From: Promethearchaeati archaeon
GTDB taxonomy: Archaea; Asgardarchaeota; Heimdallarchaeia; Heimdallarchaeales; Heimdallarchaeaceae
Reading direction: 5' to 3'
Assembly (NCBI GenBank): GCA_013166775.1
Contig: JABLTJ010000002.1
Coordinates: forward strand, 153,891-217,890
Length of the DNA: 64,000 nucleotides
Made by a program: the position numbers and the translations under genes. Below, piece after piece: positions 1-64,000 of the stretch (positions are counted from its first letter, which is position 1; the number at the start of each line of letters is the position of its first letter). The notes beneath the pieces were generated by a model. The model worked only from the letters and a program-made list of their open reading frames with translations. It had not been told where the DNA came from and searched no databases.

Positions 1-206
1 TTTCCTTTTTCAAACCAATAAGTATTCTCTTTTTGGTTTTTCAAAATTGTTTGAATTGGTTGATATGTATTTATCTTACTTTTTGTTTCTTGAACCTCAG
101 AATTTTGTTCATTCAATACCAATATTTTGGTTTGTGTAAGATATTTTACTGGAGGATTGTTTTCTTCTAATAACCAGTCTATAATTCCCTGATTAACTTC
201 ATACAT
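1..206 (-). CDS. 5' part of a prenyltransferase/squalene-cyclase-like (alpha-alpha barrel) protein, running off the window edge
   Basis: Not in the ORF track. Manual translation from ATG 206 gives MYEVNQGIIDWLLEENNPPVKYLTQTKIL...ILKNQKENTYWFEKG, open to base 1. The WLLE..P.V.Y start and a Q....W motif resemble QW-repeat proteins. Confidence 0.55.
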   Translation of the reverse strand, partial: MYEVNQGIIDWLLEENNPPVKYLTQTKILVLNEQNSEVQETKSKINTYQPIQTILKNQKENTYWFEKG

Positions 207-328
207 GTTTCTATCAATTTTACATCTATCATGTCTCTATTAAAATTAATCTACTAGTTTTTTCAAAAAAGATTTTATAAGTAAAATGCGATATTCAAAT
301 GACTTATCTAAGTTAATGTGATATATAT

Positions 329-1777
329 ATGAGACCTAATATCAGTATTCTTGAAGATGATATCAAAGAAAAAGTCTTTGTTGAAGCAATGGAGATACTT
401 GAAGAGATTGGATTCTTCGTAGAGAATCAAGAGGCTCTAGAGATTCTCCAAGAAGCAGGATTAAATGTTGATGTTGAAAAGAGGAGAGTTAAACTTCCTC
501 CAGATTTAGTTAAGAAATCTTTACAATCCGCTCCATCGTCAATCACTCTTTTTGATAGAGAGGGTAAGGAAGTTACCAAGCTAGAAGGAGATAATATTTG
601 TTTTGATCCAGGTTCAGCAGCGTTGAATGTTTTAGATCCAGAGACTAAGAAAATAAGAACAGCAGTAACCAAGGATTTTGTAGATTTTACAAAAGTAGTG
701 GAACAACTAGAACATATTCAAGCTCAGAGTACTGCAATTATTTGTTCGGATGTTCCTGAAGAGGTGGGTGATAGATACCGTCTCTATCTTGCATTGATTT
801 ATTCCAAAAAACCTATTGTTACTGGGACTTTTGCTAAAGAATCATTTGAAATTATGAAAGACATGCTTATTGCTGTCCGAGGAGATAAAAAGGAGTTAAG
901 AAACAAACCTCTTGCAATTTTTGATGCATGTCCATCACCACCATTAAAATGGAGTGATTTAACTTGCCAAAGCATAATTGATTGTGCGAAATATGGAATA
1001 CCTTCAGAATTCGTATCAATGCCTATGACAGGTGCGAATGCTCCCGTAACATTACTAGGAGCAATTGTTCAACATGCAGCTGAGACTTTAGCCGGCTTAG
1101 TAATAACCCAACTTGTATCCCCTGGAACTCCGGTCATCTGGGGAGGATCTCCCGCAGCTTTTGATATGAGAAAAGGGACTACTCCCATGGGATCAATAGA
1201 TACTATGATGATTGATTTGGGTTATGCTGAAATTGGCAAATATCTCAATCTTCCAACACATGCGTATCTTGGAATGTCAGATGCAAAAATACTAGACGCA
1301 CAATCTGGTCTTGAATCAGGAATGGGAACCTTACTCGCAGGAATTAAAGGTATAAACATGATTTCAGGTGCAGGCATGATTGATTTTGAAACCACACAAA
1401 GCATCCAAAAAGTAATTATAGACAATGAAATTTGTGGAATGACTTACAAATTCATCAAAGGGATTATTCAACGCGATGAACCAATAGCAAAAAATCTGTT
1501 AATAGATTTAGAAGAAAGAACACATCTACTATCTCATGATCATACTCTAAAATGGTTTAGAGAAGAACAATATATTCCAAGTCAAGTGATAGATAGAGCT
1601 ACAACTGAAGAATGGATAAATAAAGGAAGGAAAACAATAGGAGATAGAGCAAATGAACAAGTTAAGAAATTTCTTGATAAGTATCCAGGGGTTACACTTG
1701 ACAAAGATATTCTATCTGATATAAGTGAGATCATGAAATACAAAGGCAAAGATTTTAGAGAGAATTTAGATATATGA
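329..1777 (+). CDS. Trimethylamine methyltransferase (MttB) superfamily protein, non-pyrrolysine type
   Basis: Motifs SPPL, GANAPVTLLGAIVQHAAETLAG, PGTPVIWGG, SDAKILDAQSGLE and NMISGAGM. There is no in-frame TAG. Confidence 0.9.
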   Translation: MRPNISILEDDIKEKVFVEAMEILEEIGFFVENQEALEILQEAGLNVDVEKRRVKLPPDLVKKSLQSAPSSITLFDREGKEVTKLEGDNICFDPGSAALNVLDPETKKIRTAVTKDFVDFTKVVEQLEHIQAQSTAIICSDVPEEVGDRYRLYLALIYSKKPIVTGTFAKESFEIMKDMLIAVRGDKKELRNKPLAIFDACPSPPLKWSDLTCQSIIDCAKYGIPSEFVSMPMTGANAPVTLLGAIVQHAAETLAGLVITQLVSPGTPVIWGGSPAAFDMRKGTTPMGSIDTMMIDLGYAEIGKYLNLPTHAYLGMSDAKILDAQSGLESGMGTLLAGIKGINMISGAGMIDFETTQSIQKVIIDNEICGMTYKFIKGIIQRDEPIAKNLLIDLEERTHLLSHDHTLKWFREEQYIPSQVIDRATTEEWINKGRKTIGDRANEQVKKFLDKYPGVTLDKDILSDISEIMKYKGKDFRENLDI

Positions 1778-1879
1778 GTAGCATGGTTTGAAAGCTTTCT
1801 AGCAGTAAATCTATTTGAAATTCACAAGAATAAAGCTTATCTTTTTATACTTATTTGACAAGATATTTAGTTGATAATC

Positions 1880-2050
1880 ATGCCAGTTGGAGAATTTCGA
1901 GAGGATAAATATGAACTTGATGATCTTTCGTCAATCAATGTAGAGGGATTAGCATTATATGTGAATTTCATTGTACAGAAATTGGATGAGCTAATTGTAG
2001 CATTTAACGAGTTAGAAGCTAAAGTTCTAGGAATGGAAGTAAATAGATAG
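1880..2050 (+). CDS. Small acidic helical hypothetical protein (56 aa)
   Basis: ATG 1880 to TAG 2048-2050 encodes MPVGEFREDKYELDDLSSINVEGLALYVNFIVQKLDELIVAFNELEAKVLGMEVNR. It is below the ORF-track cutoff, co-oriented with its neighbours and protein-like in composition. Confidence 0.6.
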   Translation: MPVGEFREDKYELDDLSSINVEGLALYVNFIVQKLDELIVAFNELEAKVLGMEVNR

Positions 2051-2082
2051 TACAAAGAAACATATTAAGAGCGGGTGAGCAG

Positions 2083-3810
2083 ATGAATCTTCGATTTACC
2101 CAAAGAATGTCTATTCTAAATTATAGTTCATTGTTCATGAATTCGATTTCAATAATTTTTGGTTTCATCTATTTCTTTTTTCCTAATCGGACAACACTAT
2201 GGATTTTCTTTGGTGCTTTTCTTCTTGTAACTCTTGTATTTAATTACACATATATATATCTCGCAGGAAGATATATCAACAAAGAATCTTCTTTTGGGAA
2301 GAAAATTAGCATACTTAGTTATGTCTACCTGCTTTTTTCTCCCATAGCAGCACTTTTAATGAGTTTCGGGAATATGCTTGTATCTGTTACATATTCAAAT
2401 AGACTAATTGACAATATCGGTTCCTATTTGATGGTTTTTATTGGTTTTTTTGGCTTGTTTGTTTTATGTATGGTGATATCCATTATCATAGTTAACAATA
2501 GAAAGGACGAGAAAATATGGATAAAAACCAATCAACAAATTAAAGGTGAACAAATTCAAAACTGCAAACGGAAAAATCTAAGAATCACTTCGATTATCAT
2601 TAGTCTATTATTTCTAGGACTAGGTATTTTGACTTCTCTTTCTATGATTATAGGAGGAACAAATTCGATGTTAGGTCTTCTTGGAATTGGGGTAGCTCAT
2701 TTAAGTTTAACTTGGTTCATCATTTTTGCAAGTATGTCAGCTTTATTACTTAGAAGCATCGGAAAAGCAAATTCTATTCAATTCTATGCAGCTATGATCC
2801 TTGGGTTGATGGTCACATCAGTCAGTTTATTTCCTTCCATAGCAATACCAAGCACAGTTAATCAAAACAAACAGAATTTTGATGAAGCTTTTAATCCCGT
2901 TTTTGGGGGGAACTGGGAAACAACTATTCCGTTAGAAATTGAAAAATTCTTTCTCAAAAAGCCTTATCATATAACGCAGTATTTCTTAGGAACTAAGCCT
3001 AAAGATTGTACTATAATTAGAGACGTACTCTATTTCAATGGTTCTGAAAGCAGCTTTGAAGTTGACAAAAATATCCTATTGCATTTTGATGCATATCTTC
3101 CCACTAATGGAGGTTCAGGTCTTCCAGGTGAAAATTCTATCTTAATAAGAATCCACGGTGGAGGATGGTCTTTTAGTGATAAAGGGTTAACCAACATGAT
3201 GCAAATGAATAAGTATTTTGCTGCTGAAGGATATGCAGTTTTTGATATTCAATATGGATTATTTGATAGTAGAGGGTCAAATCCATTTACTCCTGAATAT
3301 GTAAAAGGAGATTTCACAAAGGAGGATTTAATCAGGCATATAGGTAATTTCACTTATTTCTTAGCTTCTCATGCATCAGACTATAATGCAAATCTAGATT
3401 CAGTTTTTGTTTCAGGAGGTTCAGCAGGTGGTCAATTAGCTTGTGCAACTGCATTGGGATTAGATAGTGGTGTATATTCCGACATCTTTAGTCCAGCATT
3501 AAATATTAGAGGATTAGTTCCTTATTATCCTGCAAACCGAATGCATGATGAGATAAATGTTTTTCAGAATCCTGCATTGCTAGTGGAAACGGATAGTCCG
3601 CCTTGCTTAATTTTCCAAGGCAAGCAAGATGGATTAGTAGAACCAGAAATCTCTGAAGATTTACTAAATTCATATTTATCAGTAGGAAATACTAATTGCG
3701 CATTATTGTATATGCCTTTCGCTGGCCATGCAAATGATTTCTTTTTTACTAGTAATTATAATCAAATCTTTCTATATTTCATGGAGAGATTCATGTATCT
3801 TTTTCACTAA
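2083..3810 (+). CDS. Polytopic membrane protein fused to an HSL-type alpha/beta hydrolase (esterase/lipase)
   Basis: About 7 hydrophobic segments in aa 15-255, then the HGGGW oxyanion motif, the GGSAGG nucleophile, QGKQD (Asp) and AGH (His). Confidence 0.85.
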   Translation: MNLRFTQRMSILNYSSLFMNSISIIFGFIYFFFPNRTTLWIFFGAFLLVTLVFNYTYIYLAGRYINKESSFGKKISILSYVYLLFSPIAALLMSFGNMLVSVTYSNRLIDNIGSYLMVFIGFFGLFVLCMVISIIIVNNRKDEKIWIKTNQQIKGEQIQNCKRKNLRITSIIISLLFLGLGILTSLSMIIGGTNSMLGLLGIGVAHLSLTWFIIFASMSALLLRSIGKANSIQFYAAMILGLMVTSVSLFPSIAIPSTVNQNKQNFDEAFNPVFGGNWETTIPLEIEKFFLKKPYHITQYFLGTKPKDCTIIRDVLYFNGSESSFEVDKNILLHFDAYLPTNGGSGLPGENSILIRIHGGGWSFSDKGLTNMMQMNKYFAAEGYAVFDIQYGLFDSRGSNPFTPEYVKGDFTKEDLIRHIGNFTYFLASHASDYNANLDSVFVSGGSAGGQLACATALGLDSGVYSDIFSPALNIRGLVPYYPANRMHDEINVFQNPALLVETDSPPCLIFQGKQDGLVEPEISEDLLNSYLSVGNTNCALLYMPFAGHANDFFFTSNYNQIFLYFMERFMYLFH

Positions 3811-3989
3811 CTAGAAATTGAAAGATAGTTTTAAACGCTTGAGACTCTATGGTGGGAGATAGCGATGGTATTTCAGAATAAATACATAAAAACAGGTTGA
3901 AAGTTTTTCAGCTTACCTTCAATATATTATTCTTAAAAAATCAAATCCACTATTAATAATATCATATTTCTATAAAAGAAGAGGAAAAT

Positions 3990-5807
3990 CTAAACTAATT
4001 TAGCGGCATGTTCTACATAATCCAATGATTGGTGTCTGAAGTACATATCATAGAGCTGCCAATATTTTCCCTTGCGTTTCATGAGTTCTTGATGTGTTCC
4101 TTCCTCTTGTATTTTAGCTTCGTCAATTAGTATGATTCTGTCAGCATTTTCTACAGTTGTTAATCTGTGAGCAATAATTATAGCTGTTCTTCCTTTAAGT
4201 AAAACTTTGAGACCTTCTTGAATAAGAGATTCAGTATATGCATCTATTGCACTTGTTGCTTCATCGAGAATAAGGATCTTTGGATCAGATAGAAGAGCTC
4301 GAGCAAAAGCAACCAGCTGTTTTTGTCCTTCGGATAATTTGGTACCTTTTTCGCCTACTTCAGTATCCAGACCTTGAGGAAGAGTACTGATAAATTCTGA
4401 TGCATAAACAGCATTAGCTGCTTCAAGAATCTCTTCTCTTGTTGCATCGAGTTTTCCATATCTAATGTTGTCTTCAATTGTACCAGAGAATAGAATGTTG
4501 TCTTGTAAAACTATACCGATATGATTTCTGTATTCATCGAGTTTTAATTTTCGTATATCTTCCCCATCAATTGAGATTTTTCCATCTTTCACATCATAAA
4601 ATCTTGTTAATAAGGATACTAATGTAGTTTTACCACCACCAGTTTTTCCAACGATTGCACATGTTTCACCAGCGGGTATAGTAAGATCGAAATCTTTGTA
4701 CAAAGGTTCATTCGGAAGATAAAAGAATGTCATATTATTGAAATCTATTCTTCCTTCAATTTTCTCAACAGGTATAGGTTCTGAATCTTCTTTGACTTGC
4801 GGTTCACTATCCATTAAACTGAAAATTCTTTCGACTGCTGCTAATCCTGCTTCAAATTGATTAAAGAACTGAGTTATCTGCATAAGAGGGAAGAAGAAGC
4901 GATTGAGCATTAAGATGAAGAATATTAACGTAGCAATATCTATTCTAGCGGTAACCAGGGTCCAGTACCCTCCATAATAAAGTATAAGAAAAGTTCCTAT
5001 CCCAAAGAGCATCTCCACGAATGGAAAATAAATACTGATTCCTACGGCCCTATTCAATGCTGCTCTATAATTATTCATATTTATCTCTTTGAATCTAGTA
5101 AAACCTTCTTTCTCTTGACTAAAAGATTTTGTTACTTCAATTCCAGAAATAGATTCAGCAACATTAGCGTTGAGTATTGCTATAGTTTTCCTCCATTTCT
5201 TTGATGTGGAACGTGCTACTAATCTTGCACCCATAGCTACTGCAAAAAGAGGAGGAAGAACAGATATTGCGATTAGCGCTAGGATAGAATCAGTGACTAA
5301 TAGAAGTACTAGAATGACTATCATAACTAAAATGTTAATCAGAAATGATGTAGTAATTTGAACCATATTCCCTATGGTATCTGTATCAGAGGTTACTCTA
5401 CTAACTAGCTTTCCACTCTTATTTTCATCATAAAAAGCCATGTCTTGAAGAAGTAGAGTATCATAACAATCCTTTCGAACTTCTCTCAACATGTTACCAG
5501 ATAATGTTGCTAGTAAATACATACTTCGATATTGCCCTAACCAATTAATAGCATAGAATAAAGCTACACAGGAAGATAAGAGATAAATAAGATAATCAAT
5601 TCTACCAGCTTCTACTAGTTCAATAACGAATTTAATGAGATAGGGAATACCTACATTTGAACTTGTAGTAACAAACAACCATAGAATTAGTTTTGTGAAA
5701 GTTGGGAGATCCTTTTGGCCCATATATGTAAATAATCTCTTAAACAAATAGAGATCACCATATTTTCTGTCATATTTCTCGTCTGGTATATCATCTATGA
5801 AACCCAT
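3990..5807 (-). CDS. ABC exporter subunit (TMD-NBD), TM288-like half of a heterodimer
   Basis: GKTGGGKT, non-canonical signature LSEGQ, ILDEA, AHR. Likely start is MGFIDD at 5807, just after the partner's stop; the ORF-track start at 5870 overlaps the partner. Confidence 0.9.
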   Translation of the reverse strand: MGFIDDIPDEKYDRKYGDLYLFKRLFTYMGQKDLPTFTKLILWLFVTTSSNVGIPYLIKFVIELVEAGRIDYLIYLLSSCVALFYAINWLGQYRSMYLLATLSGNMLREVRKDCYDTLLLQDMAFYDENKSGKLVSRVTSDTDTIGNMVQITTSFLINILVMIVILVLLLVTDSILALIAISVLPPLFAVAMGARLVARSTSKKWRKTIAILNANVAESISGIEVTKSFSQEKEGFTRFKEINMNNYRAALNRAVGISIYFPFVEMLFGIGTFLILYYGGYWTLVTARIDIATLIFFILMLNRFFFPLMQITQFFNQFEAGLAAVERIFSLMDSEPQVKEDSEPIPVEKIEGRIDFNNMTFFYLPNEPLYKDFDLTIPAGETCAIVGKTGGGKTTLVSLLTRFYDVKDGKISIDGEDIRKLKLDEYRNHIGIVLQDNILFSGTIEDNIRYGKLDATREEILEAANAVYASEFISTLPQGLDTEVGEKGTKLSEGQKQLVAFARALLSDPKILILDEATSAIDAYTESLIQEGLKVLLKGRTAIIIAHRLTTVENADRIILIDEAKIQEEGTHQELMKRKGKYWQLYDMYFRHQSLDYVEHAAKLV

Positions 5808-5808
5808 T

Positions 5809-7653
5809 CTAATCCCCCATTCCTTCCATTGGTTTTTCGAATCTTTCTCGAATTTCTGAGAACCTTGCAAAAACTCTCCAGTAATCGATTGAAGTTTTTA
5901 GCAATTCTTCGTGTTTTCCTTTGGCAATTATAGCGCCTTGTTTCATTACAATTATGATATCAGAATGTCTGATTGTACTCAATCTATGAGTTATCACAAA
6001 ACTTGTTCTGTTTTGTAAAACTCTATTTATAGCAGTTTGAATATCATCTTCGGTTTCACTATCTACACTAGAAGTTGCATCGTCGAATACTAAAACCTCA
6101 GGATTTGATAAAATCATTCTAGCAATTGCTATTCTTTGTTTTTGCCCTCCTGAAAGAGTCATACCTCTCTCACCTACAACTGTATCATATTGTTTATCAA
6201 AGTTCATTATAAAATCATGAGCTTGAGCCATCTTAGCTGCTTCAATAATCTCCTCATCTTTAGCTTCTGGATTACCATAAGAAATATTCTGCTTAACAGA
6301 TCCAGAGAAAAGTACTACGTCTTGTTCAATGACTCCAATGCTTTTTCTTATTCGTTCTAATGTTAATTCTTTGGTATCTTCCCCATCTAAGAGAATTTGA
6401 CCATTATCAACATCATATAATCGTGTAAGCAATTTCATAACTGTAGTTTTTCCTGAGCCAGCAGGTCCTACAATTGCCACCCGGTTTCCAGCAGAAATAC
6501 TAAAGGATACATTGTTAACAACTTTAGTTTTACCATCATAAGAAAAGTTAACATTCTTAAAATCAATATTACCTCGGATTTTGTCTAACTCTTTTGGATT
6601 GCTTGCTACTGGAAGTACTGTTTGTTTTGCGAGAATACTTGTAATCCTTTTTGCTCCAGCTATTCCCATTTGAGTAAGAACTAAACTCCATGATAAAACC
6701 CAAACTGGAAAGAAGAAATTTGAGATCAGCATTACATAGGAGAACAATTGACCAATATTGAATATCCCTGCTTGAATTAGTATGACACCATAAACTATTG
6801 AGAAACCAACACTAATTCCCACAATTAGTGCAGGAAAGTATCTTGATCTTAACCGCCCTCGTGTGATAATTTGATTAGATAAAGTATCATTTTTCTCTCT
6901 AAATAGATATCTTTCATGTTCATCTCTTGCGAAAGTCTTAACAACACTTATTCCTAGTAGTTTTTCTTGAAGATATGAAGATAAACTAGAATAAGACTCT
7001 TGTATTTCCATTGAAATTGGCCCAACAGATTTGAAAAATCTTCTAGCTAGAAAGAATATTGGAAGTGCTATGGCTACTGGGATAAGAAGTAGAACAGGAA
7101 TGCCTTTCCAGAAGGGATCAATAAGAAGCATACCTCCCATAGCAAAGAGGATTTGAATGAATGCTAGATATAACAAATGCATACATGGATTTATAAGAAA
7201 ATTTACCATTCTTGTATCGAATGTAGCCCTTGCCATTACGTCTCCAGCTTTGACAGTATCATGGAACGTCATGCTTTTTGATAGCATTGAAGCATAATAC
7301 TCATCTCTGATATCTCGTTCAACTTTTTGAGATGCAACCTCTATAACTATACTATTTGCAAATCCAACTAATCCATTGATAATTGTTAAACCAAGAATTA
7401 TGAAAGCAAAGAATCTAACTTGACTCCAATTTGATGCAATTATTTCATTCACTAAATTATTTCCCATAAGAATAGGGTTTATAGTACTGATAGCAGTTGA
7501 TGCTGTAGATAGGATGATGAAAGCAACTAATAGACCTTTATATGCCGTTATATGACTTAGAATCCATCTGAAATGACTTCTTTTATCATATTTTGCCATA
7601 ATTGGATCAAAGAATTCTCCGGAGTTAATTCCAGGATCAGTACTTGTGACCAT
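5809..7653 (-). CDS. ABC exporter subunit (TMD-NBD), TM287-like half with degenerate Walker B
   Basis: GPAGSGKT, LSGGQ, and VFDDA (Asp in place of the catalytic Glu). With the partner's LSEGQ this gives the classic one-degenerate-site heterodimer. Confidence 0.9.
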   Translation of the reverse strand: MVTSTDPGINSGEFFDPIMAKYDKRSHFRWILSHITAYKGLLVAFIILSTASTAISTINPILMGNNLVNEIIASNWSQVRFFAFIILGLTIINGLVGFANSIVIEVASQKVERDIRDEYYASMLSKSMTFHDTVKAGDVMARATFDTRMVNFLINPCMHLLYLAFIQILFAMGGMLLIDPFWKGIPVLLLIPVAIALPIFFLARRFFKSVGPISMEIQESYSSLSSYLQEKLLGISVVKTFARDEHERYLFREKNDTLSNQIITRGRLRSRYFPALIVGISVGFSIVYGVILIQAGIFNIGQLFSYVMLISNFFFPVWVLSWSLVLTQMGIAGAKRITSILAKQTVLPVASNPKELDKIRGNIDFKNVNFSYDGKTKVVNNVSFSISAGNRVAIVGPAGSGKTTVMKLLTRLYDVDNGQILLDGEDTKELTLERIRKSIGVIEQDVVLFSGSVKQNISYGNPEAKDEEIIEAAKMAQAHDFIMNFDKQYDTVVGERGMTLSGGQKQRIAIARMILSNPEVLVFDDATSSVDSETEDDIQTAINRVLQNRTSFVITHRLSTIRHSDIIIVMKQGAIIAKGKHEELLKTSIDYWRVFARFSEIRERFEKPMEGMGD

Positions 7654-7814
7654 ATTCTATTCAATTCCTATCAATTATATTATCGTTGATTATATAAACT
7701 GTAAATGGTTTCTGTCTGAAATCTTATTCGATTTTTAAATATAACATTATTAACTTTATCTTCTTGTAGTTAGATAGATTTGATTATTTAAGTTAAATTC
7801 TTAAGTTAGGTTTT

Positions 7815-8822
7815 CTATAAATCAATCCAGATCTCGATTATACCATAAATCATCTGAGAGCTGGTTAAAGATGACCCAACTATTCTTAAGGGAGCTTCAT
7901 TACTTTCTAAGAAAACAGAATTTCTTTTCGCAGTTAGGATATAGCTATTGTTTCTTGCAATATCATAACTATCTAGAATAATTTGCTCTTCATTGTTCTT
8001 CAGAATAATATCATATCCTTGAAATGCTAAAGTATCATTGAAAGTGTAATGAGTACTATCTTCCAACTCTCCATCTATGAGTGAGATTATTATCCATAGA
8101 GGGATTCCTTGATAGGTATTATTGCGTGTCCCTTCCTGTAAAACGAAAAATATACTATGATTTTCTTCACCAGAACACAAAGCTGCTTCAAATGATGAAC
8201 GATCAATACTATCATTTGTTAAACCATAAAGATAGACGGACCACATGTTTACAACTTCTCTAATTTCCACTGTTTGAACTTTCTTTGCCCAGAGATTTCC
8301 ATCTGTTAAATATCCTTCTTCTGAAATGAACGCTATCCTTAATGGACCATCGTCACTTGGTATATTTGAACCAGCTACTTCATAAGCAAGCAATATTTGA
8401 AATTTTTTTATACCTTGATTATCCCCTGTTTCATTATCATATGCAACAACATTTCCGCTTATCATTTGTGAAGTGTAAGTAACAGTCCATCCATCACTTG
8501 CTATTGCTTTTAGATCCTCATCTGAGGATATTCCTCCTACTTCATCTAATAATACATCCAGGGATACTCCTTCATACAGAGAAGATCCCACTATTGTTCC
8601 AGTAGCCTTCTTGTACCCACCATAACCTTCTACAGATTCTAACTCCATCAATTCAGTCATAGTATATTTTTTTGTAGTTATTGCACTCTGAATTGTGAAA
8701 ATTATATCAGTGTCTCCTGTTTGTTTCTCATGAAAAACTCCAAAGTAAACTCCAATGATTGTTCCTGAAATAAGCACTACAAAAATAGAACCAATAAAAA
8801 CAGTCCTCTGTTTATTTATCAT
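7815..8822 (-). CDS. Membrane-anchored protein with two tandem molybdopterin-oxidoreductase (sulfite oxidase)-like domains
   Basis: N-terminal TM. Domain 1: YEGVSL..LL, ASDGW, LLAYE, GPLRI, WAKKV. Domain 2: YQGIPL, ILTAKRN, APLRIV. Confidence 0.65.
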   Translation of the reverse strand: MINKQRTVFIGSIFVVLISGTIIGVYFGVFHEKQTGDTDIIFTIQSAITTKKYTMTELMELESVEGYGGYKKATGTIVGSSLYEGVSLDVLLDEVGGISSDEDLKAIASDGWTVTYTSQMISGNVVAYDNETGDNQGIKKFQILLAYEVAGSNIPSDDGPLRIAFISEEGYLTDGNLWAKKVQTVEIREVVNMWSVYLYGLTNDSIDRSSFEAALCSGEENHSIFFVLQEGTRNNTYQGIPLWIIISLIDGELEDSTHYTFNDTLAFQGYDIILKNNEEQIILDSYDIARNNSYILTAKRNSVFLESNEAPLRIVGSSLTSSQMIYGIIEIWIDL

Positions 8823-8928
8823 TGTTAGGTCATCAATCTAAGTTTGATATAAGTATTTTTAATGAACTATTAAAAACTAATCTCAAGCGTTCAATCCAAA
8901 ATACATAAGAAGATGATTTTCTTATTAG

Positions 8929-10182
8929 GTGCATCCAATGGTTTCTAAGTATCTCAAAATTACTCTTATAGCCGTATTAGTAATTGGAATAGTAGTACCT
9001 ATTTTCTTCTTAAGTTTCTATAACAGATCAGATGAATCTGAAATAGAAATTTGGTATACCTATGAAGGTATTGATGTAATTAAGGAGAGAGTTTTAGAAT
9101 ACGAGAATCTTAATCCTAGAGTAAAAATCATTCTTCAAGAACAACCATCCTCGGGATGGTTGGATAAATTTATCAGTGTAGCGCAAACGGGAGAATCTCC
9201 AGATATCTTTCTTGCAAAGGGTTCGTGGTTCGGTGAATTAGCTGGTTTGGGATATATTCTACCCTTAACTCCATTTCTAACACCACAAAAAGAAGCGGAG
9301 TTCCTTCCATCTGCAATAGATGGACTTAGTTATGAGAATGAACTTTGGGGATTACCTCTCTGGTATGATTCTATTTTACTATTCTATAATAAGGGTTTAT
9401 TTGACCAGGCAGGGCTTTCTTATCCAAACTCTAATTGGACAGATATTGATTTGATATATGCAGCAGTTCAGTTAACAGACAGATCAGAAAACCAGATTTA
9501 TGGCTTGGTGTGGAGCACTTTATCTCCTTATATGTGGCCTTCTTTTCAATATGGGTTTGATCATGGATCTCTTTATCAAAATGGTCAGATTGTTGTAAAT
9601 GATACAGCTTCAGTCAATGCTATGGAATTCATTTACGATTTGAAATATTTTCATAGATGTGTAGACTATGATGATAGTAGTAATTCTGCTACTCAAGCAT
9701 TTATAGCACACAAAGGAGCTATGTTAATTTATGGTGGATGGTATACTCCTACTCTAGATACATTAGATATAAACTATGGTTTGGAAGTACTCCCAATTAT
9801 CTCTTCTACGAATAAAAGGATAACCCCAATGGTTGAAATCAAAGGGTGGGGGATTTCAAAAGATGCTAAAAATTCAAGTTTATGCTACGAAATAATATCT
9901 TTTCTTACTGCAAAAGAAACTCAAGAAGACTTAATCCAATTTGAATACAAGGTACCAACACTGTTTGAATTGATAAATTCCCCTTCTGTTGCAGATAATA
10001 CAGTGATAAAAACTCAGATTAATCAGATTGAGTTCAGTCAGTATTATCCTTTAGATCCAATATATAATTTTTATAGTGATTATATGAGAGCAGCTTTACA
10101 GTTTATTTTATACGATCATCAAGATATTCAAGCAGCTTTGGATGAAGCTCAAGCTGGAATAAATGCTAATACTAGAAGTTGA
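8929..10182 (+). CDS. Carbohydrate ABC transporter substrate-binding protein (MalE-like)
   Basis: N-terminal anchor; PDIF, YENELWGLP, LFYNKGLF..AGL.YP..NWT; upstream of the permease and MalK. Confidence 0.9.
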   Translation: MHPMVSKYLKITLIAVLVIGIVVPIFFLSFYNRSDESEIEIWYTYEGIDVIKERVLEYENLNPRVKIILQEQPSSGWLDKFISVAQTGESPDIFLAKGSWFGELAGLGYILPLTPFLTPQKEAEFLPSAIDGLSYENELWGLPLWYDSILLFYNKGLFDQAGLSYPNSNWTDIDLIYAAVQLTDRSENQIYGLVWSTLSPYMWPSFQYGFDHGSLYQNGQIVVNDTASVNAMEFIYDLKYFHRCVDYDDSSNSATQAFIAHKGAMLIYGGWYTPTLDTLDINYGLEVLPIISSTNKRITPMVEIKGWGISKDAKNSSLCYEIISFLTAKETQEDLIQFEYKVPTLFELINSPSVADNTVIKTQINQIEFSQYYPLDPIYNFYSDYMRAALQFILYDHQDIQAALDEAQAGINANTRS

Positions 10183-10186
10183 TTTT

Positions 10187-13100
10187 ATGAGAACGTTGAA
10201 TCGTAAAGCAATTTTGTTTTGTTTAATTGTATTCACAATATTCCTTTCATTAAACATAATTCAAGATAACAAACTTGCTTTAATGCAGGTTTCAGCTCAA
10301 GCAGAAGAAACCGAAATTGTTGAAATAAGAGATCGGTCCATTTCTGTTAATTGGTCTATCCCTGTAATTCATAACTTCAATAGTTTTAGAATATCTCTAT
10401 TGAGTAATAATTCTGAAGAAGAAAGTACTTGGACTATGATTCTATTCAATAGTTCTATTGAAACAACAACAAACAGTTTTTCACTAGTTAATTACAGTTC
10501 TTCTGGATCATTGCATTCTGCTCAGAAAATCTTTACAACCAATTTTACTTCATACATAGTAGAAAATACAGCAGAAACAATACAAACTAGAATCACTGGA
10601 TTACAGCCTTCATCGTTTTATACAATATTCCTTTATCTATCTAATTCTTCTCTAATTCAAGAAGAAGGAAATCAAGTAATTTATTCTGCTACTGAGGAAT
10701 TGTATTGGAACTCTACATTCATTGAAACAAAATTAAGTACCGAAGATGCACTTGAATATTCTAGGAGGGCAACAATATTATCTCTTCTTTTTATCGTTGT
10801 AATTTTCATAGTTATATTCTACATAGTTGCTAGAAAGGATGTTCCGTTTAATCGTATCGCTTATATTTTCATCTTTCCAGCTCTATTTGCACTGGTTTTA
10901 CTTGAGATCTATCCAATAATTTATGGTGTAATTCTATCATTCACGTCCTACAATTTAAAAAGAGGAGAGATACCAAAATTCAATTGGTTTCAAAACTATG
11001 CAAATGTTGCAGAAAATCCTCAGATGCCAATTGCATTCACAACTACTTTAGTATGGACAACATTGATTATAATTGCAAAGATTCTCCTAGGATTCTTAAT
11101 AGCATATTTAATTCATTTTAAAGTAAAAAGAAAGAAACTATGGTATTTGTTTCTTTACCTTCCTTGGGCCATACCTTCCTATATCAAAATACTATCCTGG
11201 CGTACATTCATTCAAGGTAACTCGGGAGATTCATTCTTCAATATGCTTTTTGGAACGAAAGTTAATCTTGTCTCCCAACCATATGTTACTTTGATAATCG
11301 CATGTTTTGTGGAAGTGTGGGATTCAATTCCTCTAATAACAACTCTTTTCCTAGGAGGTATGAGTTCTATACCAAGAGAATTAAATGATTTAGCAGAAAT
11401 TGATCAGATTGGAGAAGGAACAAAAATTAGGAAAATAGTCGTTCCTCTAATTAAACCTATTATCATTCCTGCAATTATTCTAGAAATTATCAAAACATTC
11501 GGTAGTTTTAATGTAGCATTCTTTCTTACGAAAGGTTATCCGCTTTTATCTTATGGAACAAGTGATGCGGGAGTTATTGGAGCTACGGATTTATTCAGTA
11601 CATTCACATTTTATATGTTCTATCATAAGAGAGAGGTAGGAATTGCAGCAGCTTACTCGACAATAATGAGTTTGTTGACACTATTTTTTGTTCTTATTTG
11701 GATTAAAATGTCAAGAGGAACACAGAGTACATATCAACCCACTAAAAAGAAACTTCCTTCAAGAACAAAGAATTTTCTTCCTGTTTTAGGATTATTACAA
11801 GCTTTAGGATACATTTTAGCAGGTATCACAGGTTTTAGATACTTCGGAATTCATTACAGCAGTACTTTAAATTATTTTATTGGTTCTTTCTATTTTCTAA
11901 CTTCAATAATTTTGATTTTCTACAGAGAAAAAATCTATAATTTGTTTAAACTTCTTATCATACTTGATTTAGTAATTTCTGTTTCACAGTTCTTTGTACT
12001 ACAAATGTGGTTCGCTTTTAATTGGAATATTTTCATAGTGTTTTTTGAATTATTCATTCTTTCAGGCATAAACAAAAAATCTATCCAGTACTCTAGGAGT
12101 GAAATTTTACGGAATATTAGGAGTAGAGTCAGATCTTTCAAATTTATGGTTACGAATTCACTAAAACAAATTGATAGATTTCTAGTTGATATGCAAACAT
12201 TACATGTAATCTTCTCACTTCAAACGCTATTCTTACTTCTGTTTAACATAATTTTGAAAAACAAATCATGGATCATGTGGAGTGTTTTTACTATCTTTCT
12301 TGTGAGTCTCAGTTTCTCATTCTTCTCAAATAGAATGCTGAAAATCTCTATTATTCTGCAAATTCCTCTTCATTTAGGATTGATTTTTAGTTCTCCTCCT
12401 ATTGGGTGGACGATTAGTCAAATCTTATTTTCAATAATTTTTATCATTAACTATGCAAAAGTAGGAGTAAACCAGAATTCTGTAATGACGAAGAATTCAT
12501 TTGGAAAGAAGATTTTAAGGTTTCTATCACTTCCAAATAACAGCTCATTATTGCTATTGTTTGTAATTACTATAACTTTCATTCCTATATGGAACATAAT
12601 CTGGATAGCTTTTGCTTCTGGTAATCAAATAGTTCCCACTTCCTTCATTCCCAAGAATCCTACTTTAGATAATTTTCGCCTTCTATTTACACAAGAAGAG
12701 ATTTATCTGAATTTCGGAAACTCTTTATTAGTTGCGCTAGGTTCTGCAGGTATATGCGTACTTATTACGACGCTAGCAGGTTATTCTTTTTCACGATATA
12801 ACTTCAAAGCTAAAAAGGAGCTGATGGTTGGAGTTTTCGTTTTAAAGATATTTACTGGGATATTAACGCTAATACCTTTCTATCTCATTATGTTTAATTT
12901 AGGATTAATAGATACTTATTTTGGAGTGATTCTTGCTTATAGTACTCATACAATCCCGATAGCATTATGGATCATTAAAGGGTACATTGATTCTATTCCA
13001 AAAGAGCTGGATGAAGCCTCACAAATAATGGGAAATCCCGCTTTAAGAACAATTCGTAAAATAATCCTTCCTCTTTCTGGACCAGCTTTAGCAATAACAT

Positions 13101-13351
13101 TTTTACTTAATTTTCTTGCAGCTTGGAATGGTTTCCTACTTGCTTTTGTTTTGCTTCAATCTTCATCAAAGTACACATTACCAATAAAATTATTCACATT
13201 TGTTGGTTCAATTGAAGCAAGTACTCCTGAATGGGGTTTATTCGCTGCAGCATCTATTCTAGTTATTATTCCACTTTTGATTATTTTTATCTTTTTAAGA
13301 AATTATTTACTCAAAGGTTTTGATAGTTCAATTGAAATGGGAGAAATCTAA
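10187..13351 (+). CDS. Fused carbohydrate ABC permease (MalF-like plus MalG-like) with an N-terminal extracytoplasmic FN3-like domain
   Basis: Two EAA loops (SIPRELNDLAEIDQ; SIPKELDEASQIMG) and the FN3-like motif ITGLQPSSFYTI. Probable start is ATG 10187 (ORF track 10163). Confidence 0.85.
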   Translation: MRTLNRKAILFCLIVFTIFLSLNIIQDNKLALMQVSAQAEETEIVEIRDRSISVNWSIPVIHNFNSFRISLLSNNSEEESTWTMILFNSSIETTTNSFSLVNYSSSGSLHSAQKIFTTNFTSYIVENTAETIQTRITGLQPSSFYTIFLYLSNSSLIQEEGNQVIYSATEELYWNSTFIETKLSTEDALEYSRRATILSLLFIVVIFIVIFYIVARKDVPFNRIAYIFIFPALFALVLLEIYPIIYGVILSFTSYNLKRGEIPKFNWFQNYANVAENPQMPIAFTTTLVWTTLIIIAKILLGFLIAYLIHFKVKRKKLWYLFLYLPWAIPSYIKILSWRTFIQGNSGDSFFNMLFGTKVNLVSQPYVTLIIACFVEVWDSIPLITTLFLGGMSSIPRELNDLAEIDQIGEGTKIRKIVVPLIKPIIIPAIILEIIKTFGSFNVAFFLTKGYPLLSYGTSDAGVIGATDLFSTFTFYMFYHKREVGIAAAYSTIMSLLTLFFVLIWIKMSRGTQSTYQPTKKKLPSRTKNFLPVLGLLQALGYILAGITGFRYFGIHYSSTLNYFIGSFYFLTSIILIFYREKIYNLFKLLIILDLVISVSQFFVLQMWFAFNWNIFIVFFELFILSGINKKSIQYSRSEILRNIRSRVRSFKFMVTNSLKQIDRFLVDMQTLHVIFSLQTLFLLLFNIILKNKSWIMWSVFTIFLVSLSFSFFSNRMLKISIILQIPLHLGLIFSSPPIGWTISQILFSIIFIINYAKVGVNQNSVMTKNSFGKKILRFLSLPNNSSLLLLFVITITFIPIWNIIWIAFASGNQIVPTSFIPKNPTLDNFRLLFTQEEIYLNFGNSLLVALGSAGICVLITTLAGYSFSRYNFKAKKELMVGVFVLKIFTGILTLIPFYLIMFNLGLIDTYFGVILAYSTHTIPIALWIIKGYIDSIPKELDEASQIMGNPALRTIRKIILPLSGPALAITFLLNFLAAWNGFLLAFVLLQSSSKYTLPIKLFTFVGSIEASTPEWGLFAAASILVIIPLLIIFIFLRNYLLKGFDSSIEMGEI

Positions 13352-14470
13352 ATGAAAATCGAAATAAGGGAAGTTACAAAAAAGTATGAGGAAAAAAAGG
13401 CAATTGATGGCATTAAAATGGTCATTCCGGAAGGTAGTTTTACAGTAATTTTAGGACCTTCTGGAAGTGGAAAAACTACTCTTTTAAGGATTATTGCAGG
13501 ACTTCTTTATCCTACTTCAGGAAAAGTATTTTTTGGTCAAAACGATATGACAGATTTACCTGCCAATAAAAGAAACATTGCTATGGTTTTCCAGAAATAT
13601 ACTTTATTTCCACATATGACTGTGGAAGAGAATATTCGATTTCCTCTAGAAAGCATAAAGGAAGGAAAATTGTTCAAAAGCAGAACATACACAGATGAAG
13701 AGATTAGCAAGAAAATTGAAGAAATACTGAAACTACTACATTTAGAAGAACACAGAAACAAATACCCCTCACAATTATCAGGAGGGGAGCAGCAACGGGT
13801 TGCAATAGGTAGAGAAATAATTCGAGAACCGGTAATATTCCTATTTGATGAACCCTTGAGTAATATAGATGCAAGATTACGCTATGAAATGAGAACATGG
13901 ATAAGAAGACTGCATAAATTACTCAAGAAAACTACTGTATATGTCACACATGATCAATCAGAAGCTATGGCATTAGGAAATTTAATTGCTCTATTAAATG
14001 AGGGAAAAATAGAGCAATTTGGTACTCCAGATGATCTTTACTATAATCCAATCAACAAGTTTACAGCTCAATTTATTGGTAATTATCCTATGAATTTTAT
14101 TCCTTTTAAATTCAAAGATGGAGATCTATATTATAACAATGAAGAAAAGATAGAGGTTCCAAAAAACATTCTAGATATAATTTCAACCCGTAAAGTCACA
14201 AAAGGTGACATAGGTTTTCGAGCTGAATATATTAGAGAATATGATCCGAAAAAACCTGTAGATAAAGAGATGATTCTGATAGATTGCAAAATTGAGGATA
14301 CAGAAAAGGTTCTAGATCAACATATAATAACGTTAAAACATCTTAATCATCAGCTCTTCTTTGTTACGAAAACGAAAAAAGAGTTCAAAAAGAAGGAAGC
14401 ACTTTCTATAGTCATTCATAGCGACCATATCTATGTCTTCGATAATAGAGGCAAACGGATTCAGATATGA
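13352..14470 (+). CDS. Sugar ABC transporter ATP-binding protein (MalK/UgpC family)
   Basis: GPSGSGKT, LSGGEQQRVA, FDEPLSN, YVTHDQ.EA and a C-terminal OB/TOBE region. Starts directly after the permease stop. Confidence 0.95.
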   Translation: MKIEIREVTKKYEEKKAIDGIKMVIPEGSFTVILGPSGSGKTTLLRIIAGLLYPTSGKVFFGQNDMTDLPANKRNIAMVFQKYTLFPHMTVEENIRFPLESIKEGKLFKSRTYTDEEISKKIEEILKLLHLEEHRNKYPSQLSGGEQQRVAIGREIIREPVIFLFDEPLSNIDARLRYEMRTWIRRLHKLLKKTTVYVTHDQSEAMALGNLIALLNEGKIEQFGTPDDLYYNPINKFTAQFIGNYPMNFIPFKFKDGDLYYNNEEKIEVPKNILDIISTRKVTKGDIGFRAEYIREYDPKKPVDKEMILIDCKIEDTEKVLDQHIITLKHLNHQLFFVTKTKKEFKKKEALSIVIHSDHIYVFDNRGKRIQI

Positions 14471-14639
14471 CTCTTTTTTTTGATGAGCTAGGACTATGGT
14501 AATATTATTAATATTCTTTAATTATTGTAATAGGAGAACAATCATACTTCCTATATTCAAAAAAAGGTCAAATAGGGTTCAAATGTAGGAAAAAAGCTGT
14601 TCTTACTCTGGGGCAATCAATATCTCTAAAGTGAATTAA

Positions 14640-17600
14640 ATGATAGAAGAGGCTATGGGGGGCATATTAGATAAAGCCAATATTGGCATAACCTTTCTTA
14701 TTGATAATAAGATAAAATTCGTGAATGAAAAATTCTTACATCTTACAGATTACTCTGAAGAGGAAATAATAGAAAAATCATTTATTTTCCTTTCTACAAA
14801 TGAAGAAAAGGAAAGATTGAGAAATATCGAGATAAAATTATCAGAACAAGAAATCCATCCCAAGATTATTGAGTTTTGGATAGAAACAAAAAACGGTGTA
14901 AGAAAATATATTCGTAATAATTATTATGCTTCAGAAGATAGCAAACAGATGGAAGGTTTCCTAGTTCTTACTCATGATTTAACAAAGGAGAAGAGTAAAG
15001 AAGTTAAGGTTCTTGCATCTGAATTTAAAAAATCAAGATTTCTAGATTTTCTATCTGAACAGATAATTTTCTATGATACAGATCTTCGAATTATATGGAC
15101 AAACAAAGCTGCAAGTGATTCTGTTGGAGAAATACCAGAGAGTATGGTAGGGGAAATCTGTTATGAATTATGGTATCAATCAGATACCCCCTGTTCAAAC
15201 TGTCCTGTGTTAAAAGCAAAAGAAACAAGGCAAGAACAAAGTGCAGAAGTTGTTACACCAGATGATAAAGTTTGGAACATACGAGGATATCCCGTATATG
15301 GAGAAGATGGTACTCTGATTGGTATGGCAGAATTGGCAAGTGATATAACTGAAAGCAAACAAAAAATGAAAGATCTTGCTAAAAGCGAAGAAAGATTCAA
15401 ACAAATTTTCCATAACACTAATGATGGAATTTTTGTTGTCACAAGAGATACTGAGGGTAAATTCATTAAAATCATTGAAGCAAACGAAATCGCATCTAGG
15501 ATGTATGGATACACTCGAGAAGAATTCTTCGAAATGAAGCCTGCAGATTTTAATATTACTGGTGAAGAGGAAACTTTAGAATTTATAAATAATCTACTCG
15601 AGGAGAAAAGACTTACATTTGAAAGGAATCACAGAACAAAAGATGGGAATCTCATTCTTGTAGAAATCAGTGCTCATCTTTTTACACTTGGTGAAGATAC
15701 CGTAAGTATAGCTATTATTAGGGATATAACTGAAAAGAAGAAAGCTGATGAAGAGCTGATTGATAGGGAAGAAAAATTCAGACAAATATTCCAAAACTCT
15801 TCTGATGCAATATTTATTCATTCATTATCATCTGATGGAAAACCAGGGAATTTTATTGAAGTAAATGATATAGGTTGTGAGTGGACAGGTTATTCTCGAG
15901 AAGTACTACTTAAGATTTCACCACCTGAATTAGTATTTGAAAATGCTGCCCATGATGACGATATTAGTAAGAAACTTCAATCTATGGGATTTTTAACATA
16001 TGATGGCTTCATTCAAAATAAAGATGGGTATTTAAGAAACGTAGAATATAATTCCAGCATGTTTGTGCTAAAAGGAGAGAGAGTAATACTTACTACTGCT
16101 AGAGATATCACAGAAAGATTAATTTCTCAGCAAGAAATGAAAGAAAGTGAAGAAAGATTTAGAAAACTATTTGAAACAATTCCAGATGCACTTATTGCTG
16201 CAGACTTAAACGGGGACATAACTTATGCTAACTATCAAGCAGCAAAACTGTATGGTGTAGAAAGCATTGATAAGCTGATGAATGAGAATACATTCCAATT
16301 CATTGCCCAAGAAGACTTGATGAGAGCTCAGAATGGTTTTAAAGCAATTTTAACAAGTGGGTATGTGAGAAATAAACAATTTCATATTGTCGATAAGGAT
16401 GGTTCAAGAACACCAGTAGAGACCAATGCATCAGTAATTTTAGATTCAGAAGGCAATCCTAATGGTTTCATAGCTGTTGTTCGAGATATTTCAGAAAAAC
16501 TAAAAGCTGAAAAATCTATTCAAGATAGTGAGGAGAAATTTAGACAAATCTTTCATAGTGGTAATGATGCAATATTCATACATAAATTAACAAGGGATGG
16601 AAAACTTGGAAATTTCATTGAAGTAAATAGTGTTGCATCTGCATGGACAGGTTATGATCGAGAAAAATTATTAACAATGAAGCCAGCAGATATAAAATGG
16701 CCTGGTTTAGTCAATCATACCAAAAATATTGGAAAAGAACTACTTTCCACAGGTTCAACAACTTTTGAAGGGACGATAGTACATAAGAACGGATCTTCCA
16801 AGCCAGTAGAGTTCAGTTCACAGTTATTTTTATTAAAAGACCAAGTGGTTATACTTTCTGTTGCTAGAGATATTACAGAGAGAAAGAAATCTCAAAAAGA
16901 AATAGAAGAAAGTGAAGAAAAATTCAGGCAAATATTCCACAAAGCAAATGATGCATTCTTCCTAACTAAATTAATTAAAGAAGATGAAACAAGCAAATTC
17001 ATTGAAGTAAATGATATAGCATGTATATGGTTGGAATACACAAAGGAAGAGATTTTAGAGTTAAGATCAATAGATATTACAGCTCCTGAACAAAAGGATG
17101 CAAATAAGGAAATTATTAGAGAAATCTACGATAAGGGTTATGGAACTTTTGAGACGGTTCTTCTTGGAAAAAATGATAAGAGAATACCTGTTGAAATCAG
17201 CTCTCACATATTTGAGTTATGGGATGAGGAGGTTGTTTTAACAATAGCAAGGAATATCACTGATAGGAGAAGAGCTGAGAAGGAAATTCAAGAAAGTGAG
17301 GAAAGATATAGACAAGTCTTTCATAATTCAGGTGATATTATCGCAATAGTGAGTGTTCCACGTGATAGATCAATCGGAAATCTTCTCGAGTTCAATGAAT
17401 TAGCATGCAGGAAACTAGAATATTCTAGAGAGGATCTAATTGGATTAGGACTAGATGAAATAGTAAAGGATCTAACTGAAGAAGATATTACAAAGTATTT
17501 CAAAGAGATTATGGAAAAGAAAAGTGTCAAATTTGAAAGAAAGTTAGTAACAAAGAGTGGAGAATCATTCCCTGTTGAAATTAATGCAGCACCCTTTCTA

Positions 17601-18011
17601 CTCAAAGGAGAAATTACAGTTTTATTAACAGCTAGAGATATCACAGAGAGAGTTAAAGATGAGGAATTGATGAAGCAAGCATTTGCTCAGATAGATCAGA
17701 ACATAGAAGATTTTGATATCTTAGTAGATAAAATCAGAAATCCTCTTACAGGTATAGTTGGTTATTCCGAATTATCTGATTCTCTTCACACATCAATTAT
17801 TGTAGAAGAAGCTATGAAAATAGATGAAATTATCAAACAAATTTCAGAAAACTGGATTGCTTCTGAAAAATTCAGAGAAATCTTGAGAAAACATCTGTTA
17901 GCAGAACAAACCTCAGAAGAAGATAGTAGCAAAAATACAGAGGATGTTGTGACTGAGGTTAAGGAAGGTACAGCAGAGATTAAAACAGAGGAAACATCAA
18001 CAGCGAAATAA
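14640..18011 (+). CDS. Soluble sensor with eight PAS/PAC domains and a degenerate HisKA-like hairpin, no kinase domain
   Basis: Eight DITE-type PAC ends (DLTK, DITE, DITE, DITE, DISE, DITE, NITD, DITE) and repeated SEE(K/R)F(R/K)QIF linkers. C-terminal LVDKIRNPLTGIVG is followed only by a short helix and an acidic tail. Confidence 0.85.
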   Translation: MIEEAMGGILDKANIGITFLIDNKIKFVNEKFLHLTDYSEEEIIEKSFIFLSTNEEKERLRNIEIKLSEQEIHPKIIEFWIETKNGVRKYIRNNYYASEDSKQMEGFLVLTHDLTKEKSKEVKVLASEFKKSRFLDFLSEQIIFYDTDLRIIWTNKAASDSVGEIPESMVGEICYELWYQSDTPCSNCPVLKAKETRQEQSAEVVTPDDKVWNIRGYPVYGEDGTLIGMAELASDITESKQKMKDLAKSEERFKQIFHNTNDGIFVVTRDTEGKFIKIIEANEIASRMYGYTREEFFEMKPADFNITGEEETLEFINNLLEEKRLTFERNHRTKDGNLILVEISAHLFTLGEDTVSIAIIRDITEKKKADEELIDREEKFRQIFQNSSDAIFIHSLSSDGKPGNFIEVNDIGCEWTGYSREVLLKISPPELVFENAAHDDDISKKLQSMGFLTYDGFIQNKDGYLRNVEYNSSMFVLKGERVILTTARDITERLISQQEMKESEERFRKLFETIPDALIAADLNGDITYANYQAAKLYGVESIDKLMNENTFQFIAQEDLMRAQNGFKAILTSGYVRNKQFHIVDKDGSRTPVETNASVILDSEGNPNGFIAVVRDISEKLKAEKSIQDSEEKFRQIFHSGNDAIFIHKLTRDGKLGNFIEVNSVASAWTGYDREKLLTMKPADIKWPGLVNHTKNIGKELLSTGSTTFEGTIVHKNGSSKPVEFSSQLFLLKDQVVILSVARDITERKKSQKEIEESEEKFRQIFHKANDAFFLTKLIKEDETSKFIEVNDIACIWLEYTKEEILELRSIDITAPEQKDANKEIIREIYDKGYGTFETVLLGKNDKRIPVEISSHIFELWDEEVVLTIARNITDRRRAEKEIQESEERYRQVFHNSGDIIAIVSVPRDRSIGNLLEFNELACRKLEYSREDLIGLGLDEIVKDLTEEDITKYFKEIMEKKSVKFERKLVTKSGESFPVEINAAPFLLKGEITVLLTARDITERVKDEELMKQAFAQIDQNIEDFDILVDKIRNPLTGIVGYSELSDSLHTSIIVEEAMKIDEIIKQISENWIASEKFREILRKHLLAEQTSEEDSSKNTEDVVTEVKEGTAEIKTEETSTAK

Positions 18012-18067
18012 TTGCTTGAGATAGGATTTCCGCTTAATTTATATATGACTCTTGATTAATATCGAAT

Positions 18068-19258
18068 ATGCATTTTGCTAAGAAATTCAAAAATTCTTTT
18101 CACTTGACTATTTGGGAAGCTATAATCGCGATAGCAGCCATAACTGTATTTTTTATTCTTGAAAAAGTGGTTTATCATGATGTAGAACACGCTCCAACAT
18201 TTCTGATAATCTTCGGTTTTGTAGTTGGAATATGGTTAGCTTTTCGTCCATCTGAATGGGCAGTTGAAGGATTAAACAGTGGTGCGAAATATGCAGGATT
18301 ATCAGAATATGTGGCTGGAATTCTATCAAGTCTTGCTTCTAACCTTCCGGAAGCAGTAATAGCTATTTTACTTTTAATTGAAGGTCTGCAGCTGATTGCG
18401 GTAGTTACGGTTTTATCTGCAGCTGGATTCAACGCAATGATACTTGGTATTGCTATACTTATTTCAACTGTTAAAAATAAGGGGCAAATAGCTGTTCCTG
18501 AAGATTTAGAGAAGAAAGAAGCGCCTATAATTCGATGGGCTATTGTAGCTTTGTTAATGACCGTCGTTTTTGGTTTTATTGAATATTTTCAAGTAGATCA
18601 ACTAGAAGATGCATTACTGACTAAACCAGTTGCAGGATTACTCGCGGCAAGTTATTTATTTTACTTAATATATGTTATTGTAGTAAAGGATACTAATAAC
18701 AAAATTTCCTTGAAAAATCATGAAGAAAAGGAAAAAGCAGAAGAAATTGAAGAAATTAAAAAAGAAGAAGAAAACGATCACGAGTCTAAGGAGCGACTAC
18801 CAGTGTATTTGACTATTATTCTTTTAATTCTAGGATTTGTTGGAATTTATTTTGGTGGTGAAACACTTACTTGGGGTGTAATGGAATTAATGGAAGGAGG
18901 AGGATCGGGTATAGGTCAGATAGGATTTGCTCTAATACTGGGGGCAGCAGGAGCGGTACCTGAACACGGTATTGCAATAATTTCTGCCGCAAAAGATAAT
19001 ATTGAAGTAGGAATTGGAAATGCTATGGGAGGAATTCTCCAATCTTCATTGCTGATTTTTGGGATTCTAGGAATTTTTGTTTCTATTACACTTCATCCAT
19101 TTATACTTCTTCAAATAGCAGCAATCGCAGGTTCGTTATGGTTTGTGAAACGGTGCATTCAAGATAAAAAATTTGACACGTTTGAAGGGATAATGATTAT
19201 CCTTCTTCAGGTACTGGTCTTTGTTATACTATTCGAAGATATTGCATTTTTCGCATAG
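18068..19258 (+). CDS. Ca2+:cation antiporter (CaCA family)
   Basis: Two alpha repeats (LASNLPE; AGAVPEH...GN..G), a central acidic loop and ~11 TM segments. Confidence 0.85.
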   Translation: MHFAKKFKNSFHLTIWEAIIAIAAITVFFILEKVVYHDVEHAPTFLIIFGFVVGIWLAFRPSEWAVEGLNSGAKYAGLSEYVAGILSSLASNLPEAVIAILLLIEGLQLIAVVTVLSAAGFNAMILGIAILISTVKNKGQIAVPEDLEKKEAPIIRWAIVALLMTVVFGFIEYFQVDQLEDALLTKPVAGLLAASYLFYLIYVIVVKDTNNKISLKNHEEKEKAEEIEEIKKEEENDHESKERLPVYLTIILLILGFVGIYFGGETLTWGVMELMEGGGSGIGQIGFALILGAAGAVPEHGIAIISAAKDNIEVGIGNAMGGILQSSLLIFGILGIFVSITLHPFILLQIAAIAGSLWFVKRCIQDKKFDTFEGIMIILLQVLVFVILFEDIAFFA

Positions 19259-19321
19259 ATAACTACACCCTTTCACTTTTTTTCTTTCTAGCTTTTTATA
19301 CTCAATAATAGAACTACTACC

Positions 19322-19543
19322 ATGGGAATACAGAGGATTCTACCTCCTATTGATAAAGAAGAAGAAATTATCTTACTTCATAGAAATGGTGCTATTATTG
19401 CAATTAGCGACACAATCTATCAAGTAAAAATATTCAGAGAACCTGAAAGGAAGATTTTTACAACCTCTTTGGAAAATGCTTACAGATTCTTACAATTAGG
19501 TATCGATAATTATGATAGCAATGAGGGATACTATTTACAATAA
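19322..19543 (+). CDS. Hypothetical protein (73 aa)
   Basis: ATG-started ORF filling the gap between convergent genes; no recognisable motif. Confidence 0.55.
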   Translation: MGIQRILPPIDKEEEIILLHRNGAIIAISDTIYQVKIFREPERKIFTTSLENAYRFLQLGIDNYDSNEGYYLQ

Positions 19544-19559
19544 AAAATGAAGTAAGAGA

Positions 19560-20792
19560 TTAATCTACTTCATCAAATACTCTTTCAATAACTTCTAATG
19601 CCCATTCAAGTTCTTTTTGAGTAATAACCAAAGGTGGTGCAAAACGAATTGAAAACTCATGTGTTTCTTTCGCTAACAATCCTACTGGTTGATGATTTTT
19701 CATAGCTTCTGTATAGGGTCTGGCTTTTTCATTTAACTCAATTGCTACCAATAGTCCTTTTCCTCGTACTTCTTTGATTTTCTCTGAATGTTTCTTCTGA
19801 ATTAGTTTCAACTTCTTAACAAAGAATTTCCCTAATTCTGTTGATCGTTTTGAAAAATCTTCCTCATTGAGTAAATCACAAACTGATTCAAGAACAGCCA
19901 TTCCTAAGCTGTTTCCACCCCATGTTGACCCATGAGAACCTGGGGTTAAAACATCCATTATATCCCAATTTGCCAAAACACCTGAAATTGGAAAGATTCC
20001 CCCACCTAATGCTTTTGCTACTAAAACTATATCAGGTTTTACTTTTTCATGGTCGCTTGCGAAGATTGTTCCTGTTCTACAGAATCCAGTCTGTATTTCA
20101 TCAACTATTGTGATGACGTTATTCTCTTTGCAGATTTTTTGTGCTTCTTTAAGATAGCCTTTTGGAGGAATCAAAACTCCAGCTTCACCTTGGATTGGTT
20201 CAAATAGGAAAGCAACTGTATTTTTGTTTATAGCTTTCTTCAAAGCCTCTGTATCACCATAAGGGATAACCTTAAACCCTGGAGTTTTGGGACCAAAACC
20301 ACTGAAAGCATCAGGATCAGTTGAGAACCCTACGATTGTAATAGTTCTACCATGAAAGTTGTTCTCACAGACAATTATCTCAGCTTTGTTTTCATCTACT
20401 CCTTTCTTCTCATATCCCCATTTTCTAGCAATTTTTAGAGCTGATTCAACTGCTTCTGCACCAGTGTTCATAGGGAGAAAAGATTCGTAACCAGTTAATT
20501 CACAGAGTTTTTTTGCAGCAGTACCCATCGAATCGTTGCAAAAAGCTCTAGATGTTAAAATAACCTTATCTGCTTGTTTCTTAAGTGCTTTAACAAGCTT
20601 TGGATTTCGATGTCCAAAATTCTGACTTGAATATGCACTCAAGCAATCCATATATTTTTTACCTTCCACATCCCAAACCCAAATTCCTTTTGCTTTTTCT
20701 ATAACAACTGGAATTGGTTTATAATTATGAGCAGTCCATTTCTTATCTAAATCAAGATAGAGTTGTGATTTGTTTTGTTCTTTTTTTAACAT
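19560..20792 (-). CDS. rocD: Ornithine--oxo-acid aminotransferase
   Basis: AHNYKP, DCLSAYS..NFGH, PMNTGAEAVE, NFHGRT, EPIQGEAGV, DEIQTG, PLP lysine in AKALGGG, HGSTWGGN. AGGTGA precedes ATG 20792. Confidence 0.93.
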   Translation of the reverse strand: MLKKEQNKSQLYLDLDKKWTAHNYKPIPVVIEKAKGIWVWDVEGKKYMDCLSAYSSQNFGHRNPKLVKALKKQADKVILTSRAFCNDSMGTAAKKLCELTGYESFLPMNTGAEAVESALKIARKWGYEKKGVDENKAEIIVCENNFHGRTITIVGFSTDPDAFSGFGPKTPGFKVIPYGDTEALKKAINKNTVAFLFEPIQGEAGVLIPPKGYLKEAQKICKENNVITIVDEIQTGFCRTGTIFASDHEKVKPDIVLVAKALGGGIFPISGVLANWDIMDVLTPGSHGSTWGGNSLGMAVLESVCDLLNEEDFSKRSTELGKFFVKKLKLIQKKHSEKIKEVRGKGLLVAIELNEKARPYTEAMKNHQPVGLLAKETHEFSIRFAPPLVITQKELEWALEVIERVFDEVD

Positions 20793-20854
20793 GGAATCAC
20801 CTGTTATGTCTGACACCTATTTGAGGAGTGAATTTATAAAATTATAGATAAAAA

Positions 20855-21859
20855 TTATTTAGGTTTGATTTTCTTTCTTTTTACATAGACTATTGACGAA
20901 AATAGAACTATTGCTATCAGAGTACTGTAGAGAGATATTGGAGCTCTAAAAACAGTCATAAAAATTACTAAATCATCCATATTAATCAAAGTATCAATTA
21001 AAAAGACAAGAAACTCTCCTGCTGTCTGTTGTCCTTCTACCCATTCAACATTTTGCAAATTGATATCATAGTCAAAATCAAAGTTACCCAATTCAGTTCC
21101 CAAAATAATTGAAGTATTAATTCTCTTGATTCTCAAAGATAAATCTTGAAAGTTCAAAGTTATATTCTGTAGAAATAAAGCAAAATCGTTCATATCTTTA
21201 TTAATATTAACACTATCAAAGTAAAACTCATCACTGGTTTTCCATTCAAGCTCTTGATCATCTACAATAGCTGAAAGAGAGATGGATCCTTCTAGATACA
21301 TTTCAGGATCAATCTCAAGTGAGATAGAACTAATATTGGCAATATCTGGATCGTTGATAGTGAATTTCATTGAATTGAAGTTAATTGGTAAGCTAATGTT
21401 TTCTCCAATAAAAGAGAAAAAATTAGCTTTTATTTCAGCAGTCCCTTCTTCGATTTCTATGAAAAAAGTATCAGTGATAGGTGTTTTAACAATGATAGTC
21501 CCGTTTAGTCCTAGAGTTATATTCCCAGGATATCCTGAAACTTGAATTCCATATGTTGCATTTTCTTTCTTAAGATCTTTATTCAGATATCCTGTTAAAT
21601 TGAAAGGAACATTAAAATCAGTATGGAATGTAAGGTATGGATACAAACCTATTCCAAGAGTTTCATTTTCAAAAGCAAAAACCATCTTAGCATTAAAATC
21701 GTTAGAGTAATTAGTAATTTTAGAGGAAATAACCCAATCATTCTTGTCTTCTATCGTTCCAATTTCAAACGCAGAGACTAGATTCTGATTTGTATTTCCA
21801 ACGATAAATAACATTAGAATAGAGATTAGTAAACTGAATGTTAATTTCTGAAATTTCAC
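20855..21859 (-). CDS. Secreted, C-terminally anchored hypothetical surface protein
   Basis: Signal-peptide-like N-terminus, many N-x-S/T sequons, and a C-terminal AP-hydrophobic helix-KRKKIKPK. Confidence 0.7.
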   Translation of the reverse strand: MKFQKLTFSLLISILMLFIVGNTNQNLVSAFEIGTIEDKNDWVISSKITNYSNDFNAKMVFAFENETLGIGLYPYLTFHTDFNVPFNLTGYLNKDLKKENATYGIQVSGYPGNITLGLNGTIIVKTPITDTFFIEIEEGTAEIKANFFSFIGENISLPINFNSMKFTINDPDIANISSISLEIDPEMYLEGSISLSAIVDDQELEWKTSDEFYFDSVNINKDMNDFALFLQNITLNFQDLSLRIKRINTSIILGTELGNFDFDYDINLQNVEWVEGQQTAGEFLVFLIDTLINMDDLVIFMTVFRAPISLYSTLIAIVLFSSIVYVKRKKIKPK

Positions 21860-21963
21860 TATAACTTCCCCTACTTTAAATATAGATTTGAGCGTCTATA
21901 AAACCTTTTCATTCAACTATTTTCTGCAAAAGATTTAATATCAAGATATAGGAATTAAGAATT

Positions 21964-22929
21964 ATGTCTGAAAAAGACGAGAACATTGAAACTGAAGTTA
22001 AAACAAAACAGAAACGAAAAGAAAAAAGAGCTAAAAAAGAAAGAGTACGTGATGGACGATACAAAGAAAGTACTAAAGAATTCTTTCTTGGTATTTGGAA
22101 GTTTATAAGCTTCTTTCTAAAGATAATTTTAGCACCCTTTTGGTTTACAGTTGTACTGTTTATTAAAGCAATCAAGTTTCTTAGAGAAAAAGGGGATCAT
22201 CCATTAACTGATGAAGATAAAGGATTCCTTTCTCTGATACCAAGTCTTTTCTTTATGATGTGTCTAAGTATCATCGCTGCATTTCTGATTTTCTATTTTG
22301 GATTGCTCGATAAAGCAATTGAAACAATTACAAGTGATGGATTCTGGCCAGCAGTGGGATTGTTCTTCACTCAGATTGGAAAAGGAATTTACTGGTTACT
22401 TTATGTTGTTTTCGTTGATTTTTTGTATGGAATGATCATTCAACCTTTCGGAGATTTTATGCAAAATGCAAACTACTTCTGGGCTACTCTAATCATTGTT
22501 ATTATAATCATTTTACTAGTTGGTCTAGGACTTATGATGTATCATCTTATGAAAACTCAGAAACTAATAAAAGCGATAGGACGATTTTTCAAGAAAATCT
22601 GGAGTTACCCCAAAAAAGCTCACGATTGGATAAGAGAGAAAATTGTTTTGAAATATCTAGTAGGTGAAAAACATGTCGCAACGAAATCAAAGAGTTTCTT
22701 TTGGGGTGTTGTACTCATACAATTCATCATAACAATAGCTTTATTCATCCTAGCAATTGTATTAGGTGTTTTAAACTACATACAAGGCATCTGGGTTGGA
22801 CCTGATATTCTAGAATACTCTTTAGTTGTAGCGGGAATACTTTTCCTTGTTATAGGAATCTTTTCAACCTGGTTCTTTGTTAGAGTTTACGCAGTAGCTA
22901 CTAAAGTATCTGAAGAAGCAGCTACATAA
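21964..22929 (+). CDS. Hypothetical polytopic membrane protein
   Basis: Lys/Arg-rich N-terminus and 5-6 hydrophobic helices. Confidence 0.7.
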   Translation: MSEKDENIETEVKTKQKRKEKRAKKERVRDGRYKESTKEFFLGIWKFISFFLKIILAPFWFTVVLFIKAIKFLREKGDHPLTDEDKGFLSLIPSLFFMMCLSIIAAFLIFYFGLLDKAIETITSDGFWPAVGLFFTQIGKGIYWLLYVVFVDFLYGMIIQPFGDFMQNANYFWATLIIVIIIILLVGLGLMMYHLMKTQKLIKAIGRFFKKIWSYPKKAHDWIREKIVLKYLVGEKHVATKSKSFFWGVVLIQFIITIALFILAIVLGVLNYIQGIWVGPDILEYSLVVAGILFLVIGIFSTWFFVRVYAVATKVSEEAAT

Positions 22930-23053
22930 ACCTAAACATTTCTTTCTTTTTTTAGATTTTCTTTTGTTTATGCATATGTATAGCGAATACATATTTCATT
23001 CAGTAAAATTTAAATTCTAGTCAAATAAATAATAGATATCTTTGGTGAGATTA

Positions 23054-24067
23054 ATGAAATTACGAGTCGGTATTAACGGATTTGGACGCATTGGTCGAGG
23101 TGTCTTCAGAGCAGGCTTTGCACAATCAGATGTCGAATTTGTCGGGATAAATGATGTAGGTGATTCAAAAACTATGGCTCATTTACTCAAATATGATAGC
23201 ATTCACGGTAAATTTTCTCACGATGTAGATGCATCTGAAAACCACTTAAAAGTAGGTGGTAAAGAAATCCCAATAGCTAAGGAAAGAGATCCTGCAGATA
23301 TTCCGTGGAGTGAATGGAATGCAGATATAGTTTTCGAATGTGTAGGGATTTTTAGAACATATGAGCTAGCATCAAAACATCTAGATGGAGGAGCAAAAAG
23401 AGTTATCCTTTCAGCTCCCGATAAAGGAAAAACCAAACCAATCCCAGCTTTTGTTTTTGGTGTCAATGAGGACAAATATAATCCTGAAAATCACAAAATT
23501 ATTTCAAATGCAAGCTGCACAACCAACTGTTATGCTCCTGTGACAAAACTCATCGATGAATCATTTACTATCAAATCAGGATATATGACAACAGTTCATG
23601 CCTATACAACAGATCAAAAACTTCTTGATCTTCCTCACGGTGATTTAAGAAGGGCGAGATCTGCTACATTATCTATGATTCCAACATCAACAGGAGCTGC
23701 TAAAGCAGTTGGAAAAGTTCTACCGCATCTAGAAGGAAAGCTTCAAGCAATGTCAATCAGAGTACCTACACCTAATGTGTCACTTATTGACGCAGTTTAC
23801 TCTGTAGAGAATAAAGCATCAAAAGAAGAAGTAAATCAAGTTTTTGTTAATGCGTCCCTAGGAAAACTGAAAGGAATACTTGCTGTTTCTAACGAAGAAC
23901 TAGTGTCTTCCGATTATAATGGAATTCCTTATTCAGCAACAGTAGATTTGCCATTAACAATGGCATTTGATAATCAAATCAAGATAATTGCTTGGTATGA
24001 TAATGAAACAGGATATTCTTCAAGAATGATTGATTTAGCAAGGTATATTGCAAGCAAGGAAGGTTAA
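23054..24067 (+). CDS. gap: Class I (bacterial/eukaryotic type) glyceraldehyde-3-phosphate dehydrogenase
   Basis: GINGFGRIGR, ISNASCTTNC, PTSTGAAKAV, RVPTPNVS, WYDNE. GGTGA precedes ATG 23054. Confidence 0.95.
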   Translation: MKLRVGINGFGRIGRGVFRAGFAQSDVEFVGINDVGDSKTMAHLLKYDSIHGKFSHDVDASENHLKVGGKEIPIAKERDPADIPWSEWNADIVFECVGIFRTYELASKHLDGGAKRVILSAPDKGKTKPIPAFVFGVNEDKYNPENHKIISNASCTTNCYAPVTKLIDESFTIKSGYMTTVHAYTTDQKLLDLPHGDLRRARSATLSMIPTSTGAAKAVGKVLPHLEGKLQAMSIRVPTPNVSLIDAVYSVENKASKEEVNQVFVNASLGKLKGILAVSNEELVSSDYNGIPYSATVDLPLTMAFDNQIKIIAWYDNETGYSSRMIDLARYIASKEG

Positions 24068-24068
24068 C

Positions 24069-24446
24069 TCATCCTTCCTCTATACTTTTCATCATTCCAA
24101 TAAAAGCTTTGTAAAGGCACTCTGCGCAGCTTGTTGCTTCTGGATCAATGAATAGAATTACGTCTCTCATATTTTCATAGATTTTTCTTGGAATTGCTCT
24201 ATCGCCTATAATTATTCTGCGTTGTTTTGTAGGGCATGTAATACAATCCTCTTGATCATTAGTAACAGCATTCAAACAGTAGGAGGGATTGTTAAATTCT
24301 TCTAAATTAATATGTTCTAAATCCATTGGATCAAAAAAACTAATGACAATAACCTCATCGAATTCATCATCTAAGATACAATAAGTTGCACCTTCAAGTT
24401 CTTTATGCATGGGGCATGGTTGTCTAATCCACAAAAGTTTGGACAT
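24069..24446 (-). CDS. Cys-rich hypothetical protein, possibly metal-binding
   Basis: Seven Cys in 125 aa, including CPMH, CITC and CAEC. Confidence 0.65.
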   Translation of the reverse strand: MSKLLWIRQPCPMHKELEGATYCILDDEFDEVIVISFFDPMDLEHINLEEFNNPSYCLNAVTNDQEDCITCPTKQRRIIIGDRAIPRKIYENMRDVILFIDPEATSCAECLYKAFIGMMKSIEEG

Positions 24447-24540
24447 TATATCTACGTATCAACATTCAAGTTAAAAATTTTCAGATACTCTTAATCATGA
24501 AATACGTGTTTTCTAAAAAGAATAAAAAGAGAGAGCTGAT

Positions 24541-27500
24541 TTAAGCTCTGATAGGTGCTCTGCTTCTATAATCATAGTAAATTTTAGTAATTTCACTAAC
24601 CATTTTCTCATTGAAAGTTGTCATCATTACTGGATCTCCACTTGGAGCTTTGTGTCCTAGGAAACCTTCTTCAATTCCATCTCTGGTACCCATCATTACA
24701 GTTAACTGAGGATCATCCTTTACAGTAACATTTCCCATTGTAATCATTTTTGTTAGCAAAGCTTTGTCTTTTTCGTTGTGCTGTGATGTATTTGTTACAA
24801 TCTCAAGTTTTCTACTGAAAGTATCCATGAATTCAGAATCTATCCATCGTAATGTTGGAGAAACTATAGTAGCTGAAGATTTTGTATGTCTTAGCAATGC
24901 CATCATTGTTGCTCTTACTTGCTCGTTTCCTGTCACTAACCACATATCTTCTACAGGATTGGGTTCAATTCCCTTTCCTAGTGATAGAACATCCCTTAGT
25001 ATTTTCATTGAATCTCCTGTTGCTTCTAGAACAACGTCAATTTTACCAGGAATAGTGTTTAATAGTCCAGTAATATTAGTATCAACTGCTTCTACTTCTT
25101 GCAGAGAGCTTTTAATCAAATCTTCCTTGAAGCTCATCAGTTTAGAGTTATATTCAGTTTTCTGCGAATCTGCTATTTGTGAATCTTGAACTACCTTATC
25201 TAATTTCTCTATAAATGAGTTAAGTAATGATCCAAAGAGGTCTGAAACAGTTTTTTCCAGATTAGTGAGATCAGATTTTATTGTTTCATTACCTGAAGTA
25301 ATAGTATCAGTAAGAGTATCTCTAGTCCCTTGAACATTTGTTACTAATGCTGAGGAGTTTGAATCAGAATTTGTTATAAAACTACTTATCTGATGTTGGA
25401 CATTTAGATCATAATCCTTGCTGTCCTTGTCAAACTCTTCTTTAATAGAAGTAACATTACTCTCAAAATCAGTTGACATCTTATCGTATGATTTTTCTAA
25501 ATCCTTGTGAACTCCTTCATACATTACATCGATTTCTGCTTGTACTAATGATTTGAATTCATTAGTTGAGGTGTCTAATTTACTTGAGAAAGAGTCTGTA
25601 TCCTTCTTTATTAGCTTTGGATACTCTATAGTTAGTTTCTGCATTTCCTCCTTAGTGAGTATAACTACCTCATCTAGTTCTGAAGATTTCTCAGGAGATA
25701 CATTTAATTCAGCGAGTAATTCTTCAGTACCTTCTAAGAACTGTTGAATTTCCTGATCGATTAATTCGTTTATTTCGCTTTCAACTTTTGCAGTTTGGGT
25801 AGTATAATTAGCAACTGCTTCATCTAAAGTAACAGAAACATCAGTATCTAAAGCGTTCTTAGCAGTTTCAAACTCTGATTGCATTGTTTTCATATTTGTA
25901 TCCATAGAAGAGTTAACTTTAGTAACTAATTTTGTATGATCATCAATATTTGTCTTGAGTGTCTCTTGAAGAGTATTCATAACTTCTTCATTGTTTCCTT
26001 TCATCAAAGTAAAGATTTCTTCTTTCTTTGTTTGTAATGCAGTGAGTCCTTCTTCTAAATGGAGCTGCATCTTTGTTTTATCCCCTTCTTCTGCAGATAC
26101 TGAGGATTTTACAATGTCGTCTAGAGAGGTCTTAATTTTCTTTATTACTCCACTGAATGCTTTAGATTCAGCACCGACCACTTCCCTCAATCCACTTGTG
26201 CTGGTATCCTGGAGTTCAATATATTGTTCCTCGTAAGTTACATATGTTTCTTCTATTGTTTTCTTCATCTCATCTAATGATTTTGATAATTGATCGCTTA
26301 TCTCGGTTCTAGATTTCTCAAGAGACTGACTAGATGATTGAATTGTATTGTTTGTAAATTGCGAAAGCTCATCTAGCCTTGCATTAACTCTTTGAAAAAC
26401 TCCAGTGGATAAAGTTGTCATAGAATCTGAAAATGTTTGAATCATATCCTCAGCTTTTGAACCAACACTATCCTTGAGAAGTTCAATATCTCTATTCATG
26501 CTTCCAATAAGTTGAGCCATTCTTGGCCCATCTTCCTTACCAAAAACTCTCTGAAGTTGCTTTTGATCTAATCCTTGGAAGGAGCTGTTAATTTCTTCAA
26601 TTTTCGCTACCGCTGATTTAAACTGATCACTAATTTCATTCAATCTATCTAAACTCGTTTTGTAATATATTTGTACTAAATCTGGTACTTCATCTCGTAT
26701 GTCTCTACCTCTTTTCGAAAAATCATCTGAAAATGCTTGAATATCATTATTGAATTGTGTTTCTTTTTCTTGAATTAGATCCTTAATTGCACTATCATTG
26801 TCCTTCACATTTTTCTCAATATTAGAAACAACTTTCTCTTTTAGCTCATTTAGGTGAGAAGTAAACACTTGTTTGAACTCATCATGAGTTGAAGTAAAAA
26901 TTTTAACCCGTTCATCCAGAGATGTTTGATAATCCGTTGCAGTTTTTGACAAATCATCTAAATAAGAATTAGTTGATTCTTCAAAAGTTGTCATTATTTC
27001 ATCAATAAAAGTAGTCACTTGATCACTCACTTTTTCAATTGAAGATGACAAATTTTCTTTGAAAAGGCTGAAACCATCTTCTATTCCTTTCTTGAGAAGT
27101 GATAAAAGACCATCGCTGTTCTTTTTGAAATCTTTGAGATAAGATGATAAATCAGAGCTAAGTTTGCTTTTCATTTCTTCGGTTTTACCTTCTGTTTGAG
27201 TGATTAATGCACCTAATTTTTCTACAGAATCAGTCTTGGTTTTATTAAGAAGATCTACGAATTGGTTTTCGTTTTCTTTTAGAATGTTTACAGCTGTTTC
27301 TTTTGATTTATCTATTGATGATTTGATTCTGTTAGTAGTTGCTTCTTCAAGTTTCTTAAGTTCTTCATTCAATGAAGCTAGAATCAATTTTGTTTTTTCT
27401 TGATGTTTATCTAATTTGGTTTCATAATTTGCAATTATTTTGTTTAGTGTGCCTGTTAGTTTTTTAGTTGAATCTTGAGTGGATGTCTTTGAATCAGATT

Positions 27501-28311
27501 TGATTTTGTTTACTACATCGCTAGTTACTTCATCTATAACTTTTTTCTTCCCTTTTGCAGTTTCAAGAAATGTTTGAAGCTGCAAGGATAGACTCTCCTT
27601 TATTCCTTCCACTTTCTCCAATATTGCATCAAGTTGAACATTTATTCTTACGTTGTGTTCTTGTTGAAGAGAACCGAATGTTTCTTCAACCTTAAGCTTG
27701 AAAGCTTCATGATGTTCTCCTATTTTGTGTATTGTGGAATCGAAGGAATTCAAAACGTTCTCTCTAACTCTTTGAGCAGATTTAGCTATATTCTCACTGT
27801 TTGTAGAAGATATTGTTGAAGTTTCGGAATTAACTCTTTCAATAATCTCTGTTAGTTCACTCTTTCCTGTGTCTACATGTGATGATATAATTTCTAGAAA
27901 TTGTTTTGATATCCCACTTACTTCTTGAGAATGAGCGTCTACATCTTGAGTGATTTTCTCATGAAAACTAGTTAATTGTGTTCTAAAATTCTGCATTGTT
28001 TTATTCCAATCAACTTTAACATCATCACTCAGAGTTTTCAATTCATTTTCTAAACGTTGAGAAACGTCTTCTGTTAATTTAATTTGAGGAGGTAATGGAA
28101 TATAATAAGAAGTTCCTTCTGCATTTTTTGCTTTTACCTCTTTAACATATCCGCGACCAACCAATTTTTCCAATGCTGAATTTATTTCATCAGCAGAGAT
28201 CTTAACGTAGGTCTGGATTTGTCCAACAGTACGGAAACCATACTGCACAATGTTTGAATAAACTTGGATTTCATCTTTCGATAATCCTATTTTTTCTAAT
28301 GTTCCTTGCAT
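24541..28311 (-). CDS. TrmB-like protein (N-terminal wHTH, C-terminal TrmB effector/PLD-like domain) split by a ~1040-aa helical rod
   Basis: N-terminus LEKIGLSKDEIQVY...L.KL..RGYV...YYIPLPP is TrmB-type. C-terminus MWLVTG.EQV...L.HTKSSATIVSP...RDG.E matches the TrmB C-domain pattern. aa 76-1116 is helical with only 5 Pro. Confidence 0.75.
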   Translation of the reverse strand: MQGTLEKIGLSKDEIQVYSNIVQYGFRTVGQIQTYVKISADEINSALEKLVGRGYVKEVKAKNAEGTSYYIPLPPQIKLTEDVSQRLENELKTLSDDVKVDWNKTMQNFRTQLTSFHEKITQDVDAHSQEVSGISKQFLEIISSHVDTGKSELTEIIERVNSETSTISSTNSENIAKSAQRVRENVLNSFDSTIHKIGEHHEAFKLKVEETFGSLQQEHNVRINVQLDAILEKVEGIKESLSLQLQTFLETAKGKKKVIDEVTSDVVNKIKSDSKTSTQDSTKKLTGTLNKIIANYETKLDKHQEKTKLILASLNEELKKLEEATTNRIKSSIDKSKETAVNILKENENQFVDLLNKTKTDSVEKLGALITQTEGKTEEMKSKLSSDLSSYLKDFKKNSDGLLSLLKKGIEDGFSLFKENLSSSIEKVSDQVTTFIDEIMTTFEESTNSYLDDLSKTATDYQTSLDERVKIFTSTHDEFKQVFTSHLNELKEKVVSNIEKNVKDNDSAIKDLIQEKETQFNNDIQAFSDDFSKRGRDIRDEVPDLVQIYYKTSLDRLNEISDQFKSAVAKIEEINSSFQGLDQKQLQRVFGKEDGPRMAQLIGSMNRDIELLKDSVGSKAEDMIQTFSDSMTTLSTGVFQRVNARLDELSQFTNNTIQSSSQSLEKSRTEISDQLSKSLDEMKKTIEETYVTYEEQYIELQDTSTSGLREVVGAESKAFSGVIKKIKTSLDDIVKSSVSAEEGDKTKMQLHLEEGLTALQTKKEEIFTLMKGNNEEVMNTLQETLKTNIDDHTKLVTKVNSSMDTNMKTMQSEFETAKNALDTDVSVTLDEAVANYTTQTAKVESEINELIDQEIQQFLEGTEELLAELNVSPEKSSELDEVVILTKEEMQKLTIEYPKLIKKDTDSFSSKLDTSTNEFKSLVQAEIDVMYEGVHKDLEKSYDKMSTDFESNVTSIKEEFDKDSKDYDLNVQHQISSFITNSDSNSSALVTNVQGTRDTLTDTITSGNETIKSDLTNLEKTVSDLFGSLLNSFIEKLDKVVQDSQIADSQKTEYNSKLMSFKEDLIKSSLQEVEAVDTNITGLLNTIPGKIDVVLEATGDSMKILRDVLSLGKGIEPNPVEDMWLVTGNEQVRATMMALLRHTKSSATIVSPTLRWIDSEFMDTFSRKLEIVTNTSQHNEKDKALLTKMITMGNVTVKDDPQLTVMMGTRDGIEEGFLGHKAPSGDPVMMTTFNEKMVSEITKIYYDYRSRAPIRA

Positions 28312-28320
28312 TTTAATCCC

Positions 28321-29775
28321 TTATCTATACAATTCATTCTTTATTGCTTCGATGTTCTTTTCTAATCTTTCTAAACGACTTATGAGATCTCTTTTCCTTT
28401 TCTCTGATTCTTCTGCTAGTTTTATATTTTGCTTTGCTTCAGTTTCCAAATCAGTTAGAGTGGTTTCTTGAGTCGCTATTATTTGACCTTTAGCTGCAGA
28501 TGCGGATGAAGATAAATCAGCTACAGCATCCTTTTCAACAGATTCCAGTCTTGTAATAATTTGGCTACTGGTTTTGTCTACTGATTCAATTATATCAGAA
28601 ACATCTTGCTCTATTGAAGATATTTTGTCTACAATTGTACTATTTGCTCTACTTTCGATATCAGATATCTTGCTCTCAAGATCAGTTTTCATTTCTTCAA
28701 ATTTTGAATTAAGTTGTTCTTGTTCACTTGATAATAATGTTTTAGCTTCTTGTTTCATCGTATCAGACTGTTCTGAGAAAGATGTTAGAATTTTATCAAC
28801 ATCTTCATTAAATCCTTCTTCAAAACCTTGAAGTTCGTTGCTATGTGCTTCTAGTTGATCTTTCGCAATTCCATCATATTTCTTAATCATATCAGCTTTT
28901 GAGCTATTGAAATTTGACATTGCTACTTCATTCACATCTATCATACCTTTTTCGTATTCAGCAAGAACATCTTGAACTTTAGTAATTTCATCTACAAGGT
29001 ATTTATCCATTGTATCTGATACACCTGAAAGTTCAGCTTGAATTCTTTTTACTGCGTTACTTACTAATTGTTCCAAATCATTTTTGATTCTATTAAAACT
29101 CTCAAAGATGGATTCCATATTCTCTGTTAATTTATCACCATATTCTGAACGTAAATGTTCAATTGATTCAAGCATAATATTCTCTGTAATGTTAATATTA
29201 TCATTAAGCTGTTCTTTCATATCTTCAGCGTTCTTTTCAAATGTACTAATGTTGTTGTTTTTTATTTCAACGATATTCTCTTTAGCTCCTGTAACTACTT
29301 TTCTAAAAGTGTTAATTTGGTTATTAGCTAATCTTTCCAAATCTTGGGTATGGGAGCCTATAACTGTATTAATATTATCATTAAAGGAAGTTGTATAATT
29401 TCCATACATAGTCTTGCTTTCAGATAGCAGTGAAACAATCGATTCTTTTAGATTTTCAAGCTGATTATTAGTCTCTGTGAACTTAGAATAGATAGTTTCT
29501 TTTTGGGATTCCGTCCATTCTTGAACTAAATTTTTGTTATCAGAAGTATTTTTACTAGTTTGTTCTTCTAACTTGTTTTTGTTTTCATCTATAAGATTCC
29601 TGAGATTCTCATTCAATGCAATGAATTTATTCTGAATTAAAGTTGTTAAAACCTGATAATATCTTTGAAGCTCCAACATACCTTCCAGAGATTCTTTAAA
29701 ATTTGTAACTTCATTTTCCAGATTTTCAATTTCCCTTCTTATTTTCTCTAAATCCTTTTCTACTCTTTCTGACAT
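28321..29775 (-). CDS. All-helical, proline-free coiled-coil protein
   Basis: No Pro or Cys; continuous amphipathic pattern. AGGTGA overlaps the upstream TAG and precedes ATG 29775 (ORF track GTG 29784). Confidence 0.8.
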   Translation of the reverse strand: MSERVEKDLEKIRREIENLENEVTNFKESLEGMLELQRYYQVLTTLIQNKFIALNENLRNLIDENKNKLEEQTSKNTSDNKNLVQEWTESQKETIYSKFTETNNQLENLKESIVSLLSESKTMYGNYTTSFNDNINTVIGSHTQDLERLANNQINTFRKVVTGAKENIVEIKNNNISTFEKNAEDMKEQLNDNINITENIMLESIEHLRSEYGDKLTENMESIFESFNRIKNDLEQLVSNAVKRIQAELSGVSDTMDKYLVDEITKVQDVLAEYEKGMIDVNEVAMSNFNSSKADMIKKYDGIAKDQLEAHSNELQGFEEGFNEDVDKILTSFSEQSDTMKQEAKTLLSSEQEQLNSKFEEMKTDLESKISDIESRANSTIVDKISSIEQDVSDIIESVDKTSSQIITRLESVEKDAVADLSSSASAAKGQIIATQETTLTDLETEAKQNIKLAEESEKRKRDLISRLERLEKNIEAIKNELYR

Positions 29776-29784
29776 TTTTTTCAC

Positions 29785-31572
29785 CTAAAAATCTAATTCT
29801 TTTTCTATGCTTTCAATTTCAATTTCTTCAACTTTTTTTGGTTCAGGTTTTGGTTCTGGTTCAGGTTCTGATTCAACCTGCGGTAATTCAACCTCAACTA
29901 ATTTTTCAAATTTCATTGATTTGAAATAATTATGATGAATACTTTCCTCATTATAAAGCTCTATTGCTTTCTTACGAATTCTCTCGTAGTTTTGTTCGTC
30001 TCCTATCTTGTTATAGCAATCGAGGGTAGATTTTATGTAACCTCTTATCGCATACTCACTTTTCGCTAATGGGAGAGATAAAGATAATTTTTCAAACTGA
30101 TCTGCAGCTCTTGTATACGATCTTTTTGCCTTTAATTCTTGATCTACAGCGTCATAATATTGAGCTGATTTCACATATAATTTTGCTGCAAAGTAATAAT
30201 TTTTCTCTTCAAATTCTCTTGCCATGTTTTCACAAAAGCCACCTGCTTGTTCTAATTCTTTTATTAATTCAAATTGCTGCACATTTATCAATGAAAAGTC
30301 ATATGCTCTTTGATACATCTTTTTCTTTATGCATATATTTGCTATTTTCTTCACTTTGGATGTTAATGCAAAATCAGCTAAAGGATCTCTAATTTTAGCA
30401 GATAGTTGATTGATTATCTCAATGGTTCCAGTAGATGGGGCAATATCTTTGTCAAGATCATCCAAAATGCCATCCAATTTAACCATCAGAGTTGTTAATG
30501 GTCCGAACAATCTTATTCTAAACTTCATTGTTGTTAGAAGTGATTCTTGCAATAATCTAGCATACGTTTCACCTAACCAAAGCATACCTTTTTCTTCAAG
30601 TTTCTTCAATGTTGGAGTTGAAATATAAGCTGATAATTGTTCAATAGGAAACAAATTCTCATTGTAAGAAGCCATTTCTAACAAAGCAGTTTCTTCTTCT
30701 TCATTTAATTCAAACAAATCTTTTAAATTGCGTTCTACAAAATTTTCAAGCCCCAAATCTGAAGAGATAAAAGCAATCCCTAAATTTAAATCAAAAATTG
30801 ATCTCTTACTTGTTGTTATTAAATCCAAAACCCCTTTGTTTATCAATTGTGGAGCTTTCCTTCGCAAGTAAATTTCAGTTTCTGAAATAGACAATGCTTC
30901 TACCTTAAGAATATTTGAATTGTCAGTAAGATATTTTTCGTAATCAAAATCATACAGAAACCTTTCATCAAATGTGCTTGTAACTATTATGTTATACTGT
31001 CGTTCCTTTAGTTCTTTAATTATAGAAGCAAAAATTGGATAGAATTCATATAAATCCAGTAATTTAAAAAGATGCAAATTATCAACGAAGAAATAAAGAA
31101 AAGTACTAGTTTCTATTAATTTTTGGTTTATCTTATCCAAATTTTCGAAGAATAAATTTACATAGAATTCTGTAAAAGAGATACTCGCTGGTTTCTTAAC
31201 CTCTTCATCTAGTCCAGGTAGATCATCTCCTAATCTCTTTTTACCCACTTTTTCAAGTAAGGAGCGCCATTCAGGGGCTAATTCATCTATTTTGTTTTTC
31301 CATTCCTTAAAGAAATCCAGAAGTCCTCTTTCTTTTGGTACAAGTTCAAAACGATGTGCAATGTCTTTTCTTCCAGTAGCAGTGGTTTCAAGTTTCTGCA
31401 AAAGTGAACTTTTCCCAGTTCCTTCAGCTCCAACTATTAAGAACGATAATACTTCAGATTCTCCTCTTTTTTTCTTATTTACAAGTTCAACAAAATTATT
31501 TATTGTCTCTCTCAGACCATAAAAGTCATGTGGCTGGCATGGTTGGAAAAGACTAATATTCTCTATAGTCAT
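29785..31572 (-). CDS. STAND/AAA_16-like P-loop ATPase with C-terminal TPR/alpha-SNAP-like helical repeats
   Basis: FYG start motif, Walker A GAEGTGKS, Walker B FFVDN. C-terminal LEQAGGFCENMAREF, YYFAAKLYVKSAQYY, AKRSYTRAADQF; EP-rich acidic tail. Confidence 0.75.
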   Translation of the reverse strand: MTIENISLFQPCQPHDFYGLRETINNFVELVNKKKRGESEVLSFLIVGAEGTGKSSLLQKLETTATGRKDIAHRFELVPKERGLLDFFKEWKNKIDELAPEWRSLLEKVGKKRLGDDLPGLDEEVKKPASISFTEFYVNLFFENLDKINQKLIETSTFLYFFVDNLHLFKLLDLYEFYPIFASIIKELKERQYNIIVTSTFDERFLYDFDYEKYLTDNSNILKVEALSISETEIYLRRKAPQLINKGVLDLITTSKRSIFDLNLGIAFISSDLGLENFVERNLKDLFELNEEEETALLEMASYNENLFPIEQLSAYISTPTLKKLEEKGMLWLGETYARLLQESLLTTMKFRIRLFGPLTTLMVKLDGILDDLDKDIAPSTGTIEIINQLSAKIRDPLADFALTSKVKKIANICIKKKMYQRAYDFSLINVQQFELIKELEQAGGFCENMAREFEEKNYYFAAKLYVKSAQYYDAVDQELKAKRSYTRAADQFEKLSLSLPLAKSEYAIRGYIKSTLDCYNKIGDEQNYERIRKKAIELYNEESIHHNYFKSMKFEKLVEVELPQVESEPEPEPKPEPKKVEEIEIESIEKELDF

Positions 31573-31772
31573 TTGAATCCTCGCGCAATTCTTAATTTGA
31601 TAATATACATTTTCTACTTATAAAATCTGTGAATGATTAACATTATGAAAAGATTTGCTTTGTTGTAAATGTTGCTTATTTTTTCTATGGCTATATATTC
31701 CAATTAGAAAGAGATAAAAATGTATTTGCCAGATTGTTCATAATAACCGCAGAGGTGAAATGATGACGATAG

Positions 31773-32198
31773 GTGAACGTTTTGTTGGCTCCAGCAATAA
31801 TTCAAGTAGAAGAGCTGGAAAGAATCGAAGAATCAAAAGAAGGGATCATCTTTGCGCGAAAGAGGATAAAGGAGCTTGAGAATAGCCTTATTTTTCTAAA
31901 TGAATTGTACAATCAGAGTTTGATCATTTTACTTGATCAACTAAAAGATAAGCAAAAACAGATATTCTTTGCAGCATCGAAGATTTTAACTAAAAAGAAT
32001 ATATCTCTGAATAGACTATCAAACATGCTTTCAGAAAGATTTGATTTATCATTCTCCACTATCAAATGGAATCTAACGAAGCTAAGAGATATTGGCTTGT
32101 TTGAAACCTTTGGTGAAAGAGGAAATACTAAGACTATTCTAATGCTGACACATCTTGGTCTCTCTCTTTACTCGAATTTTGCGCAAACTGGAAAATAA
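31773..32198 (+). CDS. Winged-helix DNA-binding protein, divergent from the ATPase/coiled-coil operon
   Basis: SLNRLS..LSERFDLSFSTIKWNLTKLRDIGLFET...LTHLG is a wHTH signature. Confidence 0.7.
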   Translation: MNVLLAPAIIQVEELERIEESKEGIIFARKRIKELENSLIFLNELYNQSLIILLDQLKDKQKQIFFAASKILTKKNISLNRLSNMLSERFDLSFSTIKWNLTKLRDIGLFETFGERGNTKTILMLTHLGLSLYSNFAQTGK

Positions 32199-32255
32199 AA
32201 TTGTAGAAACACAAAATAATAAATGGTATATGCATAAAAGTAAAATGGTCGAGAA

Positions 32256-33176
32256 ATGAAATCCGATTTTAAGAAATACAAAAAATCAGGATCAATCTTA
32301 GCGGACGCTTTAAAATACGCTAAAGAGATTACAAAACCTGGAATAAAACTCATTGATATTGCTGAAAAAATGGAAAATTTCATTCGAAATCAATCTGCTC
32401 AGCCAGCTTTCCCAGTAAACATCTCAATTAATGAGATTGCAGCTCATTATTCTCCAGTAGTAAACGATGATAGTACAATACCGGAAGGATCAATTGTTAA
32501 GATTGATGCAGGAGTTTCTGTAGATGGATTCCTTACAGATGCAGCTCGAACCTTTATTTTTGATGAAAAATGGACTAAAATGAAACTTCTGGCTGAAAAT
32601 GCTCTAGAAAATGCACTAAAGGAAATTAGACCAAATGGCAGTGTTTTCAAGGTTGGAGAAATAATTGAGAAGACAATTAAGAAGGAAGGATATAAACCAA
32701 TAGTGAATCTTAGTGGTCATCTAATGACCCAGTATTCCTTACATGGAGGAGTCTCAATACCAAACTACAAGATTTCAAGAGAAGCAAGAGACGATTCACA
32801 TAGATTTATTCCTGGAAATGCTTATGCAATAGAACCTTTTGTAACAACAGGATCTGGAAAAGTATTTGATGATAAAAATACGACAATTTACAGACATTAT
32901 CGAGATTTCAAGAAAAATGAAATTCCAGAAGATATTGAGGAAATCTATCTATATATCAAACAAAATTTCTTTAATTTACCTTTTAGCTGGAGATGGTTAT
33001 TTAACTCAGGTTTCAGCGTAAAACAAATTGATAAAGCAAAAGAAATTTTGCTAAGTAAGCATATTGTACATGGTTATCCTGTTTTGATAGAATCAAAATT
33101 CGCTCCTGTGACACAGGCGGAAGAAACTATTTATGTTAATAAGGATGAAATCATAATTCTAACAAACACAAAATAG
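32256..33176 (+). CDS. map: Methionine aminopeptidase type II
   Basis: AFPVNISINEIAAHYSP, KIDAGV.VDG..TD.A.T, NLSGH, AIEPF and the helical type II insert; final motif QAEET. Confidence 0.93.
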   Translation: MKSDFKKYKKSGSILADALKYAKEITKPGIKLIDIAEKMENFIRNQSAQPAFPVNISINEIAAHYSPVVNDDSTIPEGSIVKIDAGVSVDGFLTDAARTFIFDEKWTKMKLLAENALENALKEIRPNGSVFKVGEIIEKTIKKEGYKPIVNLSGHLMTQYSLHGGVSIPNYKISREARDDSHRFIPGNAYAIEPFVTTGSGKVFDDKNTTIYRHYRDFKKNEIPEDIEEIYLYIKQNFFNLPFSWRWLFNSGFSVKQIDKAKEILLSKHIVHGYPVLIESKFAPVTQAEETIYVNKDEIIILTNTK

Positions 33177-33198
33177 TTTTGATAAAAGAAAAAAGAGA

Positions 33199-34383
33199 TT
33201 AGATGATTAAATCCTCAAGTTCTCTTGGATAGGGAGTAATGTGCTCTGATCCATCTTCTGTGATGATAACAGTTTCTGAATGTCTGAATCCTCCGAATTT
33301 ATATTCGTAGATTCCAGGCTCGCATGTTAATACCATACCAGGTTTCATGATTTCATCTACACCTATATCTAGAAATGGTGCTTCATGACCTTCTAAACCT
33401 ATAGCATGACCGGTGTGGTGTTGTGTTAGATTATTCAAACCTTCTTCTTTGAAAACAGCAATTGCAGCTTTGTCAACTGCACTACATGGAACACCAGGTT
33501 TGAACGCTTCCAACGCAGTATCTTGTGCTTTTTTCATTACGTTGAAATATCGTTTTTGTTTTTCATTGGGTTTTCCAATGAACATCGTTCTCTCTAGCTC
33601 TGATAAATATCCTGATACATTTGCAGATGCACCTGTTACAAGAACATCACCCTTCTTGAAGGCAGTTTTTTGCAGTACGGAATGAGGGATAGCTGACCAT
33701 TCACCTATTTGTCCCCTGTAACCTGCACCAGCTGGTAAAAAGTTTCTAGGGATAAAACCTTCTAAATCATTTAACATTTTCTTTGAAGCTTCCATACTTG
33801 CATGCAAAGAAACATCTACTTCATTCTTACCTTCTGCAGTATACTCTTGAAGTAATCGATGTGCTAAATCACCATACTTAGCAGAGATTCTAATCAAATT
33901 CAATTCTTCTTCATCTTTGATTTTACGAATTTGTGGAATTAAAGCAGAATGAATTTCTGTTTTAGTTTTGTTTCCAATGAGATCAGTTAGTTTTGGTCCT
34001 TCATAACCCCAATAATTTGAAAATGAAGGAGCTTCCAATCCGATTTTTAAACTAGTAATCTTATTTTCAACAAGGTTATCAACGAATATTTTTGCAGGAT
34101 GCTTTTCATCAGGATATTCAAAGTATAATTCCCTATGAATCCAGGGTAACTTTTCCATTAAGTGTTCTTTTTCCAATCTAGGAACAAAAAACCACGGATC
34201 ATCTAGTGCTGGAAGTACAAAAGCAATTGGTCTTTCAGTTGGAATAAAATGATATCCGGTTAGATAGTAAATAGAAAGAGGATTGAAAAAAATCATTGAT
34301 CCTAGTTCTTTATCCTTACAAAAATGTTGTATTTTTGCTCTTCTTTTTTTGTGATTTTCTTTTGAAATTGCATATTTGTTCAT
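33199..34383 (-). CDS. M24 family Xaa-Pro/creatinase-like peptidase
   Basis: YLTG, RKIKDEEE, HHTGHAIGLEGHEAP, EPGIY, GFRHSET. The first metal ligands look atypical (TGAS..V.GYLSELERT). Confidence 0.85.
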   Translation of the reverse strand: MNKYAISKENHKKRRAKIQHFCKDKELGSMIFFNPLSIYYLTGYHFIPTERPIAFVLPALDDPWFFVPRLEKEHLMEKLPWIHRELYFEYPDEKHPAKIFVDNLVENKITSLKIGLEAPSFSNYWGYEGPKLTDLIGNKTKTEIHSALIPQIRKIKDEEELNLIRISAKYGDLAHRLLQEYTAEGKNEVDVSLHASMEASKKMLNDLEGFIPRNFLPAGAGYRGQIGEWSAIPHSVLQKTAFKKGDVLVTGASANVSGYLSELERTMFIGKPNEKQKRYFNVMKKAQDTALEAFKPGVPCSAVDKAAIAVFKEEGLNNLTQHHTGHAIGLEGHEAPFLDIGVDEIMKPGMVLTCEPGIYEYKFGGFRHSETVIITEDGSEHITPYPRELEDLII

Positions 34384-34402
34384 TTGAAGTCACTCCGATT
34401 TT

Positions 34403-34849
34403 TTATGCGAATCCTATGACCGTACTTGTTGGAAGTACTTTACGGAGTTCTATTAAATCCGGTTTGTATAGGTATACTAAGCTTGGAGAATGATCCTCAT
34501 TATTGAAGTTTTCCCACGATTCTTTGTATTTATTGATCGCTTTACTAACAAGGAATTGTTCTATTAACTCTCCAGATATAATATAAGTTCCTCTCCCTAA
34601 ATCTCTTCTTCTGATGATTAGAATTGGTAGATATACATCCTTGTGTTTTTCTTTTGGGCATAACTCTAGAAGGATTTGTATTTCTTTTTTATTGATATAT
34701 AGTTGAGCATCTTCTCTATTAACATAATAGAGATTCCCTTGTTCTGCCATCAGAAGAGTTATTCGTTTCTTAGGTAGATGGTTATTCACTGAATCTATTT
34801 CATATTTAAGGTATTTACTCAGTTTATCATCAAAACTCAATAATTCCAC
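34403..34849 (-). CDS. DUF61 (UPF0216) family archaeal protein
   Basis: E...VNNHLPKKRITL, LPILI, YKP.L..LRK.LPTST.I.F. Confidence 0.75.
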   Translation of the reverse strand: MELLSFDDKLSKYLKYEIDSVNNHLPKKRITLLMAEQGNLYYVNREDAQLYINKKEIQILLELCPKEKHKDVYLPILIIRRRDLGRGTYIISGELIEQFLVSKAINKYKESWENFNNEDHSPSLVYLYKPDLIELRKVLPTSTVIGFA

Positions 34850-34854
34850 CTGTA

Positions 34855-35664
34855 CTAATCAGAATATTTCCGTGGAAAGAATATTCTATCTACTTTATTA
34901 TATATTAAATAAGAACCTGTCAATATTGGTATAAATAGTGAGATTAAACTCACAAAAGCAAATATTATTACAGATCCTGATAAATAGCTTAGAAGTATAT
35001 CTTTGTTCTCGAAGGCTTGTGTTGCAAATATTAGGATTACCGCTATAGCACAGTTGACAATTACATCTATGAATATTGCATAAATAATCCAATTTCTGAT
35101 TCCAGATTTGTTAGCTGAGTAAGTTCTTGCAACCTTACCAACAAAAAAACCAACGAAGATAGCAAAAGGTATACCCAAAATTATAGATAGCGAGTTAATA
35201 TTCAACACGGTTGTTATATCACTCGGAAATGTTGGATAAAGATCAAAATCTGCATCTACGAAATTTATTGATAAGAATGAAACTAGAAGATTTAATCCAT
35301 AATGTAACGTAGAGATTATTAAAGTAAAGAGAGTTACAAATAAGAATTTTCTTCCCATAGAAAATTGAGTTCGTTTTGTTTTAAGGATATCGACAACTTC
35401 ATCAAGTTTTACTTTTTTCTTTGGAACTTCTGGGATTTCAGGGAGTGCAACTTTCTTAGATTCTACGTCTGGAGCTTCTGGAGTTTCAGAAACTTCAAGA
35501 GTGCCAGGAATACCAGGAACACTTGGTAAATCCTTTGCATCAGGTATTTTTTCTTCCTTCTCTGTTTCTGCTGGAGCAATTTCATAATCGCAGAAAACAC
35601 ACTTTTTAGTGCCTTTTATATTTAGATTTCCACAATTGGAGCATCGATCAAATTCTTCACTCAT
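34855..35664 (-). CDS. Zinc-ribbon plus 4-TM membrane protein
   Basis: N-terminal CSNC-x10-CVFC, a Pro/Glu-rich linker and four hydrophobic helices. Confidence 0.7.
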   Translation of the reverse strand: MSEEFDRCSNCGNLNIKGTKKCVFCDYEIAPAETEKEEKIPDAKDLPSVPGIPGTLEVSETPEAPDVESKKVALPEIPEVPKKKVKLDEVVDILKTKRTQFSMGRKFLFVTLFTLIISTLHYGLNLLVSFLSINFVDADFDLYPTFPSDITTVLNINSLSIILGIPFAIFVGFFVGKVARTYSANKSGIRNWIIYAIFIDVIVNCAIAVILIFATQAFENKDILLSYLSGSVIIFAFVSLISLFIPILTGSYLIYNKVDRIFFPRKYSD

Positions 35665-35718
35665 TAATAAATAATATTGAGATTGAAATTAAAAAAGTAT
35701 CTGAAAAAACTTGATTTT

Positions 35719-36891
35719 TCAATAATCAACTTCATATTGTTTAGAATCTTCAATTAATTTCTTGAATAGATTCTCTTGTTTTACAGAAAAAGGCATTACA
35801 TCTTTTAATTTTTCAAGCAATTCTTTTTCTTCTTCAGACATCCTTTCTGGGATTTCATAATGGATGACTGCAAGGAAATCCCCATAGTTCATACCGTAAG
35901 AAGTTTTACGTTTGATACCTTTTCTTTGTAATCTTAGAATGCTTCCTTCTTTGGTCTTTTTTGGTATTTTGATTTTCTCTGGACCATATGGAGTGGGTAT
36001 AGTAAAATTTCCACCAAGAATTGCGAGGGGGAAAGGAATTAAGATTTCTACAATAATATTATCACCTTGTCTTTTATAGAAAGGGTGGGACTCAACAATT
36101 AATCGAACATAAAGATCTCCTCTTCCTCCTCCTAATCGACCCTCTTCACCTTTACTTTTAATCCTGAGTCGAAAACCAGAATCAACACCTGGAGGAATAT
36201 CTAGTTTGATTTTTTCGTTTTCCTTTGAACGTCCAGATCCCTTGCATCCCTTACATGGTTTATCTACTATTTCTCCCTTTCCTCTACATGTACTGCAGAC
36301 TTGTTGTGAAATATACCTAGTGAAACCCATTTGACGTTCAATAGTCTCCATTCCAGATCCTTGACAGTTTTTACATGTTTCTGGGGAGGTTCCCTTTTGT
36401 GCTCCAGAACCATTGCATTCCGTACATTCTTTCTTTATTGGTACATCTACAACTTTCTTAGTTCCATAAACAGCATCTTCAAAAGTAATTTCGTAGTTCA
36501 TTAGTAAATCGGATCCTGATTGAGGACCTGTAGGACGACGACGTTGTCTTCCACCAAAAAACATACTGAAAAGATCATCTCCCATAAAGTCATCTCTGAA
36601 AAGTGAGGAGAATAGATCGGATATTGTAGAAAAATCTCTTGCGTTTACTCTAGAAAAATCAGATTGAACCCCAGCGAATCCAAAACGATCATATGAAGAT
36701 CTTTTTTGTGGATCGGATAAAATCTCGTAAGCTTCACTAGCTTCCTTGAACTTCTCTGCTGCTTTTGGGTCATCAGGATTTCTATCAGGATGATTTTCCA
36801 TAGCTTTCTTCCGAAAAGCTTTCTTTAGCTCGTCTTCAGTAGCATCTTTGGACACCCCTAATACTTCGTAGTAATCTCGTTTTTCAGACAT
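35719..36891 (-). CDS. dnaJ: Chaperone DnaJ
   Basis: J domain with HPD, G/F region and four CxxCxGxG repeats. Confidence 0.97.
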   Translation of the reverse strand: MSEKRDYYEVLGVSKDATEDELKKAFRKKAMENHPDRNPDDPKAAEKFKEASEAYEILSDPQKRSSYDRFGFAGVQSDFSRVNARDFSTISDLFSSLFRDDFMGDDLFSMFFGGRQRRRPTGPQSGSDLLMNYEITFEDAVYGTKKVVDVPIKKECTECNGSGAQKGTSPETCKNCQGSGMETIERQMGFTRYISQQVCSTCRGKGEIVDKPCKGCKGSGRSKENEKIKLDIPPGVDSGFRLRIKSKGEEGRLGGGRGDLYVRLIVESHPFYKRQGDNIIVEILIPFPLAILGGNFTIPTPYGPEKIKIPKKTKEGSILRLQRKGIKRKTSYGMNYGDFLAVIHYEIPERMSEEEKELLEKLKDVMPFSVKQENLFKKLIEDSKQYEVDY

Positions 36892-36978
36892 GAATTATCA
36901 CTATCATAACTTGAGAGTAAACAATGTAAAAAAATAGAGATAAAAATATTATCGGTTTTTGAGAGTTTACCGATAATC

Positions 36979-38868
36979 TTATTCTTCATCTTCAACAGGT
37001 TCATAGTCTACATCAATGATTTGTTCTTCATCAATATCTGCTTGTGGTGCTGCACCTGGTTCACCAGGAGCTCCAGGTCCATAAGGCATATCTCCTGGTT
37101 GAGGACCTCCGGGAGCTTGACCAGTTTCAGCGTAAATTCTTTGTGAAATCTGCATTATCTCTTGTATGAGCTCTTCAGTTTTAGCTTTGATTTCTTCAGT
37201 ATTATCATTTTCTGCAGTTTTTTTCAATGTCTCAGCTTTTTCTTCGAGTGTAGATTTTTCAGTATCAGAGATTTTATCTCCCAAATCTTTTATTGTCTTT
37301 TCAGAAGTATAAAGTGCCTGTTCTGCAGTGTTTTTAGCTTCGATAAGTTCTCTACGTACTTGGTCTTCTTCTTTGTATTTTTCAGAATCTCCCTTCATTT
37401 TTTCGATGTCCTCATCAGATAGATGAGATGATTGAATAACAATACTTTGTTCTTTTCCTGTCCCAAGATCTTTAGCAGATACTTGAAGGATACCATTTGC
37501 ATCCATATCAAAGGAAACCTCAACCTGAGGTATGCCTCTTGGAGCTGGCGGGATTCCAACAAGCTGAAACTGACCTAAAGTTATATTATCAGCTGCCATA
37601 GTTCTTTCTCCTTGAAGAACATGAATTTCTACAGATGTTTGCATATCTGCAGCAGTTGTGAATACATTTTTCTTTGTTACAGGAATAGTTGTATTTCGTT
37701 CAATAAGAGGAGTCATAACTCCACCTAGTGTTTCCACACCTAGGGTTAATGGAGTTACATCCAATAGAAGAATATCTTTTACTTCACCTGCTAGAACAGC
37801 AGCTTGGACTGCTGCACCAAGAGCAACAACTTCTTCAGGTGCTACACCTTTGTGAGGTTCTAAACCGAATAATTCCTTTGCCATATCTCTAATCATTGGC
37901 ATTCTTGTAGCACCACCTACTAGAATTACTTTATCTAAATCTCCAAGTTTGATTTTAGCATCTTGCATAGCTTGTTTAGAAGGTCCTATACATTTTTCCA
38001 CTAAATCCTTGCTCAAATCCTCGAATTTGGCTCTTGATAATTCTAAATCAAGGTGTTTTGGACCTGATGCATCTGCTGTAATATATGGAAGACTAATTTT
38101 TGTTTTCACTTTTGAAGTTAATTCAATTTTAGCTTCTTCAGCTGCATCCTTTAGTCGTTGTATCACTTTAGAATCTTTAGAAAGATCTATTCCTTCTTGC
38201 TCTAAGAACTCTTGTACAATCCAATCAATAATATGCTGATCCCAATCATCTCCACCCAAGAGGTTATTACCACTTGTTGCTATTACCTTAAACAGTCCAT
38301 CATCTAGTTCAAGAATGGAAACATCGAATGTTCCACCACCAAGATCAAAAACTAGTATTCTTTCAGCTTCTGCTTTGTCTAAACCATAAGCTAAAGCACT
38401 TGCTGTAGGTTCATTAACAATTCTAAGAACTTCCAAACCTGCTATTTCACCGGCATCTTTAGTTGCTTGTCTTTGAGAATCACTGAAATAAGCAGGAACC
38501 GTTACTACTGCTTTTTTAATTTTTTGTCCTAGATAGGATTCAGCATCTTCCTTCATTTTGGTTAGAATCATAGCTGAGATTTCTTCAGGTCTATATTCTT
38601 TATCATCTACCTTGAATCTAAATTCAGTTCCCATCTTTCTCTTAATACTTCTAATAGTTCTATCAGGTAGAGCTATTGCTTGTCTTTTAGCTTGTATCCC
38701 GACTGTACGAGTACCGTCTTCATTGAATGTCACAACACTAGGCGTAATTCTCCCACCTTCAAGATTAGGAATAATCTCAGGCTTTCCAGCTACCATATAA
38801 GCGATACCTGAATTAGTTGTTCCTAAATCAATACCAACTACAAGCTCTTTCTTTGTTTCTTTACTCAA
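36979..38868 (-). CDS. dnaK: Chaperone DnaK (Hsp70)
   Basis: [46 protein letters not shown] precedes TTG 38868 (ORF track 38889). Confidence 0.98.
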
Positions 38869-38993
38869 ATTTTTCACCTTAAAGTACAAGTGTTTTTTTT
38901 TAAACTAACGTTTTAATTGGCTTTTTACTGATATATATATCTTGCCATCTTGAAAAAAATAAGAACGAAAAAAAATTAGAAAAATAGAGAGGA

Positions 38994-40022
38994 TTATGAT
39001 CTGCTTTTAGTTGGTTTATCTTCAAGTCTATATCTATTTCTACGTTTCTTTTCTTTTTTATAATAAGGAGATTTTCCTATCAGAATTGAACGAGCAAGAG
39101 GACGAAATATCTGAATGATAAAACGACGAAATCCTATTTGTTTTCTATAAACTTTGATAAAATCATCAAAAGTATGTTCCTGGAACTTCAATAACTCTTG
39201 AGCTTCTTTAGTATCCATCCAATCGCAATGATAATAATCATCCATAGTTCTTACTGGTTTGAAAACTTCTTCAGGCAACATACCAATACCGAATGCGTCA
39301 AGCATCTTTGAAACAAATTCTCCTTGAAGTAATTTATTTCCTTTCCCACCACCAATGAAAAGAGTTTTACCTAAAACTTTTGCATCCATTGCATTCACAC
39401 AAGCCAAGGCAACATCTCTAGTATCAACAGTCTCAATTCGTTGATCAAGAGGTATATCAAACATGATATCAGGAATCTTCCAAGACATTTCAAAAGGAGT
39501 TACAGCAGCAAATCTTAGAATTACCCACTGAACTGCACTCTTTTTCAATCGTCCCTCCATTTCCACTTTATGTTGGGCATAATTATCATATTCTAAAGGA
39601 TCAATTGGATCATCAATCCTAGTTGGGGGTTGGAATTTCATTCTATTACCATGAACTGCAATTGATGATGCATAAACAAATTTTGGTGGAACAACCATGC
39701 TTTCAGCTGCTTGAAGTAAATAAGTAGAACCCTTTACATTTACATCATAAGCTAGCTCTAGACGTTCATAAGCTAATGGTGGTATTATTGCAGCAAGATG
39801 AATTATCCAATCAATTCCATAAACAATTTTTTTCACTGTTTTTTCATCCCGAATATCACCCCAAATAGTTTCAAAATCCCCATTTTGTTTCAATCGTGAC
39901 TCAATAGCAACATTTCTAGGATTTTTTACATCAAAGCAGCGAACTGTGTGACCTCTTTCCAAAAGAAGTGTCAAAGTCCGCTGTCCAACGTTGCCAAAAG
40001 CGCCTGTTAGTAAGACCTTCAT
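38994..40022 (-). CDS. Extended SDR / NAD-dependent epimerase-dehydratase
   Basis: TGAFGNVG, HLAA, ASS, YAQHK (YxxxK). Confidence 0.88.
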   Translation of the reverse strand: MKVLLTGAFGNVGQRTLTLLLERGHTVRCFDVKNPRNVAIESRLKQNGDFETIWGDIRDEKTVKKIVYGIDWIIHLAAIIPPLAYERLELAYDVNVKGSTYLLQAAESMVVPPKFVYASSIAVHGNRMKFQPPTRIDDPIDPLEYDNYAQHKVEMEGRLKKSAVQWVILRFAAVTPFEMSWKIPDIMFDIPLDQRIETVDTRDVALACVNAMDAKVLGKTLFIGGGKGNKLLQGEFVSKMLDAFGIGMLPEEVFKPVRTMDDYYHCDWMDTKEAQELLKFQEHTFDDFIKVYRKQIGFRRFIIQIFRPLARSILIGKSPYYKKEKKRRNRYRLEDKPTKSRS

Positions 40023-40261
40023 ATGTTAGTTTACACACCGAAAGTTATAGACAGTTCAGTGAAACGATAAAACAGAGTAATTCCAAAAATACGAGTAGTA
40101 ATTCCAGAAAGAACAAAATTCAGTTTTTCTTGTTTATGGGAGCAGATACCAAGTTTTAAAATATATATTTGATTAAATATTATTTCGTTGTATTAAATGT
40201 GATTTTGAATAGTTCTAATGTTGTTTCACACTACTATTTAAAAAGCAATTTTTTTGCGGAG

Positions 40262-40877
40262 ATGAAAAAATATTTTTTCTCCATAAAATACTCTTGATTG
40301 CAGTCAATATAAGGAACATTATTTTAGTATTGGAAGAGTAAAACTGTGTGTAGGATGTACAAGTCTTTATTCCATGGTCGTAGCTTCTTTAATTGCATTC
40401 TTTGCAGCACATGATTTTTTTAGAGCAAACGCGATTATACTCCCGATTGTTTATGTTTATGGGATTTTAGCCTTTGGAATGTATTTACTTATTCGTTCAG
40501 AAAAGAAATGGCTCAAATCATTTTTCAGAGCTTCTCTTGGTTTAGGAGCAAGGGCGTATACAGCAGTTATCATTCTTGGACCTATTTGGTGAACAAGATT
40601 GATTTTAGTAGCTTTTATTCCTTTAGAAATTGCTTTATTCTTTATTGTAAGAGGAAAAAAAACTAATTTTGTTATTTGTGATGATTGTCCGTTACATCAT
40701 GCAGATCCACCATATGATCCAATGAAAAACACAGAGATTAAGATAAACAATCTCAACAGCTTGATAGACTCACAGATAGATGGATTAAAGGTTGCACGAC
40801 AGAAAGCTCTTGAAGAGAAAAGGAAAGAAAATGGAATAGACGGTTCTAAAACTCTTGAGGAAAAAGAAGAAACCTAG
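40262..40877 (+). pseudogene. Disrupted Cys/His-motif membrane protein gene (DUF2085-like)
   Basis: The two track ORFs (40374-40592, 40599-40877) are in one frame separated by TGA (GPIW*TRL). The frame extends upstream through DCSQYKEHYFSIGRVKLCVGC to a TAA at 40284-40286, and ATG 40262 is out of frame. Confidence 0.65.
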
Positions 40878-41723
40878 TTAGAGATAAAATTCTCCTTTAA
40901 GAACCAAACTTGTTTTTCCAATAATCTCAACTCGGTTATTTTCAACTATCTTGACAGTTAATTCTCCACCACGTTCAGATAGCTGATTAGCTGACATTTC
41001 TTTCTTACCAAGTATTTTTGACCAATAAGGTGTAAGAATCGTATGTGTTGAACCTGTTACTGGATCTTCGTTTATTCCTGCCCAAGGAGCAAAGAAACGA
41101 GAAACAAAATCAATATTGTTCGAACCTTTTGAAGTTATCACTACTCCTCGAATATCTATGTCTAGTTTTAGCTCAAGCATATCTCCAAAATTAGGAGCAA
41201 TTCTTTTCACTTCATTCTCGTTTTCTAGCTCTAATAGAATATCAGTAACATTTTTAGCATAAGCAGCAGCTAGACAATTTTCTATTCCCATTGCATCTAG
41301 GAGAGCTTTGGGTGGAGTAATATCTTCAGGTTCATTTAGTGGAAAATTCAATCCTATAGAGTCATCGATTTTCTTTGCAATTAACCTCCCACTCAAAGTA
41401 TCAAAATTGACTTTATCAGCGTTTATACCAATCTCAAAGAACAATACAGAAGCTGAAGCAAGAGTTGCATGACCACACAGATTAACTTCAACTTTAGGTG
41501 TAAACCATCTTAGACGAAAACCATCAGTTTCTTTAATTTCATTTATGTCCTGAACATAAATGAATGCTGTTTCAGACAAGTTCATCTCTGCTGCTATTTT
41601 CTGCAAAAACTCATCTGAATAATCTTTAGTAATCAAACAAACAGCAGCAGGATTCCCTTTGAAAGGAACCTCTGTAAAAGCATCTATTTGGTAGATAGGT
41701 ATAAAATCGTTATTTTTATTCAT
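40878..41723 (-). CDS. PhzF family (diaminopimelate epimerase-like) protein
   Basis: DAFT..PFKGNPAAV, EMNLSETAF, EVNLCGHATLA, EDPVTGS. Confidence 0.93.
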   Translation of the reverse strand: MNKNNDFIPIYQIDAFTEVPFKGNPAAVCLITKDYSDEFLQKIAAEMNLSETAFIYVQDINEIKETDGFRLRWFTPKVEVNLCGHATLASASVLFFEIGINADKVNFDTLSGRLIAKKIDDSIGLNFPLNEPEDITPPKALLDAMGIENCLAAAYAKNVTDILLELENENEVKRIAPNFGDMLELKLDIDIRGVVITSKGSNNIDFVSRFFAPWAGINEDPVTGSTHTILTPYWSKILGKKEMSANQLSERGGELTVKIVENNRVEIIGKTSLVLKGEFYL

Positions 41724-41805
41724 TGAATAACTTTAAGGTGGCATATTTATATTATTTTCTCAGAATCTACAGAAAGGAAAATTTATGAAGTAGATAAAAC
41801 ATAAA

Positions 41806-44800
41806 TTGTTTATGAAACGAAAAGCAATTTTTAGTTTATCTTTTCTATTAATTTCTATTTTCTTGTTTCAAATAAGTACTCTAATGGTACTCTCTGAAAA
41901 AACACTTGAAACACCTATAGAAATAATAGATCACGAGATAGAATTACCTGTAGTGAATGTACTCAGAGAATTTGTCTTACATTTTGATTCAAGAAACACA
42001 TACAACAGTTTTGTTGAATCTTACAGCCCAAGACTAGAATTTCCTGGCTTGAAGATGGTTATGCTCGATGATTGGTTGTTTAATAGACCAGTACTTGAAA
42101 GCATCGTAGGTGTTAAAGGAGTTTTCGATCTTACAGATTCACAGTTCCACTTCATAGAACCTACAGAAGATACAGAATACATCTACTCAGGTTTAGACGG
42201 TGTCAAAAAAACTGTTCAGACCAAAGATATGTTGAACCTTCAACCTTTATGGAGCGATGGTTATAAGGGAGCAGGTACAGTACTCTATGATATTGACACA
42301 GGAATCAACATTGCTCATGTAGATTTTACAGGAAGAATCAATTTTACTCTCAGTAAGTCCTTTATAGAAACAATCTACGGATTTCCAACTAATAATCCTT
42401 CACTTGACGATACTAATGGACATGGAACCCACACAGCAGGAACTGCAGCAGGAGCTGGTATAGCAAACCCAGATTATATTGGGATGGCTCCAGAAGCTGA
42501 AATAATTGTTGCTAGAACTGAAGTTCTTGGTGATTCAGGTATTCCTCCCGCATCACTTCTAGCTGCAATGGATTACGCTATTATTTTAGGTAAAGTCGAT
42601 GTTCTCACTTACAGTATCAGTGGAGGAGACAGAGAGGGTATTTCAGCTTCCGAAGCTGCAATGACAGAGATTGTGGAAAGTGGTGTAGTTGTATGTTGTG
42701 CAGTTGGTAACGATGATGATTATTATTATATGACTGGTGCCCCAGCTTCAGCTCCTCAAACTATAGGTGTTGCAGCAACAGCTATGTCGGGATCCCCAGC
42801 AGCTTTTAGTAACTTTGGACCAACTCAAGATAGTTATGTTAAGCCTGACCTAGCAGCCCCCGGAACTGGAATCTGGAGTTGTTATATTGGTAGTTCAACT
42901 GCATATGCATCTTTAGACGGAACATCTATGGCTACTCCTCATATAGCTGGAAGTAGTTTAGTTCTAGTGGATGCATTGAAAGAACTAGGAATTCAATATG
43001 ATGCAGGTTTAGTTAAAGCAGCATTAATGAAATCAGCTTCAATTGCTTTATCAGGTAATTACTTGAGTATCGGTGCAGGTGTTCCTAATATTAACGATGC
43101 CCTTCTAGCTATTCAAGCAGCTACTGCAAATGCAAGCGGTTTTCCTGTAGTATTATGGGCTTTACCCGAATTTCCAATTCAATTCTATGAAACCTTACCT
43201 CAGGGATTCCATGGAGAGTTTTTCATCGATTCAGTTTCCTCTACTCCACAAGATGATCTAGCTCCTGTTGTAAGTGGGAATATAACTTCTATTGTTACCC
43301 TAAATACAACTCCATGGACTGAACCTTGGACTAAGAATTATTACCTTTCAATTGATGTCCCTGATGCTATAGCTCCAGGAATATATGACGGAGATATCAC
43401 TTTTGAAACAAATGGTGTCACTGCAACTACACACTTAGAAATAACAGTAGTTGAAGGTAAAGGTAAAATACTATATTCTAAAAAACATACAGACTATTCA
43501 TTCGATTTTGCATTAGGACAGTACATCCTACCAGTGGGATATCTACTACAAAATGGTTATGCACTTAACGAATATAAAACCTGGAATATTACAGGTGAGA
43601 GAAATGAAATTACAGATGTTCTCCTATCGAGTTATGATTGTATATGGTTAGCTGATCCTTTCAACATACATTATCCGAATGGCTATTCCAATCCATATAA
43701 GATTTGGCCAGCACATACTTCTGAATTGGAAACCGTCTTAGCTAATGAAATTCTTGCTATCCAGAATTTTGTAGCGGCAGGAGGAGGATTGTTATTAGAT
43801 TTTCTAGGGGAAACAACAGAAAATATTGGTGGACTACTTAAAACTACTGGAATGCATGTAGGTACCATCAATGATTTACTTGATCCTTACGGAATTGTAG
43901 TATCAGATAACCCATATGCTTTTACTGAAACGGAAATTGCAAAGGTTATTACAACGCATGCAATTACTGAAGGTGTTAAGAAAGTCGATCATTACGGAAC
44001 AACACTCTCTGTTACAGGAGACGCTCAAATCATAGCAGAATACGATGGTGAAGGGACTGTTGCTATTTATGAAAATAGTAATGGAGGAAGGGTTGTCACA
44101 ATGGCAACAAACTTCATCTTGGATACCTCAGGATATCAAGATCAATACCATACAGACACAAATAATGAACTATTCTGTAATAATATTTTCGATTGGTTGC
44201 TCGCTGATGAAAAAATAGTTGTTACACATACTGAAGATGATAACGGAGTATCTTTCGAGATTAAATCAATAATTCCTTCAGCAACACTCACTGCAACCTT
44301 AGAATATAAAGCTGCTACTACAACAACAGACACTGTAAACCTTGTTGACGTTGGAGGAGGAGATTATACTTACAGATTAGACTATGGAGAAGAAGGAATT
44401 TATAAATTCTGGATTGAGAGCGTAGAAGATAAATATCTAAATCAATTCGTATTTGACAGTACAATACCCGTTGTTATTGACACTGGAGGATGGGAAAATT
44501 ACACTGTTCCAGAAATTGGTAGAATTGATTTCACCGTTCAAGATGCTAGCTCAATTATAAAATCCGTGAGTATTAAAATAAATGGTGAAAGCGTTAATTA
44601 TGCTGGAATCGGAACGAGAACAATAACTTTCAGTGTTTTCTCATCAAGTTTCACAGAGGAACTTAATGTGTTAGACATTGTCGCTGTAGATGCAGCTGAT
44701 AATAAATTGGAAACATCATACATTATACCATTAACAGAACCTGAAAGTACTTCTCTACCAGCAATTGCAGTTGTTCTAAGTTTATTATCTATGGCAGCTC

Positions 44801-44832
44801 TTGTAAGTATTTTCAGAAGAAAAAATAGATAA
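41806..44832 (+). CDS. Secreted, C-terminally anchored S8 (subtilisin-like) protease with GATase/DUF4350-like and Ig-like accessory domains
   Basis: Catalytic triad motifs DTGI, HGTHTAG and GTSMATPH; NFVAAGGGLL accessory domain; C-terminal LP-TM-RRKNR. Confidence 0.9.
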   Translation: MFMKRKAIFSLSFLLISIFLFQISTLMVLSEKTLETPIEIIDHEIELPVVNVLREFVLHFDSRNTYNSFVESYSPRLEFPGLKMVMLDDWLFNRPVLESIVGVKGVFDLTDSQFHFIEPTEDTEYIYSGLDGVKKTVQTKDMLNLQPLWSDGYKGAGTVLYDIDTGINIAHVDFTGRINFTLSKSFIETIYGFPTNNPSLDDTNGHGTHTAGTAAGAGIANPDYIGMAPEAEIIVARTEVLGDSGIPPASLLAAMDYAIILGKVDVLTYSISGGDREGISASEAAMTEIVESGVVVCCAVGNDDDYYYMTGAPASAPQTIGVAATAMSGSPAAFSNFGPTQDSYVKPDLAAPGTGIWSCYIGSSTAYASLDGTSMATPHIAGSSLVLVDALKELGIQYDAGLVKAALMKSASIALSGNYLSIGAGVPNINDALLAIQAATANASGFPVVLWALPEFPIQFYETLPQGFHGEFFIDSVSSTPQDDLAPVVSGNITSIVTLNTTPWTEPWTKNYYLSIDVPDAIAPGIYDGDITFETNGVTATTHLEITVVEGKGKILYSKKHTDYSFDFALGQYILPVGYLLQNGYALNEYKTWNITGERNEITDVLLSSYDCIWLADPFNIHYPNGYSNPYKIWPAHTSELETVLANEILAIQNFVAAGGGLLLDFLGETTENIGGLLKTTGMHVGTINDLLDPYGIVVSDNPYAFTETEIAKVITTHAITEGVKKVDHYGTTLSVTGDAQIIAEYDGEGTVAIYENSNGGRVVTMATNFILDTSGYQDQYHTDTNNELFCNNIFDWLLADEKIVVTHTEDDNGVSFEIKSIIPSATLTATLEYKAATTTTDTVNLVDVGGGDYTYRLDYGEEGIYKFWIESVEDKYLNQFVFDSTIPVVIDTGGWENYTVPEIGRIDFTVQDASSIIKSVSIKINGESVNYAGIGTRTITFSVFSSSFTEELNVLDIVAVDAADNKLETSYIIPLTEPESTSLPAIAVVLSLLSMAALVSIFRRKNR

Positions 44833-44973
44833 ATCATCTATTTTCTTTTTTCCTTTTTTATAGAAAATTTTAACAATCCACATACTTATTTTCAAAAGAA
44901 GAGTGTTTAAAATTCATGAATGATTCATGAGATATTAATTAACTAGATACATACCAGATGCAAGGAAGAGAAT

Positions 44974-45633
44974 GTGGTGCCCATAGCAAAAGGAACAGAA
45001 AGGATGGTGAGTATCCTTATTACAATAGTAATTACTAGTTTCATAACTTCTTTCTTAATCAGTTTCTTTTTAGCTGTCTTCTGGCAAATAGCTATATTTG
45101 CAACAATCGCTTTTTGTTGTGTTTTTCTTATCTGGGATTTTAGAAGTCCTAAACGAGAGATTATCATTGATAAAAACTGGATTTTAGCTCCTGCAGATGG
45201 AATTATTGTTGAAATTGAAGAATCAGATGATGGCTTTTTCTATGCTATCAGAATGTCTCCTTTTGATGTTCATATGAATCGAAGTCCTATTGATGGAGTA
45301 ATTAAGGATATTAAATTCCAAAAAGGATCTCATTGGCCTGTTTATTTCCCTAATTATGCAAAGAGAAATCAAAGAAATTCAATAACAATCACAAATAAAG
45401 AGGAAAACATAGAAGCTATTGTAACTCAAGTTTCAGGTATATTCGCAAGAAGAACTATTTCTTATGTGAAAAAGGGTGATGCAGTAAAACAAGGAGAAAT
45501 AATAGGAACCATTAGATTTGGTTCTATAACTAGTTTGAAAATTACTAGTAGTAAAAAATTTAAACTAGTTCAAGAAAGTTCAACGTCGGTTAGAGCTGGT
45601 CTTTCAGTTCTAGCTGAAATTAGACAACAGTGA
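44974..45633 (+). CDS. psd: Phosphatidylserine/archaetidylserine decarboxylase proenzyme
   Basis: FRSPKR, APADG, MSPFDVHMNRSP, Q..G..ARR and the RFGS autocleavage motif. Confidence 0.9.
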   Translation: MVPIAKGTERMVSILITIVITSFITSFLISFFLAVFWQIAIFATIAFCCVFLIWDFRSPKREIIIDKNWILAPADGIIVEIEESDDGFFYAIRMSPFDVHMNRSPIDGVIKDIKFQKGSHWPVYFPNYAKRNQRNSITITNKEENIEAIVTQVSGIFARRTISYVKKGDAVKQGEIIGTIRFGSITSLKITSSKKFKLVQESSTSVRAGLSVLAEIRQQ

Positions 45634-45637
45634 TTAA

Positions 45638-46417
45638 ATGTCATGGGAAGACCTTCCTTATCTACAGAAAAAATGGATTAAGACTACAGCTTGGTTTTTA
45701 GCTAATTTATTTACACTTGGAAACATAACTTTTGCAATAGTGGGGATTGTTTTCACATTTATTAATCCTGAAAATTTTAACTACTGGTTTGCTAAGATAT
45801 TAGCTATTTGTTCGATTCTGGATTTTGCTGATGGTAAACTTGCTCGAATTAGTGGCAGTAAGAGGTTAGCAATTGATATAGACACAATTGTAGACGCATT
45901 CGCATTCGGAGTCTTTCCTGCTATTTATCTAGGATATGTTGTAGCTGGTTGGGAGACAAGACAATCTCTAGCTATTTTAGCAGGAGTTGTAACAGGATTA
46001 GCTTACCTAGGAGCAGTTTGGTATAGATTATATCGTTTTGTAAGAAGAGATCCTCTTTACACACCCTATTTCAATGGATTACCAAGTCCTTTTGCTGGAA
46101 TGGTTGTTGCTTGTATGGTAGTATTTCCAGACACTGATGTATGGGTAATAATGGTATCAACTTTCATCATTTCAGGTTTTATGTTATCAAAAATCCCATT
46201 TCCATCATTCAAAGGTGTTCCCTCAAAGTTTGATTTGTATTGGATAATAACAACTACCCTTTTAATTGTCTTATTTGCAGCATTTCCATTTAATTGGATG
46301 ATTTATCCTACATATGGAATTTCAACCTATATGATAGTGTACTTAATTGCTGGACCGGGTTATGCGATTAAACTAGAAGAGAAAATGGAAGAAGAAAAAG
46401 AAGAGAAAGAAGAATAA
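45638..46417 (+). CDS. pssA: CDP-alcohol phosphatidyltransferase, probable (archaetidyl/phosphatidyl)serine synthase
   Basis: AN.FTLGN, DFADGKLAR...DTIVDAFAFGVFPA, RL.RF, FNGLPSP; 4 bp after psd. Confidence 0.85.
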   Translation: MSWEDLPYLQKKWIKTTAWFLANLFTLGNITFAIVGIVFTFINPENFNYWFAKILAICSILDFADGKLARISGSKRLAIDIDTIVDAFAFGVFPAIYLGYVVAGWETRQSLAILAGVVTGLAYLGAVWYRLYRFVRRDPLYTPYFNGLPSPFAGMVVACMVVFPDTDVWVIMVSTFIISGFMLSKIPFPSFKGVPSKFDLYWIITTTLLIVLFAAFPFNWMIYPTYGISTYMIVYLIAGPGYAIKLEEKMEEEKEEKEE

Positions 46418-46422
46418 AAAAA

Positions 46423-47472
46423 TTATCTTTTCAATTTTGTAATAGCTATTTGTTCAAACCCTAAAGCATTTGACATTACTGCATCATTTGGCATAAGAAC
46501 CTCATCAGGAGTTTTAACAATATTCGCTTCGAAAAATGCATTTTTCAAATAATCCCCGAAGATATAAGAACCTCCTCCACACACGATAACTTTTTCAATC
46601 CAAGCATCTGGGGGGAGATTGTTTAGCAAACGACTACTTTCATCAACAATTACATCTGCTATTGATACAACAGCTTGATCCATTGCAGCAGCTATGTCTA
46701 AAGCTTTCCCTCCAACAAGTATATTCTTTTTACCTTGTTCTATTGCTGTCATAAGATCAAAGGGTCTGACTATTTTTCCAGACTTCTCTTGGATTGCTCG
46801 AGCTAAAGCTGCTGTTAGACTATCAACAGCTTCCTCCAATGAACCAGAAGCTGCTCTCATCATATTTCCTTTATACATACACAAAATATCTGTAGTACCA
46901 TGCCCGATGTCTACTATAATTGAATCAACAGCAGTTTGTACTCCACTTTGTTTTAGTGTATGCCAGTAAGTTCCATAGGGTTCTGGAGCGATAAAAACTT
47001 GTTCAACTAGAATCTTCATTTGTTTTGATTCACCAGTTGAATCATTTCTTATCTTTATTTCATGAGTTCCTTTTAATCCTCGACTTAACAATTTACTTTC
47101 TTCAGTACCTGTAGCAATAGGTACCCCTGTTGCAATTATAAATTGTTCATAATTTGATTTCATTATCAAGCTAAGGATGGCTTTCAATGCAAGAAGGCTG
47201 TTCTCTATTGATTTCATTTTACCTTCAGAAGCTAAAGGTTTTCGAATTTCACTTTGCAATCTGGCAAGTTCCCCTATGTAGATTTCTTGTCCTTTTGAGT
47301 CTTCTATAATTAGATTGTTTAACCAGCTTTTATCAGATGACATTCCTTGCCAGCCAGGATTTGGTGTTCCAATTACAGAAGGAATTCTATACTTTAAATC
47401 TCCACAAGTCAGCTTGATTGTACTTGTTCCTAAATCTATTCCAACAGCGTTGGTCATGGGAGCAATAGGCAT
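46423..47472 (-). CDS. Actin-fold ATPase of the ParM/StbA/Ta0583 type
   Basis: Phosphate-1 GIDLGTSTIK, TGVP, connect-1 PEPYG, phosphate-2 VDIGHGTTD, adenosine CGGGS, connect-2 NALGF. Confidence 0.85.
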   Translation of the reverse strand: MPIAPMTNAVGIDLGTSTIKLTCGDLKYRIPSVIGTPNPGWQGMSSDKSWLNNLIIEDSKGQEIYIGELARLQSEIRKPLASEGKMKSIENSLLALKAILSLIMKSNYEQFIIATGVPIATGTEESKLLSRGLKGTHEIKIRNDSTGESKQMKILVEQVFIAPEPYGTYWHTLKQSGVQTAVDSIIVDIGHGTTDILCMYKGNMMRAASGSLEEAVDSLTAALARAIQEKSGKIVRPFDLMTAIEQGKKNILVGGKALDIAAAMDQAVVSIADVIVDESSRLLNNLPPDAWIEKVIVCGGGSYIFGDYLKNAFFEANIVKTPDEVLMPNDAVMSNALGFEQIAITKLKR

Positions 47473-47760
47473 TCTTTTTTCACCACACTAATTACCATAA
47501 GTTTTGGTTATTTAAACTGTTTGTCATTTCAGTTATCCGTCAATTTTTTGTAAATTTAAGAAAAAGAAAATCCTTTGAAAATCATATGGAAAAATCCGAC
47601 AAAATTAGTCAAAAAATTCATTTTAATAATTGAAATTTTAACTTAAAACCCAAGACGATAAAGTACAGCCACCTTTCCAATAATTTGTTTAATAAAACAT
47701 TGAAAATAACATTTATAGCCCTCTAGGCGTTAAAATTCTTAAGATGTAATGCATTTTGGG

Positions 47761-47800
47761 CAAAAGTATATAAATGCATATGCAAACATACAAGTGCATG
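47761..47800 (+). promoter_or_regulatory. Putative BRE/TATA promoter with an adjacent 10-bp palindrome
   Basis: CAAAAG-TATATAAA at 47761-47774, immediately followed by TGCATATGCA (47775-47784). AGGTGA and ATG 47821 lie downstream. Confidence 0.45.
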
Positions 47801-47820
47801 GTTATCCCTAGGTGATTCCT

Positions 47821-48384
47821 ATGGGCATATTTGAGCAGAAAATGGACGAACTAGAGGTGAGGGCCAGGATTGACCGTGTCCTACGGCAATCTGCAAACCT
47901 ATTTACAATAAGTAATGGAAAGAGAGTTCGTTTAAATGAAGCTATACGTCTCAGGGAGTTTTCCAATGTTTTAGGACTAATTATTGCATACAGTGCAGGT
48001 TCTTTCATGAGCATTGATCGATTCCGTGCTGAAGGAATCCATCCAGTTAGATATAAAAGAATTATTAATAGATTAAACTGTTACAGTGGTCAAGTTAGCA
48101 GTGCTCTGGTTCTTGAGTTACTTAGGTTGCGGGATGAAACGAAACTGAGCAAGTATGATTTGATACAACAAGTTCAAGAAAAGTACTTTAACCACAAACC
48201 AGTGGGAACAAGAGATATTACAGAAGCTCTAAACAGAATGCTTCGAAAAACAATGGATGAGTTTTTCTGGTTTGAAGATAGATACTTCAGAAGGAGCGAC
48301 TTCGAATTCAGATTGGTGGAGATTCCTCGGAATACTCCGTACGAATTAGCGAAGATTAGTTTGGATAATGTAATTCAATTCTAA
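47821..48384 (+). CDS. Basic hypothetical protein with a possible C-terminal winged helix
   Basis: Arg-rich. LVLELL...LSKYDLIQQVQEKY...VGTRDITEALNRM resembles a PadR-type wHTH. RBS favours ATG 47821. Confidence 0.6.
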   Translation: MGIFEQKMDELEVRARIDRVLRQSANLFTISNGKRVRLNEAIRLREFSNVLGLIIAYSAGSFMSIDRFRAEGIHPVRYKRIINRLNCYSGQVSSALVLELLRLRDETKLSKYDLIQQVQEKYFNHKPVGTRDITEALNRMLRKTMDEFFWFEDRYFRRSDFEFRLVEIPRNTPYELAKISLDNVIQF

Positions 48385-48478
48385 TTATTCTCTTTTTACA
48401 ACTTGACATAAGAATTGAATTTGCTATTTTGTCTCTTAAAAATAGAAAAATGAGATGTGTGGTTGTTTATTCTCAATT

Positions 48479-49237
48479 TCAACTGTCTTGAACTATCTCA
48501 ATTCTTTGTTCAACTACAAGTTGGGTTAGTTTTTGAATAGGTCTGACTATTAGCCAGACAGAATCTGGTCGTTTATCTACGGTCAATCTATTATTATCGT
48601 CAAAGTACTCATCTCTATTAGGAGAGTTCAATATTTCAACTAAATCATTTCTAGCATTCAAACAGCTACCTGTCATAACATGATTTGCAGCTTTATCGCT
48701 TAGTATTGCTCCTTCCTCAATCATATTTTGGATAATTTCTCTTTTGTCAATCCTTTCATTTTCAGCTAAATCTGATTTATTGATGAATGCTACCACAGGC
48801 ACTTTTTTACCAAATTTCTCTCCAATTTGATCTTTAGCTCCTTTGATTATTTCTTCATTCATTTGTTTAGCAATATTTTCAAAATTCAAAAATAGTATAA
48901 CTCCATCGACCCCCTTCATGACTATATCTCTTTGTACTTTATGTCTTTCTTCTCCAGGAATTGTCCATAATTGATATCGTAGTCTATCAAACTTCTTTCC
49001 TTTGAAGGGAGGAGTTTGAAACACCCCTTGATCAAAAAACACTGTTCTTCCTGAAATGTCTTGAATTTTTTGTAAAGAGGAAACGATTGTATCAGGATTT
49101 TCCATTCTCCTAAGTGCGTTGAAAACGGTTAACATGCTGGTTTTACCACTTAAAGGTGGACCAAAGAGAACTATTTTCATTGTAGGTTTTCCTTGTCTAT
49201 CGACAGAGAAAATATCAGTAAGCTCTAACTGGCTCAT
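48479..49237 (-). CDS. MglA-like small GTPase
   Basis: KIVLFGPPLSGKTS (G1), GRTVFFD (G2; MglA has RTLFFD), WTIPGE (G3; MglA has YTVPGQ), KGVDGV, NKSD (G4). Confidence 0.85.
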   Translation of the reverse strand: MSQLELTDIFSVDRQGKPTMKIVLFGPPLSGKTSMLTVFNALRRMENPDTIVSSLQKIQDISGRTVFFDQGVFQTPPFKGKKFDRLRYQLWTIPGEERHKVQRDIVMKGVDGVILFLNFENIAKQMNEEIIKGAKDQIGEKFGKKVPVVAFINKSDLAENERIDKREIIQNMIEEGAILSDKAANHVMTGSCLNARNDLVEILNSPNRDEYFDDNNRLTVDKRPDSVWLIVRPIQKLTQLVVEQRIEIVQDS

Positions 49238-49325
49238 AACAAATAATTCTTTACAATGTTATTTAAAAGATTCCGAAGTTCCCTTAAGATTAAAAAAATT
49301 AGAGGGTGTAACCTTCTAGTGATTA

Positions 49326-51539
49326 TTACTTAGTTTTTCTTCTTAATATAGGTATAACAAGTACTATCACTAGGATTAGAGCCCCATATAGGAATGGAGA
49401 AGAAATCCTATTTGTTGGAGAGGGAGTTGAGCCTTCTATCATGAAAATGTCAGAATTACTAGATAAAACTGTTCTTCCAGAATAAGAAATTCTCACAGCT
49501 GCATAGAACTCTCCATAATGATCTCCCATTTCGATTAGTACACTTTCCCATCGATTTGCTGAGGAGATATAGTACAAATCGTATGTTTCAACAACCGTTC
49601 CTTCATCATCATAAATTATTACTCTTACTTCTGCATATGCTGTAAAAGCAGGCCATCCGTCAAGTTGAGTATAGGAAGCATTGCCATAGACATGGAAACT
49701 AATCTCATCATCTTTACTTATTGTTGGTTTATCTACAATTAGAACATGTTCTACATTGAGAAGACCTAAGTCTTCCCTTCCATATTGACTTGATCCTGAA
49801 GCAATTATCGAGATAGAGTATTCAGCTTCATCAAATGATTGTAGAGAAATATCTACATACCAGAAGGATATGGCTAAGTAATTGAGTTCGATACTTGTAT
49901 AAACAGTAGATGTAGCTGTTTCTTTGAACTGTACATATACATCAACACCACTACCATCTGTTATTTCGGTTCCATTCTCATCTTCAATATATACATCAGC
50001 GAGTGAGAAATCCCATGTTGAGGTTTGATAATCCATTAAATAGGAATCTATGTTTATAGGACTTCCTGGAACCATAGTATAATCTAGACTATCAGAGTAT
50101 CCTAAACCAAATTGATCAGTTATTGGACTGTTAGATGGGATAGTTGGTGTTGAACTGGTCATTATGCTTGTAATTACATATACTGTATCAACTAAAGTAC
50201 CTTCTATGAACTCTAGAATATCAGTACTATGGACACTTGTTTTTACAGTCCATCCACTTGCATTATGTACTGCAATGGAAATACCTAATGAATATGAAGA
50301 AGGTGGTGTTATTTCCAACATTTGCACATCAGGAGGTGAATCAAGTTTTAAAGCATATATACCATAGAATCGATTGAGTCTATCAGTGAGTGAAGCAGGA
50401 AATGTAGAAACTAAATTATAACTCATACTTATATCTAAATTTTCGTAACCATATAATCCTCCACCGAATGAAGGATCATCAATATATAAAGCGGTTATCC
50501 AATTAAGATACAGATCATTAAAATCTATAGAATGTCCCAATCCTTGTAAAGCAGTTTCTACGCTAACAGGTCCTACACTTGTACTAGCAACCATGTCTTT
50601 AATTGCAGCATTACCATATTTCTCAGCCATGTAAAAGACGAACATATATGCTCCACCGTAATCAATTCTAACATTTTTTCCTCCAGCTTCATTATAATTC
50701 CAATATAGTAATGAATCATCAGGATTTGTAGCAAAATAACTTGAAGCAAAACTAGTAAGATTATTTGTCGTATCATAACCATTTAAGTATTTAGCTAATT
50801 CTGCACATCCTTCATCTAGCCACCAAAATTCTGCTGTATCATAATTATAATGAATTAAATGTTGAAATTCGTGAGCTAAAACACCATAGGTTGTAAAATA
50901 ATCAACATAAACCATCTCTCTTTGATTGGAATTAGGTCCTGGATACTCATTATTTGGATCAAAATATCCTGCAACTCCTGCATCTAATGAAGCTAATAAA
51001 ATTGTTACATTATAATCTCCATCGATATCTCCAAGATTACCATCAGGATTTCCGAAGTAAAGTATATCGTTTGGATAGATTTTATTTTCAAACTCATTTC
51101 TCCAATTTTCAGCAACTAAAGTAGCGCCAGATAGTCCTTGAGAATCTATCAAGCTGTTTAACACATAAACATAACAATGATCTCCGATTGCTAACATTTT
51201 AGCAGTTCTTTGAACATAAACATAAGGTTCATCATAAAAAGAATTGATAATATAGAAATCTCTAACATCATCAAGAACATCCTGTTTTACAGTTTGTTTA
51301 ACAATAGGTTGTGTTTGAGTTTCGTCCAAGCCATCCAACAGAAGTTGATATTTTAGTATCTGGGTTGGATTAGTTAAATCATCTCTAAACATGTCATGAA
51401 TATTTTTAATTCTGTCATTATCACTATCTACAGAGATATTTTGAGAACTTGCATAAGTAAGATTAGGATTCATTATTAGAACAAAAGAGAACATCAAAAT
51501 AGCAATAGAACCAACAATTTTTCGAGGTGAAGCTTTCAT
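49326..51539 (-). CDS. Secreted, C-terminally anchored zinc metallopeptidase (M30/M6-like)
   Basis: AGYF, LAHEFQHLIH, WLDEGCAE, DYG..YMF; signal peptide; C-terminal SP-TM-RRKTK. Confidence 0.85.
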   Translation of the reverse strand: MKASPRKIVGSIAILMFSFVLIMNPNLTYASSQNISVDSDNDRIKNIHDMFRDDLTNPTQILKYQLLLDGLDETQTQPIVKQTVKQDVLDDVRDFYIINSFYDEPYVYVQRTAKMLAIGDHCYVYVLNSLIDSQGLSGATLVAENWRNEFENKIYPNDILYFGNPDGNLGDIDGDYNVTILLASLDAGVAGYFDPNNEYPGPNSNQREMVYVDYFTTYGVLAHEFQHLIHYNYDTAEFWWLDEGCAELAKYLNGYDTTNNLTSFASSYFATNPDDSLLYWNYNEAGGKNVRIDYGGAYMFVFYMAEKYGNAAIKDMVASTSVGPVSVETALQGLGHSIDFNDLYLNWITALYIDDPSFGGGLYGYENLDISMSYNLVSTFPASLTDRLNRFYGIYALKLDSPPDVQMLEITPPSSYSLGISIAVHNASGWTVKTSVHSTDILEFIEGTLVDTVYVITSIMTSSTPTIPSNSPITDQFGLGYSDSLDYTMVPGSPINIDSYLMDYQTSTWDFSLADVYIEDENGTEITDGSGVDVYVQFKETATSTVYTSIELNYLAISFWYVDISLQSFDEAEYSISIIASGSSQYGREDLGLLNVEHVLIVDKPTISKDDEISFHVYGNASYTQLDGWPAFTAYAEVRVIIYDDEGTVVETYDLYYISSANRWESVLIEMGDHYGEFYAAVRISYSGRTVLSSNSDIFMIEGSTPSPTNRISSPFLYGALILVIVLVIPILRRKTK

Positions 51540-51605
51540 AATTTAATACCCTAACAAAAGAATGACATGAACAATTAAAAATGTTGAGAAACTAGCAAAA
51601 CAATT

Positions 51606-52367
51606 CTATGCAGTTAGGTTGTTACTTATAGCGATATAAATTAGGCTTACTATATAGTTAGCAGCTAGTAGAAGGAATGCTAAAAGTATTAATTTCATAG
51701 CTGTTACATTCCTCTTTGCATGTTTTCCTGCTGCTGTCATTTCTTTCCCCCAGTAAGTATCATCTTCTCTTTTAAATTCCCAGTAATCTAGATAGTCTTC
51801 TTCATCATATTCGGGATCACAGATTATTCTAATCTTGTCAGTTACCGTCTTCTTTGATTCTATTTCTTTTCCGTCTGCTTGTAGGAGTAAGGATACAGCT
51901 TTCTTTGGTGGATTTTTGAAAACTTTGGGTACATATACAACACCTTTTTCGGTATCAATTTTCTTTGGAAGAGATTTCTCGTTTACAACAATGTTTATTG
52001 AATCAGGATCGATGATTTTTGAGTCGTATTTGACCCTTATTTGAAATTCGGATGGAGTAACAGCTTGGTCGTCAGGTTCTATAATTCTCATTTTTGGAGG
52101 TAGATTGTATCTACTTAATCCACCAATACATCCTCCTACTATTAAGAGAGCTCCAGGGATATATAGTAGAGACTGTCCAAAGAAAAAGTCAGGTTCGTAT
52201 TGAGTAAATCGATCGATAAGAAGCCAAATTATTAGTTCAGCAAAAAGGATTATTCCCCCCCATTTTAATGAAAAGAAGCCCATAATTTTTAGTTTTTCCA
52301 TCCAATTGAGGCTAAGATAATCTATCTTCTTTTTATCCTTCTTCTTGAATATTGACTTAAAATCCAT
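51606..52367 (-). CDS. Hypothetical membrane protein (2 TM, soluble beta-rich domain, 1 TM)
   Basis: Hydrophobicity pattern; 2-bp gap after the upstream ORF. Confidence 0.7.
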   Translation of the reverse strand: MDFKSIFKKKDKKKIDYLSLNWMEKLKIMGFFSLKWGGIILFAELIIWLLIDRFTQYEPDFFFGQSLLYIPGALLIVGGCIGGLSRYNLPPKMRIIEPDDQAVTPSEFQIRVKYDSKIIDPDSINIVVNEKSLPKKIDTEKGVVYVPKVFKNPPKKAVSLLLQADGKEIESKKTVTDKIRIICDPEYDEEDYLDYWEFKREDDTYWGKEMTAAGKHAKRNVTAMKLILLAFLLLAANYIVSLIYIAISNNLTA

Positions 52368-52369
52368 AA

Positions 52370-52627
52370 TTAATCACTGACAATATATTTGAATAGAGAT
52401 AGAGAATAGAAGACCATTAGAAGGGCAATATGAACACCTAATACTGTTCCGAAAATTGGATCATAATTTGGAATTGTAAAGGAACCAAATGTAGCATATA
52501 TAAAAATAGCTCCCCCTCCAAAAAGCAAAGAAACACTAAGTGCTAGAGCTCCCATCATTTTGATAACAACAATATCAAATTGTCTATCTGGTTTAGGTTT
52601 GCTCTTGGGAGGTTTAGGTTCACTCAT
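52370..52627 (-). CDS. Small 2-TM membrane protein
   Basis: Pro/Lys-rich N-terminus and two hydrophobic helices. Confidence 0.65.
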   Translation of the reverse strand: MSEPKPPKSKPKPDRQFDIVVIKMMGALALSVSLLFGGGAIFIYATFGSFTIPNYDPIFGTVLGVHIALLMVFYSLSLFKYIVSD

Positions 52628-52726
52628 AATTATTCCTTTTCTTAGACTTTATATTTATAAATTGATTCAATAGAAGCTCAAAATTTAGTTCATTGTTTGG
52701 AAAATAATATTCCTGTTTTGAGAATT

Positions 52727-53608
52727 CTACGTCTTCTTATTTTTTGTTTTTTTAGGTTTTTCTTTTTCTTGAGAGAGTAATATTCCTTCATCCTTCTCTT
52801 CTACTAACACCTCTTTTTGTACTTCTAGAGTTTCTAGTAAATAACGAGGGAGCTGAATGTTACCGTAAGAATCAAGATAGACTTTATGCACATCGCGAAT
52901 GGTTTTTAGATCTTGAGTTCGTGAGAAACCAGATATTCTTCCATCAACAATTTGTATTAGTTTGTCTGTAGATTTAGCAACATCAAAATCATGAGTTACC
53001 ATAATTGCAGTAATACCATGAGTTTCATTTAGGTGTTGAAAGTATCTAAGAAGCTCTCCTGCTGTTTTAGAATCTAATTCACCAGTAGGTTCATCAGCTA
53101 GAAGCAAGTAAGGTTGGTGAGCAAGTGCACATGCTAATCCAGCTCGTTGAACTTCACCACCACTCAATTGTGAGGGTTTATGATGTATTCTGTGATCTAA
53201 GCTAACTTCACTCAGTAGCTCATGCGCACGTTTCACTCTTTCTTCTCTAGGAATACCCAACAATCTCATTGGAATTTCTACGTTCTCGAGTATTGATATC
53301 TCCCAGATTAAATTTCTGTTTGGTATTTGCCAAAGCGTTCCTACCTTATGTCTACGATACATACTTCGGTCTTCTTCTGAAAATTGATCAAGTCTAACAT
53401 CTCCTATTCTGATTTGTCCAGCAGAAGGAGTTGTCATACCTGCTAAAACAAGAAGAAGTGTCGTTTTCCCACTTCCAGAGGGTCCAATAATTGATATAAA
53501 CTCTCCTTCATTAACATCGAGTTCAATTCCTCTTAGAGCCGGAACTCTAACATTGGTCTCTTTAGTTTGATAGATTTTCATCAAATCTCTAATTTCAATA
53601 AACGACAT
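52727..53608 (-). CDS. LolD/MacB-type ABC ATPase with a C-terminal AbrB-like extension
   Basis: GPSGSGKT, LSGGE, ADEPTGELD, VTHD; C-terminal LDSYGNIQLP..LLE.L......V.VE....GILL. Confidence 0.9.
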   Translation of the reverse strand: MSFIEIRDLMKIYQTKETNVRVPALRGIELDVNEGEFISIIGPSGSGKTTLLLVLAGMTTPSAGQIRIGDVRLDQFSEEDRSMYRRHKVGTLWQIPNRNLIWEISILENVEIPMRLLGIPREERVKRAHELLSEVSLDHRIHHKPSQLSGGEVQRAGLACALAHQPYLLLADEPTGELDSKTAGELLRYFQHLNETHGITAIMVTHDFDVAKSTDKLIQIVDGRISGFSRTQDLKTIRDVHKVYLDSYGNIQLPRYLLETLEVQKEVLVEEKDEGILLSQEKEKPKKTKNKKT

Positions 53609-53616
53609 TTTTTCAC

Positions 53617-56600
53617 CTATGCTGATTGTCTTAATTCAGTACCTATTTCTTGCCTTGTAGAAGTGATTGTAGGTATAGTTGCTCCAAGAATAGCAGCTCC
53701 TAGTAACAGTCCAATAACAGTTAATATTTGTCTTACAGGGATAGTTAGAAAATAGGGAGGAATATTTCTTGTGAATGTCAATACACCCATCAACATTGCT
53801 GAAGCGATATAACCTATAATTATTCCTAGAATAGTTGTAAATGCTAGTAATGCAATATAAACAGAAAGATAATATTTGATTAATTGTCCTCCAGATATAC
53901 CAATTGCTTTCATAGTTGCTATCTCTTTTGATTTATCAATCAGTTGAATAGATGCAAAAAGTGCTAGTATAATGACATTAATGGCAAAAGACATTATAAG
54001 AGTTGAATTTATAGCAGAGTACAAAATTGATGAACGGGGACTATCAGGTTTAACATATATTTCATCTTCTACATTATAGATTAGACCAGTTGTTACAATA
54101 GTTCCTATTCTTTCCGCTGTCGTTTCTATATCATATCCTTCAGCTACCTTAATGTAAAGATAATCGATAACATCTAATGGAGAAACGTAAATATGTTCTA
54201 AGAAACTGAAATCAGCAACGAAATGGTAAAAGGATCCCAAAGCGTTTGAGATTGAAATACTGCTAACTAGATTAGGCCAATATTTGTATTTTTCAACTAA
54301 AGAAATTGTGAGATTTAAATCCATTGTAGGATCAGTAATTGGAGGTATTAACCGGAATTCTTCACTATATGCAGTATACGTTATTGATTTTTCTTCTCCC
54401 ACTTGATCATCTAAAATATTAAGTTCATCTTGTTGCACGAGTACTGATAGAGGTGTGTCCAATAATTCGAGCATATCCTTAAGCTCAACATCACTAAAAT
54501 CTGATCTGAAATAAGCTGTGTCTACGAAACTCGTTCTATTGATTGCTAACACAGAATATGTAACAGTCGTATCTCCTTCATCGTGAAGATTGATAAATCT
54601 TACAACAGTTATTGACTCAACTTCAGTAAGATTTCTAATGTTCTGTTTGAGATTCTCATTCTCAATTGGAAAACTTCTAATTACAATATCAGCCCCTAAA
54701 TCATAATAAGCACCATCAGTATTGAAGTCTTGGTAGGTTGAAGGCACCACTATAGTGCTTATAACTAAAGAGAATGAAAGACAAATGATGACTGAAGATC
54801 TCGCAAAGCTCTTTTGATATCTAGATATCTCGCGGACACTCAAAGAGGGAATATCCATTTTTAGTTTTGAGGTTATCCTTGCTAAACCTCTAGCAAATAG
54901 TGGAAGCAATCTTTGAACAAAGAGAATCAAACCAAATAGCATAAGGACAATAGAAGGTATTCCTATGAACTTTGCTGATTGATCTTGATAATTACTCAAT
55001 GCAGGCATCTTGAAGATAAACCATGTCACTATACCGAAAGCTATCAAGATTAGATCTACAAAATATTTGTAATATATTGGTAGACTTTTCTCTATCCTTC
55101 CATAATCTTCGATATCTCTTTTCTTTAGAAGAGTAATCGTATTGAAAAGCTGAATTAAAATTATAGCACCAACACTCCCGAGTAGAGCAATTATAACAGA
55201 AGATAACTCAAGTTTTAAAGGTATCGTCGTGTTTCCAAACGAAAGAAAACCCGAGCTTTTCGTTAGAAGTGCAGCTATAGGCACACCTAGAAATGTACCA
55301 AAAAACAGAGAAATAGTTCCCGTAATTAAAGCTTCCAAAGCAAGATAACTTCCTATCTCTCTTCTTCTTGTTCCTCTTTCAGTTAGAATAGTTAGCTGTC
55401 GGTCTCTCTTCTTTCTAACTAAATTAGCAGCATATACAGTAAGGATAATTGTTAGTACAATAATGGGTGAGAGAAAAGCGAACATGAATGTCTGATAAAG
55501 ATTATACTCATCTCTAAAATTTTCCATCAGGTTTACCAAATATGAGTTTACTCGAAGCTCGGTTATACCGAATGTTACATACGACTGCTTGAGCTCTTCA
55601 ATTATCAGCTTTAGAATGTTGATTTCTGATTGGATATTAAATGCATTTATCAACCTCACGTCATAAAAGAGATCTTCGTAGAGTGTAGCTAAACCTCCAG
55701 TAACAGCAATATCATGTAAAACACTAGCAGCTTCTTTCCACCATGAAACAACGGCTGCGCCACCTTCTAACTCAAAAAGAACATCTAGTGGAATACTTAA
55801 ACCTGAATTTCCAAAAGTATAATCTCGAACTTCATCTATAATTACAATTCCAGTTATATTTAGCTCTGTCTGAGCTGCAGGACTCTGCAGAGAAGCCCTC
55901 TTATCCAGAGCGATTGGTACATAAAGAGGTATTGTACTATTTACTCTTATAGAGGAGTGATTGTAGAATTCACGGGTAACCAGAGCTAAAGCTTCAAAGT
56001 CTTCAGTAGGAATGGTTCCATTTGAAATTTGAAGAGAGAGATGAGATCGAAGACCACCTTCAGTCCCTATTAACGGCATATTTGGAAGGGTGTTTTCATT
56101 CTCCACTGGATCATAGGTTTGCGTAAACGTCGCTCTTTTGAAATAAAGTTCCGTATCAAGTATTCTTTGATCTAAATCTTCTATCTCCTTCCCAGCGAAA
56201 AATAATGCATCATTTGCAAAACCGTCAATGGAAAAATATTGTGAGGGTGAGGGAATAATATAACTGTAATCTAGTTCCATTTGGATATATGATCTTGGTT
56301 CTTCGGATAGGTATAAACCAAATGCTTGATACTGATAAGAATAAATAAAGAAAACGTATTGTGTGATAATTGCAACTGCAAGAGTCACACCAATAGAAGA
56401 GATCAAACCATACTTCCATCCTGCTTTAAATAAGGGTTTGAAAATATGTAATCCAGGGAGGAAGAAGATGAGAAAAATATCTAGAATAGGAACAAGAATC
56501 ATTAAAATTGGCAAAAATAAAAGCATGGACCATAAGACTGCTTTATTTGTTTTTTCTTGCAATGGATCTGAATCTGTCATTAGTCTATAGAAAGTCCGTG

Positions 56601-56667
56601 TCAATATGAATAGATTCTGAGTAATATATCTCCGCGAATTGCTGACCACAGCATTACCCTTCTTCAT
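53617..56667 (-). CDS. FtsX/MacB-like ABC permease with two FtsX modules
   Basis: R.RQLTIL.ERG.RR and KEIATMKAIG motifs, GADI and two large extracytoplasmic loops. The real start may be ATG 56580. Confidence 0.88.
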   Translation of the reverse strand: MKKGNAVVSNSRRYITQNLFILTRTFYRLMTDSDPLQEKTNKAVLWSMLLFLPILMILVPILDIFLIFFLPGLHIFKPLFKAGWKYGLISSIGVTLAVAIITQYVFFIYSYQYQAFGLYLSEEPRSYIQMELDYSYIIPSPSQYFSIDGFANDALFFAGKEIEDLDQRILDTELYFKRATFTQTYDPVENENTLPNMPLIGTEGGLRSHLSLQISNGTIPTEDFEALALVTREFYNHSSIRVNSTIPLYVPIALDKRASLQSPAAQTELNITGIVIIDEVRDYTFGNSGLSIPLDVLFELEGGAAVVSWWKEAASVLHDIAVTGGLATLYEDLFYDVRLINAFNIQSEINILKLIIEELKQSYVTFGITELRVNSYLVNLMENFRDEYNLYQTFMFAFLSPIIVLTIILTVYAANLVRKKRDRQLTILTERGTRRREIGSYLALEALITGTISLFFGTFLGVPIAALLTKSSGFLSFGNTTIPLKLELSSVIIALLGSVGAIILIQLFNTITLLKKRDIEDYGRIEKSLPIYYKYFVDLILIAFGIVTWFIFKMPALSNYQDQSAKFIGIPSIVLMLFGLILFVQRLLPLFARGLARITSKLKMDIPSLSVREISRYQKSFARSSVIICLSFSLVISTIVVPSTYQDFNTDGAYYDLGADIVIRSFPIENENLKQNIRNLTEVESITVVRFINLHDEGDTTVTYSVLAINRTSFVDTAYFRSDFSDVELKDMLELLDTPLSVLVQQDELNILDDQVGEEKSITYTAYSEEFRLIPPITDPTMDLNLTISLVEKYKYWPNLVSSISISNALGSFYHFVADFSFLEHIYVSPLDVIDYLYIKVAEGYDIETTAERIGTIVTTGLIYNVEDEIYVKPDSPRSSILYSAINSTLIMSFAINVIILALFASIQLIDKSKEIATMKAIGISGGQLIKYYLSVYIALLAFTTILGIIIGYIASAMLMGVLTFTRNIPPYFLTIPVRQILTVIGLLLGAAILGATIPTITSTRQEIGTELRQSA

Positions 56668-56733
56668 TAAATTCTGTCAGTTTCATACACCTATAAGCCT
56701 TTTTCTATATCCAGTTTCAGATTATAGTTGAGT

Positions 56734-58137
56734 TCAGTTTTCTGAATCAAGTTTTTTTCTGAATAACTTTGTTGGATAGAAGAGCCATACGAAAACTAAA
56801 CCAAAAGCAATTGCAAGCATAATACTACCAAAAAGCAATGGAGTGATTCCAACATATCCGCCCCACATGTATACAATAGCGCCCCAACCTACCACGAAAA
56901 AGCTTCCTACACATAATGCAACAATAAGTAGAGATATACCAAGCTTTTCTTTTCTGTATCCTTCTACATGTTAGATTTTTATTCGCTTGAATAAAGTAGC
57001 TGTTTTGTCTTTAATATTTTTCCTTTTGATATATGGCAAAATATACTTGGGTGTCACAAAAGCTAGAATAGAACCTCCAATTAAGAGAGGAATAACTATT
57101 GAGATTGCTGAAATAGTTATTGGATTTGGACAAGATAGTCTTCTATTTAAAGGATAGAAATCTTTTGAATTAGCAGACCCATCAATAGCATACTTACACT
57201 TATCTCCTAAATCTGACCAGAAATTACCTTTTTTTGTTTCGGAGTTAAACCAATTATTGCTTTTACCTTCATCATGTGCTTGGGAAGAGCTGCCCAAGTA
57301 TTCAAACAGGTTATTTTCTATGAATGTGTTATTGTAAATGATATTTTCATGAGATCTTACTAAGATAGCAACAAAATGAGTTTCTTCAAAGAGATTAGAA
57401 GTAATTATGCAGGAATCAGAATCCAGTCCAAGTAAGATTCCATACTGTCCGTTGCCTTTAAAATTATTATCAAACAAGCTAGTAAATGAATTCTCAGATA
57501 AGCCTAATCCATTACCCAGATTATTATTGCAGATATTGTTAGTTAGGATCGAGTAAGGTGAATCAGTCATAAGAATGCCAAATACTTCATTATGAGTACA
57601 AGTATTATTTATTAGATTGGCACCTGTTGAACGACTAATTTCAATACCAGTGTATGTATTAAAACTGCAAATGTTGTTGATAAGCTCAACAGTATTATCT
57701 TCAACATTATCAATGTGAATTCCAGTTCGTCCCCAGTCCATATAGCAGTCACGAATAATGAAGTAACGCGTAGTTCCAGTTATTGAAATAGCAGAAGTAG
57801 AGTCATCATTTGGACGAATAATATAATCTTCAATTATATAGGGATCAACTTCTGAACCTGAACCATTAAAACCAAGAGAAAGAAAATCTATATCGGAATC
57901 GATTTCGATAGGAGCATGAGGAGTCCAATCAAAAGAAAAAGGATTTTCAGAAGATTGAGTAAAAGTATCCATCAAAATATTGATATCATCAGATGAGGAT
58001 TTGATTCCTGATTCCATTCCATATGTAACCAATGAAATTATCACTAAAAATAACCCAGCTAAAAGCAATTTTGCAAAGATTCCTCTGATTTTCATTCCAC
58101 TTTGACTCCTGAAACAAAAGAGATAATTTTTTTTCAC
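56734..58137 (-). pseudogene. NosD/right-handed beta-helix surface protein with an in-frame TAA cutting off two C-terminal TM helices
   Basis: HAPI.I..D.DF, G.GS..DPYII, N-rich beta-helix repeats, GNFWSD...D.YPL. After TAA 56971-56973 the frame stays open 78 codons (two TM helices, RKK) to TGA at 56734. Confidence 0.7.
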
Positions 58138-58204
58138 TAATAAATCCTTCCTAGCAAATGGAATATCTTATAATCTTTTAACTAGAATCATAATATGATC
58201 CTAC

Positions 58205-58483
58205 TTGGCAGAGGAAAAAAATTCAAAGAAAATTGAATATAAGAAAATAAGAACTTTTAACAGAATCAGGTTTTTGTCTCTGATCTTAATATCTTCAAGT
58301 TTTGTATTCTTTTTTTTAGAGGTAGCAATACAGGAAAGTTCATGGATATTCCTTGGAATTGGGTGTGCTCTAATAATTTTAGCAGTGATTTTACCTATGT
58401 TTTTCAGAAGAATATTGAAAATAAAAGATACTAAAACAATCGGAATTATGGCGTTTGGAATAGACTGGAAAAGCGGTAAATAA
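58205..58483 (+). CDS. Small 2-TM membrane protein
   Basis: TTG start, two hydrophobic helices flanked by basic residues. Confidence 0.55.
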   Translation: MAEEKNSKKIEYKKIRTFNRIRFLSLILISSSFVFFFLEVAIQESSWIFLGIGCALIILAVILPMFFRRILKIKDTKTIGIMAFGIDWKSGK

Positions 58484-58542
58484 ATGTCTAAAGAACATAA
58501 AGAAGAAATGAGGGTCTTCAGAACTTCAAGAAATCAAGATGA

Positions 58543-59028
58543 TTAGTTTTTTTCCTTTTGGATATTTTCTTTAACTCTCTCAATTATATCTTCATCTTGA
58601 AAGATGTTTGACTTACTCAAGGTTTTTGTGAGGACTCTCTCAAACATTTCTTCCATTTGAGGGATGATGACCTCTTTGTAAACTTCCTTTTGAACTTCCT
58701 TTTGGACAATTTTGTTAGCAGGAATATTCTGAATGAATCCTTGTATTCTGTCTTTTGTTATAATGCCTTTTTTCTCTGTGTAATATCCTAAAATCCATTC
58801 AATGAGGAATATTACTAATAATATAATAAGAGAATCTAACCAACCTATTATCCCTTCTCCAAAAATATTATTAATAACAAGCACAAATGCCCCTAAAATG
58901 ACAGTGGCGTAATATATCATTTGAATGTAAGTTACACCAAAACGCAGTCTAGCTAATTGTTTTCCTATGAAGAGATTAATATTAAAATGCCTTTTTTTAC
59001 TCGTTTCTTTGTTTTTCATGTTGATCAC
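58543..59028 (-). CDS. Hypothetical 2-TM membrane protein
   Basis: Two hydrophobic helices and a charged C-terminal helix with a QKEV repeat. Confidence 0.6.
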   Translation of the reverse strand: MINMKNKETSKKRHFNINLFIGKQLARLRFGVTYIQMIYYATVILGAFVLVINNIFGEGIIGWLDSLIILLVIFLIEWILGYYTEKKGIITKDRIQGFIQNIPANKIVQKEVQKEVYKEVIIPQMEEMFERVLTKTLSKSNIFQDEDIIERVKENIQKEKN

Positions 59029-59122
59029 ATCTGTAGAGTTTCTTTAAAAGTGAAAAATATTTTATTTATCTTCTTACATCTTAGCTTTTTATATCTCTTT
59101 CTTTTTTTTCTTGCAATTTTCT

Positions 59123-59788
59123 TTAATTTTTCATGTCTTTCCTAAAGCGATTGGATAGATTAAGCTTAATTGCTACAACTATGAAAAAAGAAATGAATAC
59201 CGAAACACTGAAATTAGTTTCTTGTAGTGATGGGGATACAACTCTTGTTTCATCGTTATATTCAAAGTAATAGGTGATGTTAGAAGGTGTTACAAAGATA
59301 AACATTTTTTCTGTTACAACTGGTACAGGTACATAACTACAATTAGTAAAGTCAAACCAAAGTTCATATACGCCTAAAGGAAGACTTTCATTTACATAAT
59401 TTTCAACATGAATTCCGAAGTATTTGCTCTCATTTCTGTTGCCTGGTTGAATTGAGAGATTACCCACAGTTCCTTCAAGTACCATCGTAGCAGATACTTC
59501 AAGACTCTTATTTTCAAGATTCGTTTGCAGACGAGGAAAAGGAATTGGACTACATACATAAGGACCTTGAATAACTGATTGTGTGGGATTTTCAATCTGA
59601 ATCTGTAATGTAAAACTGAATAAAGTGTAATCACCTTGTTCAGATGCTCTTACTCTTGGAGGATACTCAGCGTCTAGAACTCTAACAATGAGATACTCCT
59701 CCTCTGCATTTATTTGCAGTAGAGAGGGAGATAAAAAACCTAGCATTAGCATCATGAACATTAAGTAAATGAATAGTTTTCTAGCCAT
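59123..59788 (-). CDS. Secreted, C-terminally anchored Ig-like hypothetical protein
   Basis: Signal peptide, beta-rich body (LPLGVYELW), C-terminal TM and basic tail. Confidence 0.7.
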   Translation of the reverse strand: MARKLFIYLMFMMLMLGFLSPSLLQINAEEEYLIVRVLDAEYPPRVRASEQGDYTLFSFTLQIQIENPTQSVIQGPYVCSPIPFPRLQTNLENKSLEVSATMVLEGTVGNLSIQPGNRNESKYFGIHVENYVNESLPLGVYELWFDFTNCSYVPVPVVTEKMFIFVTPSNITYYFEYNDETRVVSPSLQETNFSVSVFISFFIVVAIKLNLSNRFRKDMKN

Positions 59789-59846
59789 AATTATCCTCTA
59801 ATCACAGACTCAATTATCGATTGGTATAAGTTCCTATAAGTTTTCA

Positions 59847-60896
59847 CTACGTATCTACCAATTTTTTGAACGCATCTATAGTCCAATCTATTTTCATAGT
59901 TAAATCATCCATTTTTAAACTAGGATGAGCGACTGTTTCTTTTACCTCTTGTAATATTTCCAAGATGTATTTTACAAGCGAATTTCTAATCTTTAGGTTT
60001 TTCTTATCCAATCCATCTTCTTTAATTGGGTGTTCTACAGTTTCTAAATAAAGACCTAATTCATCTAAAGCAGCAAATCGAACAGAAATTGATTCATTAA
60101 ACATCATTTGCTTTTTTAACATCTCAATCACTGCTAAATGAATTTCCTTATTTTTTACTATAAATAAATCACTAGCTTCATAGATTATGTTTTTATTTAG
60201 ATAAGTATGATATGAGAGTGTTTTGAGACCTGCAATAACTACTCCATGATCTGCATCCTTCAACAGAACTAATATTTGTTGAAATTGTTCAGCAATGTGT
60301 TTTGGAAGAATCATCAAATCACTATCAAGAAGATATAAAAAACTTATACCGAAAATATCAACTATTGTCTTTTTAACTATTTTATTCTTAACTTCTAAAC
60401 TATCAACAAAAACATCATACAACGGCAAAAACCAAAGATCATCAGAATAATAAAATTCTTTAAGATCAGTAAAAATAAGATTTAAATCCTCTCTTAGTTT
60501 GTTTTCATCTATTTTTTCTTCTTTCAGATAAGCAGTAATAATTCTATTAATCCCTTCAGTTACATCATCAGTATATGAATGAATAGGACCATCCTCAACT
60601 AAAGTCTTAATTTTTAGAGGAAAATCTTTCCAATCGAGTTCTGGATTACTATATAGTTGTTCTAGGGAACCAAGAATCTTAACTAGAACCCTAACATCTT
60701 GATCATCTAGTGAATTGTATAATGGTTGAAGAACTTCTAAATCTGGGATTTTCCCAAGTGATATAGCAGCTTCTCTTCTATTTTGCCAGTGTTTATTTTT
60801 CAGTATTGATGATAATATATCGATACTTCTGTCATTTTCAAGTTTTGCGAAGTATTCTTTTGTTAGAGTCATCTTGAGTGATTCCTTTAAAAACAT
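59847..60896 (-). CDS. HEAT/PBS-lyase repeat protein
   Basis: WQNRREAAISLGKI...L..SLDDQDVRV, LLKDADHGVVIAGLKTL, VRFAALDEL. Confidence 0.75.
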   Translation of the reverse strand: MFLKESLKMTLTKEYFAKLENDRSIDILSSILKNKHWQNRREAAISLGKIPDLEVLQPLYNSLDDQDVRVLVKILGSLEQLYSNPELDWKDFPLKIKTLVEDGPIHSYTDDVTEGINRIITAYLKEEKIDENKLREDLNLIFTDLKEFYYSDDLWFLPLYDVFVDSLEVKNKIVKKTIVDIFGISFLYLLDSDLMILPKHIAEQFQQILVLLKDADHGVVIAGLKTLSYHTYLNKNIIYEASDLFIVKNKEIHLAVIEMLKKQMMFNESISVRFAALDELGLYLETVEHPIKEDGLDKKNLKIRNSLVKYILEILQEVKETVAHPSLKMDDLTMKIDWTIDAFKKLVDT

Positions 60897-61123
60897 AGAA
60901 TTTAATACTAATAAATTTTGAGAAGTAAAGATATAAATTTAATTTTATCACTAAGCTTTTTAAAATGATTACTCAAGTTATTTGATTAGAAATCTCTTAT
61001 TTTTTATTCACGAAAGATTTTTTCTGTAAAAAAAAACTATTATTATTTTTGTCGGTTTCGATAATGTGTTTAGAGGGCATGAAATCTAAAGAAACAACAG
61101 TTTTTAGAACATGTAAAATCAGG

Positions 61124-61165
61124 ATTCGAAAGATTCGAATAATTCGAAATATTCTTATAATCGAA
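61124..61165. repeat. Tandem ATTCGAA array (palindromic core TTCGAA), 9-bp period
   Basis: ATTCGAA at 61124, 61133 and 61142; partial ATTC at 61151; AATCGAA at 61159. Confidence 0.75.
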
Positions 61166-61207
61166 CATTCTAACCTATTTGTAGATATTGTCTAGATAAT
61201 TTCACTT

Positions 61208-62425
61208 GTGATTCTCATGGTTAATCTAGAAGAGATTGCACTGGAAGCATTTGAAAAAGGTAAAAAGGATATTTATTCTCCTCAGGATCCTTTTGTCGCT
61301 TTTGGTTTTGAAAACAATCCCTTCCTTGAGACACCCATGTCTCTTTTAAAAAACGAGTTTTTTCTAGAATCTAGAATCTTTAAAATTTCTACCTGTATTG
61401 CTAATGTTATTTCTAGTTTTGAAAACAAATTAAAAGAAACTAAAGGACCTGTTATACTAGATGGAATACTTTATGGATCTGCTCATTCTGGGATTTCCAC
61501 TCTATTAAAACTCGTTCATTCATTCTTATCAAAGGAATCACCTTTATTTTTTCTAGATGCTAAGGATTTTGTAGTTTTTGAAGAGGATAAGTATTCTATT
61601 TCTAAAACAATAAAGAATCTAAGAAAACTCCTAGGTAATTATGATATTGACAACAATGTTATTTCTCCTGTCGTCATTGATCATTCTGATTATTTAATTG
61701 ATTTTTTCGAAGATTTTAGGTCATCTTTTGAACGAGATTTTCCTTTAATGCCTATCATCTTTGTCTTCACCCATGCTGGTTGGACCAGACTCAAAACCGA
61801 TCTTTCATACACTAATTATAGTTTGTTAGAGAATGCTATTCAAAGCGTTATGATTGATCCTCTAAAAAATGATGAAGTTGCACAAATGTTATTTCATCAA
61901 TTATCTATTGATGGTTCCCTGCAAAATCCTTTTACAAACGATATCCTCACTTACATTGCTCAGAAATCAGTAGGCAATTTGAAAAACGCCATTAAACTTT
62001 GCGTTAAACTTTGTAGTGAATGTTATTATAGAGGTTTAGATACTATAACTGAATCCCTAGTTGATGAGCTAATATATTCTTTCGGTTTCCAAAGAATCAA
62101 GGAATTTTATGATTTAATTACAATGAAAAGCGGAGAAGATAGAATCATTAAGATTCTAACTTTAATTTCTTTAAAATCATTAGCTTATGATTCTGGTCTT
62201 TCCTATGATGAGATTTTTGAAAGTACTGATATTCCTAAAAATACTGCTACTCATTACTTAAAACAATTAAAGGAAAAGGAGTTTATAGATAGAAAATCAA
62301 TAGATAGAAAATCATATGCTAGTTTGAGGGACGAATTTAAAACTCTTGCAGATACATATCTTATCCAAAAATACGAACAAGGATCTAGATATGCAAAATT
62401 AGAAAAGATTACTTATTCAATATAA
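61208..62425 (+). CDS. Degenerate AAA+/STAND-like P-loop domain plus C-terminal winged helix
   Basis: FGFENNPF start motif, Walker A GSAHSGIST (no Lys), Walker B VVIDH, SVGNL lid motif, wHTH LSYDEI...KNTATHYLKQLKEKEFI. Confidence 0.7.
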   Translation: MILMVNLEEIALEAFEKGKKDIYSPQDPFVAFGFENNPFLETPMSLLKNEFFLESRIFKISTCIANVISSFENKLKETKGPVILDGILYGSAHSGISTLLKLVHSFLSKESPLFFLDAKDFVVFEEDKYSISKTIKNLRKLLGNYDIDNNVISPVVIDHSDYLIDFFEDFRSSFERDFPLMPIIFVFTHAGWTRLKTDLSYTNYSLLENAIQSVMIDPLKNDEVAQMLFHQLSIDGSLQNPFTNDILTYIAQKSVGNLKNAIKLCVKLCSECYYRGLDTITESLVDELIYSFGFQRIKEFYDLITMKSGEDRIIKILTLISLKSLAYDSGLSYDEIFESTDIPKNTATHYLKQLKEKEFIDRKSIDRKSYASLRDEFKTLADTYLIQKYEQGSRYAKLEKITYSI

Positions 62426-62908
62426 ACTATTCCAGAATAAAACACTTATCAGCTAATTTTTGAATTGCTACACTGAATCCCTAGTTGATGAAATAGGATA
62501 TTCTTTAAGTTTCCAAAGAATCAGGGAATTATATGATTTAGTTACTACAAAAGATAATACTCAAACAGAGATTTTGGCACTAATCGCAATTAAATCCATT
62601 GCTAATGATATTGGAGCTACGTATGAGGAAATCGTTGCTAATTCTGATGAAATCAGTACTAAGACTTCTGCTTCTCATCACCTCAAACAATTGGAAAATA
62701 AAAAGTATATTCTAAAGAGAACTGTCAATAGAAAGGCTTACTATAGATTACGTGAAGAACTAAAGTCTCTCGCAGATACTTATTTACTTCCTAGATTTGA
62801 ACAAAAGGACAAGTATGTCAGATTAGAGAGTGTTTCAGAATTAATGTAGAGCGAACTAGTTAAGAATAAAACAATTATCTGCTGATTTTTGAATTGCTAT
62901 ACTAAATC
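62048..62908. repeat. Diverged tandem duplication (~425-bp unit) covering the 3' ends of two convergent genes
   Basis: ACTGAATCCCTAGTTGATGA occurs at 62048 and 62472. The 46-bp segments 62434-62479 and 62863-62908 match at 41/46. Confidence 0.85.
62460..62849 (+). pseudogene. Orphan duplicate of the wHTH C-terminus of the upstream gene
   Basis: TESLVDE...FQRI.E.YDL...HLKQL...NRK.Y..LR.E.K.LADTYL is colinear with the last ~125 aa of 61208-62425. The TTG start lies inside the duplicated flank. Confidence 0.7.
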
Positions 62909-63053
62909 TAGGTTCAAATCCAACTACTGCAGTTTCAATTCCTTTTTCTTTTGCTTTCATTAAAATTGGACCTATTCTTGCATGTCGAGAAGCAATAACA
63001 ATTACAGTAACTTTTCCACTATCTTCAATAAGTATTATACGTTTTCTTATTTT
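62856..63053 (-). pseudogene. C-terminal remnant of a NYN-domain (LabA/DUF88, TIGR00288-like) protein
   Basis: Manual translation gives ...DSGKVTVIVIASRHARIGPILMKAKEKGIETAVVGFEPRFSIAIQKSADNCFILN*, with no in-frame start at the 5' end. Confidence 0.65.
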
Positions 63054-63091
63054 TCATTCCAACCTCTACTTTTACAATCATGATTTTTCAG

Positions 63092-64000
63092 TTAAATACG
63101 CTTATTTTTCATCCCCTTTTGCAGATATTTTGAGACAACTGCAAGAGAAATCAAACAGAGAATGAAATACAGAAGGTTTATTGGATTTTCAGTTGTGTTA
63201 TTTGTTGGTTGGAGAGTATTTCTGAATGTTAAAATGTAGGTCTCACTAGCTGTGATATTGAAATAATCTTTTACGATAATCGTAAGACTATGATTTCCAT
63301 CTTTATGTTTAGTTGTATCGATTGTTACTGTAATATATCCAAGAAAATCCACTATTCCTTCAGGGTCATATTCGTGTAGGATTAGGGATCCATCTAAGTA
63401 AACTGAAATATTAATCAAATGAGAAATGCTTAACGTTACAGTGAAGTGACCTGTTGCAATTCCCGATAGAGGTTGTGAAATAAAATTCTCATAAAAATGT
63501 GGTTCTATATACAGTGGGAGTACAGATCTATAAAACCAAAACGTTTTATTAAAATTGGTTTGCGGAAGAGTTGATGTAAACTTAAATAATAGTCTATGCA
63601 TAGTATAATTAATTGAAACAGGTTCGATCATAATTTTTACAGTAAGATCATCAATCCAAGAGAAATTTTCATTGGTCAAGGAGTATTTTTCAGTTGAATA
63701 GAAATATTTTATTTCTATTTCTAATGTACTGTTTCTTTCATTAAATGAAGCAAATAAAGTTATTTGCTCATTTAAACTATAACATGGTATAAAAGATTCA
63801 TTATAACCATAAGGTATTACAAAATTAGTTTCATATGATGCATTATGAACTATATCTATAGAGATTAAGGGGAAATAACTAAAAAAAATTGTTGAAACTA
63901 TTTTGTTATCATTATATTCTGCTAATCCAGTTAGATTATAGGTACCTCTATATTCTATTGGCAGCTCTGTTTCATTAATTAAATTATCATATTCAGTTCC
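63092..64000 (-). CDS. 3' part of a C-terminally anchored surface protein with an Ig-like domain, entering from the window edge
   Basis: The frame of the 63092-63679 ORF stays open to base 64000. IDTT...DGNHSLTIIVKD is Ig-like; C-terminal NP-TM-basic tail. Confidence 0.75.
   Translation of the reverse strand, partial: GTEYDNLINETELPIEYRGTYNLTGLAEYNDNKIVSTIFFSYFPLISIDIVHNASYETNFVIPYGYNESFIPCYSLNEQITLFASFNERNSTLEIEIKYFYSTEKYSLTNENFSWIDDLTVKIMIEPVSINYTMHRLLFKFTSTLPQTNFNKTFWFYRSVLPLYIEPHFYENFISQPLSGIATGHFTVTLSISHLINISVYLDGSLILHEYDPEGIVDFLGYITVTIDTTKHKDGNHSLTIIVKDYFNITASETYILTFRNTLQPTNNTTENPINLLYFILCLISLAVVSKYLQKGMKNKRI

Follow-up and report, generated by a model that had tools for sequence, protein, structure and literature searches.

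A conserved Asgard gene triplet encoding a predicted STAND-type NTPase and two long hendecad rods, one with a TrmB-type head

Described systems closest to the locus

In Thermococcales, regulators of the TrmB family govern the genes of glycolysis and gluconeogenesis, and TrmB has a second, sugar-binding subdomain. TrmBL2 is a nucleoid-associated protein of Thermococcales (5bpd, 5bpi, 5box, and 5bqt). We analyzed a stretch of 64,000 nucleotides from a contig of a Heimdall-group Asgard archaeon (JABLTJ010000002.1, positions 153,891 to 217,890; here called the window) containing three consecutive genes, the third of which has in common with TrmBL2 and TrmB (3qph and 2f5t) an N-terminal TrmB winged helix-turn-helix (wHTH). 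TrmBL2 is also the best structural match of the PLD-like C-terminal domain of gene 3, and in the family as in gene 3, one helix exits the wHTH and another enters the C-terminal domain. However, TrmBL2 chains have 253 to 263 residues and TrmB has 335, while gene 3 has 1256 because of what appears to be an inserted fold-back hendecad coiled coil of ~1020 residues; unlike them, it shares its operon with the genes of a STAND ATPase and of another rod.

The arms of SMC, Rad50, and MukB resemble the predicted arm of gene 3 in that two antiparallel helical strands unite the N- and C-terminal domains at one end and in that their length changes via matched insertions and deletions (indels) on both strands. 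A conserved Pro-containing break in gene 3 (residues 860 to 898) also recalls an elbow. The analogy to SMC drawn in the original prediction extends to the fold-back arm and stops there: the head consists of a wHTH and a PLD-like domain where those proteins have a split ABC ATPase, the arm turns in a short loop at Gly-Pro with neither a hinge domain nor a zinc hook (gene 3 has no cysteine), the repeat is a hendecad and not a heptad, and the ATPase is a separate STAND protein.

The known systems most similar to gene 1 are STAND NTPases with TPR sensors (6mfv; MalT, 8bob; Avs3, 8dgc; and the archaeal ATPases 2qen and 2fna), which share with it a P-loop nucleotide-binding domain, a helical domain, a winged helix, and a C-terminal repeat domain. 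It differs from them in lacking an N-terminal effector domain, in its short (~200 aa) SNAP-like repeat domain, in ending with an acidic tail that carries EKELDF, and in belonging to a family of fixed length (548 to 631 aa) found only under Asgard names. Alpha/gamma-SNAP (Sec17) is an adaptor that attaches lengthwise to the SNARE four-helix bundle, and in profile searches the repeat domain of the gene 1 family resembles SNAP more than other natural proteins; gene 1 is itself encoded beside long, putatively helical-bundle proteins. SNAP-annotated TPR proteins are common in Archaea, so this resemblance need not link gene 1 to eukaryotes, and no NSF-type partner is implied.

The stalk of tetrabrachion is a right-handed hendecad coiled coil. 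Rotary-ATPase peripheral stalks are hendecad, right-handed coiled coils as well (PMC6131620). The predicted rods of genes 2 and 3 resemble both in being long, straight 11-residue-repeat coiled coils, with an a-d-e-h core. However, tetrabrachion, the peripheral stalks, and the ZorA tail are parallel bundles on membrane or surface machines, whereas the signatures of our rods point to antiparallel pairing and their anchor is a predicted DNA-binding head, and we do not claim shared descent. Our literature search found no paper describing the three-gene operon, in agreement with the original statement that no described system of this composition was recognized.

Organization and distribution of the triplet

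The three genes share the minus strand as a single tight unit (Table 1). At the junction of genes 1 and 2 (TTT TAG GTG AAA AAA ATG), the ribosome-binding site of gene 2 (AGGTGA) overlaps the stop codon of gene 1 (TAG), and the gap between genes 2 and 3 (TAA-GGGATTAAA-ATG) is exactly 9 nt, all of which the original prediction had read correctly. Orthologues of gene 2 begin with MSE(K/R), and its Atlas record begins at the same ATG as the 484-aa form. The spacer upstream of gene 1, with TTTTATAAG ~55 nt upstream of the ATG and GAGG 6 to 9 nt upstream, is likely the operon promoter, and the site after gene 3, a short inverted repeat (AGAGCT/AGCTCT) followed by TCTTTTTATTCTTTTT, resembles a T-rich terminator. 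The divergent gene that had been predicted does exist, although its HTH assignment is weak.

Table 1. Coordinates of the triplet and its features within the window
Feature	Position	Strand	Evidence or description
Gene 1	29785-31572	-	ORF, 595 aa
Gene 1, residues 1-357: nucleotide-binding domain, helical domain, winged helix	30502-31572	-	VIA-align
Gene 1, Walker A GAEGTGKS	31408-31431	-	Sequence motif
Gene 1, Walker B hhhhD	31078-31098	-	Sequence motif
Gene 1, residues 358-556: TPR/SNAP-like helical repeat domain	29905-30501	-	Nine helices in AF2 model
Gene 1, residues 557-595: disordered acidic Pro/Glu-rich tail, ends EKELDF	29788-29904	-	pLDDT <50
Gene 2, ORF	28321-29784	-	GTG start
Gene 2, likely ATG start	28324-29775	-	484 aa from ATG at 29775
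Gene 2, residues 199-287: nearly invariant central block	28915-29181	-	Centered on midpoint
Gene 3	24541-28311	-	ORF, 1256 aa
Gene 3, residues 5-75: TrmB wHTH	28087-28299	-	PF01978
Gene 3, arm 1, residues 78-572: uninterrupted hendecad helix	26596-28080	-	Constant repeat phase
Gene 3, apex, residues 573-596, including Gly595-Pro596	26524-26595	-	Hendecad power collapse, phase jump
Gene 3, arm 2, residues 597-1095: returning hendecad helix, one conserved break	25027-26523	-	Repeat phase
Gene 3, residues 1105-1256: PLD-like C-terminal domain, TrmBL2 type	24544-24999	-	AF2 model, pLDDT 86
Terminator-like site just 3' of gene 3 stop	24512-24540	-	Inverted repeat and T-rich
Divergent intergenic region, likely operon promoter	31573-31772	.	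200-bp AT-rich spacer
Divergent gene, putative wHTH	31773-32198	+	HTH_24 E 0.05; TK0271 family E 1.3e-4

Outside the window, this gene order was found again with different flanks at 10 further loci from 9 GTDB families (source names including Heimdallarchaeum, Wukongarchaeota, Jordarchaeales, Freyarchaeum, Borrarchaeum, and Helarchaeota). It recurs in the Heimdall, Wukong, Jord, Frey, and Borr lineages, and the Helarchaeota locus has the ATPase and the TrmB rod without gene 2. The triplet is a conserved module kept across many Asgard lineages, as originally proposed. The ATPase was present in all sampled genomes of five families (f1, 28/28; f2, 11/11; f4, 3/3; f20, 5/5; f23, 6/6) and in 70 of 300 Asgard genomes, with an identity that declines with taxonomic distance, and TrmB rods of the same family as gene 3 appeared in 281 of the 300. 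The link between ATPase and rod is not obligatory: TrmB rods occur alone in most Asgard genomes, among them those of families f11 and f17, gene 3 sits 8 to 18 kb from the ATPase in family f5, and the genome studied here has two shorter gene 3 paralogues at other loci.

Within Heimdallarchaeaceae the whole neighborhood is syntenic, stable, and of housekeeping character, so synteny in this family alone says little. A GAPDH gene lies convergent just downstream of the triplet in all the Heimdallarchaeaceae loci seen, and the ATPase-rod linkage is maintained where GAPDH is not a neighbor.

The two rods

Hydrophobicity power at a period of 11/3 was 31 and 64 times the white-noise expectation in gene 2 and the gene 3 insert, respectively, and its phase is steady across hundreds of residues; these helices are far from chance. 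Gene 3 appears to be a protein of the TrmBL2 type whose giant hendecad arm folds back. Its wHTH, found in all the distant orthologues tested, matches PF01978 (E 2.2e-10; 40.6 bits, cut-off 25.6) and, in the PDB, the sequences of AF2008 and TrmB 3qph. The ten best Foldseek matches of the modeled C-terminal domain include eight TrmBL2 chains (5bpd, 5bpi, 5box, and 5bqt; E 1e-8 to 2e-7, TMq up to 0.68) and phospholipase D (7e0m), with TrmB (3qph and 2f5t) and PLD-fold nucleases further down the list, while a sequence-only search of the PDB finds no match for this domain. Lys1144 is invariant, the R-D-x-x-E-E motif (1210 to 1215) is invariant in Heimdallarchaeaceae orthologues and nearly so across lineages, and the domain has no HKD motif.

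Between the two domains lies a helical stretch of ~1020 aa, in which three independent signals point to a hairpin turn near residue 592. The first is a break at Gly595-Pro596 in the repeat phase, which is held at ~-170 degrees for ~500 residues of arm 1 and in arm 2 is ~+85 degrees at residues 597 to 858 and ~-165 degrees at 881 to 1050, on either side of a break (25618-25734) containing the conserved Pro873 and Pro898. The second comes from mirrored indels, since congeners carry an insertion of 106 aa after residue 440 in arm 1 (window 26989-26994) and another of 106 to 109 aa after residue 735-744 in arm 2 (window 26080-26109); when the 1256-aa and 1471-aa proteins of one genus were compared, paired arm 1/arm 2 indels were recovered in 10 of 12 pairwise fits, with their center at residue 586.5-592. 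Finally, the conservation of the arms is mirror-correlated (r 0.743) about an apex at 591.5 (maximum at 591 to 592), whereas other apex positions average -0.18 and reach at most 0.27, and the best parallel pairing gives 0.53. These signals, together with the C-domain model, agree with the TrmB-family head split by a giant folded-back arm that had been predicted, and the arm would be ~75 nm long, within the 70 to 80 nm first estimated. The length-matched indels in ~1000 residues of register-perfect helix show that the rod itself is under selection.

Gene 2 is, as anticipated, a 484-aa helical protein with zero proline, and it matches no Pfam family at or above cut-off. It is predicted to be one uninterrupted hendecad helix, in which a single repeat register with an a-d-e-h core runs from residue ~23 to 440 (~420 residues), and for up to 739 residues in a Jordarchaeales orthologue. 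Its length is 479 to 487 aa throughout the family. Identity to the consensus is 0.83 to 0.89 in the central block and 0.42 to 0.7 in the flanks (alignment A10), and conservation along the protein is mirrored around residue 243 of 484 (r 0.82, or 0.58 to 0.61 with the center removed). Since conservation mirrors about the exact midpoint, gene 2 may pair with itself, antiparallel and in register, although a central binding site with variable flanks could give part of this pattern, and the symmetry was not clearly replicated in three other lineages with 2 or 3 sequences each.

The original prediction had gene 2 pairing lengthwise and stoichiometrically with a gene 3 arm, as a composite SMC-like rod loaded or remodeled by the ATPase. 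In this genome gene 2 is indeed close in length to one arm (484 versus ~500 to 515 aa), the genes are tightly coupled, and both share the hendecad a-d-e-h pattern. We nevertheless consider such a rod improbable, because the expected co-variation in length failed: within one genus, gene 2 stays at 482 to 487 aa where the gene 3 arms of congeners are ~106 aa longer per strand, and across lineages the gene 2/gene 3 lengths are unrelated (436/1478, 463/1475, 768/1532, 767/1806, 770/1176, and 425/1453). The mirror about the midpoint of gene 2 is what would be expected of self-pairing, Helarchaeota do without gene 2, and gene 3 has neither an ABC head nor a hinge domain.

Just as doubtful is the lipid scaffold that had been offered as an alternative, in which 11-residue-repeat helices would lie on lipid or membrane in the manner of apolipoproteins or perilipins while the TrmB head tethers DNA. 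An 11/3 periodicity like that of the rods is typical of lipid-bound amphipathic helices, the Pfam Apolipoprotein profile matches gene 3 with 91.0 bits summed over five stretches (cut-off 90) and gene 2 with 38 bits, and a C-terminal profile of gene 3 that includes arm sequence matches ApoA-IV and ApoA-I in the PDB. However, this role is disfavored because the a-d-e-h hydrophobic seam is narrow (~2.4 of 11 positions, with a and h strong and d/e half-filled) and the rods are strongly acidic (net charges of -37, -19, and -42, the first being that of gene 2). They also lack a 22-residue periodicity and have almost no proline punctuation, and the mirrored indels and conservation of gene 3 indicate helix-helix pairing.

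Gene 1 and the predicted role of the module

Gene 1 is predicted to be a P-loop NTPase of the STAND type that has no effector domain and carries TPR/SNAP-like repeats in its C-terminal part, in keeping with the ATPase with helical repeats first recognized. It matches Pfam AAA_16 with 34 bits (cut-off 32.6), and its relatives match ATPase_2 and nSTAND1. The best Foldseek match of its AF2 model (pLDDT 87.9) is the STAND-TPR protein 6mfv (E 9e-9), followed by Avs3, CED-4, Apaf-1, and NLRs; VIA-align gives a Z of 15 to Orc1/Cdc6 and MalT and aligns residues 1-340/357 with Orc1/Cdc6, MalT, NLRP9, and BrxC. Among 45 family members, the Walker A lysine is K in 40 and R in 5, and the Walker B aspartate is present in 44, followed by N in 22, D in 10, and E in only one. 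Because nucleotide binding is kept and the usual catalytic Glu is lacking, gene 1 is probably a slow switch.

For the repeat domain, VIA-align gave Z-scores of 13.2 to the LGN TPR and 12.5 to gamma-SNAP 2ifu (rmsd 4.9 over 173 residues), which fall within the range of common arrangements of helical repeats. The family profile matches alpha-SNAP in the PDB (E 2.4e-3), and 11 of 23 family members match Pfam SNAP (best E 3.6e-6), with the full-length scores seen below the gathering cut-off; the window's own copy has no Pfam SNAP match. The tail has a net charge of -9, and its C-terminal (E/D)KEL(D/E)F motif, absent from other lineages, is conserved among the Heimdallarchaeaceae orthologues.

Structural matches of gene 1 to Avs3, Avs4, Avs5, and BrxC, and of the rods to PADLOC and NCBIfam ZorA profiles (E down to 6e-18), might suggest antiviral defense, with an Avs/NLR-like STAND sensor acting on coiled-coil effector or scaffold proteins like the Zorya ZorA tail. 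We regard this as very unlikely. The ZorA matches are confined to the coiled-coil tail positions of the profiles and so fit shared periodicity rather than shared descent, the rods match no MotA/ExbB domain, and the Pfam search and the AF2 model revealed no nuclease, protease, or other effector domain. Unlike a defense island, the locus has a stable housekeeping neighborhood and an ATPase that was found in every sampled genome of the five families above, is single copy in this genome, and diverges in step with taxonomy. Least credible of all is an ordinary TrmB-type transcription factor with a long linker that regulates nearby sugar-metabolism genes beside two unrelated neighbors, since, for all the constancy of GAPDH in Heimdallarchaeaceae, the linkage does not depend on it, the TrmBL2-type C-domain (~150 aa) ends after the PLD-like fold and leaves no room for a sugar-binding subdomain, and the register and matched indels of the arm show selection on the rod.

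The reading we favor, with about even confidence, is that this conserved Asgard operon encodes an assembly of rods that is anchored to DNA and controlled by a nucleotide switch. In gene 3, the short helix through which TrmBL2-family proteins pair would have lengthened into two antiparallel hendecad strands of ~500 residues each, turning at Gly595-Pro596, so that the wHTH and the PLD-like domain would meet at the same end of a rod that is straight, strongly acidic, and ~75 nm long. Gene 2 would most likely self-pair, antiparallel and in register, into a separate rod of ~70 nm, with its central block on the two-fold axis. The TPR/SNAP-like domain of gene 1 could grip a rod, and its nucleotide-dependent self-association may gather or release rods, the assembly keeping DNA at a fixed distance from, or bridged to, another structure. 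We infer that the module would serve these archaea as a spacer or tether that is anchored to DNA and switched by nucleotide.

Organization of the operon

The three genes (a STAND-type ATPase, a proline-free helix and a TrmBL2-type protein with a giant arm; genes 1 to 3, respectively) are found on the same strand with very tight junctions (see the table). The boundary between genes 1 and 2 reads TTT-TAG-GTG-AAA-AAA-ATG, with the ribosome binding site AGGTGA overlapping the stop codon of gene 1 and located 5 nt upstream of an ATG, and genes 2 and 3 are separated by only 9 nt, in agreement with the tight coupling claimed in the original prediction. Since gene 2 orthologues begin with MSE(K/R) and its Atlas record starts at the same ATG, we took the 484-aa version as the gene product. 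Directly 3′ of the gene 3 stop, two T-runs come after a short inverted repeat, and the following gene is equipped with a TATA-like box of its own. Together with the tight junctions, these features make the three genes look like a single transcription unit. A search of sequencing runs recovered the stretch only in DNA from marine sediments and cold seeps, with no RNA runs listed.

Coordinates of the operon and of the related features discussed in the text (L-numbers are handles of loci; all other positions refer to the window).
Feature	Coordinates	Strand	Details
Gene 1	29785-31572	-	595-aa ORF
Gene 1, C-terminal segment	29788-29904	-	39 residues
Gene 2, from GTG	28321-29784	-	487 aa
Gene 2, from ATG	28324-29775 + stop	-	484 aa
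Gene 3	24541-28311	-	1256-aa ORF
Gene 3, Pro-containing break	25618-25734	-	residues 860-898
Cys-rich gene	24069-24446	-	125 aa; 94 nt downstream of gene 3
Divergent gene	31773-32198	+	141 aa
Flanking housekeeping genes	21964-24067 and 32256-34383
Shorter gene 3 paralogue	L044:6318-8570	+	contig C1; 750 aa; no adjoining ATPase or gene 2
Shorter gene 3 paralogue	L045:6021-8330	+	contig C1; 769 aa; no adjoining ATPase or gene 2
ATPase with Walker A Arg	L026:10039-11727	-
ATPase with Walker A Arg	L029:2111-3820	+

The gene following the operon codes for a Cys-rich product (motifs QPCPMH, CPTK, and C-x-x-CLYKAF) with no match in Pfam or NCBIfam. Two other Heimdallarchaeaceae loci have this gene in the same position, with 42 to 55% identity, and it may code for a zinc-binding protein. 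The divergent gene, originally described as a winged-helix gene, does exist, and its position is conserved in the genus and family, but its HTH signal is weak (HTH_24, E value of 0.05; TK0271-family activator, 1.3e-4); we consider it a candidate for regulating the operon locally. Throughout Heimdallarchaeaceae the operon is flanked by housekeeping genes (GAPDH, type II methionine aminopeptidase, and a second M24 peptidase), so synteny within this family is by itself weak evidence of linkage.

The N terminus of gene 3 (residues 5 to 75) matches the TrmB winged-helix domain (wHTH; PF01978) with 40.6 bits, the cut-off being 25.6. Three of five distant orthologues also scored above the cut-off, and the other two narrowly missed it (24.7 and 22.6 bits). 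This conserved wHTH is the one feature that argues for DNA binding by gene 3. The last ca. 150 residues are kept across Asgard lineages, with an invariant Lys1144 and an R-D-x-x-E-E motif that is invariant in Heimdallarchaeaceae orthologues and nearly so across lineages; the domain has no HKD motif. PDB sequence searches with this C-domain, either as a single sequence or as a profile, retrieved no TrmB relative, and the relationship was found by fold search only. The best Foldseek match of its model (pLDDT 86) was TrmBL2 (5bpd; E value of 1.1e-8, TMq of 0.68), followed by TrmB (3qph, 7.7e-7; 2f5t, 5.8e-6) and nucleases of the PLD fold. Since a TrmB wHTH and a TrmBL2-matching C-domain flank the coiled coil, gene 3 is a TrmBL2-type protein, and the TrmB-like head of the original prediction is borne out. 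However, while TrmB and TrmBL2 have a short helical linker in a protein of ca. 250 to 340 aa, in gene 3 the linker helix is replaced by ca. 1,020 residues of coiled coil, between residues 78 and ca. 1100.

Coiled-coil rods of genes 2 and 3

The hydrophobicity spectra of gene 2 and of the gene 3 insert have a sharp peak at 3.66 to 3.67 residues (11/3), with a power 31-fold and 64-fold that expected from noise, respectively. Their register is that of a classical hendecad with an a-d-e-h core, in which positions a and h are ca. 70 to 90% hydrophobic and d and e about half, and both rods are very acidic (net charge of -37 for gene 2 and of -19 and -42 for the two arms of gene 3). BLASTP found no significant similarity between the two proteins.

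In gene 3, a first hendecad phase extends over residues 78 to 572 and jumps at residues 573 to 596, which include Gly595-Pro596; a second phase runs from 597 to 858 and a third up to ca. 1050. The only phase break with Gly-Pro is thus the one in the middle of the insert. Two length classes of gene 3 coexist in one genus (1256 to 1264 and 1470 to 1473 aa), and optimal piecewise alignment of long and short forms (12 pairwise fits) gave exactly two insertions in 10 of the 12, one of 106 aa after residue 440 and another of 106 to 109 aa after residues 735 to 744. They mirror each other about residue 586.5 to 592, so that matched lengths change on both strands, as a hairpin requires. Likewise, mirroring the per-residue conservation profile of arm 1 onto that of arm 2 gave an r of 0.743 with the mirror at residue 591.5, compared to a mean of -0.18 (maximum of 0.27) for mirrors more than 25 residues off and to 0.53 for the best parallel alignment of the arms. 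These three independent sequence signals (phase break, paired indels, and mirrored conservation) indicate that the arm folds back, as originally predicted, with residue i predicted to contact residue ca. 1183-i. At an assumed α-helix rise of ca. 0.148 nm per residue, the arm would measure ca. 75 nm here and ca. 92 nm in the long form.

The break between the second and third phases corresponds to a conserved segment with Pro873, which is invariant, and Pro898, which is nearly so. It is found on arm 2, ca. 280 to 305 residues from the apex, and no break of similar sharpness is seen on arm 1; the segment may act as an elbow or docking site.

An antiparallel fold-back coiled-coil arm is also found in SMC and Rad50, although for gene 3 the likeness is one of sequence signatures, not of structure. 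However, SMC and Rad50 form an ABC ATPase head from their N and C termini, whereas those of gene 3 are a wHTH and a PLD-like domain, and no ATPase or P-loop family matched the protein. The apex also differs, since the hinge domain or zinc hook of the former is replaced in gene 3 by ca. 24 residues with Gly-Pro, in a protein without Cys.

Gene 2, confirmed here to be free of proline, holds one phase from ca. residue 23 to 440 with no break anywhere, and its Jordarchaeales orthologue keeps a single register over 739 residues. Among 14 Heimdallarchaeaceae sequences, the most conserved block comprises ca. 90 residues centered on the midpoint, and the conservation profile is mirror symmetric about residue 243 of 484 (r = 0.82). 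With the central ±50 or ±70 residues left out, r was still 0.58 to 0.61, compared to no more than 0.2 to 0.36 at other mirror positions. In three other lineages, with two or three sequences each, the test was uninformative or did not replicate. The simplest reading of the Heimdallarchaeaceae profile would be an in-register antiparallel homo-oligomer, with the two-fold axis on the conserved block and residue i predicted to contact residue ca. 486-i.

The rods match profiles of apolipoprotein, apolipophorin, phasin, and the ZorA tail but not the defining parts of these families, and the matches would fit the common periodicity. In favor of a lipid scaffold, gene 3 scored 91.0 bits against Apolipoprotein (PF01442; cut-off of 90), as a sum over five stretches, and a profile including the arm and the C-domain found PDB apolipoproteins, through the arm sequence; gene 2, with 38.3 bits, is below the cut-off. 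However, the 22-residue repeat of apolipoproteins is missing (power at period 22 of only 0.5 to 0.65), as is their proline punctuation, gene 3 having four prolines over ca. 1,000 residues, and in place of a broad amphipathic face there is a narrow a-d-e-h seam. A defense system finds its counterpart in Zorya ZorA, but the rods matched it only at late profile positions (ca. 240 to 780), taken to be the tail, far below the NCBIfam cut-off (38.5 versus 250), and the MotA/ExbB-type membrane domain that precedes the tail was not matched.

The STAND-type ATPase

Gene 1 is just above the Pfam cut-off for AAA_16. Its AlphaFold2 model, built on 45 family members (mean pLDDT of 87.9), retrieved with Foldseek a STAND protein with a TPR sensor as the first match (6mfv; E value of 9.4e-9), followed by Avs3, SAMD9, the archaeal ATPases 2qen and 2fna, CED-4, NLRC4, Apaf-1, MalT, and Orc1/Cdc6. 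VIA-align mapped residues 1 to 357 to Orc1/Cdc6, MalT, BrxC, and NLR modules (Z of 14 to 15; MalT, 15.2; NLRP9, 14.5) and residues 357 to 560 to TPR-type repeats. With both tools the layout is that of STAND proteins, namely, a nucleotide-binding domain (NBD), a helical domain with a winged helix, and a repeat sensor domain.

The family has the STAND-type P-loop NBD, with a GxxGxGK(S/T) Walker A and an hhhhD Walker B. The Walker A Lys is present in 40 of the 45 members and the Walker B Asp in 44, and the usual catalytic-acid position is occupied by Asn in 22, by Asp in 10, and by Glu in only one. As this acid is mostly Asn or Asp, the replacements would be more in keeping with a slow switch than with a motor. 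The remaining five members (two of them listed in the table) carry Arg in Walker A and may differ in nucleotide binding or lack hydrolysis. STAND NTPases typically carry an effector or signaling domain fused to the N terminus of the NBD. In gene 1 the NBD begins at ca. residue 17, leaving no effector domain, and neither the model nor Pfam revealed any further domain. The C-terminal segment is disordered, acidic, and Pro/Glu-rich and ends in EKELDF, a motif kept only in Heimdallarchaeaceae that looks like a short docking motif for some partner.

The profile of the repeat-domain family had alpha-SNAP as its best natural PDB match (E value of 2.4e-3), and 11 of 23 isolated repeat domains matched Pfam SNAP (PF14938; best E value of 3.6e-6). 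However, the repeat domain of the window had no SNAP match up to an E value of 1, and 10 full-length members scanned were all below the 25-bit cut-off (best, 23.8 and 19.6 bits). The structural match to gamma-SNAP (2ifu; Z of 12.5, rmsd of 4.9 over 173 residues), like that to the LGN TPR (Z of 13.2), is in the range common for helical repeats. Since SNAP-annotated TPR proteins are common in Archaea, we use "SNAP-like" for the fold only and imply no family membership. A complex prediction for this domain with two copies of the gene 2 central block scored 0.01 (mark of 0.32), which counts neither for nor against such a contact.

Distribution across Asgard archaea and possible role

Of 300 Asgard genomes sampled, 70 yielded the ATPase, and in five families (f1, f2, f4, f20, and f23) every sampled genome did so. 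The order ATPase, proline-free hendecad protein, and TrmB-headed hendecad protein recurs in 10 loci of nine families with unrelated flanks (source names Heimdallarchaeum, Wukongarchaeota, Jordarchaeales, Freyarchaeum, and Borrarchaeum), as expected of a conserved module. In Helarchaeota, the ATPase is directly followed by a 1110-aa TrmB rod (a gene 3-like protein), without gene 2, and in the Heimdall family f5 it adjoins a 718-aa gene 2, with a 1545-aa gene 3 located 8 to 18 kb away. The lengths of gene 2 and gene 3 do not covary (484/1256, 482/1471, 479/1440, 436/1478, 463/1475, 768/1532, 767/1806, 770/1176, and 425/1453 aa), which contradicts the original proposal that gene 2 pairs lengthwise with one arm of gene 3 in an SMC-like rod loaded by the ATPase.

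TrmB rods are far more widespread. The C-domain profile detected them in 281 of the 300 genomes, usually one to six per genome, in ORFs of ca. 600 to 1800 aa. The genome studied here has two more, of 750 and 769 to 772 aa, each with a wHTH, ca. 500 residues of hendecad, and the same PLD-like C-domain. In f5 (e.g., genomes G256, G208, and G139) the family is expanded to ca. four to nine copies per genome, in discrete sizes of ca. 727, 768, 808, 1400, and 1540 aa. Three other families (f11, f14, and f17) have giant rods (e.g., 1794 and 1281 aa) with no ATPase orthologue detected, even with a 45-sequence profile, and at the two loci read neither ATPase nor gene 2 was beside the rod. Hence, the rod is able to function in the absence of the ATPase module, which from its distribution looks like a lineage-restricted regulator or adaptor. 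In a C-domain tree (27 rows, 163 columns) the backbone was weakly supported, and the operon-linked copies of the Heimdall order came together in a single clade with good support. Solo giant rods from f11 and f17 grouped with the ATPase-linked copy of Helarchaeota (80/96, not strong), and the 750-aa copy grouped with solo copies of 808 to 810 aa from f5 (85/87). Atlas look-alikes scored 0.79 to 0.86 and are leads only.

The data support the architecture, and from it we infer the contacts and cellular role of the assembly. Gene 3 would anchor on DNA and project a rigid acidic rod, gene 2 would make a second, symmetric rod, and gene 1 would be a nucleotide switch that binds a rod through its SNAP/TPR-like domain and gathers or releases rods by self-association. 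The composite SMC-like rod, the lipid scaffold, the defense system, and a plain regulator, which would have the TrmB head, all fit less well than this DNA-anchored assembly. A bolder and rather improbable possibility is that Asgard archaea have a chromosome-organizing device of their own, neither SMC nor histone, built from TrmBL2-derived heads seated on DNA, with straight, acidic fold-back rods of defined length (from ca. 65 nm in the 1110-aa form to 115 nm in the 1806-aa form) acting as spacers or tethers. Their gathering or release would fall, in several lineages, to a STAND switch ATPase gripping in a SNAP-like manner and to the second, two-fold symmetric rod, and the whole would space or tether the nucleoid relative to another cell structure.

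Each part comes from a known superfamily (STAND, TrmB/TrmBL2, or hendecad coiled coils). Neither giant TrmB rods nor an operon joining them to a STAND ATPase turned up in the literature we could search, consistent with the original prediction, in which no described system of this composition was recognized. To our knowledge, accounts of archaeal chromatin list histones, Alba, SMC, and TrmBL2, and nothing like a DNA-anchored ruler. What is added here is the natural experiment of the paired indels, the mirror-conservation tests of both rods, the failed length covariation, and the much wider occurrence of rods than of the ATPase. The products of genes 2 and 3 are soluble and acidic, their predicted lengths are measurable by EM, and the pairings can be checked by crosslinking. 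The variants differing by 106 aa per strand within one genus are a ready-made experiment on the purpose of rod length. The rods, in which a single hendecad register runs uninterrupted for up to 739 residues, are also an extreme among coiled coils and as such of interest for protein design and coiled-coil theory. If the chromosome-organizing device exists, it would represent a forerunner, in prokaryotes, of a nucleoskeletal or tethering scaffold. If the DNA-anchored assembly proposed above holds, the closest prokaryotic relatives of eukaryotes would carry widespread DNA-anchored molecular rulers, tens of nanometers long and coupled in many lineages to a nucleotide switch.

Follow-up and report, generated by a model that had tools for sequence, protein, structure and literature searches.

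A TrmBL2-type protein of Asgard archaea, encoded in a conserved three-gene unit, whose linker helix has probably grown into an equal-armed hendecad hairpin

Results

The window, a 64,000-nucleotide stretch of DNA from a Heimdall-group Asgard archaeon, carries on its minus strand an open reading frame of 1256 amino acids, P0001, which occurs in one copy per genome in each family of its order. The gene and its neighbours are as follows.

24541-28311 (-): P0001, TrmB-type protein with a putative hairpin rod, whole gene
28321-29784 (-): P0002, upstream neighbour, 487 aa, conserved partner gene
29785-31572 (-): P0003, first gene of the triad, 595 aa, AAA_16/STAND-like P-loop NTPase
24069-24446 (-): P0004, downstream, Cys-rich, 125 aa, no family match

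The first three form a triad in which the STAND-like ATPase comes first, a proline-free rod second, and the TrmB rod last. All 8 loci compared from four families of the order carried the triad, as did 5 of 10 loci in other Asgard families; its conservation in several Asgard lineages is strongly supported. P0002 contains no proline at all and keeps one hendecad register over residues 50-434. The C-terminal half of P0003 is helical and TPR-like; a SNAP-like assignment for this half was rejected, with no Pfam SNAP match at E-values up to 1 and language-model neighbours drawn from TPR/AAA_16 clusters. P0004 follows the rod gene only in the source's own taxonomic family.

Of 83 genomes of the class, 46 carried the rod gene, with all families of the order represented. 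At the level of the phylum, the profile of its C-terminal domain had matches in 239 of 300 genomes. Most of the Asgard genomes searched contain the family, frequently with several paralogues. Full-text literature searches returned no description of a TrmB hairpin-rod family, and named database entries call its members merely "helix-turn-helix domain-containing" or "hypothetical."

P0001 begins and ends with domains of the TrmB type, separated by a helical region of ∼1040 residues.

28087-28299 (-): TrmB winged helix-turn-helix, N-terminal, aa 5-75 (Pfam PF01978; phmmer to 3qph)
26578-28086 (-): outgoing arm, aa 76-578, predicted continuous helix in one hendecad register
27364-27378 (-): helix break at aa 312-316 (full model), within a conserved island at 310-320
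26524-26577 (-): apex, aa 579-596 (fragment model, register, prolines)
24964-26523 (-): return arm, aa 597-1116, predicted hendecad helix
25693-25707 (-): helix break at aa 869-873 (Pro873), with a one-residue register shift
24544-24963 (-): C-terminal alpha/beta domain, PLD-like fold, aa 1117-1256, 140 aa (fold comparison)

Residues 5-75 matched PF01978 with 47.4 bits (cut-off, 25.6; 40.6 bits in full P0001), and phmmer aligned residues 4-97 to TrmB 3qph_A 10-105, including coiled-coil helix alpha5. An amphipathic coiled-coil helix directly after the winged helix is a feature of the TrmB family (PMC4158304), and by this alignment P0001 possesses it. The C-terminal domain alone matched nothing in Pfam at E-values up to 10, nor any PDB entry by phmmer, having diverged, relative to TrmB and TrmBL2, too far for such searches; it was therefore identified by fold comparison only. 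The modelled domain (aa 1118-1256) superimposed on TrmBL2 5bqt_A 122-262 with Z 14.3 (2.6 Å over 132 residues) and on TrmB 3qph_A 107-243 with Z 13.9, and its fold also matched NucT (Z 14.7). The catalytic HxK(x)4D motif of the phospholipase D/Nuc superfamily is not met in the P0001 family: Lys1144 is invariant, but two residues N-terminal of it nine homologues carry H, R, D or T.

Because the chain stops after the PLD-like domain, and only residues 107-243 of 3qph (335 residues) were matched in the fold comparison, the sugar-binding subdomain of TrmB sensu stricto is absent. TrmBL2 lacks it too (PMC4158304). TrmBL2 (PF0496/TK0471; PDB 5bpd, 5bqt, 5box) and TrmB (PDB 3qph, 2f5t) share with P0001 the winged helix, the amphipathic coiled-coil helix after it, and the C-terminal PLD-like domain. 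The first-pass annotation had assigned both termini to TrmB; this holds at the level of the family, with the correction that the closest relative is TrmBL2 rather than TrmB proper. We consider it strongly supported that P0001 is a TrmBL2-type protein composed of a TrmB winged helix and a non-catalytic PLD-like domain. In contrast to both known proteins, P0001 carries ∼1000 extra residues inserted where the linker helix ends, which we read as a fold-back coiled coil, its gene shares an operon with those for an ATPase and a rod, and it lacks the DNA-contact residues Tyr50/Asp51. These align to Asn44/Ser45, both positions being variable in the family consensus, so DNA binding by the P0001 head is assumed without demonstration. 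Pfam and NCBIfam revealed no ATPase family in P0001, hence no ABC-type ATPase head. The translation, read by eye without a predictor, showed no evident signal peptide or membrane segment.

The TrmB winged helix and TrmB-like C-terminal domain could also belong to an ordinary sugar-responsive regulator in which the insert merely acts as a neutral spacer. However, the sugar-binding subdomain is missing, the neighbours encode an ATPase and a rod instead of sugar transport or metabolism, and the insert equals the globular domains in conservation and has its length kept symmetric. Of the explanations considered, we find this the least credible.

The helical region is dominated by an 11-residue period. 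Fourier power of hydrophobic residues over residues 76-1116 was 12.1 at a period of 11/3 and 0.01 at 3.5, the highest value among 200 shuffles being 2.4, which answers in favor of hendecads a check that had been proposed from inspection of the translation alone. The 4-3-4 spacing noticed there is likewise real (residues 109-127 read 4-3-4-4). A single hendecad register runs through residues 76-592, 47 repeats without interruption; it slips by one residue at the Gly-Pro break, holds to ∼870, and slips again at Pro873. The core positions a-d-e-h have a hydrophobic fraction of 0.38-0.94, versus 0.00-0.21 at the other positions, and conservation is highest at this core. Prolines lie at 72, 74 and 75, then at 543, 596, 873, 898 and 1088, and then at 1117, 1119 and onward, confirming the earlier count of only five in the insert. 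Breaks are modelled in the return arm at 735-747, 869-872 and 979-1003. Net charge is -43 for the return arm and -61 for the whole rod.

An 11-residue amphipathic period is shared with the exchangeable apolipoproteins (apoA-IV, apoA-I; PF01442), and the helices might accordingly lie unpaired on a membrane or lipid surface, in the manner of apolipoproteins or perilipins. The Pfam Apolipoprotein profile PF01442 scored 91 bits against a cut-off of 90, and the family profile matched apoA-IV and apoA-I. That Pfam score is a marginal pass, summed over five repeated stretches of P0001. Hydrophobic residues occupy just 4 of 11 positions, arranged as the a-d-e-h core of a coiled coil, which is narrow and offers no wide lipid-binding face, and there are no proline-punctuated 22-mers, with five prolines in 1041 residues. 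P0001 is an archaeal cytoplasmic protein with a DNA-binding-type head, and a lipid-surface location leaves its equal arms, paired indels and mirror conservation (see below) without a reason. Thus, of the early comparison with apolipoprotein- or perilipin-type helices, the period stands and the lipid face does not. Convergence on a common period most likely explains the similarity, and we judge an unpaired, lipid-bound arrangement highly improbable.

The center of the region was examined with respect to its reported Gly-Pro break. Between Pro75 and Pro1117 the arithmetic midpoint, (75+1117)/2, is residue 596, which is indeed a proline (codon 26526-26524). The modelled turn itself occupies residues 579-593, with a loop at 579-582, a cap helix at 583-590 and a loop at 591-593, followed by Gly595-Pro596; Pro596 therefore falls in the first turn of the return helix, and the claim of a break exactly at the midpoint holds for the proline only. 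Since the boundaries were picked post hoc from three and two candidate prolines, the coincidence in P0001 alone has a p of, roughly, a few percent. The position is nevertheless not due to chance, because it recurs in homologues with other arm lengths: a 1471-aa homologue has Pro702 against a midpoint of 703.5. Across the family, Gly is ∼2.7-fold and Pro ∼10-fold enriched within 10 residues of the apex. Conservation of the apex in homologues, another expectation from the sequence, was borne out for its location and for a Gly in the turn; Gly-Pro is conserved within the genus only, the family-wide turn being a Lys-rich segment with a conserved Gly, and in some distant homologues Gly and Pro are both missing there. 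The apex, a ∼15-residue turn with a cap helix, contains no Cys, no CxxC zinc hook and no hinge domain.

Several independent features are mirrored about this point. Long forms exceed short forms by 106 residues at reference position 440 and by 104+4 residues at 729/743, and these paired indel sites mirror each other about residues 585-592. Within the order there are four arm-length classes (515/524-528, 545/540, 600/615 and 620-632/629-644). In 23 representatives with mutual identity below 50%, the apex lies at 0.484-0.506 of the helical region, with arms ranging from 244/259 to 800/806; partial matches of the apex HMM were excluded as repeat cross-matches (P0062, P0072, P0078, P0107, P0133, P0164, P0169 and others). 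The fact that arms remain equal over 244 to 800 residues argues that rod length is under selection, and maintenance of arm equality by selection is strongly supported. The conservation profile also correlates with its own mirror image, with a peak at center 592-593.5 among 600 centers (r = 0.40-0.50), and conserved islands pair across the arms (76-101/1084-1115, 198-206/984-994 and 360-370/818-830). The best-conserved part of all is residues 76-101, the first 26 of the outgoing arm, which aligns with the TrmB coiled-coil helix.

An AF2 model of residues 436-750 formed a hairpin with pLDDT 85.2, as anticipated from the sequence, with the turn at 579-593 where an apex near 585-600 had been foreseen. 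Its best structural match was the chemoreceptor 2ch7_A (Z 12.9, 299 of 309 residues aligned), and it also aligned with Smc 5nnv_D (252/252), with 5xg2 (233/237) and with Rad50 7zr1_D (305 residues). The full-length AF2 model was of low confidence (pLDDT 64.8, pTM 0.32), and its topology was read indirectly: its pLDDT profile is mirror-symmetric about residues 587-592 with r = 0.83, the background standard deviation being 0.33. A predicted complex of residues 1-315 with residues 872-1256 scored 0.17 (mark, 0.32), which speaks neither for nor against their pairing. APC-corrected mutual information peaked on the anti-diagonals i + j = 1187 and 1186, the best of 400 anti-diagonals, with z ∼3. However, when 1087 diagonals were pooled, two parallel offsets with about half as many pairs scored similarly, so covariation provides only weak support.

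A chain of short stacked bundles (spectrin- or apolipophorin-III-like) or a parallel coil, either with distant termini, would fit the several modelled breaks in the return arm and weak Pfam matches to ApoLp-III, Baculo_PEP_C and Phasin. An outgoing arm of 47 hendecads in one register with one proline is not what stacked bundles predict, the structures that match best are two-stranded hairpins, superposed along their whole length, and all of the mirror-symmetry results contradict both arrangements. We regard them as scarcely tenable.

The mirror symmetry could also arise from an extended antiparallel homodimer, with the helical region unbent, two chains running head to tail in a rod of ∼155 nm, and each end bearing a composite head made of the winged helix of one chain and the PLD-like domain of the other. 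Such a dimer predicts the same i + j ∼1186, paired indels and mirror conservation. Because equal arms and mirror conservation fit it equally, pairing in trans is not excluded, and a monomer prediction is incapable of showing it. Apolipoprotein A-I belts and domain-swapped apoA-IV adopt an extended antiparallel arrangement, the family profile matches apoA-IV with E = 2e-17, and the distant homologues without Gly or Pro at the apex are also in its favor. In TrmB, moreover, the coiled-coil helices pair antiparallel between monomers, through Phe81/Ile91' and Phe84/Leu88' (PMC4158304). However, exactly at the center of P0001 the register shifts by one residue and a cap helix lies between two loops, and the family is enriched there in Gly and Pro; a continuous helix needs none of these, and they count against the homodimer. 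AF2 also folds the chain back with good confidence (pLDDT 85), although a single-chain run is biased that way. We therefore consider an extended homodimer unlikely, but it deserves to be kept in mind.

Taken together, the mirrored indels, equal arms, mirror conservation, pLDDT symmetry and apex hairpin model support the proposal in the first-pass annotation that an antiparallel arm rejoins the two halves. The support for intramolecular fold-back is indirect, with the reservation about trans pairing given above.

Discussion

These data indicate that P0001 is a TrmBL2-type protein in which the linker helix has probably grown into a fold-back hendecad hairpin with equal arms, and which belongs to the conserved triad. 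The evidence, although indirect, strongly supports growth of the linker coiled-coil helix of an ordinary TrmB into an antiparallel hendecad coiled coil of two strands, in which residues 76-578 pair with residues 597-1116 in the register i + j ∼1186, and a turn at residues 579-593 returns the PLD-like domain to a place beside the winged helix. The rise per helical residue is 1.5 Å; on this basis the rod would be ∼75 nm long in P0001, ∼93 nm in the 1471-aa form, ∼120 nm in a 1812-aa form and ∼37 nm in P0066, a 714-aa relative from Thorarchaeota. Nature would here offer a clean example of a hendecad coiled coil that stays in phase over a very great length.

The proposed topology resembles that of SMC, MukB and Rad50, where a head is likewise assembled from both termini of one chain by a long antiparallel intramolecular coiled coil, and arm fragments of Smc and Rad50 are among the best structural matches to P0001. 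Discontinuities at mirrored positions, possibly an elbow, are a further likeness; we infer that the mirror partners 312-316 and 869-873 are a candidate elbow. In contrast to the SMC-type proteins, P0001 has a head built of a winged helix and a PLD-like domain instead of an ABC ATPase, its apex is just a turn, without hinge domain or zinc hook, its repeats are hendecad and not mainly heptad, and the ATPase is a separate STAND-like protein of the triad. Chemoreceptor length classes arise through symmetric indels in both arms. The cytoplasmic domain of methyl-accepting chemotaxis proteins (PDB 2ch7, 3g67) is, like P0001, a long helical hairpin, but the two have no sequence relation, P0001 is not a membrane receptor, and its apex is not its most conserved part.

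What the protein does can only be inferred. The head may bind DNA like TrmBL2, free of sugar control, although there are no binding data; the acidic rod may then point away from DNA as a spacer or tether, and the neighbouring rod and ATPase may bind or remodel it. At the loci compared, the length of the P0002-type rod (425-773 aa) does not track arm length, so nothing shows that the neighbouring rod lies along the hairpin. Our best guess, in the absence of functional data, is that P0001 is a DNA-anchored spacer or tether.

One may speculate further that the triad is an Asgard-specific, SMC-independent chromatin machine with fixed-length rods (75-120 nm) anchored on DNA via the TrmB head. The ATPase would assemble or release the rods, and the rods would space, bridge or fence the nucleoid. 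We put this forward as a long shot; if true, the lineage closest to eukaryotes would possess a prokaryotic precursor of a chromatin tether or nucleoskeleton.

The same equal-arm design recurs across Asgard archaea in a conserved three-gene unit, and the core version of the family shares a conserved operon with genes for an ATPase and another rod. On the preferred reading, the fold of a transcription factor and chromatin protein (TrmBL2) has been rebuilt on the plan of SMC and Rad50. Nucleoid organization is an open field in Asgard cell biology, and cultured strains exist. The TrmB rod triad thus provides a definite candidate, open to experiment, for a structural system on DNA that is specific to Asgard archaea.

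A TrmB-family protein with an inserted rod

The rod protein P0001 is encoded by the last of three closely packed genes on the same strand:

29785-31572, minus strand: P0003, an AAA_16/STAND-like NTPase with a TPR-like C-half
28321-29784, minus strand: P0002, a rod of 487 aa with no proline and a single hendecad register over aa 50-434
24541-28311, minus strand: P0001, an open reading frame of 1256 aa

At the amino terminus of P0001, Pfam identifies a TrmB winged helix (aa 5-75; 47.4 bits, cut-off 25.6). A phmmer alignment of aa 4-97 with P. furiosus TrmB (3qph) continues across that protein's coiled-coil helix alpha5. No entry in Pfam or the PDB matches the sequence of the 140 C-terminal residues. 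In an AF2 model they form an alpha/beta domain (pLDDT ~80) which superposes on NucT (Z 14.7), on residues 122-262 of TrmBL2 (5bqt_A; Z 14.3, 2.6 A over 132 residues) and on residues 107-243 of TrmB (3qph; Z 13.9). The TrmB termini named in the first-pass annotation were thus recovered, the first by sequence and the second by superposition of a model. Based on the winged-helix match and these superpositions, P0001 belongs to the TrmB family and is of the TrmBL2 type, which has a PLD-like domain and lacks the sugar-binding subdomain (PMC4158304). The catalytic His of PLD is not kept, and the TrmB DNA-contact residues Tyr50/Asp51 align with Asn44/Ser45.

A coiled coil of hendecads forms the insert

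A Fourier analysis of hydrophobicity, proposed in the first-pass annotation, was run on aa 76-1116: the power is 12.1 for a period of 11/3 and 0.01 for 3.5, and no shuffle exceeded 2.4. Written in rows of 11, the sequence keeps a single register without slip over aa 76-592. A one-residue shift follows at the Gly-Pro break, and the new register holds to ~870, with a further shift at Pro873. Positions a, d, e and h (4/11) are hydrophobic and the most conserved, and those facing outward are polar and poorly conserved, which is typical of the core of a coiled coil and not of a face that binds lipid. The earlier comparison with apolipoprotein/perilipin-type helices holds for the hendecad spacing. 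A Pfam Apolipoprotein match (91 bits, cut-off 90) and a match of the family profile to apoA-IV most likely reflect merely the common period. The net charge of the rod is -61.

Mirror symmetry supports antiparallel pairing of the two halves

Only five prolines (543, 596, 873, 898 and 1088) lie between Pro75 and Pro1117, and Pro596 (codon 26526-26524) is the midpoint, (75+1117)/2 = 596; the translated sequence confirms these positions exactly as first annotated. The outgoing arm's sole proline falls within a motif, R-x-R-D-x-R-D-E-V-P (aa 534-547; ~26671-26712, minus strand), 50 residues ahead of the apex. This motif is kept throughout the orthologous family, each sequence having a single Pro 50 to 41 residues before the apex.

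The first-pass annotation had inferred that the chain folds back on itself, and antiparallel pairing of the halves is supported by several mutually independent lines of evidence, beginning with insertions and deletions. Homologues are either short (1256-1264 aa) or long (~1471-1490 aa), and the two forms differ by two insertions, one of 106 aa at reference position 440 and one of 104+4 aa at 729/743. The insertions match in size and lie in mirrored positions about aa 585-592, and the long-form apex Pro702 is again at the midpoint (703.5). Within the order, conserved anchors were used to measure the arms, whose lengths group into four classes: 515/524-528, 545/540, 600/615 and 620-632/629-644. 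A C-domain profile found 223 relatives (300-1812 aa) among 1.84 billion representative proteins, with the domain C-terminal in all of them. In the 23 full-length representatives matched by an apex-region profile over its entire length, the apex falls between 0.484 and 0.506 of the way along the helical region, with arms of 244/259, 435/447, 543/544, 574/579, 584/593, 589/601, 613/618, 621/633, 654/670, 753/751 and 800/806.

Conservation is mirrored as well. When the conservation profile was compared with its own mirror image at 600 centres, correlation was maximal at 592-593.5, and conserved islands face one another (76-101 with 1084-1115, 198-206 with 984-994, 360-370 with 818-830). Among 54 orthologues, APC-corrected mutual information is greatest along anti-diagonals i+j = 1187 and 1186, although the signal is weak.

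The AF2 model of aa 57-1256 is of low confidence (pLDDT 64.8, pTM 0.32). In it, helix breaks are mirrored (312-316 with 869-872), loop 735-747 faces indel site 440, and the pLDDT profile is mirror-symmetric about aa 587-592 (r = 0.83). A fragment model of aa 436-750 (pLDDT 85.2) has helices at 437-578, 583-590 and 594-739, placing the turn at aa 579-593; the first-pass annotation had anticipated an apex near aa 585-600. It aligns along its entire length with known antiparallel hairpins: chemoreceptor 2ch7_A (299/309 residues, Z 12.9), the Smc arm fragments 5nnv_D (252/252) and 5xg2 (233/237), and also Rad50 7zr1_D.

An extended antiparallel dimer, in which the halves of two chains pair in trans, would also fit the indels, arm lengths, mirror conservation and covariation, and single-chain AF2 runs are biased toward fold-back. 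However, the apex is enriched in Gly and Pro family-wide, usually inside a Lys-rich turn, and such helix breakers, together with the register shift at the centre of P0001, favor a true turn. We therefore consider the trans dimer unlikely, without dismissing it, and the fold-back hairpin remains the supported reading.

Distribution and gene context

A search with full-length P0001 hit 46 of the 83 genomes from the class, mostly in a single gene, and every family in the order was represented. The C-domain profile reaches 239/300 genomes and 69/76 genera of the phylum, often in 2-4 copies. Named P0001 homologues are all from Heimdallarchaeota or other Asgard archaea, and named family members come from Heimdall-, Freya-, Thor-, Promethe- and Ranarchaeia. 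A full-text literature search found no description of the family.

All 8 loci retrieved from four families of the order carry the triad, as do 5/10 loci from other Asgard families (rod 425-773 aa, TrmB protein 1176-1812 aa); the remaining five are paralogues without triad neighbors. P0003, which always heads the triad, has an intact Walker A (GAEGTGKS), a Walker B ending in DN and an acidic Glu/Pro-rich tail. P0002 orthologues in other Asgard archaea span 425-773 aa; those of ~770 aa have an 11/3 power of ~20 and would equal a single helix of ~115 nm.

The same genome encodes a second paralogue, a 750-aa open frame (G000:C1:178341-180527, plus strand; locus L032), which begins with a TrmB wHTH and ends with the P0001 C-domain (E = 4e-10); no ATPase or rod neighbors occur within the stretch seen. 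In a sub-group of relatives from the C-domain search (655-842 aa; representatives P0165, P0166, P0171 and P0175), ~80 additional N-terminal residues with CxxC motifs, possibly a zinc ribbon, precede the wHTH.

Other genes in the window (G+C ~33%) were also noted:

24069-24446, minus strand: Cys-rich 125-aa protein without a family match, 94 bases downstream of the P0001 gene; kept there only in the window's taxonomic family (41-66% identity, 3 loci)
14640-18011, plus strand: 1123-aa protein with at least 8 PAS domains and just a weak HisKA match, adjoining a Na/Ca exchanger gene
10163-13351, plus strand: 1062-aa ORF whose sole match is a C-terminal ABC permease domain (aa 893-1049), its first ~890 residues being unmatched; an ABC ATPase gene follows

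A possible role on the nucleoid

TrmBL2 is a chromatin protein of high abundance (PMC4158304). PMC11840125, which mentions TrmBL2 heavily, describes a protein acting as a roadblock to archaeal SMC; TrmBL2 may be that protein. By inference, the P0001 head would bind DNA as TrmBL2 does, the acidic rod would extend ~75 nm outward from it, and the co-transcribed P0002 rod and P0003 ATPase would be its partners. Rod length may matter, which would explain why the arms are kept equal. We favor a role for P0001 on the nucleoid, where it would serve as spacer, tether or bridge, for which there is no functional evidence. P0001 represents a new architecture within the TrmB family, one that follows the SMC/Rad50 plan; the protein is widespread in Asgard archaea and belongs to a conserved three-gene unit.
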